The notes under the pieces are model-generated. The model was given only the letters and a program-made list of their open reading frames with translations. It was not told where the DNA came from and made no database searches. The position numbers were made by a program, and so were the translations under genes. From Eledone cirrhosa (taxonomy: Eukaryota): a stretch of DNA of 64,000 nucleotides. Positions 1-64,000 of the stretch are shown in pieces; the first letter of the stretch is position 1; each line of letters starts with the position of its first letter. The stretch spans positions 41,168,001 to 41,232,000 of the forward strand of contig OZ024746.1 of assembly GCA_964016885.1 (NCBI GenBank), read 5' to 3'.

Positions 1-127
1 TCTCTTCAGTTTCAACATTTCAACTATTTTTATATATTTCTATGTACAAACATTAACATGTATAAAGAAAGCGGTTGAAGTAGTGGGAAAATTTGAAATA
101 TGTGCATCCCAACATGAATGACCATAA

Positions 128-465
128 TAGTTGTTTCTACTTTTGGCACAAGGCCAGCAATTACCCCAGTGTATTATGGCAGTGAGGAAATTGAGCAGAA
201 GCCTGTCATATACCATATATACTTGAATATAAGCCAACTTGAATATATGTTGACTCAAATATAAGCTGACCCTACCCTATTTTATAAAATATATATAGTC
301 AAATAATTGTTTATACTTTTGGCACAAGGCCAGCAAATACCCAGTGTATTACTGGTACTTTATTTTATCGAGCCTGTAAGGATGAAAGGCAAAGTTAACC
401 GTGACCGGATTTGAACTCAGAATGTAAAGGGCAATAACCCTATGTTGTAAAGCATGGTGTCTGAT
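128..465 (-). mobile_element. tRNA-derived SINE (MetaSINE-type central domain) interrupted by a templated insertion
   Basis: Reverse complement has a GAGTTCAAATCC B-box, GCCTTTCATCCTTAC...TCGATAAAATAAAGTACCAG core and GCTGGCCTTGTGCCAAAAGT tail. The tail occurs twice (128-175 and 303-350). Confidence 0.8.
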
Positions 466-778
466 GATAATAGAAATATAATATGGAAATTAGAATGCTA
501 CATGCTATTAAGTGGACATGTGATTAAGGAGTTTGCTTTGCAGCCATATTGAGTGACATAGTTTTTGTTAGTTGAATGTAAATGATAAATATATAACATC
601 TCACCATTTAAGGTTTAGTCCACCTCGTGGTCCCAGTGAAAAGGTTTATTAAAATGTAAATTAATTGATGTTTATTAGCATAATAATTAAAAAATTATTA
701 ATGGTATGGACACATTTTTATCATTCATTAATTCTCAAATAATTTACTTAATTTTAAATTTGATGATCGTTGGTAATA

Positions 779-937
779 CAGTCAAATTCTGTTATAACGA
801 AATACATGGATTATAAAAAACGAAAATTCTTTATAACGAGATCGACTGACACAAATCGAGCGTTTGTTTCCTATTACTTCGGGGATGAAAAGAAATTTTG
901 TTATACTGAAAAATTCGTTATAATGGAATTTTACCTG
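779..937. mobile_element. Tigger/pogo-like MITE
   Basis: Imperfect TIRs CAGTCAAATTCTGTTATAACGAA / TTCGTTATAATGGAATTTTACCTG, flanked by TA on both sides. Confidence 0.7.
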
Positions 938-1379
938 TAATATTAAAATTTGTAGCAATATAAACTTACTCATCATTTAACATCCATTTTTCCCTGTTAG
1001 TAAGGGTTGAAATAAATATGTGTCATGATAAATTTACACACATCTATTATAGGGTGTGTGGATGTATTTGGCTCAGTATATGAATATGTATGTGTGTGTG
1101 TGTGAGTATGTGTATCATCATCATCTCTGTTTAATGTCTATTTTTCCATGCTAGCATGGGTCTTGTGAGAAATGCCAAGTCAGGTAACCATGTCTTGCTC
1201 ATACAGAACTGAGTTTGACTTGGTTTCTACAGTTGGATGCTCTTCCTAACACCAACCACATTTACAGTGAGTACTGGGTGCTTTTTGACATGACACCTAC
1301 ATGGTCGCTTTACTGTGTGGGCTGGGTGCTTTTTGTCATGATGCCATCATGACCACTTTACAGTCTGGGGGCTTCTCTA

Positions 1380-1560
1380 GAAGTGTGCTTCATTTCTCCC
1401 TTTTCTACTTTTCCCTCTTTTTTTTTTTTAAATCTTGCCTGTCTTCGGTGTTTCTCTCTCTTCTCTCTTTTACTATCTTCCAATGAAGGACTAGTGTCTG
1501 AAACGTTAATACTCCAACTATATGGAATTATATTGTTTTTCCTTGTAGACTTGCCTTATA
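1380..1560 (+). mobile_element. Penelope-like terminal remnant with degenerate hammerhead core
   Basis: CCAATGAAGGACTAGTGTCTGAAACG resembles CTGATGA-stemII-GAAAC. It lies in a pyrimidine-rich tract that ends in (TA)n. Confidence 0.35.
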
Positions 1561-1564
1561 GTAC

Positions 1565-1607
<43 letters not shown>

Positions 1608-2587
1608 ACATCTTCAAAACTAAATATATGTCAGCAGATAAGAATAATCAACCTCTACACCTTACAATATATGATAAACCCATACAAAAAGTTTCAGAAT
1701 TTGTCTATCTAGGTCATAAACTGTCAAGCATGAATGATGGTTCTATTGCAGTTCATCACAAAATAGGCTTTCGACAACAAGTGTTTCAGTTATTCAAACA
1801 ATGGAGTCTGCTCAGGAAATTGATGTGTATGTGGCTGAGCATTTCACTGGCACGTGCACCATTAATGTAATTTCCAGGGAGATTCAATGTGATATTGTGT
1901 GTGACAAGGCTTTAAATTAGAGGCGTGGTCCATCAGACAGGCTTTCTAATAATTTAGTCTATCTAATTTCAATCACAAGACACGGGTCAACCTGAGGCTA
2001 TAGTAAATTACCCTTGCCCAAGATGCCATGCTGTAGGATCAAAACTGTGGCCTAATGATTGAGAAGTAGGCATCTTAATCACTCAGCTAGAGGGAAATAT
2101 ATCAATCTAAAACATATATAAAGATTTAAATATACATTTTTGCTAGCTGAGTTAACTGTAGCAATATGAAAGAAAGTGTCTTGCTGAAGGACACAGATAG
2201 AAAGTGAGAGAGAGGAAGTGAGAAATAAATATAGAGGAAGAATCGACCCCAGGACTAGACTGGTACTTTTTTTTTATCGACCTCGAAAGGATGAAAAGCA
2301 AAGTTGACCTCGGCAGGATTTGAATTCCGAAAGCAGAGAGCCGGAACAAATACCATAAAGCATTCTATTTGACATTCTAACGATTCTGCCAATTCACCAC
2401 CTTATAAGTACAAAATTATGAAATGGAAAAAAGAAAAGATTACTGTAAATTGATAAAGATCTAGTACACCAAGAATGATTTCACAATGTTCCTGTTTAAA
2501 ACTTGATTGGAAACCTAAGCAGCAGTTAAGAATTACTAATAAAGTGTATGACCTAAGTTTGATTGGAACAGTTGTAACACTCTAGAT

Positions 2588-2870
2588 CAGCATTTCTCAA
2601 CCAGTTTTCTCTAGAACCCTAGGGTTGTACAAAAGGTTGCTAGGGGTTCCACAAGAAACAGTGATAAATAAGCTGATGCATTTTTTAATAAATTTTGTTT
2701 GATGTTGTATTCATAATTTTACTATACATGTATGGCATATTATCAGAAAATCCTTGATTATTGTAATAACGGCTTCAACCTCTTATATTATTTAAAACTA
2801 TATAATCATTTTTATTCAGGGGTTCCATGAAACATGGGTTCCACAAGGGTAAAAAGGTTGTGATATGCTG
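2588..2870. mobile_element. hAT (Charlie/MER5-like) MITE
   Basis: Ends are CAGCATTTCTCAACC and GGTTGTGATATGCTG, with internal GGGGTTCC motifs. The 8-bp flanks CTCTAGAT/CGCTAGAC resemble the NTCTAGAN target. Confidence 0.7.
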
Positions 2871-2966
2871 CGCTAGACACAACCACTAACATATTGTATT
2901 GGAAATCAATACCAAAACAATGAAGAAAAGGTATGTTAAAGCATGTATTAATTTGCCAACAACCAT

Positions 2967-3345
2967 ATCATCATCATCATCATCATCATCATTATTTTAC
3001 GTCCGCTTTTCCCTGCTTGCAAGGGTTGGACGGGTCCTATTCAGCACAGCATCTCTCCATCTATCACGGTCCTTCGTCATCTCCTCCGTGAGTTTCAGCG
3101 ATCTGAGGTCTGCTCTCACCACCTTTGCCCATGTTTTACGCGGTCTATCTCTACTGTGTCTTCCTTCTACTGGGATTTCTTGGCACTTCTTTACCCAGCG
3201 GTCATCCTCCATGCGCATCACATGTCCATATCATCTCAGCCTTCTCTCCTGCACACAACAACTTATCCCTCTTATACCCAGTTTCTTTCTCAACTCGTCT
3301 ATGCTTGGCCGTTCACGCACATTCACATTGCACATCCAATGGATG
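2967..3345 (-). mobile_element. RTE LINE 3' fragment
   Basis: Peptide MMRMEDDRWVKKCQEIPVEGRHSRDRPRKTW...DRDRWR, followed by a (GAT)n tail. Confidence 0.9.
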
Positions 3346-3634
3346 AATCAAACTTGTAGCTGCCATATAGCAGGTACTAATTGAGTTGTTTGAGGCAATC
3401 ACATAAGTTAAAAAGTGTGACACCAGGAAAAACGAAGAATGCAGTGGCTATGCTATGCCACAACAACGATAAATACAGTTCAAGGGAACGACAAAACAGA
3501 GATACAAAAAGTTTTATTAGTTTCATGCTTTATATGGAAAAAAGGAAAGAAAGTTTAACATATCTGGCTTTAGCCCTTCTTCAGGAATACAAAAAATAGG
3601 GACAGGATCACATAGAAGATAAATGTTTCAATAT

Positions 3635-4167
3635 TTTGTGGTCCACTGAGTCCATAGAAGACCAATTTGGTAATAATTATATAATTACTCTATAGTGAAA
3701 AACAGAAAAAAATTTATGTTGAAAATAACATACTATCTACTGCAAAGCATAGAGGTGTCAGTATCATGCTGTGGGTATGAACATGAACAAGTAAACAAAT
3801 ATCAGAATACTTTGGATTAATATCTCATTTTCTCTGACAGAAAACTCAGTATGAGGCATGACTGGATGTTTCAACATGACAATAATTTGAAACACACAGC
3901 ATGTGAGACTAAAAAAGTTGTTGGAGGAAAATTAGATTAATGTTACCAAGTGGCCTAGTCAGTCACCAGATCTCAATTGAGTTGAGAATTTATGGAAAGA
4001 TCTAAAAACTCAAGTTAGAAAGCACCAACTAAACGACATCACAAAATTAAAGAAGCAGAGAAGAATGGTCAAAAATACCAGCCAATCACTACGAGAAGTT
4101 TGTATCCTCATACAAAAAGTGTTTGGAGTCAGTGTTTACTAACAAAGGTCATGCAACTAAGTATTAA
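3635..4167 (+). pseudogene. Tc1-like transposase remnant
   Basis: Readable motifs WMFQHDNNLKH, KWPSQSPDLN*VENLW, EEWSKIP and NKGHATKY*, with stops and frameshifts. Confidence 0.85.
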
Positions 4168-4604
4168 CCTTTATAACACCAAGCTGGACAAAACTGCCTC
4201 TGGTTCTATGAAACAAAACCACACATTTTAAATGGTTTGCATTTAAATTAAAATTTTCCAGTATGGCCTATACACTTTTCCACAATTTCCTGTAGACAAA
4301 TTCCATCAACTCTTTCATTACCGTATTTCTAATGAAAGACACTACCAGTGTGTTTCAAATAATTTTGAAAGTAATTAATAATTTGGATGGATTTAGTAAT
4401 ATAACTAACTTTCTCATTATTATGATGGTGTTTTGAATGTAGATTAACAAATAATGTTATATAAAATTATTTTAGAAGATTTTTAGATAAATAAAAACAC
4501 CTCAATTCTTTTGATACCAACCCAAACAAACTTGGTTTTGGATCTATGAAACAAAACCACCCATCGTAAAGGGTTCCTATTTCAATTAAAATTTTCCAAC
4601 ATAA

Positions 4605-4890
4605 AGGGCAAGACTCCCCTCGGTCATGAATGACCATGGGATTTGCATCTAAAAAGTTCCCCTCTGAGACACAAGTTTGGGCAAGGTTGTTTGTGGAAGA
4701 CTAGCAGTCGGTCATGTATACCAACCTCCCCTCTCCATGCCACCGATGTTGTCCAAGGGAAAGGCAATGACTGATACAGCTTGGCAGCAGTGAAGTTGCA
4801 ACTCATTTCTACAGCTGTGCAAACAGGAGCAAAGTGAAATAAAGTGTCTTGCCCGAGGACACAATGCAAAGCCCGGTTCGAGAATCAAAT
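4605..4890 (-). mobile_element. tRNA-derived SINE family 2 (CORE-like), 5'-truncated
   Basis: Homologous to 6355-6698, including the TGTGTCCTCGGGCAAGACACTTTATTTCAC core. Confidence 0.75.
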
Positions 4891-5688
4891 TTTTTATAAC
4901 AATAGTTGAGCAGATCTATAATCAAACTTTTTAGGAATATGCAGAACCACACTATCTTACATGTTCTTTCTTTTTTTAAAGATGTAGTGTATGATGCAAG
5001 GAAAATTTGGTTGCTATTTCAAGCAGGCCACATAGAGGTGCTCTTCCTGATTCATCATTTTACTAGTAGTAGTTCACTAAGCTATTTTTACAATGCTTCT
5101 GTTACATTTGTAAATCCTCTTGAAACTGATTCTGAGCTGACTTGATGTAGACTTTCAGATTAAAAATACATAACAGTCTTTATGGATAACTTGATCTAAT
5201 CATTCATTAGATGTAAAGCTGACATCATTCTCCTGAAGTAAAAATGATCATTGTTAATACAACAATATTTAACCCCCGCCCCCCCATCAGCAAAAAAACA
5301 AAAACAAATAAAAAATAAAAATAAATATAACAACAAATAAAGAAACATACTTGTTACCATTTACTTTGACAATAATTCTTAGGTTTCCATTTAATCTCCA
5401 GTAGTTTAGTGACATTCCACACAAATATCTTAGTCTTTTTTTCTTTCTCTCTCTATTTTTATCTGTCTCTTCCTCTCTTTCAGCTTTATCCTGCTTTAGA
5501 AATTCCCCTGCTATAAGTGATTAGAAAATAAGCTCTCAAGTACCATTTCATATTTCGAAGACATTCTCTTCAAGTAAATTCAGTAGAAATATATATATAA
5601 TAACAGATTTGATTTCATCATTGCATCATTGATGGATATTATTCAACTATTGGTATTTATCTTTTGACAACTCTTTGCCAGTCCACAC

Positions 5689-5985
5689 CATCTGTCATCT
5701 GGCCACTTCATCTATCAAATGGCTATATCATCTGTCATCTAACCATTTCATCTGTCACTTTGTCATTTTTTCTGTCATCTAGCCACATCATTTGTAATCT
5801 AGCCATGTCATCTGTTATCTGGTCATTTTATCTGTTGTCTGGTCATTTCAACTGTCATCTAGCTATTTCATCTGTTATCTAGCCTTTTCATTTGTCACCT
5901 GGCTATTTCATTTGTCATCTAACCATTTCATCTGACATCTGTCCACATCATCTATCAGCTGGCTATTTCATCTGTTATCTGGCCA
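5689..5985. repeat. 20-bp minisatellite, ~15 degenerate copies
   Basis: Unit is approximately CATCTGTCATCTGGCCATTT. Confidence 0.85.
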
Positions 5986-6354
5986 TTATCAATTGATTAC
6001 ATAGCAAGCCTTTTCAGTGAAATTACAATTACTCATTCACAAGTATTCTTTTTCATAAACAGCTATACTTGCTTTCCAAGTTGTTACCGATTGTAACCAT
6101 CATCATTATTATCATCAGCATCATGTCCTCTGACCACTTTCCATTTTGGCATTTGTTTGACACAATCTGAGTCAGTTCTTATTCAGAAATTCTGTTCTCC
6201 TAGATGGGCCAGATAACCACATCATGTTCATACATTCTAAATTTCAGCATGATTTTAACATTTGGATGCCCTTCCTAATACCACTCAGTTTTGGATCTAT
6301 GAAACAAAACTGCCCATTGTAAAGAGTTCCTATTTCAATTAAAATTTTCTAGCA

Positions 6355-6698
6355 TAAAGGGTAAGACCCCTTTCGGTCACAAATGAACATGGGATTTGCA
6401 CCTAGAAAGTTCCCCTCCAAGACACAAGTCCGGGTAAGGTTGTTTGTAGAAGACCAGCAGTTGCCCATGTATACCAACCTCCCCTCTCCGTGCCACCGAT
6501 GATGTCCAATGGAAAGGCAATGATCGATACAGCTTGGCACCAGTTACATCGCAACTCATTTCTACAGCTGCGTGAACTGAAACAACGTGAAATAAAGTGC
6601 CTTGCTCAAGAACATAACGCAAAGCCTGGTTCAAGAATCGAACTCACAACCGCATGATTGTAAGCCTGACACTCTAACCCCTAATCCATGTGCCTTCA
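6355..6698 (-). mobile_element. tRNA-derived SINE family 2 (CORE-like), near full length
   Basis: A-box-like TGGATTAGGGGTTAG, B-box GAGTTCGATTC and core TTGAGCAAGGCACTTTATTTCAC. Confidence 0.8.
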
Positions 6699-6934
6699 CA
6701 TATATATATATAGTTTGTACTTACGATGGGGATTCAGTATAAGATTACCATTAAGAAAGATGCTGATGTTACATAAATCGTTTATTCATAATAATTATTT
6801 CAACGGTTCTCCTATGCAGTCCAAGATGTAATTCATGCATTTGTTTTTGTTATGAGAACGGTATCTTCTGATGAAATTCGATTTTGTGATATGCCACAGG
6901 CAGAAAAAAATATGGTCTTCTGTTTGTGCGCCCG

Positions 6935-8310
6935 GCATTGTCAACTACTACAAGGGTAAAGGAGATTCATTAGATAGAGGAAACTATAGAGGTATCAAGC
7001 TGATGGACCAAGTCATGAAATTAACAGAAAGAGTTATAGCACAATTGATTAGGGTAAATCTAGATGAGATCCAGTTCGGATTTGTGTCAGGCAAAAGCAC
7101 TACTGATGCTCTCTTCCTTGTGAGGCAGTTACAGGAAAAGTACCTAGTTAAAAGTAAGCCACTCTTTCTGGAGAAAGCTTTCAACATGGGCCATAATTTG
7201 GTGGGTTCTTAGAAAACTAAAAGTAGATGGCCTTTCTCAGTAAGGAGGAAAAGTATAGGTAGAAATTCCATCCTCTGCTCCAAATGCAAACTATGGGTGC
7301 ACAAGAGATAGTGGGATATCAGGAAGTTTAGCTAAGAATGTAGGCTTTGCATGTAGCAGCTGCACCAGGACAGTAAGCAGCAAACATAGAAAACAAGCAC
7401 TGCCAAATTCTGGAAGGGCTCAGTAGAAACAGTAGACATCTTCTGCTACTTAGGTGACTGAATTAGCAGCAGAGGTGGGTGTCCTGAAAGTACAGTAACC
7501 AGAGTAAGAATGGGATGGAAGAAATTCACAAAAGGCTTTTCCTCAAAATGAAAGGCAGACTGCATGATGTGTGCATTCAAACAGCAATGTTGCATGGTAG
7601 TGAGACCTGGCCTCTGTGTGCAGAATACTTGCGTAGATTGGAAATAAATAAAACTTGCATGCTCCGATGGATGTGTAATAGTAATATACGGGAATGGCAA
7701 AGTATAAATGAATTGAGAAAGAAATTAGGCATAAGAGGAATCAAATGCTGTGTGCAGGAGAGGAGATTATGTTGGTATGGACATTTGATGCGTATGAAGG
7801 ATGACAGCTGCATAAAAAGGTGTAGAGCGCTCAAAGTCAAATTGAAGCCTTGAAGTGGGGAAACCCAAGAAGACGTGGCATGATGTGATAAAAGCTGACT
7901 TTGCCTAATTGTATCTCCGAAAGGCGATGACACAGAACCGAGATCTCTCGTGATATGCAGTAATAGAGAAGACTCGACTTCCCACGGGCACAGGCCAAAG
8001 CTGAAGCATATATTCATTATGCCCCAACCCATACTCCCATACACCCCAATGACGACAGGCCAAAGTAAATGCATCCAGTGAAGCCCCCATCCCACACTGT
8101 AAAGTGGTTGTGATGGTGACACTGCAAAAAGTGCCCAGTCCACACTGTAAAGTGGTCGTGTAGGTGTCATGACAAAAGGTACCCAGTACTCACTGTAAAT
8201 GAAGCTGGTGTTAGGAAGACATGAGCAAGACATGGTCACCTAACTTAGCATTGCCCACAATAGGACAACTCATCTAACCCATGCTAGTGATGTTGATGAT
8301 GATGATGATT
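6935..8310 (+). mobile_element. Decayed, internally deleted RTE LINE
   Basis: NYRGIKLMDQVMK...QFGFVSGKSTTDA and AMLHGSETW...RRLCWYGH, then a 3'UTR and (GAT)n tail. Confidence 0.9.
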
Positions 8311-9302
8311 ATATGTATATACACACAAATACATACTGAGGATCCAGATTGATTATCAAACTGCACCGATATTTGGTGAAATGTATTCATGATTTGTGAA
8401 GGATACATATGAGGGAAATACATATGATTTTTTATCAGGCATCTATGTTTTAAATTTTTGTTAAATTTTAATATGATACTGTAATGAACTATCTATTCTT
8501 ACATTCTATACAGATTGTCTCTTGTTAAAGTTTGATATGTCCTATTGTACAATTATATCATTAGATATTTATGCATGTATATATGTCATTCACTATTTTG
8601 TAATGATTCAATGCTCAGATTTATTATTTTAATTTTTTCTTCGAGCTTATTTTGGGAGACAAGACAAATGTTTGAGATTATCTCAAACATGACATCCATA
8701 ACTTTGAATGTATCATCATCATTGTTTAACGTCTATCTTCCATGCTAGCATGCTGGTACCACAAAACATCCAGCCCACACTAAAAGCACCAAGCACACAC
8801 AGTAAATGTGGTTGGCTTTAGGAAGGGCATCCAGCCATAGAAACCCATCCAGAAACAGTCTCATATGAGCAAGACACGGTCACCCAACTCAACTTGCCTC
8901 AAATGGGACAAACCTGTCTAACCATGCTAGCGTGGAAAATAGACGTTAAATGATGATGATGATGATAATGATATACACACACACACACACACACATATAT
9001 ATACATATATATGTACAGTTCGCATTGTAATATGGTTGGCAATAGGAAGGGTATCCAGTCGTAGAAAGCAGGGCAAAATACAGATCTGTATAAGCAAGTT
9101 GTTGTCACCTGACCTGACTTGTCTCATAATGTCAAACCAATGCAAGTGTGGAAAAATAGATGTTAAATGATGATGATGAAGAGGAGGAGGAGGAGGAGGG
9201 GGAGGAGGAGGAGGAGGGAGATGATGATAATGATGATGATATCATTATTGAGGAAGTTAGAACTTCATCTGATTTTTTTGTTGCTATAGAAAAATATTGT
9301 AA

Positions 9303-9486
9303 ATAATTGTTTCTACTTTAGGCCAGCAATTACCCAGTGCATTACTGGTACTTTATTTTATCAACCCTGTAAGGATGAAAGGCAAAGTTAACCTCGGCGG
9401 GATTTGAACTCAGACTGTAAAGGGCCGTAACTATGCTAGAAAGCATGGCGTCCAATCCTCTACCGATACTGCCAATTCACTGCCCT
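9303..9486 (-). mobile_element. MetaSINE-type SINE
   Basis: Same family as 18667-18856. Confidence 0.85.
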
Positions 9487-10138
9487 TTGTAAATAATAGG
9501 GTATATAACCCCCCTTTAATGGAAAAAATTGACATTAGCACCTGTAGGACCTGAACCCACACATTCATGATTACCAGTACCAATGTCCATTTTTTTCCCC
9601 ATTAATATATGCTTTATTATTTACTCTATTTTTCTAGTTAAAAAAAAAAAGATGAAGCTTCTAACTTTCTCATAAATTTCAATTTCCACTCATTGGTTCT
9701 ATACAAATATTCGTTTATATATATTTATATACCTATACCTATATCTATCTATTTATTTATCTCTATACATAAACACACACACATACATGTATCTGTGTAT
9801 ATATCATACACTGTTCACTTTCCTGACATTTTTAGATTATTCTATATACTATACATGTACCTTTGATGAGTTGTAGTACACCTGAGCACTGTACACAATA
9901 ATTTTCATTATTATTATATAATCATCCTTACGGGGTCGATAAAATAAAGTACCAGTAATGCACTGGGTAATTGCTGGCCTTGTGCCAAAAGTAGAAACAA
10001 TTATTATATAATCATATATACATTTATTTGTATGTGTAAATGTCTCTGTCTGTGCATGTTTACTTGTATATCTGTATAAGCATATACTGTGCAATAGGTG
10101 TATATGTGTGTTTATGTGTGTATCTGTATGTATAATGT

Positions 10139-10181
<43 letters not shown>

Positions 10182-10254
10182 CTTGTGTTATAAAGGACAA
10201 AAATATTCACTAAATTTATATGTGGCTGTTCAGTAATGGTTGGCATTAATAAAA

Positions 10255-10642
10255 TAATAATAATAATGAAAATTATTGTGTACAGTACTCAGGTGCACTA
10301 CAACTCATCAAAGGTGCATGTATATTACTTAGAATAATTGTTTCTACTTTTGGCACAAGGCCAGCTATTACCCCAGCGCATTGCTGGTACTTTATTTTAT
10401 CGACCCCGTAAGGATGAAAGACAAAGTTAACCTCGACGGGATTTGAACTCACACCATGTCAGGAAAGTTAACTGTGTAAAACATGATATACACAGATACA
10501 TGCATGTGTGTATGTGTGTGTGGGGGAACATCAGGTGTAGTGTTGGCAAATTTCAAGAAGCATGGAAGTTTTGAAGGATGCAGTGTCCCGACAGTTAACA
10601 AACGATGCAGGTAGTTTGTTCCATGCTTCAGCAACTCTGAGC
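10255..10642 (-). mobile_element. CR1 LINE 3' end with a nested SINE fragment (~10335-10450)
   Basis: Homologous to 11810-12210 and ends in an (ATT)n tail. Confidence 0.75.
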
Positions 10643-11776
10643 AAAAGATATTAGAAAATGAAAATAAAAAAAATAAAAAAAATAGTTTACCCCTTATTTC
10701 TGATGAATTACACTGTAGTTTAATTAATTAATGAATAGTTGGATGGATTTATTAAAAGTATTAATTATTTCATTATTAAAATGGTATTTTGAAATATCAG
10801 GATTTACCAAAAAACTATTTCTCCCAGCCTGTGGCATTTGAGACGTTTAGAGGAGCTGGGTTGCTGACAATGAAATTTTTGTCATTATTGGTGGTTCACC
10901 TTACTGAGGTGTCTGGTGATGCCCATCAGGGTGCTTGGTTGTTCCAGTGACTTAGCCTCACTATCCCCCGTGATAAAGCTGCTAGTGTGTTGGCTTGTCA
11001 CAAAAAGTGTTAGAGAGAGGCTGCTAAATATACTTTCCTTGGTATTTATTCTTTTATCTAATTTCTACAATTAGGAAATAACAATGAATCAAATTATATT
11101 AGAAGGTTTTAATTTAGTTAGGAACCCTTTAACCCTTTAGCATTTAAATCGGCCATATCCAGCCAGAATTCTTTCACCTCTTTCTATTCAAACCAGCTGT
11201 AACTGGCCGCTCATACTGATGTTAAGATATTGTTTTCAAAATAAATAATATCAAAATCTCATAGATTCGATATTATGTGAGGTAACACCTTTACTGTGAA
11301 AATATAATAGTAAATATTGGGTTAAAAAGTAAAAAAAACAGTTTGTTTTGTTCCATAGAACCAGAGGTAGTTTGGGGTAGATAGGTATCAAAAGGGTTAA
11401 GGTATAAAGTGAGAAATAATGAGTATGAAGGGAATGAATTATGGGGTGCTATGATGAAATGACAGTTGGTAGTAATGGATCAATGATGGCGTTGAAGATA
11501 AAAATGACTAGCCCACTGTAATATTGCTGCTGTCTGGCTAGAACATACTTTGTACAGCAGTCATATATTCAAGGGAGATCAATGCGGTTGCTTTCGTGTG
11601 AACAAGATGGTCTCCTGCATTTCTGCAGGTTGCACAGATCTGCTTTTGCAGAACACTTTCGTATTTCATAGTATCACTTTCACACACACACACACGAGCA
11701 CACATTCATTTACTACACATACCCATACTAACACAGGTACACAGGGACATGTGTATACATAACAAACACACACTTT

Positions 11777-11809
<33 letters not shown>

Positions 11810-11824
<15 letters not shown>

Positions 11825-12635
11825 GAAATTATTGTGTACAGTGCTCAGGTGCACTACAACTCATCAAAGGTGCATGTATAGTACATAGAATAATGTACAA
11901 ATGTCAGGAAAATGAACAGTGTACGAGTCATGATATAATAACAATAACAATAATGAAATATTGTGTACAGTGCCCAGGTGAACCACAACTCATCAAAAAA
12001 GTGTATGTACAGTACATAGGGCAATGCACAAACATCAGTAAAATGAACAGTGCACGAGTCATGATACACACATGTGTGCATGTGCATGGAAGGGGTACAT
12101 CAGGTGTAGTTTTGGCGTATTTCGGGAAGCATGAGTGTCTTAAAGGATGCAGTGTCTCGGCAGCTAACAATTGACGCAGGCAGTTTGTTCCATGATTCAG
12201 CAACTCTGAGCGTGAAAAAATGTCTACGAAAGTCATGGGAGCTGTGCTGTTTTCTGATCTTGTAGGCATGTCCCCGTGTGTTAGACACATGGAGATCAAA
12301 GAGGCGCTCAGGGTTGCAATTGGCGAGATGGTTAAAAACTTTGTGGGTATTCACCAAGTCCATTGCCAGACGTCAGAGCTTCAATGAATCCATGCCCAGG
12401 GAAGCAAGGCGTTCAGAGTATGGTAGGTGTCTGATGGAGGGTATGCGCTTGGTTGCACGTCTCTGAACAGTTTCCAGGAGGTCAATGTTCTGAGCAAGAT
12501 AGGGGTTCCAGACTGATGATGCGAATTCCAAGTGTGGTCGTACCATAGCTGTATACAGTTTTAAATAGATGGCTGGAGAGCGGCTAACAAAGGTCTTGCT
12601 GAGTGATGCCAAGACACCCTCGGCCTTCTTGACAA
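11810..12635 (-). mobile_element. CR1-clade LINE 3' fragment with tandemly duplicated 3'UTR
   Basis: LYTAMVRPHLEFASSVWNPY...LETVQRRATK...TRGH...FFTLRV..WNKLP is the typical CR1 ORF2 C-terminus. Confidence 0.9.
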
Positions 12636-12659
12636 TATATAGGTAGGTATTCAAGATTG

Positions 12660-13190
12660 AATCATCATCATCATCATCATTATCAGGTTTAGCGTCCATG
12701 TTCCACGCTTGCATGGGTTTGGACGGGGGTTTTCCCACTTGAGGCAAGAGTGGTTGTCTTGCTCGCATAGGACTGTCTGGCGGGTTTTCTACAGTTGGAT
12801 GCCCTTCCTAACACCAACCACATTTACAGTGTGGGGCTGGGAGGTTTTTACCGTGTTGCCTACACGGCCACATTACTGCGTGGACTGTCTGGCGGGTTTT
12901 CTACAGCTGGATGCCCTTCCTAACACCAACCACATTTACAGTGTGGGGCTGGGAGGTTTTTACCGTGTTGCCTACACGGCCACATTTACAGCGTGGACTG
13001 TGTGTTTTTTTTGTCGTGACACCTACACGATCTCATTTGTTTCGGCCTGGATGTTGTGGGACCAACATAACTTTACATTGAAAGGGGCGGTGTGGATGGG
13101 GTGGAGGTGGTGGGACGGGGGTGTGTTTTGATAGAGATGCCTACTGACTGTAGTAGGTTTTTACTTTGTATTTAGAATATATATATATAT
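12660..13190 (-). mobile_element. RTE 3'UTR-derived non-coding retro-insert with an internal ~120-bp tandem duplication
   Basis: (GAT)n tail at 12662. Flanked by the direct repeat TATATAGGTAGGTATTCAAGATTG (~12636-12659 and ~13194-13217). Confidence 0.7.
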
Positions 13191-13217
13191 ATATATATAG
13201 GTAGGTATTCAAGATTG

Positions 13218-15312
13218 CGAGGCAGTGTGTCAGAGATAGTTGTGATGTCATTGGAGAGAAGTGTATCCGGAATGATAAAGGTGAGCTTGCCCTCACAAGT
13301 GCTGAGAAGAAAGATGCATGGAAGAGTCATTATGATAGATTACTAAATGAGGAGAATTCATGGGAAGAAGAGACCCTACCCAAAGTAGACCCTATAGAGG
13401 GGCCAGCAGTACAAGTCAGCAGCAGCGTAGTAAGTAAGGCAAAGATATGAAGATGGGGAAAGCAACCGGTCCATCGGGTATAGCTGCCGAGATGCTGAAG
13501 GTATCTGGGTCTGTAGGTCACACTATAACCACACGTATTGTTAACCAGGTAATACTAGAAGGTGTCATACCAAAAGATTGGTGCAGTAGCATCATTGTCA
13601 ACTGCTACAAAGGTAAAGGCGATGCACTAGATATAGGAAACTATAGAGGTATAAAGTTGATGGACCAGGTCATGAAAATAACAGAAAGAGTTATAGCACA
13701 GTTGATTAGGGACCGGGTGAAAATAGACGAGATGCAATTTGGGTTTGTACCAGGAAGAGGCACCACTGATGCCCTCTTCCTTGTGAGGCAATTACAGGAA
13801 AAGTACCACTCTACTTGGCATTTGTTGACCTTAAGAAAGCCTTTGACAGAGTTCCACGTGCTGTAATCTAGTGGGCTCTTAGAAAACTAGGAGTAGATGA
13901 ATGGCTTGTGAAAGCGGTACAAGCCATGTATAGGGGAGCAGTCAGCAAAGTTAGGATTAGCAATGAGTATAGCGAGGAATTTAGCGTACAGGTTGGGGTC
14001 CACCAGGGCTCTGTTCTTAGCCCCCTCCTGTTCATCATAGTCCTGCAGGCAATAACGGAGGAGTTTAAGACCGGATGCCCATGGGAACTCCTGTATGCTG
14101 ATGACCTCACACTTATAGCTGAATCTATGGTAGAACTAGAGAATAAATTCCAAACTTGGAAGCAGGGACTAGAAAGAAAGGGTCTCAAAGTCAACATGAC
14201 AAAGACTAAGGTCCTTGTAAGTAGACGAGAAAACAGAACCCAGATCCCCTCAGGGAAATGGCCTTGCTCAGTATGTAGGAAAGGTGTAGGTAGGAACTCC
14301 ATTCTCTGCCCCAAATGCAAACAATGGGTACACAAGAGATGTAGCGGGATCTCAGGAAGCTTAATTAAGAATGTAGGCTTCACATGCAGCAGCTGTGCTG
14401 AGACAGCAAGCAGCAAACAGCCACAGGAAACAAGTACCACCAATCTCTGGGAGGGCTCTGTAGAAACAGTAGACAGCTTCTGCTACCTAGGTGACCGAAT
14501 TAGCAGCGGAGGTGGGTGTTCAGAAAGTACAATAACTAGGGTAAGAACGGGATGGAAGAAGTTTAGGGAACTACTACCACTGCTAGCTGCAAAAGGCTTC
14601 TCCCTCAGAATGAAAGGCAGACTGTATGATGCGTGTATCCGAACAGCAATGTTGCATGGTAGTAAGACCTGGGCGCTGAAGGTGGAAGACTTACGTAGAT
14701 TAGAGAGAAACGAAGCCTGCATGCTCCGATGGATGTGTAACAGTAATATACGTGAACGACAAAGCATAAATGAATTGTGAGAGAGACTGAGCATAAGAGG
14801 AGTCAAATGCTGTGTGCAGGAGAGGCGGTTGCGCTGGTATGGACATGTGATGCGTATGAAGGATGACAGCTGCATAAAAAGGTGCAGAGCACTAGAAGTT
14901 GATGGAAACCGCGGAGTGGGGAGACCCAAGATGACCTGGGATGAGGTGATAAAAGCCGACCTTACCCAATTACACCTCTCAAAGGCAATGACACACGACC
15001 GTGACTTCTGGCGTCACGCAGTAATACAGAGTACCCGACCTCCCATGGGTACAAGCTGAAGCATATAGACAATATGCCCCCCACCCCCCACTGCAAGATG
15101 GTCGTGGAGGTGCCACGGCAAAAAAGCACCCAGCCCACACTGTAAAGTGGACGTGTAGGCACCACGGAAAAGCACCCAGCACTCACTGTAAATGAGGTTG
15201 GTGTTAGGAAGGGCATCCAGCTGACCAGACACTGCCCACAACAGGACAACCCGTCTAACCCATGCTAGCGTGGAAGAACGGACGTAAAACGGTGATGATG
15301 ATGATGATGATG
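13218..15312 (+). mobile_element. 5'-truncated RTE LINE (RT domain plus Cys-rich insert), frameshifted
   Basis: KATGPSGI, QFGFVPGRGTTDA, GVHQGSVLSPLLF, LYADD, CSVC...CPKCKQWVHKRC and RRLRWYGHVMR, then a (GAT)n tail. Confidence 0.95.
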
Positions 15313-15664
15313 ATATATATATATATATATATATATATACAGGGAGTGTAATATTCATTCTGTCATTACAGCAGCAGAGGTCCGACAAGCTTTTGATTCC
15401 AGAGTTGGACCAGATCGACACAGATCGAACCTTGAGCTGATCAATAGCGAAACGCACGTCACCAATCAATAAACGTAATGAAGGCTTAACAAATCGTCCT
15501 TGTATATATATATATATATATATATATTAATTATTTATTAAAATAACAGATTAAAGTTTAAGCAAAAAATCGCTGCTTTCACCCTTAACGGGATTCTTTG
15601 CTTAGACTTTAATCTGTTATTTTAATAAATATTTGCTCTAAGGTTCTTATATATTTGATATATA

Positions 15665-16030
15665 TATAGCGAGGATACTGGGTGTATGAATGTAACAAAA
15701 CGAGACAATGTTTGTGTATATAATATTTAATTAACGGTAGATAGAATACTTGACATGTCAAAGATAGATGTTAGAATGAAACAAAGTTAGTAGTTACCGT
15801 TTTGATTGCCAGGCAAACGCGGCTGGCAGAGGGCGCCTGGCTAAGGCCAGGCGCCTGTTGGCCAAATTAATGGCAGAGCCAAATGAGAGGCTCTTCGTCC
15901 TGGTGCCGAAAAGGCAAAGAGAGAAAGGAAGCTTAAAGTTGTTAGTTTTATAGGGCTCTGACCGGAAGTTGCAGAAAGGGTTCCACTTCCCGTCTAGATC
16001 CTAATCAAAACAAGGGAGACAACCGCTACA
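15665..16030 (-). mobile_element. Solo LTR inserted in (TA)n
   Basis: Ends TATAGCG...CGCTACA form an imperfect terminal inverted repeat. The minus strand has CTATAAAA followed by ATTAAA. It is GC-richer than its flanks. Confidence 0.6.
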
Positions 16031-16359
16031 TATATTTATCCTTATCGAGCCCTCTTTGGATTTCAGTCTTCACATTTATTATTATTACTATTATTATTAT
16101 TACTATGCAGGGTGACCGTGGCTTTTTTAATGGGCTTTCTCCACGATGGCCCTCGGAAGTCTCCCCCCTATTGGGGAATTTTTCATTGTTCTTTTTTTGT
16201 TACATCCTCTGTTTTTTTTTTTTTTTACACGCAGAAATGCCCATTTGTACCGTCCTGTATTTTCCTGTACTGTTCTTACGGGGTCGATAAAATAAAGTAC
16301 CGGTAATGCACTGGGTAATTGCTGGCCTTGTGCCTAACGTAGAAACAATTATTATTATG

Positions 16360-16556
16360 TGGTAGATTGGCAGTATCGGTAGAGGGTCGGATGCCATGCT
16401 TTGACGCATAGAGTTATGGCTCTTGCCATTCTGAGTTCAAATCCCACCGAGGTTAACTTTGCCTTTCATCCTTACGGGGTCGATAAAATAAAGTACCAGT
16501 AATGTAGTGGGTATTTGCTGGCCTTGTGCCTAAAGTAGAAACAATTATTATTATTA
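16360..16556 (+). mobile_element. MetaSINE-type SINE
   Basis: Complete A/B boxes, core and tail. Confidence 0.85.
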
Positions 16557-17630
16557 TTACTATATATATATATAAATAAATATGTGTATGTGCACATATG
16601 CATCCCAACACACATTTGTCTCATTTACATTCATTCCAGACTTAGCATGGTTTCTATGACTGGATACCATTCCTAACAGTAGCCGCTTTATCGAATGTAC
16701 AGGGTACAATTTATCATAGCACCACCTCTAAAGAGATTGTCATGTCTTTGACGTGACTGAAGTGTCCTCCTTACCATATATTGTTACTGGTTGAATGCCA
16801 GCCTCATCATGATGTGTACTGAGTCAGTTTATAGTGGCAGCAACACTAGGGATGTTGCCTTGTTACAAGCTAAACAGATTTGAGAGTAAGAATAGAAAAT
16901 TGGTAATGGATGATGGAGACAGAGGTGTATGATAATTGTGTGTGTGTGTGTGAGAGAGTTAAGGGAGGGTAAGGAAAGTAACTTTATAGTAAAGAGAGTG
17001 TAGATACCCTATAGTTGGAAGTAAATAGGAGGTTGAATACACAACTATAAGAGGAGTATAAAGAGGAGAGAACGAATGAGGAATATTAAAAGGAATGGGT
17101 CATAGGGCGTAGCAATGAGAATGATGGTGTTATGTATTAAAACTAGAGGATGATGCTCAGGGAACTGAATGTGGGAAGGCAAGGCAGACACTCACCATCT
17201 TGGCAACACTGTAAGGTGGAAAATAGGTGAAGGTTAGATAGATGATTGTAAAAGAGTGTAAGAGAATTACAGTGGTAGTCAAAATGAGATTAGTATAAAT
17301 GATGGGTCGGAAGAGCGATCAAGTATAAACAGGTCAAATGTCCCACTTTGCTACATGTTTGCAATGTACAGAAGACACTGGATAGATGAGTAGGGAAGTA
17401 GAGAGATGTTTGGTTGTAATAAATGGGGTGCTAAATTAATGTCTACACATAGTTGAGCATTCCATACACACGTGTACTCTTAACTTAATTCGCAGGGAGA
17501 TTCAGTGTGACACAGTGTGTAACAAGGCTAGCCTTTGAATTGCAGATGCAGTTCATCTGATGGCTTTCCAAACACTTTTCATCTCCCCAATTTCACTAAG
17601 AAGGTATGGGATGACCTGAGTCTATAGTAA

Positions 17631-17815
17631 ATAACTGTTTCTACTTTAGACACAAGGCCAGCAATTACCCAGTGCATTACTGGTACTTTATTTTATCGAC
17701 CCCGTAAGGATGAAAGGCAAAGTCAACCTCGGCGGGATTTGAACTCAGATCGTAAAGGGACGTAACTATGCTGGTAAGCATGGCGTCCGACCCTCTACCG
17801 ATACTGCCAATCCAC
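17631..17815 (-). mobile_element. MetaSINE-type SINE
   Basis: Same family, with CpGs largely intact. Confidence 0.85.
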
Positions 17816-18666
17816 CTTGCGACGCTGTGGGATCGAACTCGGGATCTAAAGATTGCGAAGTGAATTTCATAACCATTCTGCTATGTTGCGACTACATCAT
17901 GTACTACACCAACAGGACAGGTATATTTATTATGCTGACAACTGGTAGGAAGAATTAGCGCATAATTTACTTTCAAGTTCCTTCCCAGGAGCACAGCGTT
18001 CTAAATACCAAGGGAAACAACTCCTTGTTATTTTTTTCGTAGTACACTTTATCAAAGGATTGAATATACAGTATTTCTTTTTTGAAATTTGTAACATTTC
18101 GCCAATTAAATCGATATTTTTAAATATTAATTTCATATATCTTAAGGTTTCCTGAAATAAAATATTAAACCTCATATATATGTATATCAACCCTCTCTCA
18201 CTCTCACCACCGTGAAGCTAATAACACCATGTAACATTTACTCTTGCGTTTGTTTGTTTATTGTTATTTCGAACTATATATATATATATATAAAGAGAGA
18301 GAGAGAGGGAATAGTCAACTTTTCCCACCACTCACACGGGTAATCAAACCTATTACTACCAAATTAATAACTTTCATAAATTTTGAACTTATCAGAGTTA
18401 TAATTTAGATTGTTCTTTTTCTGAATATCCAGCATAAAAAAATTGGTTACAAAACTGAAGAGATACAAATAATTGATTAAATCTCATTGTGGCCCTTTAT
18501 GTTCTGAGTTCAAATCCCACTGAGGTTAGCTTTGCCTTTCATCCTTAAGGAGTAGATAAAATAAAGCACCAGTAATGCACTGGAGTCAATTTAATTGCCT
18601 TTCCCCTCCTCTTCAAATAGCTGGCCTTGTGACTATATCAGAAACCATTATTTGACTATATATAAG

Positions 18667-18856
18667 GGCGGTGGATTGGCAGTATCGGTAGAGGGTCGGA
18701 CACCATGCTTTGACGCATAGAGTTACGGCCCTTGCCATTCTGAGTTCAAATCCCGCCGAAGTTAACTTTGCCTTTCATCCTTACGGGGTCGATAAAATAA
18801 AGTACCAGTAATACACTGGGTATTTGCTGGCCTTGTGCCAAAAGTATAAACAATTA
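18667..18856 (+). mobile_element. Full-length MetaSINE-type SINE with TSD
   Basis: GGCGGTGGATTGGCAGTATCGGTAGAG...GAGTTCAAATCCCGCC...TCGATAAAATAAAGTACCAG. TTATTTGACTATATATA occurs on both sides. Confidence 0.9.
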
Positions 18857-19047
18857 TTTGACTATATATATTTTATAAAATAGGGTAGGGCCAGCTTATA
18901 TTTGAGTCAACATATATTCAAGTTGACTTATATTCAAGTATATATGGTATATGACAGGCTTCTGCTCAATTTCCTCACTGCCATATTTCACTCATAAGGA
19001 CTGGAGTGATAGCAGAATACACTTGTTTGGGGTACTGCACAATAAAT

Positions 19048-19264
19048 TAACCCTTTAGCATTCATATTACTCTATATTTACTATTGTATTTTCACAGTAA
19101 AGGCTTTATCTTACACATAATATCGAATCTACGAAATTTTGATGTTATTTATTTTGAAAACAATACATTAATGTAGGTATGAGCAGCCAGTAATGGCTGG
19201 TTTGAACAGAAGGAGGTGAGAGAGTTCTGGCTGGATATGGCTGGTTTAAATGCTAAAGGGTTAA
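19048..19264. mobile_element. piggyBac-type MITE; further copies near 11130, 22787, 26226, 31545, 32833, 34983 and 61435
   Basis: TTAA-CCCTTTAGCATT...AATGCTAAAGGG-TTAA, i.e. TTAA TSD and CCC-starting TIRs. Confidence 0.85.
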
Positions 19265-20799
19265 ACTTGAAGCTATGTGATTATGAGAAGACGTGGCCTA
19301 GTGGTTAGGGTGTTGGGATTACATTTAATGTCATGAGAAAGCCATTAAAATGTATGTATGTAACGAGTTGGAGATATGCAGTTGTTAATCTGCATACAGG
19401 CGGCTTAAGGCTTATCTAATGTCGTTGCCAGTTTTTGGAATAGGAACTGGCTTGGGTGGACTCTTTTGTGACTGAGCAGCCTTTCCTAAAGTGAACACTG
19501 CTAAGGAGAACACCCAAATCTTGGGAGGGGTCTAGAAAAGGTGACCCAAACATTTTCTGATCCACCATCCAGCTGGTCAACAGCCTGCGGCTGACTGCTG
19601 TTCATACTCGCAGGAGAAACAAGAAGAAAAATAATAATAATTCCCAAAATAATAGAATACCAATGAGCAAGACACTTTATTTCACATTGCTCCAGTTTAC
19701 TCAGCTGTAGAAATGAGATGATAGGGACTGGGGTCCCTATCAGTCCAGTGCAAAGTGGTTGTGGAGGTGCCACGACAAAAAAGCACCCAGCACTCACTGT
19801 AAATGAGGTTGGTGTTAGGAAGGGCATCCAGCTGTAGAAATCAAGCCAGAATCAGTTCCCGTCCCACCCTTGCAAGCAGGGAAAAAGCGGACGTAAAATG
19901 AAGATGATGATGAATGTTGCAACATGGAACAAACAAACACTTCTTGACAGGGAACCATCAACCAGAATGCAAATACAACATATCTATTTGTTATCCCTTG
20001 TTATTTCTATAGTAAAATGTTCATCATCATCACCATTTAATGTTTTTCCATGATTGCATGAGTGAGATGGTTTGTCATGTTATGAAACAATTCAGGTCAA
20101 GTGATCACATCTTGCTTATACAGACCTGTATTTTAGCTTGGTTTCTACAACTGGATGCCCTTTCTAACAACAGCAACAACCATGTTACAGTGTGGATTGG
20201 GTGCTTTTTATTGTGGTACAAAAATGACCATATAACTTTCTAAGGTATTCCATCATGTCAACAATATGACCACATTACAGGGTGGACTGGGCACTTTTGT
20301 TGTGTCACCAGCATGACCACCTTACATGGTGGACTGGGTGCTTTGTTTTTGTTGTATTACCAGCACAACCACTCTATAGGGTGGACTGGGTGCCTTTTTC
20401 TCATTTCTCTGGTCAACTTTGATTAAGAAAACATATGATTAAATAATCCTGCCATGATCATCCATCTTTTTAGAGATATCTAAAACTACATTATCTAATG
20501 TGTCCTTACAATTTTCTTTCTCAAATAAAAGTAAACAAAACTTAATTGTTGTTGTTTTCTAGTATATTTCCATTCAGTAATTGTTAGCCTGCAACTGGAT
20601 GAAACATCAGTATGCTGTTGTTGGGCTGGTTGTAAACCTACCTGTCTACAATAGCCAATTGTGGGTTAGATGGGGGTGTATCTGTGGTTGATATATCTAT
20701 CACCTATACAGGAATAACTGCGCTCAACATTATGTGACTTGAAGAGCTTATGGTATTTGTATGTGAGTGAGAAATAAATTCATAATAGAGATAGGAAAT

Positions 20800-21400
20800 T
20801 CCTGTCTATATTCATAGGTAACTTCTAAGTTTTGCAGTGGATTAAACCAGGTTACTTTCCTCTTTCTATATCAAATATTACAAACACAAACTCATCATCA
20901 CACAGCCACTACCTTATCAGCCAACTTGTAGCTAACAGCATCTATTTATCTGTCTGTCTGCTCAGGGATCTTGTATCTTGTATCTCTTGTTTTCTAGTAT
21001 ATTTCCATTCAGTAATTGTTAGCAACCATAACCTTTCCAGGTGGTATTGAAAGGAATTACACGAGTCTACTAGTGAACACTTTTAAGGGTCACTTCCTTC
21101 AATATCTCTACACACTTAAGTCAAGGTACAAGGAACATTCTATGTCCATATCATAAATCCTCTGGTAACTCAGGGATTAAATATTGGCATGCTCTCCACA
21201 ATATGGCACATCATTTATAAAGTCTACCCATAATCTAATGTCACAGAGCTGTAGACTTTGTATAACTGAAAATTTCCATGTCCTGAAACCTGTGTCAATT
21301 CTTAACTGGAAATTTGAATTATTGTTTAATTATCACCACCAGTGAAAGTTTCTTTTTGAAAATTTCCAGATGCTTGAACATTTTCAGATGTAATTCATGA
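20800..21400 (+). pseudogene. Penelope-like GIY-YIG endonuclease remnant
   Basis: Decayed motifs ...KYWHAL...SQSCRLCITENFHVLKPVSILNWKFELLFNYHH match the PLE C-terminal CxLCxxE...LNxKxE signature. Confidence 0.65.
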
Positions 21401-22817
21401 AAATTAGCTTTAGTTTATCACAACCAGTCATCACCCTTAACCTCAATAACCTTGGATTGAGTTTCTTCCCTTTAAAACATAGTGGTTCTGCAATTTGCAA
21501 TAAACTTGATCATATGATTAAATTTAACCAATGAAACCTGTCTTTATGGGATTTTATGCCATCTTTTACATTTATCCTCTATAGGATCACAAGCATATAC
21601 CACATGTGTGTATATGTGTGAAACAATGAAGTGACTCATTAACCGTCTTTCAAAAATACATGTATGTGTGTGTGAGTACATGTATGTGCATGCTTGTGTA
21701 TAGTATGGACCCGTAACTCCTGAGTGAGTCGTAGGGATGCCATATTGACATATAGTGTTTCTAGGATATTTTTTAAGCCTGGTAGAGCCCATCTCCTCTC
21801 CAGGCCTGAATACAGCAGATTTCTTCCAGAGAAGGATAGTGAGAGTGAGAGAAAGGAAGTGAGAAAGAGATATAAAGAAAGAATCGACCCCAGTACTTGA
21901 CTGGAACTTTTTTTTATCGACCATGAATGGATAAAAGCAGAGAGCCAAAATGAATACTACAAAGCATTCTATCTGACATTCTAACAACTCTCAATTGGCC
22001 ACCTATCATGTTTGTGTATATCAGTGTAAACTAGTGTATCAAGTTGCATCCCTTTATATCAAAAGGTAACTTAAGCATTTGATAAATCAAAATTAAATGA
22101 GTATTATTATTGAGGTCAATATGATCCACTAAAAATCCTTGAAGGGAAGGCAGTGTTCCAGCATGAGCATAGTCGAATGACTGAAACCAGTAAAAGAATA
22201 AATCAGAAACTATCATTATTGAAAAGATTGTAGTCTGCCAGCAGCAGTAGCAGCAACAGCTCAGATGAGTAGATTGTGATCATTGTCAGTTCAACATGTA
22301 GTTTTGAAAAGCAACGTTGTATTGACAAAGAAAACTGTAAAATGCTGTATTTAAAAGGAAGCATGACAAACTGCAACATTATACACACTTGTATGAAAGG
22401 AGAAAGATTCTTAAAGAAACAAAAGAGTGGGAGAAAGTGAAGAAAAATAACAACAACAACAAGTGTAAGATACCTCCTTGAGGGTTAAATTCATTTTTAT
22501 GTCAGATGGAAATAATAAGATAATGAAAAGGAAAAGTTGGAATGTTGAAAAATCAAGTAGATTTTTTTTTCCGAGAATAGAACACACTTCTAAATAATGA
22601 GTGAAGACATTTGTAAAGTTTGGTTATATATTAACTATTTTATATAAAAAAGAATTTTTTTATTATCAAAAAAAAAAAAAAAAAAAAGAAAACATTTGCA
22701 TGGCTGAATAGTTAAAAAATACACTTCAGAATTGTGATCCCACTATGTGGCATTTTTGGCAAGTCTATTTTATCACAACCTTGGATTAACCCTTTAACAT
22801 TTACATTAGAGGAGCGC

Positions 22818-23253
22818 GATGCTGCATGGTAGTGAGACATGGGCAGCAACTGCAGAGGATATGCGACGGCTGGAGAGAAATGAGGCAAGCATGCTCCGTT
22901 GGATGTGCAGTGTAAATGTGCGTGAATGACCCAGCATGAATGTGTTGAGAGAGAAACTGTGTCTGAGAGGGATAGAATGTAGTGTACGGGAGAGGAGACT
23001 GAGGTGGTATGGACATATGATGCGCATGGAGGATGACCGATGGGTGAAGAAGTGCCAGGAAATGCCAGTTGAAGGAAGACGTGGTAGAGGTAGACCACGA
23101 AAACATGGGCGGAGGTGGTGAGAACAGACCTCAGATCGTTGAAGCTCATGGTGGAGATGATGAAGGACTGTGACAAGTGGAAAGATGCTGTGTGAATAAG
23201 ACCCGTCCCACCCTTGCGAGCAGGACGTAAAATGATGATGATGATGATGATGA
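22818..23253 (+). mobile_element. RTE LINE 3' fragment inserted into a piggyBac-type MITE (22787-23452)
   Basis: MLHGSETW...RRLRWYGHMMRMEDDRW...GRGRPRK and a (GAT)n tail. MITE sequence resumes after the tail. Confidence 0.9.
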
Positions 23254-24064
23254 TTACTTTATATATACTATTGTATTTTTGTGGTAAAGGTTTAATCTTA
23301 CATAATTATCTCACATAATATAGAATCTATGAGATTTTGATATCATTTATTTTGAGAACAATACCTTAACATCAGTATGAGCAGCCAGTTTGAACAGAAA
23401 GAGGTGAGAGAATTCGAGCTGAATACGACCGGTTTAAATGCTAAAGGGTTAACCTAAGTCTTGTGAGTGAAACTGGTTAGACAAAAACTGTTTGGATGAC
23501 TGTTGGATAGACTGCACCTATTACTTAAAGACCAACATTTGAATTACAGGTGTAGTCACACACTGTGTCATGCCGGATTTCCATGAGAATTACATTAAAA
23601 ATGCATGTCTCTGGAATACTCAGCTACTTAAACATCAATTTAGCAAGTAGCAGTTCTGTTGCCAGGCTTTAGTGGGGCTCAGAATGCTCAATCTAAATGG
23701 GAGCTTTAATCTGTAATAATTCTAAGATGGAGTTTTGGAATAAGCATATCACTGTAAATTTTTCTAAATCTGATGGAACACCATTTAAAGGTAGGTGAGG
23801 ATAGGGTAAGGAGGAGGGGGAAGTGCCACGCAGTCCCCCCCCCCCTCACACACACATCCTCCATTTCCTTCCTTGTTGACAGGCTTAGTGGCACAGGTTG
23901 TTTCATTGGCTGGAAAAATAGAACACTCATCATTGGAAAAGACTGAGGATCATTTAAGTATAGTCAGAAGGAAATGATAGTGCTAATAACCATGATATAA
24001 AACCTCTGAAACTGGTGAGAGAAAGAGAGGAACAAACCAGAAATCTGATTCAAAGGCTTGCAAC

Positions 24065-24240
24065 AAAGTGGACTCTGCTAAAGGTACCCAAGGCCCAGCC
24101 AGTAGTGGACTCTGCTGAAGGTACCCAAGGCCCAGTGAGTGGTAGACTCTGCTAAAGGTACCCAAGGCCCAGCAATTGGTTGGCTCTGCTAAAGGCATCC
24201 AAGGCCTAACAATTGGTGGACTCTGCTAAAGGTTCCCAGG
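24065..24240. repeat. ~37-bp minisatellite, ~5 copies
   Basis: Unit is approximately GTGGACTCTGCTAAAGGTACCCAAGGCCCAGCAATTG. Confidence 0.85.
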
Positions 24241-27200
24241 GTGTTGGATTATATTTATTACCCATCAGATTATAGCTTGAATTTCAGTAAATCGTTTCAT
24301 TGGAATATGAAAACCAATGACATTACTTGAGCAATATAACTTTTAATTCAAGTAATGAGTACCATCAGAGTTGTTTTAAATTCATGGTTTGATCAACTGT
24401 TAAATTCACTCCCTTTTATTTTTACTTTACAGTATATTACTTTATTTTGTAACTTTTAAATGATATGTAAATGAAAACTTACTAAGGTAAAAGAATCTAT
24501 CCACCATATTGAACTAACACTTCTTATTATGCACTCTTTTACTCAGAGAGGAGTCAACTAACTACAGTCTTAACAGTACTCTGCAATCATTCATAATGTG
24601 AAGCCATAAATATCATTGACTTCAGACAGTTATTCTGCTTTTGTTGTCATAACTATTCTAAAGTTACTTTTACAGCATGCAGTCATGAGAATAGTAAAAA
24701 AATCTCATAATGTCTGTTATTCAAATTACAGTTTCCATTATATGCTAATGTTGTTTATGCACTATTCTCTTGAAGCAGTATAGCATTGTTGAATGTAGTG
24801 AAATAAATATATGTTATTCTTATTTACAATGGAAAATATTTGGAATTCTCAATCAGTCTTCTTTTTTTTTGTCTTCTAGCTAAATATACTTTTCGCCTTG
24901 CTTACACTCTTCAAACACTTTTCACTTCTATTATCTGATTTATTTTCAGTTTTCTTTACATTTTAATTGAAACAAACAGTATTTTATAGACTGTCAAATC
25001 AGTAAAAGATTGCTATCTCAGCAAGAAAGTTCCAATTCTGGCTACAGTCGAACTATTTGTGCTTCCCAATAGAGATAGATTAAGATTGCATGGGGTCGCT
25101 GGCTAAAAATTTCATCGGGACCCTTGTGTATTATTTAGGGTAGCAAAAAATTAAGTGTTTATTTTTATTTAGAAGGAAAGCCTTGAATACGCAATAACAG
25201 CAGCAACAAAAACAAACGTTTTAAGTCAATTTTCCTTATTAAAGTATGGGTTAACCTTCCAAGCCCCATGATAGGCCTTATACTCATCATGGAATCCTAT
25301 TTGAGGTGAAACATTTGAATATATAGATCATTAATAGAAAAAGGACATGAAAATATTATTTTCTAACAGGCCCAAGGACTCAATTTTGGCAGGTGGGGAC
25401 TAGTCAATTAAATTGACCTCAGTACGTGACTGGTACTTTATTTTATCGGCTTCAGAAGGTTGAAAAGCAAATTTGACCATGACAGGATTTGAACTTGGAA
25501 TGTAAATAACCAAAATATGCAAAATATTTGATTAAGCGTTATTAAAAAAAATCTTACAAATTCTCATTTCTAGAGGAATGTAATAAAAAAAAGAGAAGAA
25601 TAGAAAAGAAACAGAAAAAAAAACCGTTGATAGGCAATGATAATGATGATGATGATGAATTTGATTAAATGTTAAGTATTTTTGTTGGTGATAAAAAAGA
25701 TATTTATTTACATTTGACTAATTATATTCTATTATATATAATTGTTTCTACTTTTAGCACAAGGCCAGCAATTATCCCAGTGCATTATTGGCACTTTATT
25801 TTATCGACCCCGTAAGGATGAAAGGGAAAGTTAACCTCGGCAGGATTTGAACTCAGTTCATAAAGGGAGGTAACTCTATGCTTCAAAGCATGGCGTCCGA
25901 CTCTCTACCAATACACCACCCATTCTATTATATATAATATCAAAGGCTCAAACCTTGTACTATTTATTAAGGAGTGCTTTAATTTTGTTACAAAGCATTA
26001 AACTCACAATGTTTATCATCATCATTTAATGCCCGGTGGCCAAGGGGTTCTCCATCTTGTTTACATAAGGTCTTGCAACCTACTGAGTGCATTTTATCAT
26101 GACATCAGTACAAGAGAGTTTGTCATGTCTTTGACATAAATGGTGGTACTGCTGTTGCTGCTGCTACAACTATTGCTATATCCTCCTTGGCAAGCTTTCT
26201 ATGGTTGGATGCCCTTCCATCTATAACCCTTTAGCATTTACATTACTCTGTATATACTATTGTATATATAACCCTTTAGCATTTACATTACTCTATATAT
26301 ACTATTGTATTTTCGCGGCAAAGGCTTTATCTTACATAATATCGAAACTATGAGATTTTGGTATTATTTGTTTTGAGAAAAATACCTTGACATCAATATG
26401 AGTGGCTAGTTACAGCCGGTTTGAACTGAAAGAGGTGAGAGAATTCTGGCTGGATACGAATAGTTTAAATGCTAAAGAGATAATCATTAATTTTTATTGT
26501 TCCTTGACTTAGCTGTTTTCAATGGTGGCAAATTGGCAGAGAAATTAGAGCATCAAATTAAATGACTTGTGGAGTCTCTGCGCTTTATATTCTATTTACT
26601 TATATTAGGATTTATATTTTCTACAACATTTTGCTTTTGTAAATAAAATGTATTTCCTGTTACATGGAATTTTTATTTGTGCTTATGTGGACCTGAAATT
26701 TTTTTGACACCAAAAATGGACCACAAGGAAGAAAACGTTGAGAAACACTGCATTAAATGATGATGATGATGATGATGGGGGTTGTGATGGTGATGATGAT
26801 GAAGACCCTGTTTCAATCCATACAACATTATGTTTTGAATTTCATTAGCACATTGAAATATCTTTAAAAAAATAAGCCCAGGCTGCCTTTACATGTTTAT
26901 TTCATTTGCTAGATATAGTAGCCAAATTTCCTTTACTGTCTTACAAATTATGATATCTATGATTAGATTGGAATATACATGATGGGTTTCAGTATAGTTA
27001 CTGTCCACTAAATTCAGCTTATGAGGTATTGGTCAAACTAAAGCTATAATAGAAGACACTTACCTAAGGTGACACACTGAGGGATTGAACCTGGAATTAT
27101 ATGGTTAAGAAGTAAGCTTCTTAACCACACAGCCATACATATGTCTATCATCAACACTGCTAACAACAACTTATCAAGCCAATGAGGGAGCCTCAATTTG

Positions 27201-28023
27201 GTCACCCAACTTGCTAAAAATAGCAACTAAACCTCTCGCAAGTCCTGCCCCAGTGTCGTAAAAGAAAGCCATATTAGAGAATTGTTTCTGCTTTTGGCAA
27301 AGGACAGCAATTATCTCAGTGCATTACTGGTTCTTTATTTTATCTACCCCATAAGGATGAAAGACAAAGTTAACCTCGGGAGGATTGGAGCCCATACCGT
27401 AAAGGGTCATAACTCTATGCTGCAAAACGTGGCTTTCAACCTTCTACCGATACTGCCAATGCAGATAATGTCATCCTAAGATCTTTGCAGATAAGAAAAA
27501 GATGGAATGCACACAGCTGGAATGTCTGTGATCATAGTTCTATTTGATCAGGGCTCTCCTGGGGGCTAAATAGCAAATTAACAACAACAACAACAACAAC
27601 AACAACAGAAGCCATATATAAAATAATAAAACACATAGAATCAAACAAATGTTTTACACTTTTGCTATGATTGATCTACAAGTCAGTTCTAAATGTTTGA
27701 TTGGTCACCTCTGGACCATAGGTCAGCTAAAGATGACCTAACCAAATTCACTCATCATCAACAAAAGTAATGAATGATTAGAACAAGAATTATAATAACA
27801 CAAGCTGTGTATTTGAAACTTGTTGAAGTAATCTATCTCTGCTTCAGCTTATTGTGATACAAAATAGTTAAAACATCTCCATTCATAAGCAATTGTTTGA
27901 TGTTAAGAAGAATATGAAGCTGCTAAATATTTGATCAAATGATTCATGAGAATAATTTAAATAATTCATACAAATGAATGTTTATATTGACTTGAGCAGT
28001 AAAACCAAACATTAAAAACACAA

Positions 28024-28070
<47 letters not shown>

Positions 28071-28144
28071 CACACACACACGTGTGTGTGTGCGTGTGTG
28101 TATCATCATCATCACTGTTTTACATCAATTTTTCCACGATAACA

Positions 28145-28215
<71 letters not shown>

Positions 28216-28384
28216 CATATAACCCATATAAGTGTGGAAAACAGACATAAAAACGATGATGATATATATATCATAATTTTACATCTATTTTCTTTGTTAA
28301 ACAAGTCAGATGACAGTGTCTTACTTATACATTCCATTTTGGCATGGTTTCTGTGGCTGGATGCTCTTCCTAATGCCAACTTCA

Positions 28385-29700
28385 ATAATGGATGACAATG
28401 ACTATATCATCCTGACTGGTGACTTCAATGGACATGTTGGGTAGCACCAGAATGGCTGTTTGGAGTGGATGGTGGCTATGGATATTGCTTGAGAAATGAA
28501 GCGGGATCAAGGCTCTTAGAATTCAGTTAAGAAAATGGCTTAATCATTTGAAACACTGGCTTCTCGAAACTGACTAGTCACCTGATCATTCAAGGGAAGA
28601 TATAAGTCAGATTGACTTCATGCTTGTTAGAAAATAGGGTAAATAGTATAACCATTGTTACAAGGGAAAGGAGGAGACTCTAAAAGGGAGCAACTACAGA
28701 GGCATAAAACTGATGGATCATGTTGTGAAAGTGATAGAAAAGAGAGTTAGCACAACTAATTAGGGAAAGAGTCAAATTAAATGAGATGTAGTTTGGCTTT
28801 GTGCCAGAAAAGAGCACCACAGATGCTCACTTCTTAGTGAGAGAACTACAAGAGAAGTTCCTAGCTATGCACCAGCTGCTATATATGGCTTTTGTTGATC
28901 TGGAAAAAGGTTTATTGTCAGAGTACCATAATTTGTTACCTGGTAATCCTGAAGAAAACTGGGTATAGATGAGTGTCTTGTGAGATCAATGAAAATCATG
29001 TACAGAGGTGATGTCAGTAAAGTGAGAATAGATAATGTGTTTAGTGGAGAATTCAAAGTGCAAGTAGGTGTTCATCAGAGAGAGTACTTAGACTAATCTT
29101 ATAGTTCTCCAGGCCGTAACAGTTTAAGACCAATTGTCTGTATACTGATGACCTAGTTCTTATAGCTGAATCTGTGCAAGACCTAGAGATGGAATTGTTG
29201 TTGTGGAAACAGAACTAAGAATAAAAAGACTAAAACTTAACCAAGACCAAAGTTTTAGTGACTCCACCAGAGAAATGGCCATGCTCATTGTGATCTGAAA
29301 TGGTCGGACTAACCTTGCATCTTCGATTTACTCTGGACCGAGTCGTCCACTATTCATGTGACTTACATCCGATTCTAGGATACCAGAACCTTTCTCACTC
29401 GCGTTAGTACAACACATCCGCACCCGACCACGTCCTGAGGGGGAAAAGGTAGTCAATAGGCCCTGAACCCTCATGTGATGTCACTCATCCTTCTGCTTCC
29501 GGTAAGGCACCCCCCAATTTCTGGCAGTCTTTTCTCGGCAACCCACACTCAGTATGTAGAATAGGAGTAAGTAGGAACTCTATATGATGTACACAATGTA
29601 AAATATGATTACACAAGTTGTGTAGTAGGATAGCAGAGAGACTTTGGAAGACTTTGTGTATGGCAGATGCACAGGGACAGTAGTTAGAGCATCAGTGGAA
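28385..29700 (+). mobile_element. Old, decayed RTE LINE (endonuclease and RT remnants)
   Basis: ILTGDFNGHVG, SQIDF, NYRGIKLMDHVVKVIE, FGFVPEKSTTDA and YTDDL, with many stops. Confidence 0.85.
29289..29547 (-). mobile_element. Solo LTR related to the 39845-43988 element
   Basis: TGTGATCTGAAA...ACCCACA, 259 bp, with near-TSD CTCAT/CTCAG. It interrupts the RTE WPCS motif and shares CTGCTTCCGGT...GCAC with the related LTRs. Confidence 0.75.
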
Positions 29701-32700
29701 TAAACTTTCCCAATTGTGCATCACAGGAAAATATTCATTTTGGTTGTAAAGAAGCTGATGAAGTTTGCACCAAGAACTGAAATCATAATTTCATAGTTGC
29801 TGAATGCATTTGTGACATTTAACCTATGTTTTAGCATGAACATTTTTTTCATATATTGAAATCCTATGTTTCAACCAGGCTAAATAAACTTCTTTTCAAA
29901 TGTAGATTTTTTTTCATTTATATGCTCTATGCCATTTTTCTTGATTATATACTAATTTGTATGGTGTAAAAAGCCTCACTTGATTTATACATTGGTCTTT
30001 TGTGGAAATATATAAGATAAGTTTTTTTGTTTTATTTATATACAGGATATGCTATTGATAACCAGTGGCAGGTGAATACCAATGACTGACGTTTGGAATG
30101 ATTTATACAGTCTGTCAATAAAATGAATTATCTTGTCTATTATCCAAATACTATATTTTGTTGGGAGCAACATTTTTGTACATGGCCCATATCACCTCAT
30201 TTAATTACAAAATTGCTTTCTCTTGCATTTCATTGCATATATGATCATATACAAGAACATATATCTATAAAATATCATGCACACCATATCATTATATAAT
30301 CAGAATATAAAGATAAGAGTGATGATATAGAAAAATAATGCTGATAATAATGATAGGGGTGGTGACAATAATGATGAAGATGATGATGATGTTGATAAGG
30401 AGGATGATAGTTACGTTTTGAAAAGAATGATACATGCAGCAAAATTATAGCAAATAAGGTTGAAGATGTGATCAGAATCAATTGCTATATTTGCTTTCCT
30501 TCACTGCAAACAATCTATTTCTATCTTATAAATAACTTTTGACCAAAAGGTCTTTGTTCAAATACATCGCTGTCACCATCTTTTCTACTTAACTTTTGGG
30601 GAAACTCTTTCTGTTTTATTGAATTTACCCAAATGAGTTCCCAGTTTTATAAGTGTCTGTATACTGACATTACACTGCTGCACAGTTATAAATTACATCT
30701 CTGGAAGGTATGCTACATTAAATCCTGATATATATTCCATCATATTACTTCTTCTCTTTCAAGATATTGATTTTATTCTGTGCCAAGCTGACACCTCTGT
30801 CAGCATCAACAACTTGGCTTCTTTAGAAAATTTTCTAGGCCACGGAGGTTACTTGTTATTAGTTGTCTGGAAATGACAGCGAAAATGAAGACTAACTGGC
30901 AAATGACCTATTAACTAGTATATCTTTGTCACTATTAAAAATATTGTGATGTACTGTAAAACACCAAATAAATAATTCATAAGCTACGCAGAATTTTGTA
31001 TATGGAAATTTCTACTGAATCTCTATACACTGAAAGCTTACTACCCATATATCATAGTATCATTTTTAATCAGCATCACTATGTTTGAGATGATATCAAA
31101 AATATTAAAGAGAGAATCTGCTTTATGTCTCTGCTAGCTAGACTTTTGAACTGCTTGAATTCTAATCAGGAAAACATGAATATTGTTATTTCTGAATGGA
31201 CTTTCTGATCGTTGGTTTATTATAGATGTAAAGCTATGGGGAACATAGTGACAGATAGTGAAATGGCCTCTAGGCAGATACAGAGGTTAGCTGTGAATAA
31301 TTCTTGATGGTTAATAAGTAGCTGCAGACCAATAGTAGTTGCAATCATCGGGGTGCAGTGACCCAACTAATAGCATTGTTGGATCTATAAAAAGCTGTAC
31401 ACACTCTATGATGATGTTTTGACAAGGCAGATAATGATAAACTTCAAATAAATCTTACTTCCACTTATGGGTTAGGGAACTACAGCTTTCTCTTCTTCCA
31501 GTTGTCCATATCTTTGATGTTCTGCTGGCTCTTGCCTTTTAGGGTTAACCATTTAGCATCTACATTACTCTATATATACTATTGTATTTTTGTGGTAAAG
31601 GCTTTATCTTATTATTGAATGATTTTGAGAACAATACCTTAACATCAGTATGAGTAGCCAGTTTGAACAGAAAGAGGTGAGAGGATTCTGGCCGGATATG
31701 GCCAGTTTAAATGCTAAAGGGTTAAGAGGGTGACTGTGTTTACTTGCAACTACATGAGCATCTAAAATAAGAACGAAGGCATGATGCATAAAAAGGAAAC
31801 TTACATAATTGTGAATGATAGCCAAGATATATAACTAACCCCATATTGGGTATGTCTGCAGTAATGCTGCAGTTCTTTAACAATCATCTCCATGAGTTAA
31901 AGTTATTTTAGGTCATATCAAATCACAAAACTTAGGTTTTATTTGGAATGTTTTTGCTTTAACTACCATCAGCCATCATTTCACAACACTTTTTTCTCCA
32001 GTACACATTTGTCTGGTTCCTAGATATCTAATAATTCTCATAATTTATTACTTCTCCTTCTCCACTCTCTTCTTAGCTCTGACCTCTTTCTCTACACAAC
32101 TACATTCAATTTATCTTTCATATTCACATGACACATCAAATTGATGATAATGAAATCATTCCTTGCTAGCTGTTAAGAAATAAGATCTCAATCTTAGAAA
32201 ATTTAAAGCTTACAGCTATATAGAACAAATTACGTTCAATGTCTGTCTTTGTGCACTAAGATGGCATTAGAGAAGCAGAAAAATCTAAATTGATGGTTGT
32301 TAAAATACTGCATAAAAAAACTTATATATATATACATCTATATATATATACATCTACATACATATATATATACACATACACTTACATACATATATATATA
32401 TTTGGTTTCTCTGATAAAATGTTAGAGAAAAAGAACAGAATATCTTCTCCTTTGAGAATACAACTTTCCACTCAGGCCAACAATTTTAACAACTTTTATA
32501 TTGATAAATTAAAAAAAATTGGCTCCAATTTCATTCTTCAATTTCTCTAAGTGTTGAGGTCAACAGCAATGGTATAACCCTAGGTACTTTTTCAAGAAGA
32601 AATGTCAAAAGAATCGAGGAAAACATTTCTGCTTGGATAGAACAACTACATATATATATATCTATTCCATGATTATATAGATTTAAATATCAAACTATTG

Positions 32701-33060
32701 GATATTTCTGATACAATTATTTGCCAATCATAAGATTCGTTTGAATCAGTAGAATCAGTTGATTATCAGAAAAACTTTTTTTTTTTTTATTATATAAAAA
32801 GCCATCCAACTGATTGCCAAAACTTTACTTATTAACCCTTTAGCATTTACATTACTCTATATTTACTATTGTATTTTCGTGGTAAAGGCTTTATCTCACA
32901 TAATATCGAATCTATGAGATTTTGATATTATTTATTTTGAGAACAATACCTTAACATAAGTATGAGTAGCCGGTTACAATCACTTTGAACAGAAAGAGGT
33001 GAGAGAATTCTGGCCGAATACAGCTGGTTTAAATGCTAAAGGATTAACATACTACAACTA

Positions 33061-33258
33061 TGAGGGTCAGCTGAAAAGTTCATAGGCTGACCAAGATACT
33101 CTCATGGAATAACCAAATAAGGTTTATTTTTCAATATAGTCCCTGGAAAAAAACAATGCAGTTATTAATAAGAAGAGTTGAAATTAATGCATGCAAGATT
33201 TCACAGCTCTAGCATCACTCTTTTATAGTCAGCCTATAAACTTTTCAGCCAACCCTCA
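33061..33258. mobile_element. mariner-type MITE (second copy 35328-35529)
   Basis: ~30-bp TIRs TGAGGGTCAGCTGAAAAGTTCATAGGCTGAC / GTCAGCCTATAAACTTTTCAGCCAACCCTCA with TA TSD. Confidence 0.85.
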
Positions 33259-36200
33259 TATTTGCACACTAACTCATGTTTGTTCTATGTCATTTCTTCT
33301 TTTACTTCAATAGTTCCAGCTTTTCTGAACTAGCATGTTAGAATTGGTGGAATTTAAAAATATTTTTCAGTGCCTCCAAGACTGGGGGGTTTAGGAAGTT
33401 AATCACAAACAGGAGAACAGGCCAAAATGCTTGCAACAGATTTCAAAAGCACCCACGGATCAGTTGGAGGTGTTGAACTGCATGATGGATTAAGTCTACT
33501 TCTTAAGAAGCAGTCCCTCCAGTCAGCTTTCACATAAGTCTCCATTAACCAAATTTCATTCACAAGGCTTCGGGCAATCCAGAAGATACTTTGCTCATGG
33601 TACTATAACAATCGATCAACAAGATCCCAGACAAGTTGGGTGGACCTCGCCAAATCAGACTAATGAAACAATGTTTCCATTGGTCTTTCCAATTGGTAAT
33701 GCTATCTACCAGTCAAAAATCCAGGCAGAAGGAGCAACGTGAAATAAAGTGTCTTACTCAAGGACATAACTCATTGCCCGGTCCAGGAATCAAACTCACC
33801 TCACAATTGCAAATCCAATTCGCTAACCACTCAGCCATGTGCCTTCACATGGTACAATGCAATGGGATTAAACCTGAAATCATATAGCTTCCAAGTGAAC
33901 TTCTTAACCAAACAATTATAACTGCATTCATGATAAAGAGACAGACAAAAATCCTTACAGTATTTAGGTTCTGAATTAAAATCCTGTTACAGAAGGGCAG
34001 CAGGTGATAGAAAGGGTATCCAGCCATAGAAAGCCCCCCCCCCCCCCCCCCAAAAGGGTTGGGAGTACCTTTCAGTTGTGTCAAAGACATGATAACCTTC
34101 TCTGTGCACTCAATAGAACATAAGACTGTACATAAGCGAGATGAAGCCCCCTCATCCCTGGGGTCTTTCTGGGAGGTCAGTAGACCTGCTTCAGTACTGA
34201 CTTGGACTATGTAGACCCACCCAACCCTTGCTATTAGGGAAAGCAGATGTTAGATGACAATGACAGTGATGATGATGATTATTGAGGTTAACTTCAATTT
34301 TTAGCCTTTCAAGGTTGATAAAATAAGTATCAGTTAAATACTGGGATTGCCATAATCAATTTTCTCCTGCTACCAACATTTGTAGCCTTGTATCAAAGTT
34401 AGAGGTCAATATTTCAATATTTTCCAATTCTACATTCAATTATTTGTTGTCCTAAATATAATTCAATATCTCCTTCCAATCAAAAGTTTTCAAATTGATT
34501 TTTCCAAGACATTATTAAAAATATAAAAAAAAATGGATAAATGATTTCAAAACAAATATGGTAAAATTCTGAAATAATAACTCTGCCTCCATACACATAT
34601 ACATGCATACACACAACACACATACACATGCATGCACACACATACATGTACACAGACACATACAAAGAAAATATTAATTTATTATTGAATGTATCTGTAT
34701 TAATAGCACAAAAACATTTTGTGTGAGTGTCAAATGAAATATGAATATGTGACCTTTAAATAATTGTTTCTACATTTGGCAAAAGGCCTGCAATTAGAAG
34801 AGAAGGGGAAAGTTGATAAAATCAACCCCAATGCATTACTGTTGCTTTATTTTATTGACCCTATAAAGATGAAAGGCAAAGCTAACCCCAGCAAGATTTG
34901 AACTCAGAACATAAAGGGCCATAATTATATGCTGCAAAGCATGTTGTCTGACACTCTACCAATACTGCTAATTAATGTTCTTTAACCCTTTAGCATTTAA
35001 ATTGGCCGTATCTGGCCAGAATTCTCTCATTTCTTTCTGTTCAAACCGGCTGCTTATACTTATTTTAAGGTATTGTTCTCAAAATAAATAATATCAAAAT
35101 CTTGTAGATTCAATATTATGTGAGGTAAAGTGTTTACCATGAAAACACAATAGTAAATATAGAATAATGTAAATGCTAAAGGGTTAAATAATATGACAAT
35201 GAAACAATTAAGACAATTAATATACTGGAATGTGAAGTATGGTTCTTAATTAGGCAGGAGCATGATATATATATATCTGGCTACAACTTCTGAAAATAAT
35301 AATTTTTTTGACTGTCTGTGTGATATACGAGGGTGGTTTGAAAAGTTCATAGGCTGATCTGACCAAGATACTCTCATGGAATGACCAAATGAGGTGTATT
35401 TTTCAACATAGTCTCTAGAAAGAAACAATGCAGTTATTAATAAGAAGAGTTGAAATTAATGCATGCAAGATTTCCTAATATTGCCATCACTCCTTCATAG
35501 TCAGCCTATGAACTTATGCAGCCAACCCTTCTACAGAGCCGGATTAAGACTTTAGAACTGAAAAAGTTGTGGGTTCCCATTTTTATGGGCTCTGGTTCAG
35601 CTGCAACATTGGCACCATGGTTTATTATTAAAAACAAACAAACAAAAGACAATAGAGTCATAGATGTTCTTTACAAATAATTATTCCTACTTCTTCCCCA
35701 CTACTACAAGCAGCATCTCTTAGGTTATACTATCCATTTTGTTCTTTCATTTTTGAAAGATGACAGAATGTGATTTCAGGTAGATTTGGCTGCTATGTCT
35801 AGCAGGTTAAGGAGCTACCATATAGAAACTAGTATTTTGTTGGCTTGTTTTCTTATGTTTTATCCATATATAAGTGGCTGACCTAAATCTAATTCAAGAT
35901 ATATTGAAGAAACATTAATAGTTACAGCTGAATGCACCTTTTATCAACATTCATTGTCACACTAGAATGCACCTGCTGAATACATCAACATTTAGTGCAA
36001 TTCTCTAACAGGTATATTGCTTTATCAATGGAATTTTCTACAGATACACACATATTTTCATTCATGGTATTATTGACTTTTTATCTACTGTACTTTATTA
36101 AAATTTCCTTTATAGGCAAGGCAGTAATTCACTAACCACAAAATTGAGTGTTAGGAAGATATATAAAAAGATTTATATTACATTACAAATGTTTAAAATA

Positions 36201-37016
36201 TTTTCGATAATTTTATATTTATTCTGCTCTGTATTTGATAACTCTGCTAATATATTTACTATGTAGATTTGTCAGGTCAAGCTTCTACCTGCTACTGGTA
36301 CCATGTAACCCAGTACAACCATGGTCGAGCGGTCAGCAACTACAAACTAAACCTGGTCTGGTGAGGATGGTAAGTGGAACCTCAGCAGCACAAAGAATAA
36401 GAGCTGTTAAAAAAAGGGCAGATGAATTCCTCAGAGTCAACGGCCATCCATCCCAAGGTTAGCTTTGGCTTTTATCCTTACGGTGTTGATAAAATAAAGT
36501 ATCAATAATGCACTGGGGTTGATTTAATTGACTTACCTATCCCCCCAAATCGTTGGCTTTGTGCCTAAATCAGAAACAGGTGAAAGAAATTGTGTGGTGG
36601 ATGCATTTGTAGTGGATGCCTCTTCAGCAAATCCCTGATTAACTTTTTTAAATTTCACTTGAAGAGGAAAATTAGAGTGGTGATGGAAGGCCTTCCAACC
36701 AGTTTTTTGAAAGATGTGTGAGAGTGGCAAGCATGGTCTGTGTGAATGGGCCTGCCTTGAGCATACACTTGTAGATTGGAGGAGAAAACCTGTGAGAGGG
36801 CACTTTGACCTAGCAGACAGGGTGAGTGGCTTTTGTGAGATTTCTCCATGAGTGACCCTTGTAGTCTCCTCACCTTTGGGGAATTTGTTCGTTTTTAAAT
36901 GTTTATTTTCTTAGTCTCTGTTATAAATTTTATTTTACACACACACACTCACAAAAACTACACTCTATCGCCCTGTCCCGACTTTAATGTGAGCCCTGTG
37001 TGGCTTATAAAAAAAT

Positions 37017-37310
37017 TATTATTATTACTAGTTTTATTTTATAGCATGTTATCACCACATTACCAAGCACAGCTGTGCACCTTGGGAATGTGCAGTGTGG
37101 TTTTCGTTGGTGTTGTTTCTATTGTATTAAGAATTTTCATTATAATAGGTGTGCAGTCTTAGTAGCACTATTTTTTGTATGCTGTGTATATTTGTAAGTC
37201 CTGGGGTTTTGGTTATATATGTCTGAGTGTTTTATTCTAATTTGATTATTTATCATGACCAACTTTGATGTTACTTTGTGCTGGATATTTTAGGGAATAC
37301 CAGGTTACAA
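37017..37310 (-). mobile_element. R4/Dong-like LINE 3' end
   Basis: Minus-strand peptide YITKTPGLTNIxSIQKIVLLRLHT resembles the R4/Dong C-terminal IQKAVLLGTA. It ends in an (AAT)n tail. Confidence 0.6.
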
Positions 37311-37503
37311 CTAGCCCCCCCCCCCTGGCTTTCCTGTCGGTCTAGGTGGGCCCCCTAGGCTATAATTCTAAACACATAACTTATTACACATGTAATTACG
37401 AATCCTTAACTACAACAACGTAAAGAAAACGCTTAATCTCTAATAAGACTAGAAGTTAAGACCAATCTCTTGTTTATTTAAAAAATATAATATTTAGGAT
37501 AAA

Positions 37504-37741
37504 ATGGCAACTGCATCTAAAAAAAAGTGCAGACAATATTCCGTCGAATAAAAACGTTAAATTTTTTTTACTTGCTTTCCCCACATCTTATTTAGTTGAG
37601 TCAGGTTTCAGTCGGGTTATGCATCTACTTTCAAAAAGTCAAAATCGCCTTGATATAGAAAGAAGAGGTGATTTACGACTCTCTCTAACGGCTTTCACAC
37701 CAAACATTGACAAATTGCATCAATCACAGGGATCTCATTAA
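37504..37741 (+). pseudogene. Internally deleted Buster/Charlie-type hAT transposase
   Basis: MATASKKKCRQYSVE is joined to FLLAFPTSYLVESGFSRVMHLLSKSQNRLDIERRGDLRLSLT...HQSQGSH*. Confidence 0.8.
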
Positions 37742-38153
37742 AAACCGATTATTATATTCTTTGATTTGTAAATATAAATAAATGATTTGATATCTAAATT
37801 CTATATTATTCTATTTGTTTGAAATGTTGTAATACATGTTTATGTTATTCTTGATACTCAGGTTTTTAACCTAATATTTAATTAAAAGTATAATTATGCA
37901 TGAGTATATACACACAAATATATATATCTATATATTGTGTGTATATATATAAAAAATATATATAATATTTTTATTTATATTGTTACTTTTTATCATTAGT
38001 CACATTTTAGAACAATTTGGTATTTGCGACATTTCCTGGACTTTTGCTCTATGTTTTGTTTTTCGTCGATTATTTGACGTGTTTTCATTCTTCGGTGTTG
38101 AATATCAAATCAAGCAAATTGCATTATTCCAAGTGTGTCAATATAGTGCTCAT

Positions 38154-38467
38154 TGTTGGTATGGTGTGGTGTGTAGTGGCCGGAGGCTGGGCGTGCTTGA
38201 CCGGAAGCAGATGTGACGTCAGCTTGAGAGGCCCCTTTCTCTTCTACGGTGGTCATCGGACTGATACAGACGTGCGATTTGAGGCTGCGATCGGCGAGCT
38301 GGATTGTACACACGTGGAAGAGAGGAAAACCAGCCAACGACTTTGCCAGGATCAGAGAAATGCGGTAAGTGAAGTGGCTTTCTAATCACAAGCTATTTCG
38401 GCACTTAAAGACTTATAGAAAAAAAAAAGGAAGAATTTTTTTTTTAAGACAAAGCCACTGGAAAACA
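38154..38467 (+). mobile_element. Truncated LTR element: LTR (38154-38390), PBS and ~65-bp leader
   Basis: TGTTGGTATGGTGTGG...TTTCTAATCACA is followed by AGCTATTTCGGCACT. Homologous to the 5' end of the 39845-43988 element. Confidence 0.85.
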
Positions 38468-40105
38468 TGTCAATATAGTGCTCATTAACAATGCTGCCTA
38501 AAAAAATTTACAAAACTGGAGCAGCAAAGAGGAGAGAAGCTAGACAAGCTGCCACGGAAGAATCTGCAAATAAATGTCATCTAATCACAAGTTTTCTGAA
38601 AAGTCAACAAGTAGTGACGCATCCCAAAGCAACGTAACTGCCGGAATTTCCGGCGAGTCGGTCTGGTCAGATGAACTGGAGAAACAGAAAACCACTGGAG
38701 AGTCACGAGAACCTGACGTCGAAGATGCCTCAGGTCCATCGACTATCTCAACAACCGTCGTAGTCACTGAAGATATAGTTCCAACTGGGGATCCAAACTC
38801 AATAGAGGGAAAAATGGCTGTATCGGAATCTGAAAATGAAAATGATTCAGAGGATGCATGTTGAATTTACAAGAGAAGTATCCAAGCGACCCGAAACATT
38901 TCGAGAACAGACCATTGATGACACCTCTAATTCGCGCCCTCAAGGCCGTTGGTCCTTGTCAGCCAGGATTGAAAGATAATTTTGCTGATTTCCCTCTCGA
39001 CTCGAACCACAGAAAATTCAACATCAGTTGGTACAAGAGAAAGTGTGCTGGAATCCATAAAGTTGACCGACACTGGTTAGTATACTCTCCTGAATCCAAC
39101 AGACTATATTGCTTTTGTTGTTGGCTGTTTGCTGATAAAAATGCCGAATCTTACTCGAAGACTTGGGGTAATCCAGAGTGTGGGATGGCAAACTTCACAA
39201 AGGGAATCGAAAAAATTGCCAAGCATGAGAAAAGTGCCATTCACATCAATGCACAAAAGTGACAAAATATCGTTTGGACGCAGATAAAACAGTGATCGAT
39301 AACCTCATCCATGAAGAGAAGAGAATTGAACGAAATCGCCAGATATTGAGGCGATTGCTTGATTGTACGTTATTTCTCGCAAAACAAGGCCTGGCCTTCA
39401 GAGGTCACAGGGAATATGCTGGACTTGGCGCCAAATCAGAAATTGAAGGAAACTTGATTGAATTGTTGAAATTGATGGCCAAGTATGATACGATCTTGGA
39501 AAGCCATTTATTCTCGCCCAGGCGCACTAAAAGACAGCCTATGTCCAAAATTACAAAACGGATTCATAGAATGCCTGGCAAACGAATGTACTCACCAAAT
39601 AATCACGGAAGTGAAAGCGGCAAAATACTATTCAGTCATCGTCGATTCCACAATAGACATTTCGCATCAGGATCAATGCTCTGTGTCACTGCGATATGTA
39701 TCGAAAAGTAGCCACGCTCAGGAGCATTTCCTGTCGTTTTGTGAACTAGAATCAGCAGCCACTGAATTATTTTACGATACGCTTGTGAAAGTTCTTTTCC
39801 AGTATCTATCCTTGGACGCTCAATATATTAGGGGACAAGCTTACTGTGGTTAGAAAAAGCTATCTCACTTACTGCTTTTCATAGGCGCCGCTAAATTCCA
39901 CTGCTGGTCTCTCCTCTTTCACGTGCGTCCAACTGCTTAACACCGGGAGCTGCCAAAACTGGCGTCCACACCGTTGCTGGTCACCACGAGAGAGGGCCAT
40001 CTGCTGGCCCTTCTGGTCGAGCATGCTTCCGGCCAAGCACCCTTCCGGTCGAGCACTCCCCCGCTTCCAGCCACCGCACGCCACACCATACCCCCCCCCC
40101 TGATC

Positions 40106-42916
40106 TCAAGGATCAATTTCCCCCTCGTCCTTCTGCATATGAAAGTTTGCTGTCCAGGTTGGTGGTTTACGACTTCTTTGCGATCTCCGCAGTGTTGGGA
40201 CAGGACTTTGGGTTTCCTCTTCCTCGGAGTCCGTTGACACAGTGATTCTACGGACATCCAGGACATGACGTGGTACTCCGTCCACGGACACATTGTTCTG
40301 GGAATTTACGGCCGTCACCGTTCCCCTTCCCCATTGAGATGTGCAACGTGCATCTGGGGGCTTAACCCAGACTTCTTCGCCCACCTGCACGAATGCACTC
40401 TCTCTCCCTACTGGCCGTTGTGGTGGCGTGCACGGGTGCCGCCACTCGTATCTGAATACTGCTCTGTGTGGCACCGATTCCTCGACCTGTCCCACCCGAG
40501 GGGACATGTTGTACCAGAACACTGCCTCCATTGGTGAGATATGGCCCCGCTCCGCCATTGCCTTGATCGTCCGGTGGTGTCGCTCCACAATTCCATTCCC
40601 GCTCGGCCTGTACGCTGCTCTGAACAAACGGTCCACCTTCCACCCATCGAGCATCTCCCTCGGCGCCTCCGAGCGGAACGCTGCGCTGTTGTCCATCAGC
40701 AGTTCGTCCACAGGGCCCCGCTCCAAGAACACCTCTCTCAACGTCCGCATGATTTCCTCGGCCGTTCCAGTTTTCATCTCCCTCCATATCGCCATCCGTC
40801 CTGGTCCACAGTCGACCATCGAGAGGTACGTTCCCTGTCGGTAGTGCGTTACATCCACCGCCAATCGCTTCCAGTCGCGATCCACCGGGAGGTTTCCCGT
40901 TTCGTGTACACCCGGGGCGGGATCAATGGACTGACATCGGACGCAGCCTCTAACCACCCTTTGAACACTGTCTGTTAACGTCCGAGTCGATTCTCCTGGC
41001 TAGGAACAGGCTCCTATCCACTCCCATGTGGTGCATGTCATGCAACCCTTTCAGATCCGACTCGGTCAGCCGACACACGGCAGCTATCTCCGGCGCTTCC
41101 ATCCAGGCTTTCTTCACCCTAGTTAAGATGTCCGCCCTATTTTTCTCTGAGGGCACGAAAACTACGCCCAGCCTCAGGTCGAACTCGGTGGCCAGCTCTC
41201 CTAAAGTTCCCAGGCGGCGCTTTATCAGCATCTCCGCCGCCCCTCTCGTTCGCACTCTCTTCTCACTGGTGAGCACTGATCTCACCCATCCGAGTACAGT
41301 AGCCGAGTCGGTGCGTATCTCGATGGTGCGCAGTCCCCACCTCAGGGCGAGGTTCACCCCTCTCAACACTGCGTCCAGTTCGGCCACATTGATGTGGTTG
41401 CAGTCGTCCTTCTTCCTAAGCTAGGCAGCATCCTCGACCTCAACACCTCCTATCTCCAACGTGACACCCAGCGCTATGCTGCTGGCATCGCACCATACGG
41501 TTCCACTCTGTGATTTGGGAACATACCAGCGTCCCCGCACTGGGTCGTCGGCCTTCACCCTCCCGACGATCTCCTGCATCATGGCCATCGTCCTCTCTCC
41601 CACTCTGTCACTCCTCCCGCTCCTCTCTTGACATAGCTGCATGCCGTCCGGAGCCACCCAGCAATCGGGTAGTGACCCACCAACTTTCCACACACCGAGA
41701 AAAGCTCCCGCCTACTCATACTTGGGCCCAATTCTGGAACTTCATTTCCCCTCTGGAATACCAAGACGCCCGTCCTGTCTCGCCGTAGCCTAAGTCCCAG
41801 CGCGGCTCCTCCCTCCAACGCTTCTGACGGCTTCGCAGCCAGTCCATACCCCTGTAAATGGCTCGTGACCTTCGCCGCCGACACCACAGACTCGTCCACT
41901 AGGATGTCGTCAATATAGGAGTTAGTGGCCCTCTTCATCTTGTCGGCCTTTCCCAGAATGGTCTTGAGGACCGCCGCCATGATCTTCGGTGTGGAGCTCA
42001 GCCCGAAACCGAGCCTGGTCAGGCAATATGTCCGGCCCTTATACCTGACCAGCTGATACTGCCAGAGCTTCTCATCTATATGCAATTGCAAGTATGCCGA
42101 CTTTAGATCTACGATTGCTGAACCCCCCGTCATGCGTCTCCACTCACGCAGGGTTTCCCCACAGACATCCGTGACCTCGCTACCCGTGTGGCATGTCACG
42201 TGCCCGTTCATCTCCCGAAAGTCCAGCACCGGCCTCACCTTGTTCTTCGTGGGTTGCGCCACCGCCATTAACGGCAATACTCCGCACTTCACCTCCTCTT
42301 TCCAGGGAAGCAGTATGCCCTCTTCAATCCATCTCTCTACCTCTCGCTCCTAATGTTTCCCTTCAATGTGTGTTGATAGCAGCCCACTTTGGTCTTCAGT
42401 GTTGGTGGTTCTCCCTTCCAGTACCACTCAACAACTCATCGCTGCCCATCGAACACGGCCTTGAAGTCTTTGTCTTGCACAGTGTAAGCGGGGTATTTCT
42501 CCTCGTGGGCCTTCTGGTTCTCCTATCGCGCATACCGATGCAGCGGCGCCAAACGACACACCGACGTTGTTCACTGTGACGCCTCCTAGACGGCCAATTG
42601 CGTCCATGCCCATAACCACGCTGATCCCATCCACCACGCTGTCTACTACGATGGCAGAAAGCCTTATTTTCCTTCCCCGTACCGCTATTTCCATCTCGCT
42701 GCGACCTCGGCATTCAATTTTCCTGCCGTCGACTGCCCTTACGTTGCTCTTCCCTCTCCACCTCTGCGCCACCCCCGCGGTCACCAGTGTCGTCGTACAG
42801 CCCGTGTCCACGAGGGCTCGCTGTGGCTTTCCCCTCACGAAGACTTCCACCACGGGCAGCACCTCTACTCGTAAGGGGCAACTACCGGCGCAGTAGTTCC
42901 CCTTTGATCGTTTCCC
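40106..42916 (-). pseudogene. pol: pol (protease, RT, RNase H, integrase), disrupted by stops and frameshifts
   Basis: PR: ALVDTG. RT: VRPVLDFR, VDLKSAYLQL, RLGFGL, SYIDDILV. RH: WCDAS, HINVAELDA, RTDS, NRADILTR. IN: HDMHHMG...CVRC, AVDVTH, LMDNS, NGIVERHHR. Confidence 0.93.
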
Positions 42917-43625
42917 TGGTCGCAATTAATAGCGATGTGGTCTGGTCGCTTACACCGGTAGCATATTATTTCTGGCCTTGACTCTCTGCAGTCTCTAGCC
43001 ATGTGCGGGCCCTGGCACCGAAAAAGCGACCTCTAAACGTTCGCGGGCGACCGCGTGCCGTGGTTGCCCCCCTTTCACCATTTCGCTGCCAGCTGTCTTG
43101 AGCCTCTGTAGTTGCTATCGCCGCAACACTCTTTTTGGCATCTTCTGCTATGATCCGGGCTTGTTCCACCAGTGAACGCATTTCCATTTCTTTGTAACCC
43201 GGCACTTGCTGCAGTTTCACCGCTATGTCGTCTGGAAATCCATTTATGAACGCCAACCGCACCGTGCGTTCGCATTCCACCTGATATCCAGCCAACAGAG
43301 CCAATCGCCGTATTTCCGCTGCGAAAATGTCAACTCGTTCACCGTTCCATCTAATTCTTGCCAGCTTAGCGAAAGCGGCTAACGGTCCCTCTGCGAATGC
43401 TTCTATCATGCGCCTCTCAATCTTTTGCGCATCTCTTTGGCTGTGTTCGTCCAACTCAAGGAAGAGTACCAACGCGTCCCCCTCGAGGTACAGTGCCATG
43501 AGGCCAGCCACATCTTCTAACTTCTGCAAGCTTGCGACCAGCCGGACTTTTCGCAGCCAAGCGACAACATCACCTTCCCCGGTAAATGCCCTGATAGCTT
43601 CGCTTGTTCGTAGTCTTGTCGCCAT
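42866..43625 (-). CDS. gag: gag (~250 aa; a 1-nt frameshift near 43025 precedes two zinc knuckles)
   Basis: MATRLRTSEAIRAFTGEGDVVAWL... After the slip it reads (C)FRCQGPHMARDC...CYRCKRPDHIAINC, ending at TAG. Confidence 0.88.
42910..42916 (-). promoter_or_regulatory. -1 ribosomal frameshift slippery site G GGA AAC (gag to pol)
   Basis: An XXXYYYZ heptamer just after the second knuckle. The -1 frame runs on into the protease. Confidence 0.75.
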
Positions 43626-43724
43626 CTTCTAATTTGTCTTGCGGTACGTGATAAAAAAAAACAACAGGCTCCTCTCTGTTTTTCCAGTAGCTTTTTTTTT
43701 TTCAATCAGATCTCAGTTTCCAGT

Positions 43725-43736
43725 GCCGAAATAGCT
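43725..43736 (-). promoter_or_regulatory. Non-canonical primer-binding site complementary to tRNA-Phe nt 1-12
   Basis: The plus strand reads GCCGAAATAGCT directly abutting the LTR. The same motif follows the LTR at 38391-38402. Confidence 0.75.
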
Positions 43737-45618
43737 TGTGGTTAGAAAAAGCTATCTCACTTACCGCTTTTCATAGGCGCCGCTAAATTCCACTGCTAGT
43801 CTCTCCCCTTCCACGTGCGTCCAACTGCTTAACACCGGGAGCTGCCAAAACTGGCGTCCACACCGTTGCTGGTCACCACTAGAGAGGACCATCTGCTGGC
43901 CCTTCCGGTCGAGCATCCTTCTGGCCAAGCACCCTTCCGGTCGAGCACTCCCCCGCTTCCGGCCACCGCACGCCACACCATACCCACACTTACGATGGAG
44001 CGTCGAATATGTCCGGCCATATTTCTGGGCTTCAGGCTAAAGTTAAAGAGGGATGCTCTTCGAAAGCTGTTTACGTCCATTGTTGCGCTCATAACCTGAA
44101 CCTGGTGTTAATCGATGCTAGCCAATCGTCAGTGGATGGTAAATTATTTTTTGGTATATTGGAGAGCCTGTATGTTTTCTTAACATCAAGCTTGCCAAGG
44201 CTGAAAATCCTCGAAGAAGAACAAGAAAAACTATTGACTTCAACGGTATTAACATTAAAAAGACTCTCAGATACGCGCTGGTTTAGTAACATTCAGGCTG
44301 TAGAGGCTACCATTAACAACTTACCGGCAGTAATAAGTGCACTAGAGAGGATAATAAGTGTGTAGTGGGGATGTTCACGACACTGCTCTGAAAATATTAG
44401 CCGAGGCCAGAGGTTTGCTACTAAATGTGAGCAAGTTTGAATTCATTTTCATGTTGAAGTTTTTTCAGAATTTACTTAAAAAGCTGCATTCTGTTTCACA
44501 ATATTTGCAGAAGGAGGCTATCGACTTATATTCTGCGGACGTCATGATTAAAAATGTAGTAAAAGAAATTGAAGACATCCGCTCAAATGAATATTTTGAC
44601 CGAACATTATCAGACGCTAAAAATCTCGCCGAGCAATGTCATGTTGAACCAGAGTTTACAACGGAAAAGAAAAAAAAAGCGTTTTCATGACGAAATTGCC
44701 AGTGACGAACCTCACGAGACGATGAGTCAGCATTTTAAACGGGACGTTTATTTCACTATCTTAGATAGAATCATTAGTAGCTTTAACGAACGTTTTGCCG
44801 ACTTGCACGATCTAGTGAAGGATTTTTCGTGCTTGATACCGGCGCACTTCGACGACGGCACATGCAATAGAGAGAGAATCGATAATCTTGTGAAATTCTA
44901 CGAGGGTGACATCGAAAATGACACTATCTTCGACGAGTATTTATCATTCAAAGATGTTTACAAGGAAGTGTGTTTAGATAAATCCATATCGAGTTCTGAG
45001 ATCGTTCCGTTTATGATTTCTAATGACTTAGATAGAGCCTATCCGAACGTGTTTGCCTTATACAAAATGTTCATAACTATTCCGGTTAGCTCGGCGCAGG
45101 CTGAGCGAACCTTCATCAGGCTCAAACTGGTAAAGAATTATTTGCGTAGTACCATGAGTGAAGAGCGGTTGAATGCTTTGGCAATGATGTACATAGAGCG
45201 AGAACTGGCTGAAAAAATTGACTTCAGCATCGTGATTGAAAAATGTTCTAAAGTAAAACATCGCAAATTAGAACTGTAGAACAAGTGATGTGCTCGAATG
45301 TGAAAGTAAAGTTTTAGATGGACGATTTGTTGTACATACGAATTTGTGTTGGTGAATAATCGATTGCAAAACTAGTTTTATTGGATGTTTTTTTTTTTCT
45401 GAAGATAGACCATCGTCTTCGCAGTTAATAAAGTTTTCACGGAACATGCTAACTCTGTAATCTATGATGCTGTCTACTCTATTATAAATTATTATCTATT
45501 CTATATGCGTGTATGAACATATTTCCTTGCAGCCGATGGAAATGAGCGTATGGAATTGGTGGGCCCCCTTTAGATCGAATTTGCACCCCCCTGGCTTTAA
45601 AAGATAGTTACGCCACTG

Positions 45619-46860
45619 CCTCTCAGTGTTATAGACACATCATCTGCTGTAATATCCTCCCATATATATCAAGTCTGTGATAGCTAGGTTAGCGTTTTTT
45701 ATAAAGGTTGCTACTTTATTATTAATTTTTCTCTTTGAAAGATTTACTCTTTGGTCCATAGAGGAATCGTCTATTGTTTGGAGGTAATCTTAAATTTCGT
45801 CTTTAGGGGTTATTTTCTCTTTATCTTTTTCTTCACATTTCTTTTCATTTGTATTTTTGGTTGTGTTGTCTGGAATCGGTTTTTTGTTGGTTAGCACTCT
45901 GTGTATCTTTTATGGTTTGCTCTGTTTTGTTGTTTACTTTATTTATTTGGGATATGTTAGTTTTTACTTCACGTTTTAAAGTCATTATATGTTTATGTCC
46001 GTTAATTATTACGTTATTATTATTTGTGTTTTCGTTATGAATTTGTTCTTTTAATTGTTCGATTTCAGTGTCTAATATTTTTTTTTGTTTTTAATATGTA
46101 TCTCCTTAAATACGCTAGTTTATTAGGGTCAAGGATTAACTCAGAATGTGGGTTGTTTTTCTGCCAGATTTTATGTGTGTAGTGTTTTCGTTTTTAGGGT
46201 ATAATGTTGCCGTAACGTACGCGTGTATTCCTCAGTTGTCCATTTGTGTCTTTTTGATTTTATTATTGGTAATTGAGGGTTAGAGTCCGCCCATTATTTA
46301 GATCGTTATCATTTTTGTCGGGTATCAGCTTTTGTGCTTTAGTGTTTGTACGTTTTTGTACGTATTGGTTATCGTACAATTTTTTCCTTAAGTTCAAAAA
46401 CGAACGTCTGTACATGTGTGATTGTTTTGTGTACATTTTTCGCTGTGTTTATAATACAGGCATTTGCAATACAATCAGTAAACTTTGTTACTCACGTGTA
46501 TCGATATATTGTTTGTTTTCATTTAAAACTTTCTGTGTGATGTTGCGGCTGATTTTAAACTTGTTTCATTTTACTCGCGTGGTCGCAATTTTAATAAAGA
46601 AAATTGTTATAAGGACGATCCTATTATAACATTTATTTTTGGTAGGCCTTGTTGGTTCTCGTCCTTTATGTTTCCCCTTCGTTTTCTTAGTATATTTATT
46701 ATTGTTTTGTCGATGGTGTCCGATTTAATTCTAATTTTGTGGGAAATTCGTTATAGGAATCAATGATGTTATTCAGCCTGGGCCTATTTTTATCATTATT
46801 TCTTTAAAAAGTATTTATATTTGTGTTTATCAACATTACATTTTTCTAAACTATGCACGA
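45619..46860 (-). mobile_element. R4/Dong-like LINE 5' portion, decayed
   Basis: Peptides KRHKWTTEEY...KIWQKNNP...LDPNKLAYLRRYILK...EIEQLK, MDQRVNLSK...TDLIYMG and EDITADDVSITLR. Confidence 0.6.
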
Positions 46861-46934
46861 ACATATACATAAATAATATGTTATCTATCTTATATACTGG
46901 ATACGGGATCTATCTATATACTATATACGGGATC

Positions 46935-47455
46935 ACCCCGCTGCCTTCATTTAAGAACGAAGGAGAGGCGGTTTTCCTCTGTCTGGTGGCTATGGCGAAA
47001 GAGGTAATATGGTGGACGAGGTTAAAAGGACTGAGGGCAAACACCTTTCTCTCGGGACAACAACTTATCCCCTTCTTTAAGTATCACTTCAGAAGGAAGG
47101 TGAGAGTGGAGAGAGAGGAGCTACACCCCAGTAAATTCGCTGAAAGGTGGGTGAATGTGGCAAAAATGGCCCGAGTGAATGGGCCTTCTCTGTATACAAA
47201 CCTGTAGGTTGAGGAAGATAATTAGAGGGAAGACAGGAACACCTACAAAACGTGTTAATGGTGTTGAGGGTTGTTCTATCGACAGGGTGTAAAACAACCC
47301 CGCAGTAACGTTCCCCCCTATTGGGGATTTCAATTGTTATTTTATTATATATAGTTTGTTATTTATTAATGTTAAAGTTATTTTTATGTAAAACTCCCGC
47401 CGTCACATCTTGTAATGTCCCATTTTTGTACGCCCCTGTGGCAAATAAAGAAAGA
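46935..47455 (+). mobile_element. Tx1/L1-type LINE 3' end
   Basis: LVAMAKEVIWWTRLK...FAERW C-terminus and a 3'UTR ending AATAAAGAAAG. ATCTATCTATATACT occurs on both sides. Confidence 0.7.
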
Positions 47456-47759
47456 TATCTATCTATATACTGATTGTATGTAAGTAACCGGACGAGAGAG
47501 AGAGAGAGAAGTCAAAGCGGCGGCTGGACTTAAGTCTGAGGCCTTATTGACAGCAAGATAGGGAGCGCGAAGAATAACAAGTCTAACCACACCGGGAGTA
47601 GGCGAAAATGGGAAGAGAATAGAAAAGTTCTGCCGCCGGTTTGAGTTATATATCTCTCTCTCTCTGCCGGTTACGTACATGCATGTGCTTCTCCTGGTCC
47701 CCGCCCCGCTTTATCGGTATGTTTTCTGCGCCTTTTTTCCCTTCTGTTTTATTTACCTC

Positions 47760-49340
47760 ACTCACGTCCCCTCTCTTAATTTCTCCTCTCTCACTAAACC
47801 AACAAATTTTCTCCCCCTCTCTATAATCCACTACATACCTTACTCTCACAATACACCCTCTCTCACTAAACCAACAAATTCTCTCTTGCTCTCTATACCC
47901 CACTACATACCTCACTCTCTTACAACCAAATTCTTTCCTCCTCTCTATATTCCACTATATAACTCACTCTCTAACACATTTTTTCCTGCTCTATATATCT
48001 CATACAGTACACTCTCTTTCACTAGATCACCAAATTCTCTCAACCTCTCTATATTCCACTACATACCTCACTCACTTAATTCCCCCTCTCTCACTAGGGC
48101 AACACATTCTCTCCCCCTCTCTATATTCCACTGCATACTTCATTCACTCTCACTCATTAAACCAACAAATTCTCTCTCCCCTCTATAACTCACTACATAC
48201 CTCACTCTTTCTCTCACAATTCCCCCTCTGTCACTAAACCAACAAACTCTCTCCCCACTCACTCTATACCACTACCTACCTCACTCTCTCACAATCACCC
48301 CTCTCTCATTAGATCACCAATCAATCTCCCCCTCTCTATATCCCACTACATACCTCACTCACGCTCATAATTCCCCCTCTCTCACTAAAACAACAAATTC
48401 TCTCCCACTCTCTATATCTCACTACATACACCACATTCTCTCACAGTTCCCCCTCTCTCAGTAGAGCAACAAATTATCTCCCCCTTCACTGTATTCCACT
48501 ACATACCCCACTCTCTCTCACTCTCTTAATTCCCCTCTCTCACTAGAGCAACAAATTCTCCCCCCTCTCTATATTCCACTACATACTTCATTCACTCTCA
48601 CTCATTAAACCAACAAATTCTCTCTCCCCTCTCTATACCTCACTCTTTCTCTCACAATTCCCCCTCTCTCACTTAACGAACAAACTCTCTCCCTCTCACT
48701 CTATACCATTACCTACCTCACTATCTCACAATTTCCCCTCTCTCATTAGATCACCAATCAATCTCCCCCCTCTCTATATCCTACTACATACCTCACTCTC
48801 TCTCACTCAGCCACTAAATTTTCTCCCTCACTCTATATCCCACTACATACCTCACTCTCGCTCATAATTCCCCCTCTCTCACAAGACAACCAAATTCTTT
48901 CCCCCTCTCTATATTCCAATACATACCTCACTCTATCTCACTCTCACAATAACTCCTCTCTCACTAGGCCAATAAACTCTATCCCTGTCTCTATAACCTA
49001 CTACATATCTTACATTCTCACGATTCACCCTCTCTCACTGGACCACCAAATTCTCTCCCCTCTCTATATTCCACTACATAACTCACTCTCTTAATTTCCC
49101 CCTCTCACTAAACCAACACATTCTCTCCCACTCTCTATATTTCACTACATACAACACATTCTCTCACAGTTCCCCCTCTCTCAGTAGAGCAACAAATTCT
49201 CTCCCCCTTCTCTGTATTCCACTACATACCTCATTCTCTCCCACTCTCACAATACCCTCTCACTAAACCTACAAATTCTCTCTCACTCTATATATCTCAC
49301 TACATACTTCACTTTCCCTCTCCATATCCCACTACAATAT
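47760..49340. repeat. ~70-bp pyrimidine-rich satellite, ~20 degenerate copies
   Basis: Recurring CCACTACATACCTCACTCTC...CCCTCTCTCACTAAACCAACAAATTCTCTCCCCCTCTCTATA. Confidence 0.9.
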
Positions 49341-51012
49341 TTTTTACTTTTAAACAAAAAATGTTTTCACCTTCTCTAAAGAGCAACATAGTTCTCCATC
49401 CCCTTCCCCACCTTTTGAACCCCTGGGGTGTGGGGGAGATCTTTTTTTTTGTGGTGTGTTTTTTGTTGAATTATTTGACAGGAGTTAAAAATATCTGGTG
49501 GTGGAGGGTCACGGGTCATGGGTGGTCTAGTTATTATTATTATGTCCCTTTACGGTCTGAGTTCAAATCCCGCTGAGGTTAACTTTGCCTTTCATCCTTA
49601 CGGGGTCGATAAAATAAAGTACCAGTAATGCACTGGGTAATTGCTGGCCTTGTGCCAAAAGTAGAAACAATTATTATTATTGTTTACATGAGGGATAATG
49701 CCATGCTGTCTTTACTGATGGTAAGTCTTTTAAATTTTGTTTCTACTTTGTAAACAATCATCACAAAATTTCAACACAACCAATTACATAAAGCTGTGTT
49801 CTATCTGCTGAAAAAGTATCTTTTTAGTAATGCTTGTGGAACAGGCATTTTAGCCCATTCCAAAGTGGAATTGTCTTACTATTTTTGCCAAAAATGTTAA
49901 AATGGTCAGTTTTCTCTCTGGCAGACTTGATGAATCAGCATTAAAAAAGAAAAACGAACCAAAAAAAAAAAAAAAAAATTATCTTCTGTTTTCCTTGTTG
50001 GTTTTTTGTTTTTGTTGTTGCAGTGCATATTTGAAAAGCTTAGTAAATCATTGTATAATAGATAAATGCACACCAATGAAATCAAATGAAAAAAAATGTA
50101 TTTGAATTGCTTTGGGGGATGAAATTAGAATCAAAAGTCAGAGGAGAATTAAGATTTGTAATATACAAATTGAACTAACAACATGAGGAGAAAATAAGTG
50201 AAAATAGCAGTTTGTGTGTGTGTGTATTATTGCTAAAATGGTGCTTCCATGATGTAATTGCATAATACACTGGTTATAGTAGAAAAGTTGAACTTGTTAC
50301 CATCTGGTCAAGGAAGACCATAAATCATCCATAATGTTTAAAAATAAAAATGTTAATAATGTGTCATATGATAATTTGTGTTATAAATCCTATTTTTCTT
50401 TGTGAAAAACGTCTTTTTTAGTACTTTAGTTTCATGTTGCTTTATATTGTGAGATATATTTATGACTATGGTCACATGATAGCTATGTTTACATAGTAAA
50501 CAGCAGTGAATAATGGCAAATATATTAAATATATTGTAATGGCAAATATATTAAATTCTGTAGAGAAAAGTATAGAATATATGTGGAATATCTGAAAACA
50601 ACACATACAATGTCAGGACATTATGTGATCTCATGCATGGTCACCAAAATGTAAGAAAATACTATAAAGCCATGGCTTTTATGAAAATATTGACACAGAA
50701 AATAAGTAGTATTTATATATTTGCTTTTTTTTTGTATCAGGAATATTTATTGCCCCCCCCCCCCCTCCCCATCATCATTATCATCATTGTTATCATCCTC
50801 CTCCCCATTTCATGTCCATTTTTCATGCTTGCATGGGTTGGGCAAGACTTTTCCAGCACACCCTCCCACCACTCATAGCAGTTCTTCATCATCTCTTCTG
50901 TGAACAGTTCTCATCATACATAATAATGATTTTATCTGTCTTTTGAATTTAATTCCTTTTTAAAAAAATTTCTTTTTATTGGATTTAAAACTAATGTACT
51001 TCAGCTAATATC

Positions 51013-51044
<32 letters not shown>

Positions 51045-51917
51045 TTTCCTCACTTAAATTTCTAAATTTCTATTTGAAGCTATATAACTCTATTTGCCTT
51101 AGATTATCTTACTGCTATGTTCCACTCCTACATCATAGCTAATCAGTTATTTGAAAGGGCATATGACTATAAAAACTATGTATAACTCAAACAATATGCA
51201 AATGTTTAGATTTCCAAATACCATTCCATTCATGCTAGCAGAAAAGAAAATACCCCAAAAACATGGATCACTTGGACTTGTGTATTTTAGTGCTATTTTT
51301 TTAAAAATTATTAATCCAAACTGTTGCAACATGTCTCCTTAAATACTGTTTAAGAGAACAAATATTTTTCTGTTGTTTTTTAATACTTTTTAATGATTAC
51401 TATTCAGGTATCAAATTGAACCTATAATCCCTAAATGGCATGACTGGATCTGTGATCCTTTGGTAGTTACTCACTGAAAAGCTATTAGGGTAATTTTGGT
51501 TTCATGCTAATGTCTTTCAATGAAAGAATTTAACAATGGATGAATGAACAAAGCTGACAGCATATAGAGCCTAGTTCTTCTCTTCTTTTAGAAGATACAA
51601 TGGTGTTGCTAAGTTGCAATGATATTTTGCCTTTAGCTATTCATTCTTAATATTATGCTTTTACTAGTATTAATAATGTAAATCAAGTTGCTGCCCTGAC
51701 ATAATGTATAAATGGAGGTCCTAGGTGAAACATGTTCAATTATTAAATTGAAATTTTTGAAATTTTAGGAATTGAGCATGAGGAATTTCAATGGTAAAAG
51801 TTACCAACAGTATAACTATGGTGTCAAAAAATGAAATAAAATAAATAACATGAAATAATATAAAATTATATACAATTTCGATTTATACCTAATATTATAT
51901 ATATATATATATATATA

Positions 51918-52347
51918 TCATCATCATCATCATTTTACGTCTGCTTTTCCCTGCTTGCAAGGGTTGGATGGGTCCTATTCAGCACAACATCTCTCCACTT
52001 GTCACGGTCCTTCGTCATCTCCTCGGTGAGTTTCAGCGATCTGAGGTCTGCTCTCACCACCTCCGCCCATGTTTTACGTGGTCTACCTCTCCTGCGTCTT
52101 ACTTCTACTGGGATTTCTTGGCACTTCTTTACCCAGCAGTCATCCTCCATGCGCATCACATGTCCACACCATCTCAGCCTTCTCTCCTGCACACCACAAC
52201 TTATCCCCCTTATACCAAGTTTCTTTCTGAACTCGTCTATGCTTGGTCGTTCATGCACATTGACATTGTACATCCAACGGAGCATACTTGCTTCATTTCT
52301 CTCCAGCCGTCGCATATCCTCTGCAGTTGCTGACCATGTCTCACTAC
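51918..52347 (-). mobile_element. RTE LINE 3' fragment
   Basis: GSETWSATAEDMRRLERNEASMLRW...RRLRWCGHVMR...GRPRKTW, with a (GAT)n tail. Closely similar to 2967-3345. Confidence 0.92.
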
Positions 52348-52499
52348 CTGTAGAAGCCATTTCTATATTTAATTTTGTATATACTCTACTAATGTATTGA
52401 GTACCTTATTACTGTGGTTACCTCCAATTGAACCCGGGACTCACACACATATATATATATATGGATATATATATATATATGTTATGATATCCAATTCTG

Positions 52500-52885
52500 C
52501 GTAGTTGATGATGGAAGGCAGGACTTCTACATTACTGCATAATGCCAAAAATCTCAATACTGTGTTATTGCCTTTGAGAAGTGTAATTGTACAAGGTCAG
52601 CTTTTATCGCCTCATCCCAAGTCTTCCTAGGTTTTCCTACTCCATAGTGTCTATCAACTTTGAGTACCCTGTACCTTTTTATACAGCTGTCATTCTTCAC
52701 ACGCATCACATGTCCATACCAATGCAATCTCCTCTCCTGCACACTGCATCTCATTCCTCTTTTGCCCAGTTTCTCTCTCTCTTTATTTATGCTTTGTTGT
52801 TCATGTATATTACTATTACACATCCATCAAAGAATGCCAGCTTCATTTCTTTCTAATCTTTGCAGGTCCTCTGCACACAGTACCC
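52500..52885 (-). mobile_element. RTE LINE fragment (family of 13218-15312)
   Basis: MCNSNIHEQQSIN...RRLHWYGHVMR...GKPRKTWDE. Confidence 0.85.
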
Positions 52886-53101
52886 ATAACAAATTTAATA
52901 TAGAAATGGCTTCTACAGGACTGGAACTATTTCATTCGAAGGAAATCATCAAGGGCTTTCCTGGTGATTTCCTTTGAATGAAACAGTTCTAGTCCTGTAA
53001 AAATCATTTCTATATTAAATCTGTTATTTGCACTCTACTAATGTATTGAGTACCTTACTTACTGTGGTTTCCCTCAATTGAATCCAGGACTCTCTCTCTC
53101 T

Positions 53102-53420
<319 letters not shown>

Positions 53421-54201
53421 AGTATAGTACCAGGAATATATATATAAACAAAACAAGGGAAAAATGACATTATCTTTCAAGGCTGGTTTCTGTTTGACCT
53501 TATGTCTATGTCATAGTGAAATGAAATAGAGCTGTAACAATCAATTCTACATGTTTCAAGTTCAAATATTGATTGGGGGAGGGAGGTTAGAACATTTTCC
53601 AGGGTAGGAGAGATATGTGGTTAGATGGAGGTTGGTGGTGGTTAGGTGGCAGTTACTATTATTGATTTATTTCCTTTATTGTGGCAAGTGCTGCAATAAA
53701 AGAAATTGAGCAAGCTCAATAGAAAATTCTGGTTGCCAACTTTGATACTACGGTAACCACAGTGTTGGGGTTGGTTGAGTTCGGCTTCATAAGCGCTAAG
53801 TTGAAAAAGATTTTTTAAAAATCATGGCTGAACTGATAGTTTTCGCTGATACATTTTTCTAGCTTAATTGATCATTTGAATAAAACTGATATTTTTTTCG
53901 TCTGTATTTTATTTTATATAATATTTTTTTTTTATCTCTCTCTCGCCCTCTTCATTCTCTCTTCCTCTTTGATAAATGCTGATATTCCAGGATGTGTGTA
54001 TTGTATGCGAATGCATGGATATGTGTGTATGTTTGTGTGTGAGTATGTGCGTGTGAGTATGTGTGTGTGGGAGTATGTGTGTGTGCATGTGTGTGTATGT
54101 GTGTGTATATATGTCTGCGTGCATTTGTGTGCGTGTATTTGTGTATGTGTATTTGTGTGTGTATGTGTATTTGTGTGTGTATGTGTATTTGTGTGTGTAT
54201 G

Positions 54202-54232
<31 letters not shown>

Positions 54233-54271
54233 GTGTGTGTATGTGTGCGTATTTTTGTGTATATATGTGTG

Positions 54272-54310
<39 letters not shown>

Positions 54311-54599
54311 ATATATATGTGTGTATATCTCTGTATATATGTGTGTGTATGTGTGTGTGTGTGTGTATATGTGTATATATGTGTATATATGTGTGTGTGT
54401 ATGGAGGGAATGTTAAGGTACACTTAATACAAGTAATCCAAGGAAGATGGCTGCAACACTGATTTTGTTGACTCTCTGCTTGAAATGGTTGAGATGAAAG
54501 GAAAATGGGAGATGCTGATAAATAGAGTTAGTTGTAATGGATGGCATAACACAGTGCTAATGTTGCCATGATAGAACTTGTTTGATCACAAACATATAC

Positions 54600-57031
54600 C
54601 AGTTGCAATTTGTTGCTGCTGCTGCTGTTGTTGTTGTTGTTCTTGTCGGTGTTGCTGCTGCTGTGGTTGGTGCTGCTGTTGTTGGTGCTGCTGTTGTTAG
54701 TGTTGCTGTTGTTGGTACTGCTGCTGCTGTTGTTGGTGCTGCTGTTGTTGGTATTGCTGCTGCTGTGGTTGGTGCTGCTGTTGTTAGTGTTGCTGTTGTT
54801 GGTACTGCTGCTGCTGTGGTTGGTGCTGCTGTTGTTGGTGCTGCTGTTGTTAGTGTTGCTGTTGTTGGTACTGCTGCTGCTGTTGTTGGTGCTGCTGTTG
54901 TTAGTGTTGCTGTTGTTGGTACTGCTGCTGCTGTGGTTGGTGCTGCTGTTGTTGGTGCTGCTGTTGTTAGTGTTGCTGTTGTTGGTACTGCTGCTGCTGT
55001 TGTTGGTGCTGCTGTTGTTAGTGTTGCTGTTGTTGGTACTGCTGCTGCTGTTGTTGGTACTGCTGCTGCTGTTGTTGGTACTGCTGCTGCTGTTGTTGGT
55101 GCTGCTGTTGTTAGTGTTGCTGTTGGTGGTACTGCTGCTGCTGTTGTTGCTGCTGTTGTTGTTGGTGTTGCTGTTGTTGGTACTGCTGCTGCTGTTGTTG
55201 GTGCTGCTGTTGTTAGTGTTGCTGTTGTTGGTACTGCTGCTGCTGTTGTTGGTACTGCTGCTGCTGTTGTTGGTGCTGCTGTTGTTAGTGTTGCTGTTGT
55301 TGGTACTGCTGCTGCTGTTGTTGGTGCTGCTGTTGTTAGTGTTGCTGTTGTTGGTACTGCTGCTGCTGTTGTTGGTACTGCTGCTGCTGTTGTTGGTGCT
55401 GCTGTTGTTAGTGTTGCTGTTGTTGGTACTGCTGCTGCTGTTGTTGGTACTGCTGCTGCTGTTGTTGGTGCTGCTGTTGTTAGTGTTGCTGTTGTTGGTA
55501 CTGCTGCTGCTGTTGTTGGTGCTGCTGTTGTTAGTGTTGCTGTTGTTGGTACTGCTGCTGCTGTTGTTGGTGCTGCTGTTGTTAGTGTTGCTGTTGTTGG
55601 TACTGCTGCTGCTGTTGTTGGTACTGCTGCTGCTGTTGTTGGTGCTGCTGTTGTTAGTGTTGCTGTTGTTGGTACTGCTGCTGCTGTTGTTGGTACTGCT
55701 GCTGCTGTTGTTGGTGCTGCTGTTGTTAGTGTTGCTGTTGTTGGTACTACTGCTGCTGTTGTTGCTGCTGCTGCTGTTGTTGGTGCTGCTGTTGTTAGTG
55801 TTGCTGTTGTTGGTACTGCTGCTGCTGTGGTTGGTGCTGCTGTTGTTGGTGCTGCTGTTGTTAGTGTTGCTGTTGTTGGTACTGCTGCTGCTGTTGTTGG
55901 CACTGCTGCTGCTGTTGTTGGTGCTGCTGTTGTTAGTGTTGCTGTTGTTGGTACTGCTGCTGCTGTTGTTGGTGCTGCTGTTGTTAGTGTTGCTGTTGTT
56001 GGTATTGCTGCTGCTGTGGTTGGTGCTGCTGTTGTTAGTGTTGCTGTTGTTGGTACTGCTGCTGCTGTTGTTGGTACTGCTGCTGCTGTTGTTGGTGCTG
56101 CTGTTGTTAGTGTTGCTGTTGTTGGTACTACTGCTGCTGTTGTTGCTGCTGCTGCTGTTGTTGGTGCTGCTGTTGTTAGTGTTGCTGTTGTTGGTACTGC
56201 TGCTGCTGTTGTTGGTGCTGCTGTTGTTGGTGCTGCTGTTGTTAGTGTTGCTGTTGTTGGTACTGCTGCTGCTGTTGTTGGTGCTGCTGTTGTTGGTGCT
56301 GCTGTTGTTGGTACTGCTGCTGCTGTTGTTGGTACTGCTGCTGCTGTTGTTGGTGCTGCTGTTGTTAGTGTTGCTGTTGTTGGTACTACTGCTGCTGTTG
56401 TTGCTGCTGCTGCTGTTGTTGGTGCTGCTGTTGTTGGTGCTGCTGTTGTTAGTGTTGCTGTTGTTGGTACTGCTGCTGCTGTTGTTGGTGCTGCTGTTGT
56501 TAGTGTTGCTGTTGTTGGTACTGCTGCTGCTGTGGTTGGTGCTGCTGTTGTTAGTGTTGCTGTTGTTGGTACTGCTGCTGCTGTTGTTGGTGCTGCTGTT
56601 GTTGGTGCTGCTGTTGTTAGTGTTGCTGTTGGTGGTACTGCTGCTGCTGTTGTTGCTGCTGTTGTTGTTGGTGTTGCTGTTGTTGGTACTGCTGCTGCTG
56701 TTGTTGGTACTGCTGCTGCTGTTGTTGGTACTGCTGCTGCTGTTGTTGCTGCTGTTGTTGTTGGTGTTGCTGTTGTTGGTACTGCTGCTGCTGTTGTTGG
56801 TACTGCTGCTGCTGTTGTTGGTGCTGCTGTTGTTAGTGTTGCTGTTGTTGGTACTGCTGCTGCTGTTGTTGCTGCTGTTGTTGTTGGTGTTGCTGTTGTT
56901 GGTGCTGCTGCTGCTGTTGTTGCTGCTGTTGTTGTTGGTGCTGCTATTGTTGGTGTTGCTGTTGTTGGTGTTGCTGTTGGTGCTGCTGATGATGTTGTTG
57001 GTGGTGGTGGTGGTACTATTTTTGGTACTGC

Positions 57032-57063
<32 letters not shown>

Positions 57064-57304
57064 GTGCCGCTGTTGTTGTTGGTGCTGCTGTTGTTGGTGC
57101 TGTTGTTGTTGGTGCTGTTGCTGTTGTTGTTGGTGCTGCTGATTTTGGTGCTGCTGATTTTGGTGATGAAGTTGCTGTTGTTGTTGTTGGTGCTGTTGCT
57201 GTTGTTGTTGGTGCTGTTGGTGCTGCTGCTGTTGTTGTTGGTGCTGTTGCTGTTGTTTTTCCTATTGCTTTAGCTAGTGTTATTTTTCTTTTATTGATAA
57301 CGAT
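54600..57304 (-). CDS. Mucin-like Thr/Ala/Pro tandem-repeat exon (~900 codons)
   Basis: The frame is stop-free from 57304 to 54560 and encodes repeats of PTTAAAV / PTTATLTTAA / PTTAA. A candidate donor CTG|GTATAT is at 54600, and a polypyrimidine tract lies upstream of 57304. Exact exon ends are uncertain. Confidence 0.7.
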
Positions 57305-57464
57305 TTATAAAAAAACAAAAAACAACAAACAAGCCCCCCCCCCCAAAAAAAATATTGTGTTAAGAAAGAAACAAAAAAAAAAGATGTCTACCATTAATAT
57401 TTCCCACTAACATACTCCCATCTCCATCATCATCATTATCACCACCATTATCACAATCTTCAAT

Positions 57465-57650
57465 GGCGGTGTATTGGCAGTATCAGTAGAGGTTCGGACG
57501 CCATGCTTTCCAGCATAGTTACGTCCCTTTACGATCTGAGTTCAAATCCCGCCGAGGTTAACTTTGCCTTTCATCCTTACGGGGTCGATAAAATAAAGTA
57601 CCAGTAATGCACTGGGTAATTGCTGGCCTTGTGCCTAAAGTAGAAACAAT
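57465..57650 (+). mobile_element. Young MetaSINE-type SINE with 16-bp TSD
   Basis: ATTATCACAATCTTCA at 57447-57462 and 57649-57664. Confidence 0.9.
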
Positions 57651-58759
57651 TATCACAATCTTCATCATCATTATCATCATCATCATCATCCTCATCAACA
57701 TCATCATCCTCATCAACATCATCATCATCATTATAATCGAAATCTTCATCGCCATGATAACCCCTCTCCTCCCCTCCCTCTCCCCCTCCTGATCATTATC
57801 CTCACCATCACCATCACCGACTCTATCATTATTGTCATCATCATCATTGTTGTTATTGTCGTCATCTTCGTTATCATCACCGTCATCAGCATCACCATCA
57901 TCATCATCACCATCACCATCATCATCATCATCATCATCTTCCCCTGTTTAACATTAGTTTCTTTCAAGAAACGTAATGATTGATATAAAAAAAAAAACCT
58001 TGTTCACTAAGGATCCCCTTAAATCTAAAAATTCATCTGTAAACCATTTTATCATTTTCCCCACTTCAAAAATATTATTTTAGCTGTCAAACAATTTACA
58101 GCTATTTTTTTTGCTTTTCTATTAACAATTTTACTAAAAAATGATGAATGCAGCCTGGCTTATTGGTTAAGAAGTTTGCTTCACAATCACAAGGTTTTTG
58201 GTTCAGTCCTACTGTATGACATTTTGTAATTTCTGCCTTGGCATTTCAGTGTTTCTGCTCTTCTCTACAGAGCCAAAACAGTCTATATACAGAATAAGAT
58301 CTCCAGGATATGCAACAGATGCAGTGAGGATAGTGACAAACATACCAGCATGGTGGAATTCCAGAGAGTTCTCACTGAGAACGGCTACCCTACTTCTTTC
58401 ACTAAACACTGAAATGCCAAGGCAGCAACACAATTCTTCCTTTATCACAGAAGAGCCTAAATCTTCTCCAGGTCTGAAGAGAGCAAATTTCTTCCAAAGA
58501 AGGATAGAAGTCAGAACAAGGAGGTAAGAGAGAGATACAGAGGAAGAATTGACTTCAGTACTTTTTTAATCGACCTTGAAAAAATGAAAGGCAAAGTTGA
58601 CCTCAGTGGGATTTGAACTCAGATAGTAGAGAGCTGGAATGAATACCACAAAGCATCCCATCAGATGTTGTAATGACTCTGTCAATTTGTTACTTATTTG
58701 GTGTACTCAGGGTCAAATCTGGGTACTGAAAAGGTTCAATGGGATTGCAGGTAGATTAA

Positions 58760-59014
58760 TAGAAAGTGTAGCCTTTGTATATACCAGGTGCAAATGGATA
58801 GTTGGTAGTAAGAGCTCCAGCGAAATAAACTTTTTCCAATCCTGAGAAAGTTGATACTTTCCCATATCTAGGTGACCTAATTAGCAATGGTGGAGGCTGC
58901 TCTGAAAGAATAGTAGCCATAATATGAGGTGGATGGAAAAAATTAATGGATCTACTACCTCTGTTTGCAACAAAGGGTTTTCTCCTCCAAATAAAGAGTA
59001 GAGTGTATGATGTC

Positions 59015-59017
<3 letters not shown>
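58760..59017 (+). mobile_element. RTE LINE internal fragment
   Basis: VDTFPYLGDLISNGGGCSE...GWKKLMDLLPLFATKGF. Confidence 0.8.
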
Positions 59018-59073
<56 letters not shown>

Positions 59074-59079
59074 CTAGAT

Positions 59080-59560
59080 ACAAGGTGTTTCAGAAAAGAA
59101 ACAGAACTGGGGTTATAAAACAAAAATTTCAAATCTAAACTACAAACTGCAAGTTTTTCCATTCAAAATAACCCCCCTTTCGCATCATTCTCTGCCATGC
59201 TTCCATGAACTAAGATCCATGACTCATCACCAGTGATGACTCTCCCCAGCAAGGCTGGTTCAGTTTCAAGATGCTTGAGGATGTCCTGACACACCTGCAT
59301 GCTCCGCTCCTTCTGGTTATCGTTTAGCAGCTTTTGCATGCCCAATCTTCAGTGATGATCTTCCAAATGCTGTCATGGTTCATGCCCAGCCTGCTTGCGA
59401 TGAGTCAAATAGTCAGCCATGATTGCCACACATCACCTGCCTCACATTCTCAGCTTTGACCACAGTCCAGCTCAATAAAAGCCTTCCACTCCTCAAGTCA
59501 TCTTTCATATTTTGTGGTACTCAAAAACCCATGAGCGCAATATCTTGAGATGTGAGGATC
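59080..59560 (-). pseudogene. mariner transposase remnant
   Basis: QKLLNDNQKERSMQVCQDILKHLETEPALLGRVITGDESWI. Confidence 0.8.
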
Positions 59561-60867
59561 AGAAGAGATGTGAAGTGTTCTGCATTGCAAGGCAGTGTGT
59601 TAGTGTAAATCGAGATGTTGTTGGGGAAAAATGTGTTAGAAATGACACTGGTGCACTTAGCCCCATAGATGCCCAAAAGAAAAAGTTCTGTATGAGCAAG
59701 ACACAGTCACCTGACCTGACTTGCCTCAATGGAACAACCCATCTAACCCATGCTAGCGTGGAAAATTGACGTTAAATGATGATGATGATGATGATATATA
59801 TATATACACATTAAACTGTTAGTGTTTGTGCAAGTATCTGATGGGCTAATTGTATCAGAGACATGTCACATGATTACATAATGGTAGCGTATGTTATATA
59901 ATTACAGTTGGCTTTGAACCATTCATAAAGTGAAATATGTCATGCAAATAAACATCTATTAAACTGTTATTTCACTCTACAATTATTTGATACACAGTCT
60001 ACTGCCTTCGTTGATATCAAACAGATACTAGTATAAACTCATACAACTGTTAACACAAAATATTTGAATCACAAAACAGCATGGAGTGCCAAACATGGTA
60101 ACACCAGCATTTATTGCCTAATAACTGGAATATATATATGTATATATATGTAAATGGTTGTGTCGGCAACACGACAAAAAGTGCCTAGTCCACGCTATAA
60201 AGTGGTTGTGTAGGTGTCGCGAAACATGGTCCTCCAACCTGATCTCTCACAAAGGGACTGCCTGTACTACTAATGCTAGCGTGGAATATGGACATTAAAC
60301 GATGATGATGATGAGGATGATATATATATGATACACTTCTCTTGTCCAACCCATGTATACTAGCATGGGAAGCTGGACATGCTCCCCCACAGTACTGATG
60401 AAATGACAAAACAGCACCAAGTATTGCCTGTAAGGTGGTCATGCTGGTGACACAACAAAAGCTCTTAGTCCACTATGTAAGTTGTTCTTGCTGGAGCACC
60501 CAGTCCACCTTGTAAGGTGGTCATGTTGGTGATAACAAAAATCACCCAGTTCATCCTCTAAAGTGGTTTTGATGGTGACATCACAAAAAACACCCAGGCC
60601 GTCCTGTGAAGTGTTTGTATTGGTGACACAACAAAAATTACCCAGTCCAACCTGTCAGTTGGTCATTTTGGTGCCACAATAAAAAGCACCCAGACAACGC
60701 TGTGGTCGGCATTAGGAAGAACATTGAGCCATAGAAACCAAGCTAGAAACACTTCTGTATGAGAAAGACATGGTCATCTGATCTGACTTGTCTCCCAATG
60801 GGACAACTCATCTAACCCATGTTAACGTGGAAAAATGGATGTTAAAATGGTGATGATAATGATGATA

Positions 60868-60898
<31 letters not shown>

Positions 60899-61248
60899 TA
60901 TCGTCAACATTTTATGTCTGTTTTCTATTATGGTATAGGCTGGGCATATATATATATATGAGCATATATAGAAATAGCTATCCAACTGTTGCTAGCAGGG
61001 AAAATGGAAGTGAAATGAGGATATATATATATAAGGTTAACTTTGCCTTTCATCCTTACGGGGGGTCGATAAAATAAAGTACCAGTAATGCACTGGGTAA
61101 TTGCTGGCCTTGTGTCAAAAGTAGAAACAATTATTATGATCTATATTGCAGATTTTAGAATAGATGCACAGTATCTTTGCATGTTGTATGAGGCAACTAA
61201 AAGGGTTGGCATCAGCAAGGACAGCCAACTATAACTCATTATTTAGCA

Positions 61249-61434
61249 TGGATTGGCAGTATCGGTAGAGGGTCGGAAACCATGCTTTGACGCATAGAGT
61301 TACGGCCCTTGCCATTCTGAATTCAAATCCCGCCAAGGTTAATTTTGCCTTTCATCCTTACGGGGTCGATAAAATAAAGTACCAGTAATGTACTGGGTAA
61401 TTGCTGGCCTTGTGCCAAAAGTAGAAACAATTAT
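61249..61434 (+). mobile_element. MetaSINE-type SINE adjoining a piggyBac-type MITE (61435-61637)
   Basis: ATTATTTAGCAT occurs on both sides. Confidence 0.85.
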
Positions 61435-62286
61435 TTAGCATTTAAACCGACTGTATCCAGCCAGAATTCTCTCAGCTCTTTCAAACTGGCCGTAACTGGC
61501 CACTCATACTGATGTTAAGGTATTGTTCTCAAAATAAATAATATCAAAATCTCATAGATTCGATATTATGTGAGATAAAGCCTTTACTGCAAAAATACAA
61601 TAGTATATATAGAGTAATGTAAATGCTAAAGGGTTAAAATATCCTGTTCAACCCATGCCAACATGGAAAAATGGACATAAAATCGATAATGATGATGATA
61701 ACCACATTTACATTTACACACACACACATGCACACTCATACACCTGACGGACATGTATGTCAAATAATTGAATATTCCTAAATATATATAGAAAAAATTG
61801 AAATATAGACAATAAGGTTTTCAAAGATATTGCTGGAGTATCATTTAACAGCAAAACATGGAAATGTATTCATTCTTCTTTTCAATAAGATGTGCTCTTT
61901 TCAACAAATGTATTTTGCTTCTAAAGAAAGGAAAATATTAATAAAGAAGAATGACTCCCCCACTCCAAATAAAGAAAAACGAGCCCCCCTCAAAATATAT
62001 ACCCCCCCCCCTCACCAAAAAACAAAAAAAAAAGTGGGAAAAAAAAATCAATGACACCCCTTCCTCCCCCGCTCTGTTTCTCCATTAAAACTAATCAAAT
62101 CATCGGATCTCATAATGTCCTCATGTTTCGATGGTAGACTGTAAACTGAGAAAATTTCTTGAACAAATAAGTAAACAATAGAGAAAATACAAACTGAAAT
62201 GAGAAAAGACACTAACAACAACAGCAACAATAACAATAAAAATAATGACAACAACAAAAACAATGATAACAACAACATTCACTTAC

Positions 62287-62349
62287 GCAAAACACAAAAA
62301 AATTGTTAAGTTTATTTTTTCTGTGTTGCAGTAAAAGATATATTAGCAG
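62287..62349 (-). other. Candidate small exon of the mucin-like gene
   Basis: TTGCAG acceptor and strong GC|GTAAGT donor. It encodes hydrophobic (I)NLTIFLCFA. Confidence 0.4.
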
Positions 62350-62359
62350 CTGCAATAGA

Positions 62360-63890
<1,531 letters not shown>

Positions 63891-64000
63891 AATATTAAAG
63901 GCTGCAGAGATAGGTAGCATAGCTGCCATTACAGATATCATTTTTTCAAAGACAGAATGCAAATGGGATTGTAATTGTTTTTCCTTGTTGCAATGCTCAC

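Follow-up and report, generated by a model that had tools for sequence, protein, structure and literature searches.

Primer-binding sites complementary to tRNA 5′ ends in a compact, DUF7047-bearing lineage of LTR retrotransposons

Introduction

Reverse transcription of LTR retrotransposons is described as starting from a whole tRNA, from a tRNA half-molecule cut in the anticodon stem or from a self primer, these being the types named in the available text of one source (PMC6317226), and tRNA priming is described in the available part of another as proceeding via the 3′ end or the anticodon loop (PMC10886601). Half-molecule priming has been assigned to copia, Ty5, Osser, Bryco, Bianca and the fungal Helenus elements and, in the same portions of these two sources, is reported for Ty1/copia only (PMC6317226, PMC10886601). 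In Tf1, according to the section of the source at hand, an 11-bp duplex forms at the RNA 5′ end and RNase H cuts between bases 11 and 12 (PMC7175516). The accessible portions of PMC3601003, PMC7472051 and PMC7773854 name no further primer type, and those of PMC9040795, PMC6238403 and PMC8556966 make no mention of primer sites. Among titles and abstract openings, with subscription journals, Repbase, GyDB and supplements lying outside the search, we found no description of priming from a tRNA 5′ end or of elements with the domain DUF7047; such a match may already stand in a Repbase entry or in a PBS table of some supplement.

Here we analyse an LTR element in a 64-kb stretch of the Eledone cirrhosa genome (the window, to which all coordinates refer). 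A first-pass annotation of the sequence had proposed that the primer-binding site (PBS) of this element is complementary to the 5′ end of tRNA-Phe and not to a tRNA 3′ end. Comparison with host tRNA genes, with other copies in the genome and with distant relatives from metagenomes leads us to posit that such sites characterize a whole lineage of elements and follow the 5′ ends of several tRNAs.

Results

Structure and classification of the element

The element occupies 4.14 kb of the minus strand of the window, from its 5′ LTR to the end of the 3′ LTR at 39845 (Table 1). With a typical length of about 4.2 kb, the order gag-PR-RT-RH-IN, TG...CA LTRs, a 5-nt target-site duplication (TSD) and a polypurine tract (PPT) ahead of the 3′ LTR, it is an LTR retrotransposon. 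In this copy pol is fragmented by stops and frameshifts. On the minus strand the PBS 12-mer is directly followed by ACT (43724-43722), and an Rfam search over the element matched nothing. The 5 nt missing where the PPT meets U3 of the 3′ LTR (40091-40100) are absent from one other copy (L432) too, and the start of the 5′ LTR is normal in both. The element and a fragment of a second family apparently sit inside a hAT transposon (38468-45279), with a hAT dimerisation domain at 44563-45279. Elsewhere the window holds a non-LTR RT fragment with a PHD finger (13872-14780) and a long minisatellite with units of 9-15 nt (54500-57400). Contigs from four sequencing runs of one study cover the stretch.

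Table 1. Features of the window element and of the second-family fragment, in window coordinates
Feature	Position	Strand	Remarks
5′ LTR	43737..43988	−	252 nt, TG...CA; ends ...CCACA at 43737
PBS	43725..43736	−	12 nt, AGCTATTTCGGC; exact complement of host tRNA-Phe(GAA) nt 1-12; zero spacer after LTR
U5 stretch able to fold back on PBS	43750..43765	−	10-11 bp hairpin; preceded by splice-donor-like word; main families of this genome only
gag ORF	42966..43625	−	ATG at 43625; no Pfam match; assigned from position and likeness to N-termini of gag-pol homologues
Aspartyl protease part of pol	42428..42925	−	gag-asp_proteas 2.6e-7
Reverse transcriptase (YIDD) and DUF7047	41579..42349	−	RVT_1 5e-4; DUF7047 4e-17
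RNase H region (bounds approximate)	40950..41520	−	RVT_3 1.4e-7 on 40950-41420; one stop inside in this copy
DDE integrase region	40106..40999	−	rve 4.8e-5
Polypurine tract	40091..40112	−	GATCA and G run; this copy lacks 5 nt of the PPT/U3 junction present in most copies
3′ LTR	39845..40093	−	96% identity to 5′ LTR over 249 nt; no PBS behind it
Target-site duplication, 5 nt, upstream copy	43989..43993	−	
Target-site duplication, 5 nt, downstream copy	39840..39844	−	stands behind 3′ LTR where a PBS would be
5′ LTR of second family, same lineage, truncated copy	38154..38390	+	
PBS of second-family copy	38391..38402	+	identical 12-mer
Leader of truncated second-family copy	38403..38467	+	

The protein domains place the element in a lineage that sits awkwardly in existing schemes. 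DUF7047 and rve were found in all 40 members compared, and RT_RNaseH and RT_RNaseH_2 in none at E≤0.01. Against six gypsy copies of the host, all of one clade, the RT part of the pol profile scored 0-4 bits and the integrase part 16-25 bits; the best matches among solved structures are retroviral integrases. None of the Pao-type domains (Peptidase_A17, DUF1758/1759/5641) is among the 16 families matched by the 40 members, and a BEL outgroup search of this genome gave one weak match. The Ty1/copia features (integrase before RT; RVT_2) are absent from the element and from the 40 members, as is any family for the tyrosine recombinase of DIRS/Ngaro, the members carrying rve instead. By its sequence this is a compact DUF7047 lineage, poorly classified, with an RT hardly like that of canonical Ty3/gypsy elements; databases may file its members under Gypsy.

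The PBS and host tRNA-Phe

The 12 nt behind the 5′ LTR are not a chance match. The 12-mer has 853 matches in the genome as against 24 for a control, and when it is preceded by the ACA of the LTR end the figures are 514 and 1. Of the first 30 loci returned by the 12-mer search, 25 lie near proteins of this lineage, one is a tRNA-Phe(GAA) gene and four are unrelated. Among 30 host copies selected by RT, the 12-mer is exact in 24 and carries one mismatch in four, the remaining two having no LTR in range. Of 20 full-length copies, 13 of them with an exact 5-nt TSD, 16 have the 12-mer unchanged behind the 5′ LTR, three have it there with a single mismatch and one has lost it by deletion; none has it behind the 3′ LTR. 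None of these 20 copies has a PBS of the TGG-start kind, nor do any of the 52 sites of relatives described below, whereas canonical gypsy copies of the same genome do have sites of the TGG type, clear by eye in 8 of 16.

The proposed partner is borne out by the host's own genes. One tRNA-Phe(GAA) gene (L021) begins with the exact complement of the 12-mer, and so do 17 of the 20 host tRNA-Phe genes fetched, the other three being one position off; a pattern for the Phe D arm and anticodon has 201 matches in the genome. The genome also holds large tandem arrays of tRNA-Phe and tRNA-Asn genes (L139-L155; G000:C4:117.36-117.57 Mb) and arrays of intron-containing tRNA-Met genes (L436-L462). A better-matching partner, either the element's own LTR or another RNA 3′ end, was looked for as a refutation, and none was found in the LTR or in the 3′ ends of three host tRNAs: these 3′ ends pair with the site at −7 to −8, against −20.5 for the 5′ end of tRNA-Phe. 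Cofolding of unmodified RNA at the level of secondary structure gave −6.3 and −8.7 kcal/mol with host tRNA-Phe, compared with −2.1 and +0.6 for tRNA-Lys and −2.5 and −3.2 for tRNA-Asn, so that net binding is predicted to be favourable to host tRNA-Phe and not to tRNA-Lys or tRNA-Asn.

A second occurrence of the site, on the plus strand of the window, calls for a different reading from the one first given to it. The same 15 nt as in the window element recur at 38391-38405 behind a diverged LTR, and this repeat had been taken as a sign of constraint. The argument holds for 12 of these nucleotides and fails for the full 15, the bases past position 12 being variable; furthermore, the copy at 38391 belongs to a second family, represented eight more times among the 115 sites listed, so that the repeat attests to conservation at the level of families and not to constraint on that copy. 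In place of the 5-nt TSD, this truncated LTR-PBS-leader fragment has an 18-nt direct repeat on either side (38136-38153 and 38468-38485), suggestive of repair or of integration at one end only.

The site in distant relatives

Named homologues of the proteins come from crustaceans, molluscs, Trichuris and the sponge Sycon, the species with DUF7047 elements including Trichuris suis, Sycon ciliatum, Aplysia californica, Oratosquilla oratoria, Petrolisthes manimaculis and Argonauta hians, and the pol profile retrieves 1307 clusters (50% identity, fragments counted in) at E≤1e-30. A protein-based scan led to 75 metagenome loci whose best segments are 30-50% identical apart from two very short matches; 22 were left out, 20 having no gag match and two starting inside gag. 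As the first-pass annotation had anticipated, the site persists in these distant homologues: in 52 of the 53 usable loci, at 32-50% identity, an LTR-like end, which is ACA in 45, is followed by [A/C]GCTA-NNNN-GGC, and the sole miss (L080) begins only 37 nt before gag. The detection pattern fixed five positions (−1 and 2-5), for which a chance match is expected in about 0.19 of loci; at positions 10, 11 and 12, which it did not require, G, G and C stand in 45, 43 and 44 of 47 distinct contexts. Beyond the site conservation falls, the commonest base at +13 being A (25 of 47) and the commonest at +14 reaching 18 of 47. No relative of the element was found in viral contigs. Two loci (L076, L081) show the PBS twice, about 4 kb apart, in repeats that run beyond the LTR end, as in tandem elements or a collapsed assembly. 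A sponge branch that includes Sycon ciliatum (P0217, P0220, P0224, P0231) has proteins of about 1390 aa in which DUF7047 is present and the integrase region is longer.

This boundary bears on what the site copies. It had been suggested that UUUCGGCAC also mimics the 3′ acceptor strand of the tRNA, and this part of the proposal does not survive, given the variation after position 12 (A at +13 in 25 of 47 contexts, C at +14 in 10 of 47). The conserved stretch ends with the base that faces tRNA nt 1. In the case of two tRNAs that contain G-U pairs (L208, L253), the site is the complement of the 5′ strand and not of the 3′ strand; in a third tRNA (L261) the 3′ strand equals one class of site, which leaves that case ambiguous between the two strands. 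Pairing with a pre-tRNA leader was likewise rejected: leaders end in CA and would need TG at +13 and +14, and the bases there do not fit.

The distance from the site to the first ATG downstream is 0-26 nt in the relatives, a proximity that would suit a site that binds the tRNA 5′ end for some other purpose, such as translation from the gag start, packaging or silencing, with a protein or another RNA 3′ end serving as primer. The neighbours of the RT in a language model include hepadnaviral P proteins, a lead only, which would be in keeping with such a role. In this genome, however, the gag start is 100 nt away; the site adjoins the LTR end in every family, no second primer site exists, and the 3′ ends of the three host tRNAs pair poorly with it. 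We therefore give a role other than priming little credence. Nineteen of 44 relatives (L061-L132) have a poly(A) signal within 60 nt of the LTR end, against one of 44 control windows, so the U5 of the relatives is likely very short.

Covariation with tRNA 5′ ends

A site that primes from a tRNA 5′ end may be expected to change with it, and the co-variation that had been proposed for tRNA-Phe proves broader than Phe alone. Forty of the 52 relatives' sites are exact complements of a tRNA 5′ 12-mer that we found, belonging to four tRNA-Phe variants, tRNA-Lys(CUU) and tRNA-Met; the 12 without an exact match to any tRNA found are off by one (5), two (5) or three (2) positions. The mid-site variants TCTA (14 loci), TCGC (11) and TCAC (9) each have an exactly complementary partner in nt 1-12 of tRNA-Phe(GAA) genes of eukaryote type. 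These variant Phe genes (L208, L253-L257, L287, L261, L263, L283) come from viral and MAG contigs, which are not the elements' hosts, and were obtained with patterns aimed at the variants; in a single open search, one of six Phe genes matched a site variant. Two further sites answer to other tRNAs, both with genes from Eledone cirrhosa: that of L102 is the complement of nt 1-12 of tRNA-Lys(CUU), and that of L107 the complement of nt 1-12 of elongator tRNA-Met(CAU). Compared with the Phe site, that of L107 has 5 of 12 positions changed, and each change, that of the base facing nt 12 among them, follows the Met gene.

On an RT tree of 49 rows (8 of 57 having been dropped for short RT) the site changes at least 19 times, as against a shuffled mean of 32, and the loci are not independent, the 14-member TCTA clade counting as about one event. 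Element and tRNA come from one and the same host only in this genome. There, the foreign site variants are rare as sites (14 matches against 48 for the control, one of the 14 an element) and as tRNA genes (1 against 1), and their being missing in both forms is what host tracking predicts. For two TCCG-type sites, which presumably correspond to the start of an animal tRNA-Lys(UUU), the search returned bacterial-type genes only and no host gene with a matching start. Two members of the TCTA clade, L120 (2017-2028) and L127 (467-478), share an identical site that is three changes from any tRNA 5′ end found and may possibly reflect another tRNA switch.

Traces of a primer copied into the site were sought within the host families. 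Substitutions in host sites that might stem from a variant tRNA-Phe copied into the site number 3 C>A, 0 C>G and 18 C>T. Thirty-three of 80 main-family copies carry one additional base (G, A or C) at +13, with six changes on the tree; all lie in one clade and the G forms a CpG, and as a run-off signature the added base is suggestive only. A host-matched comparison of element and tRNA in eight MAGs with eukaryote-type tRNA contigs yielded no more than weak integrase-like matches, in two of them. One bacterial MAG contig carries a tandem array of eukaryote-type tRNA-Phe genes, one per 3.7 kb (L253-L257, L269, L270), likely as contamination.

Pairing with the element's own LTR and a candidate second helix

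Self-priming as in Tf1 would have the element's own U5 arm pair with the site and be cut, making the tRNA match secondary. Within the window and the main families of this genome the U5 arm does pair with the site over 10-11 bp, and 21 of 22 changes at U-facing positions, all of them A/G transitions, retain the pairing. This arm is nonetheless a local feature with a loop of just 11-13 nt, and two other families of this genome are without it. Across the lineage, pairing between site and LTR reached p≤0.05 in 5 of the 46 relatives with enough upstream sequence, in no common register and with approximate LTR limits, and on this count we rejected lineage-wide priming of the Tf1 type. The perfect tRNA duplex is also stronger than the U5-arm hairpin (−18.7 against −11.5), and the site tracks tRNA 5′ ends and not the LTR, all of which makes self-priming the most improbable of the explanations considered here.

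In the main families of this genome the U5 end can alternatively pair with nt 15-25 of tRNA-Phe (p 0.02-0.14 for the commonest U5 variants). As a lineage-wide second helix between U5 and the tRNA D arm this candidate was not recovered, with 2 of 33 relatives at p≤0.05 (Fisher p 0.16); we read the alternative pairing as a putative local regulatory switch. In several divergent families of this genome a word resembling a splice donor, GGTAAG, stands ahead of the U5 arm (43750-43765 in the window, minus strand); in metagenome relatives it occurs in 3 of 44, against 8 of 44 in the control.

Discussion

The analysis strongly supports, at the level of sequence, that tRNA 5′-end sites are real and widespread and would represent a new primer type within tRNA-fragment priming. 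Minus-strand synthesis begins at the LTR end, which fixes where the 3′ end of the primer must be. A mature tRNA whose nt 1-12 are paired with the site offers no 3′-OH at this point, which means that it would have to be cut, arrive pre-cut or be extended as a branch. We consider it highly probable that priming proceeds from a tRNA 5′ end as such. For the more specific proposal, that the primer is cut near nt 12 by the element's own RNase H, much as in Tf1 but in trans, we see the case as evenly balanced.

The proposed sequence of events starts from a site that adjoins the LTR end, matches tRNA nt 1-12 and, in relatives, follows other tRNA 5′ ends. The element RNA would then invade the acceptor stem and the start of the D stem, giving a 12-bp duplex from the tRNA 5′ terminus, and by analogy with Tf1 the RT/RNase H would cut the tRNA where this duplex ends, leaving a 3′-OH at about nt 12. 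That the duplex has the same geometry as Tf1's, where an RNA 5′ end is paired and cut after nt 11, favours the same cut in trans. The Tf1 cut requires additional RNA structure, and here an extra helix between U5 and tRNA was seen in this genome's families only. Plus-strand synthesis would subsequently copy the short primer out to its 5′ end, which would account both for the end of conservation at tRNA nt 1 and for the ability of the site to switch between tRNAs. Finally, by eye the PPT is mostly followed by 2 nt before the TG of the LTR, whereas the U5 side has no spacer; from this asymmetry, primer nt 11-12 would supply the two bases trimmed by integrase, and the primer 3′ end would fall at nt 10-12.

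The same tRNA 5′ piece could also be made by host nucleases, cut at or trimmed to nt 12, and then anneal to the site. The sequence evidence for pairing with tRNA 5′ ends fits such a primer equally well; a free piece needs no melting of the tRNA, and pairing past nt 12, which would call for a longer substrate, is not lineage-wide. Commonly described 5′ tRNA fragments are, however, 14-16 nt long, and the terminal bases of the LTR do not pair with tRNA nt 13-16, so that these fragments would need exact trimming. The constant 12 nt across Phe, Lys and Met further suggests a measuring step tied to the duplex. We accordingly regard a host-made fragment as unlikely, if the most serious of the competing explanations.

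Alternatively, the tRNA may not be cut at all. Retrons make branched primers from a 2′-OH, and an RT that extended from the 2′-OH at nt 12 of the bound tRNA would account for pairing that stops at nt 12; the distance of this RT from canonical gypsy RT, and the U5 pairing with tRNA nt 15-25 in this genome's families, which implies a long tRNA in the complex, would both accord with it. Yet the second helix is not shared across the lineage, the branch would need to come off before a clean LTR end could form, and the parts of the literature examined held no precedent among LTR elements. Branched priming thus strikes us as improbable.

Returning to cleavage by the element's own RNase H, the fullest form of our proposal is an undescribed, animal-wide lineage of compact elements outside canonical gypsy, BEL, copia and DIRS, ranging from sponges to crustaceans, molluscs and nematodes, whose RT/RNase H would clip the first 12 bases off a mature tRNA and so make its own 5′ tRNA fragments as a fourth primer type. 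We advance this combined picture tentatively and with some doubt. If true, LTR elements would have a fourth way to start reverse transcription, beside the whole tRNA 3′ end, the tRNA half and their own RNA, and it would sit between tRNA-half priming and self-priming, with the geometry of Tf1 and a tRNA in trans. The evolutionary relation of tRNA priming to self-priming would become testable with one enzyme and one short RNA. Such sites would also explain why these elements slip past PBS-based annotation and would offer a simple rule for annotating them. More broadly, they would tie 5′ tRNA fragments to transposon replication, beyond silencing alone, and point to an RT/RNase H with unusual handling of RNA duplexes.

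Among described systems, half-molecule priming of the copia/Ty5 kind resembles the present case in a site without a TGG start and in the use of a 3′-truncated host tRNA, implied here by geometry; it differs in that, according to the portions available, those tRNAs are cut and paired at the anticodon stem-loop in Ty1/copia elements, whereas here nt 1-12 are paired in elements of PR-RT-RH-IN order. Tf1, Tf2 and sushi share a short duplex (11 bp, against 12 here) that starts at an RNA 5′ terminus, adjoins the LTR and needs a 3′-OH at its end (PMC7175516, PMC6317226, as far as their available text goes); Tf1, however, uses its own transcript in cis, in contrast to a host tRNA in trans in elements where own-LTR pairing is not general. 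The Ty3/gypsy elements (Metaviridae) have the same gag-PR-RT-RH-IN order, TG...CA LTRs, 5-nt TSD and G-rich PPT, and the present lineage departs from them in its length of about 4.2 kb, in DUF7047 (40 of 40), in the absence of RT_RNaseH and RT_RNaseH_2 matches (0 of 40) and in an RT match to host gypsy copies of 0-4 bits. With standard tRNA 3′-end priming, as in retroviruses, most Ty3/gypsy and BEL/Pao elements, it has in common that a host tRNA sets the end of U5 and that several tRNAs are used across the lineage, the difference being that here the opposite end of the tRNA is read.
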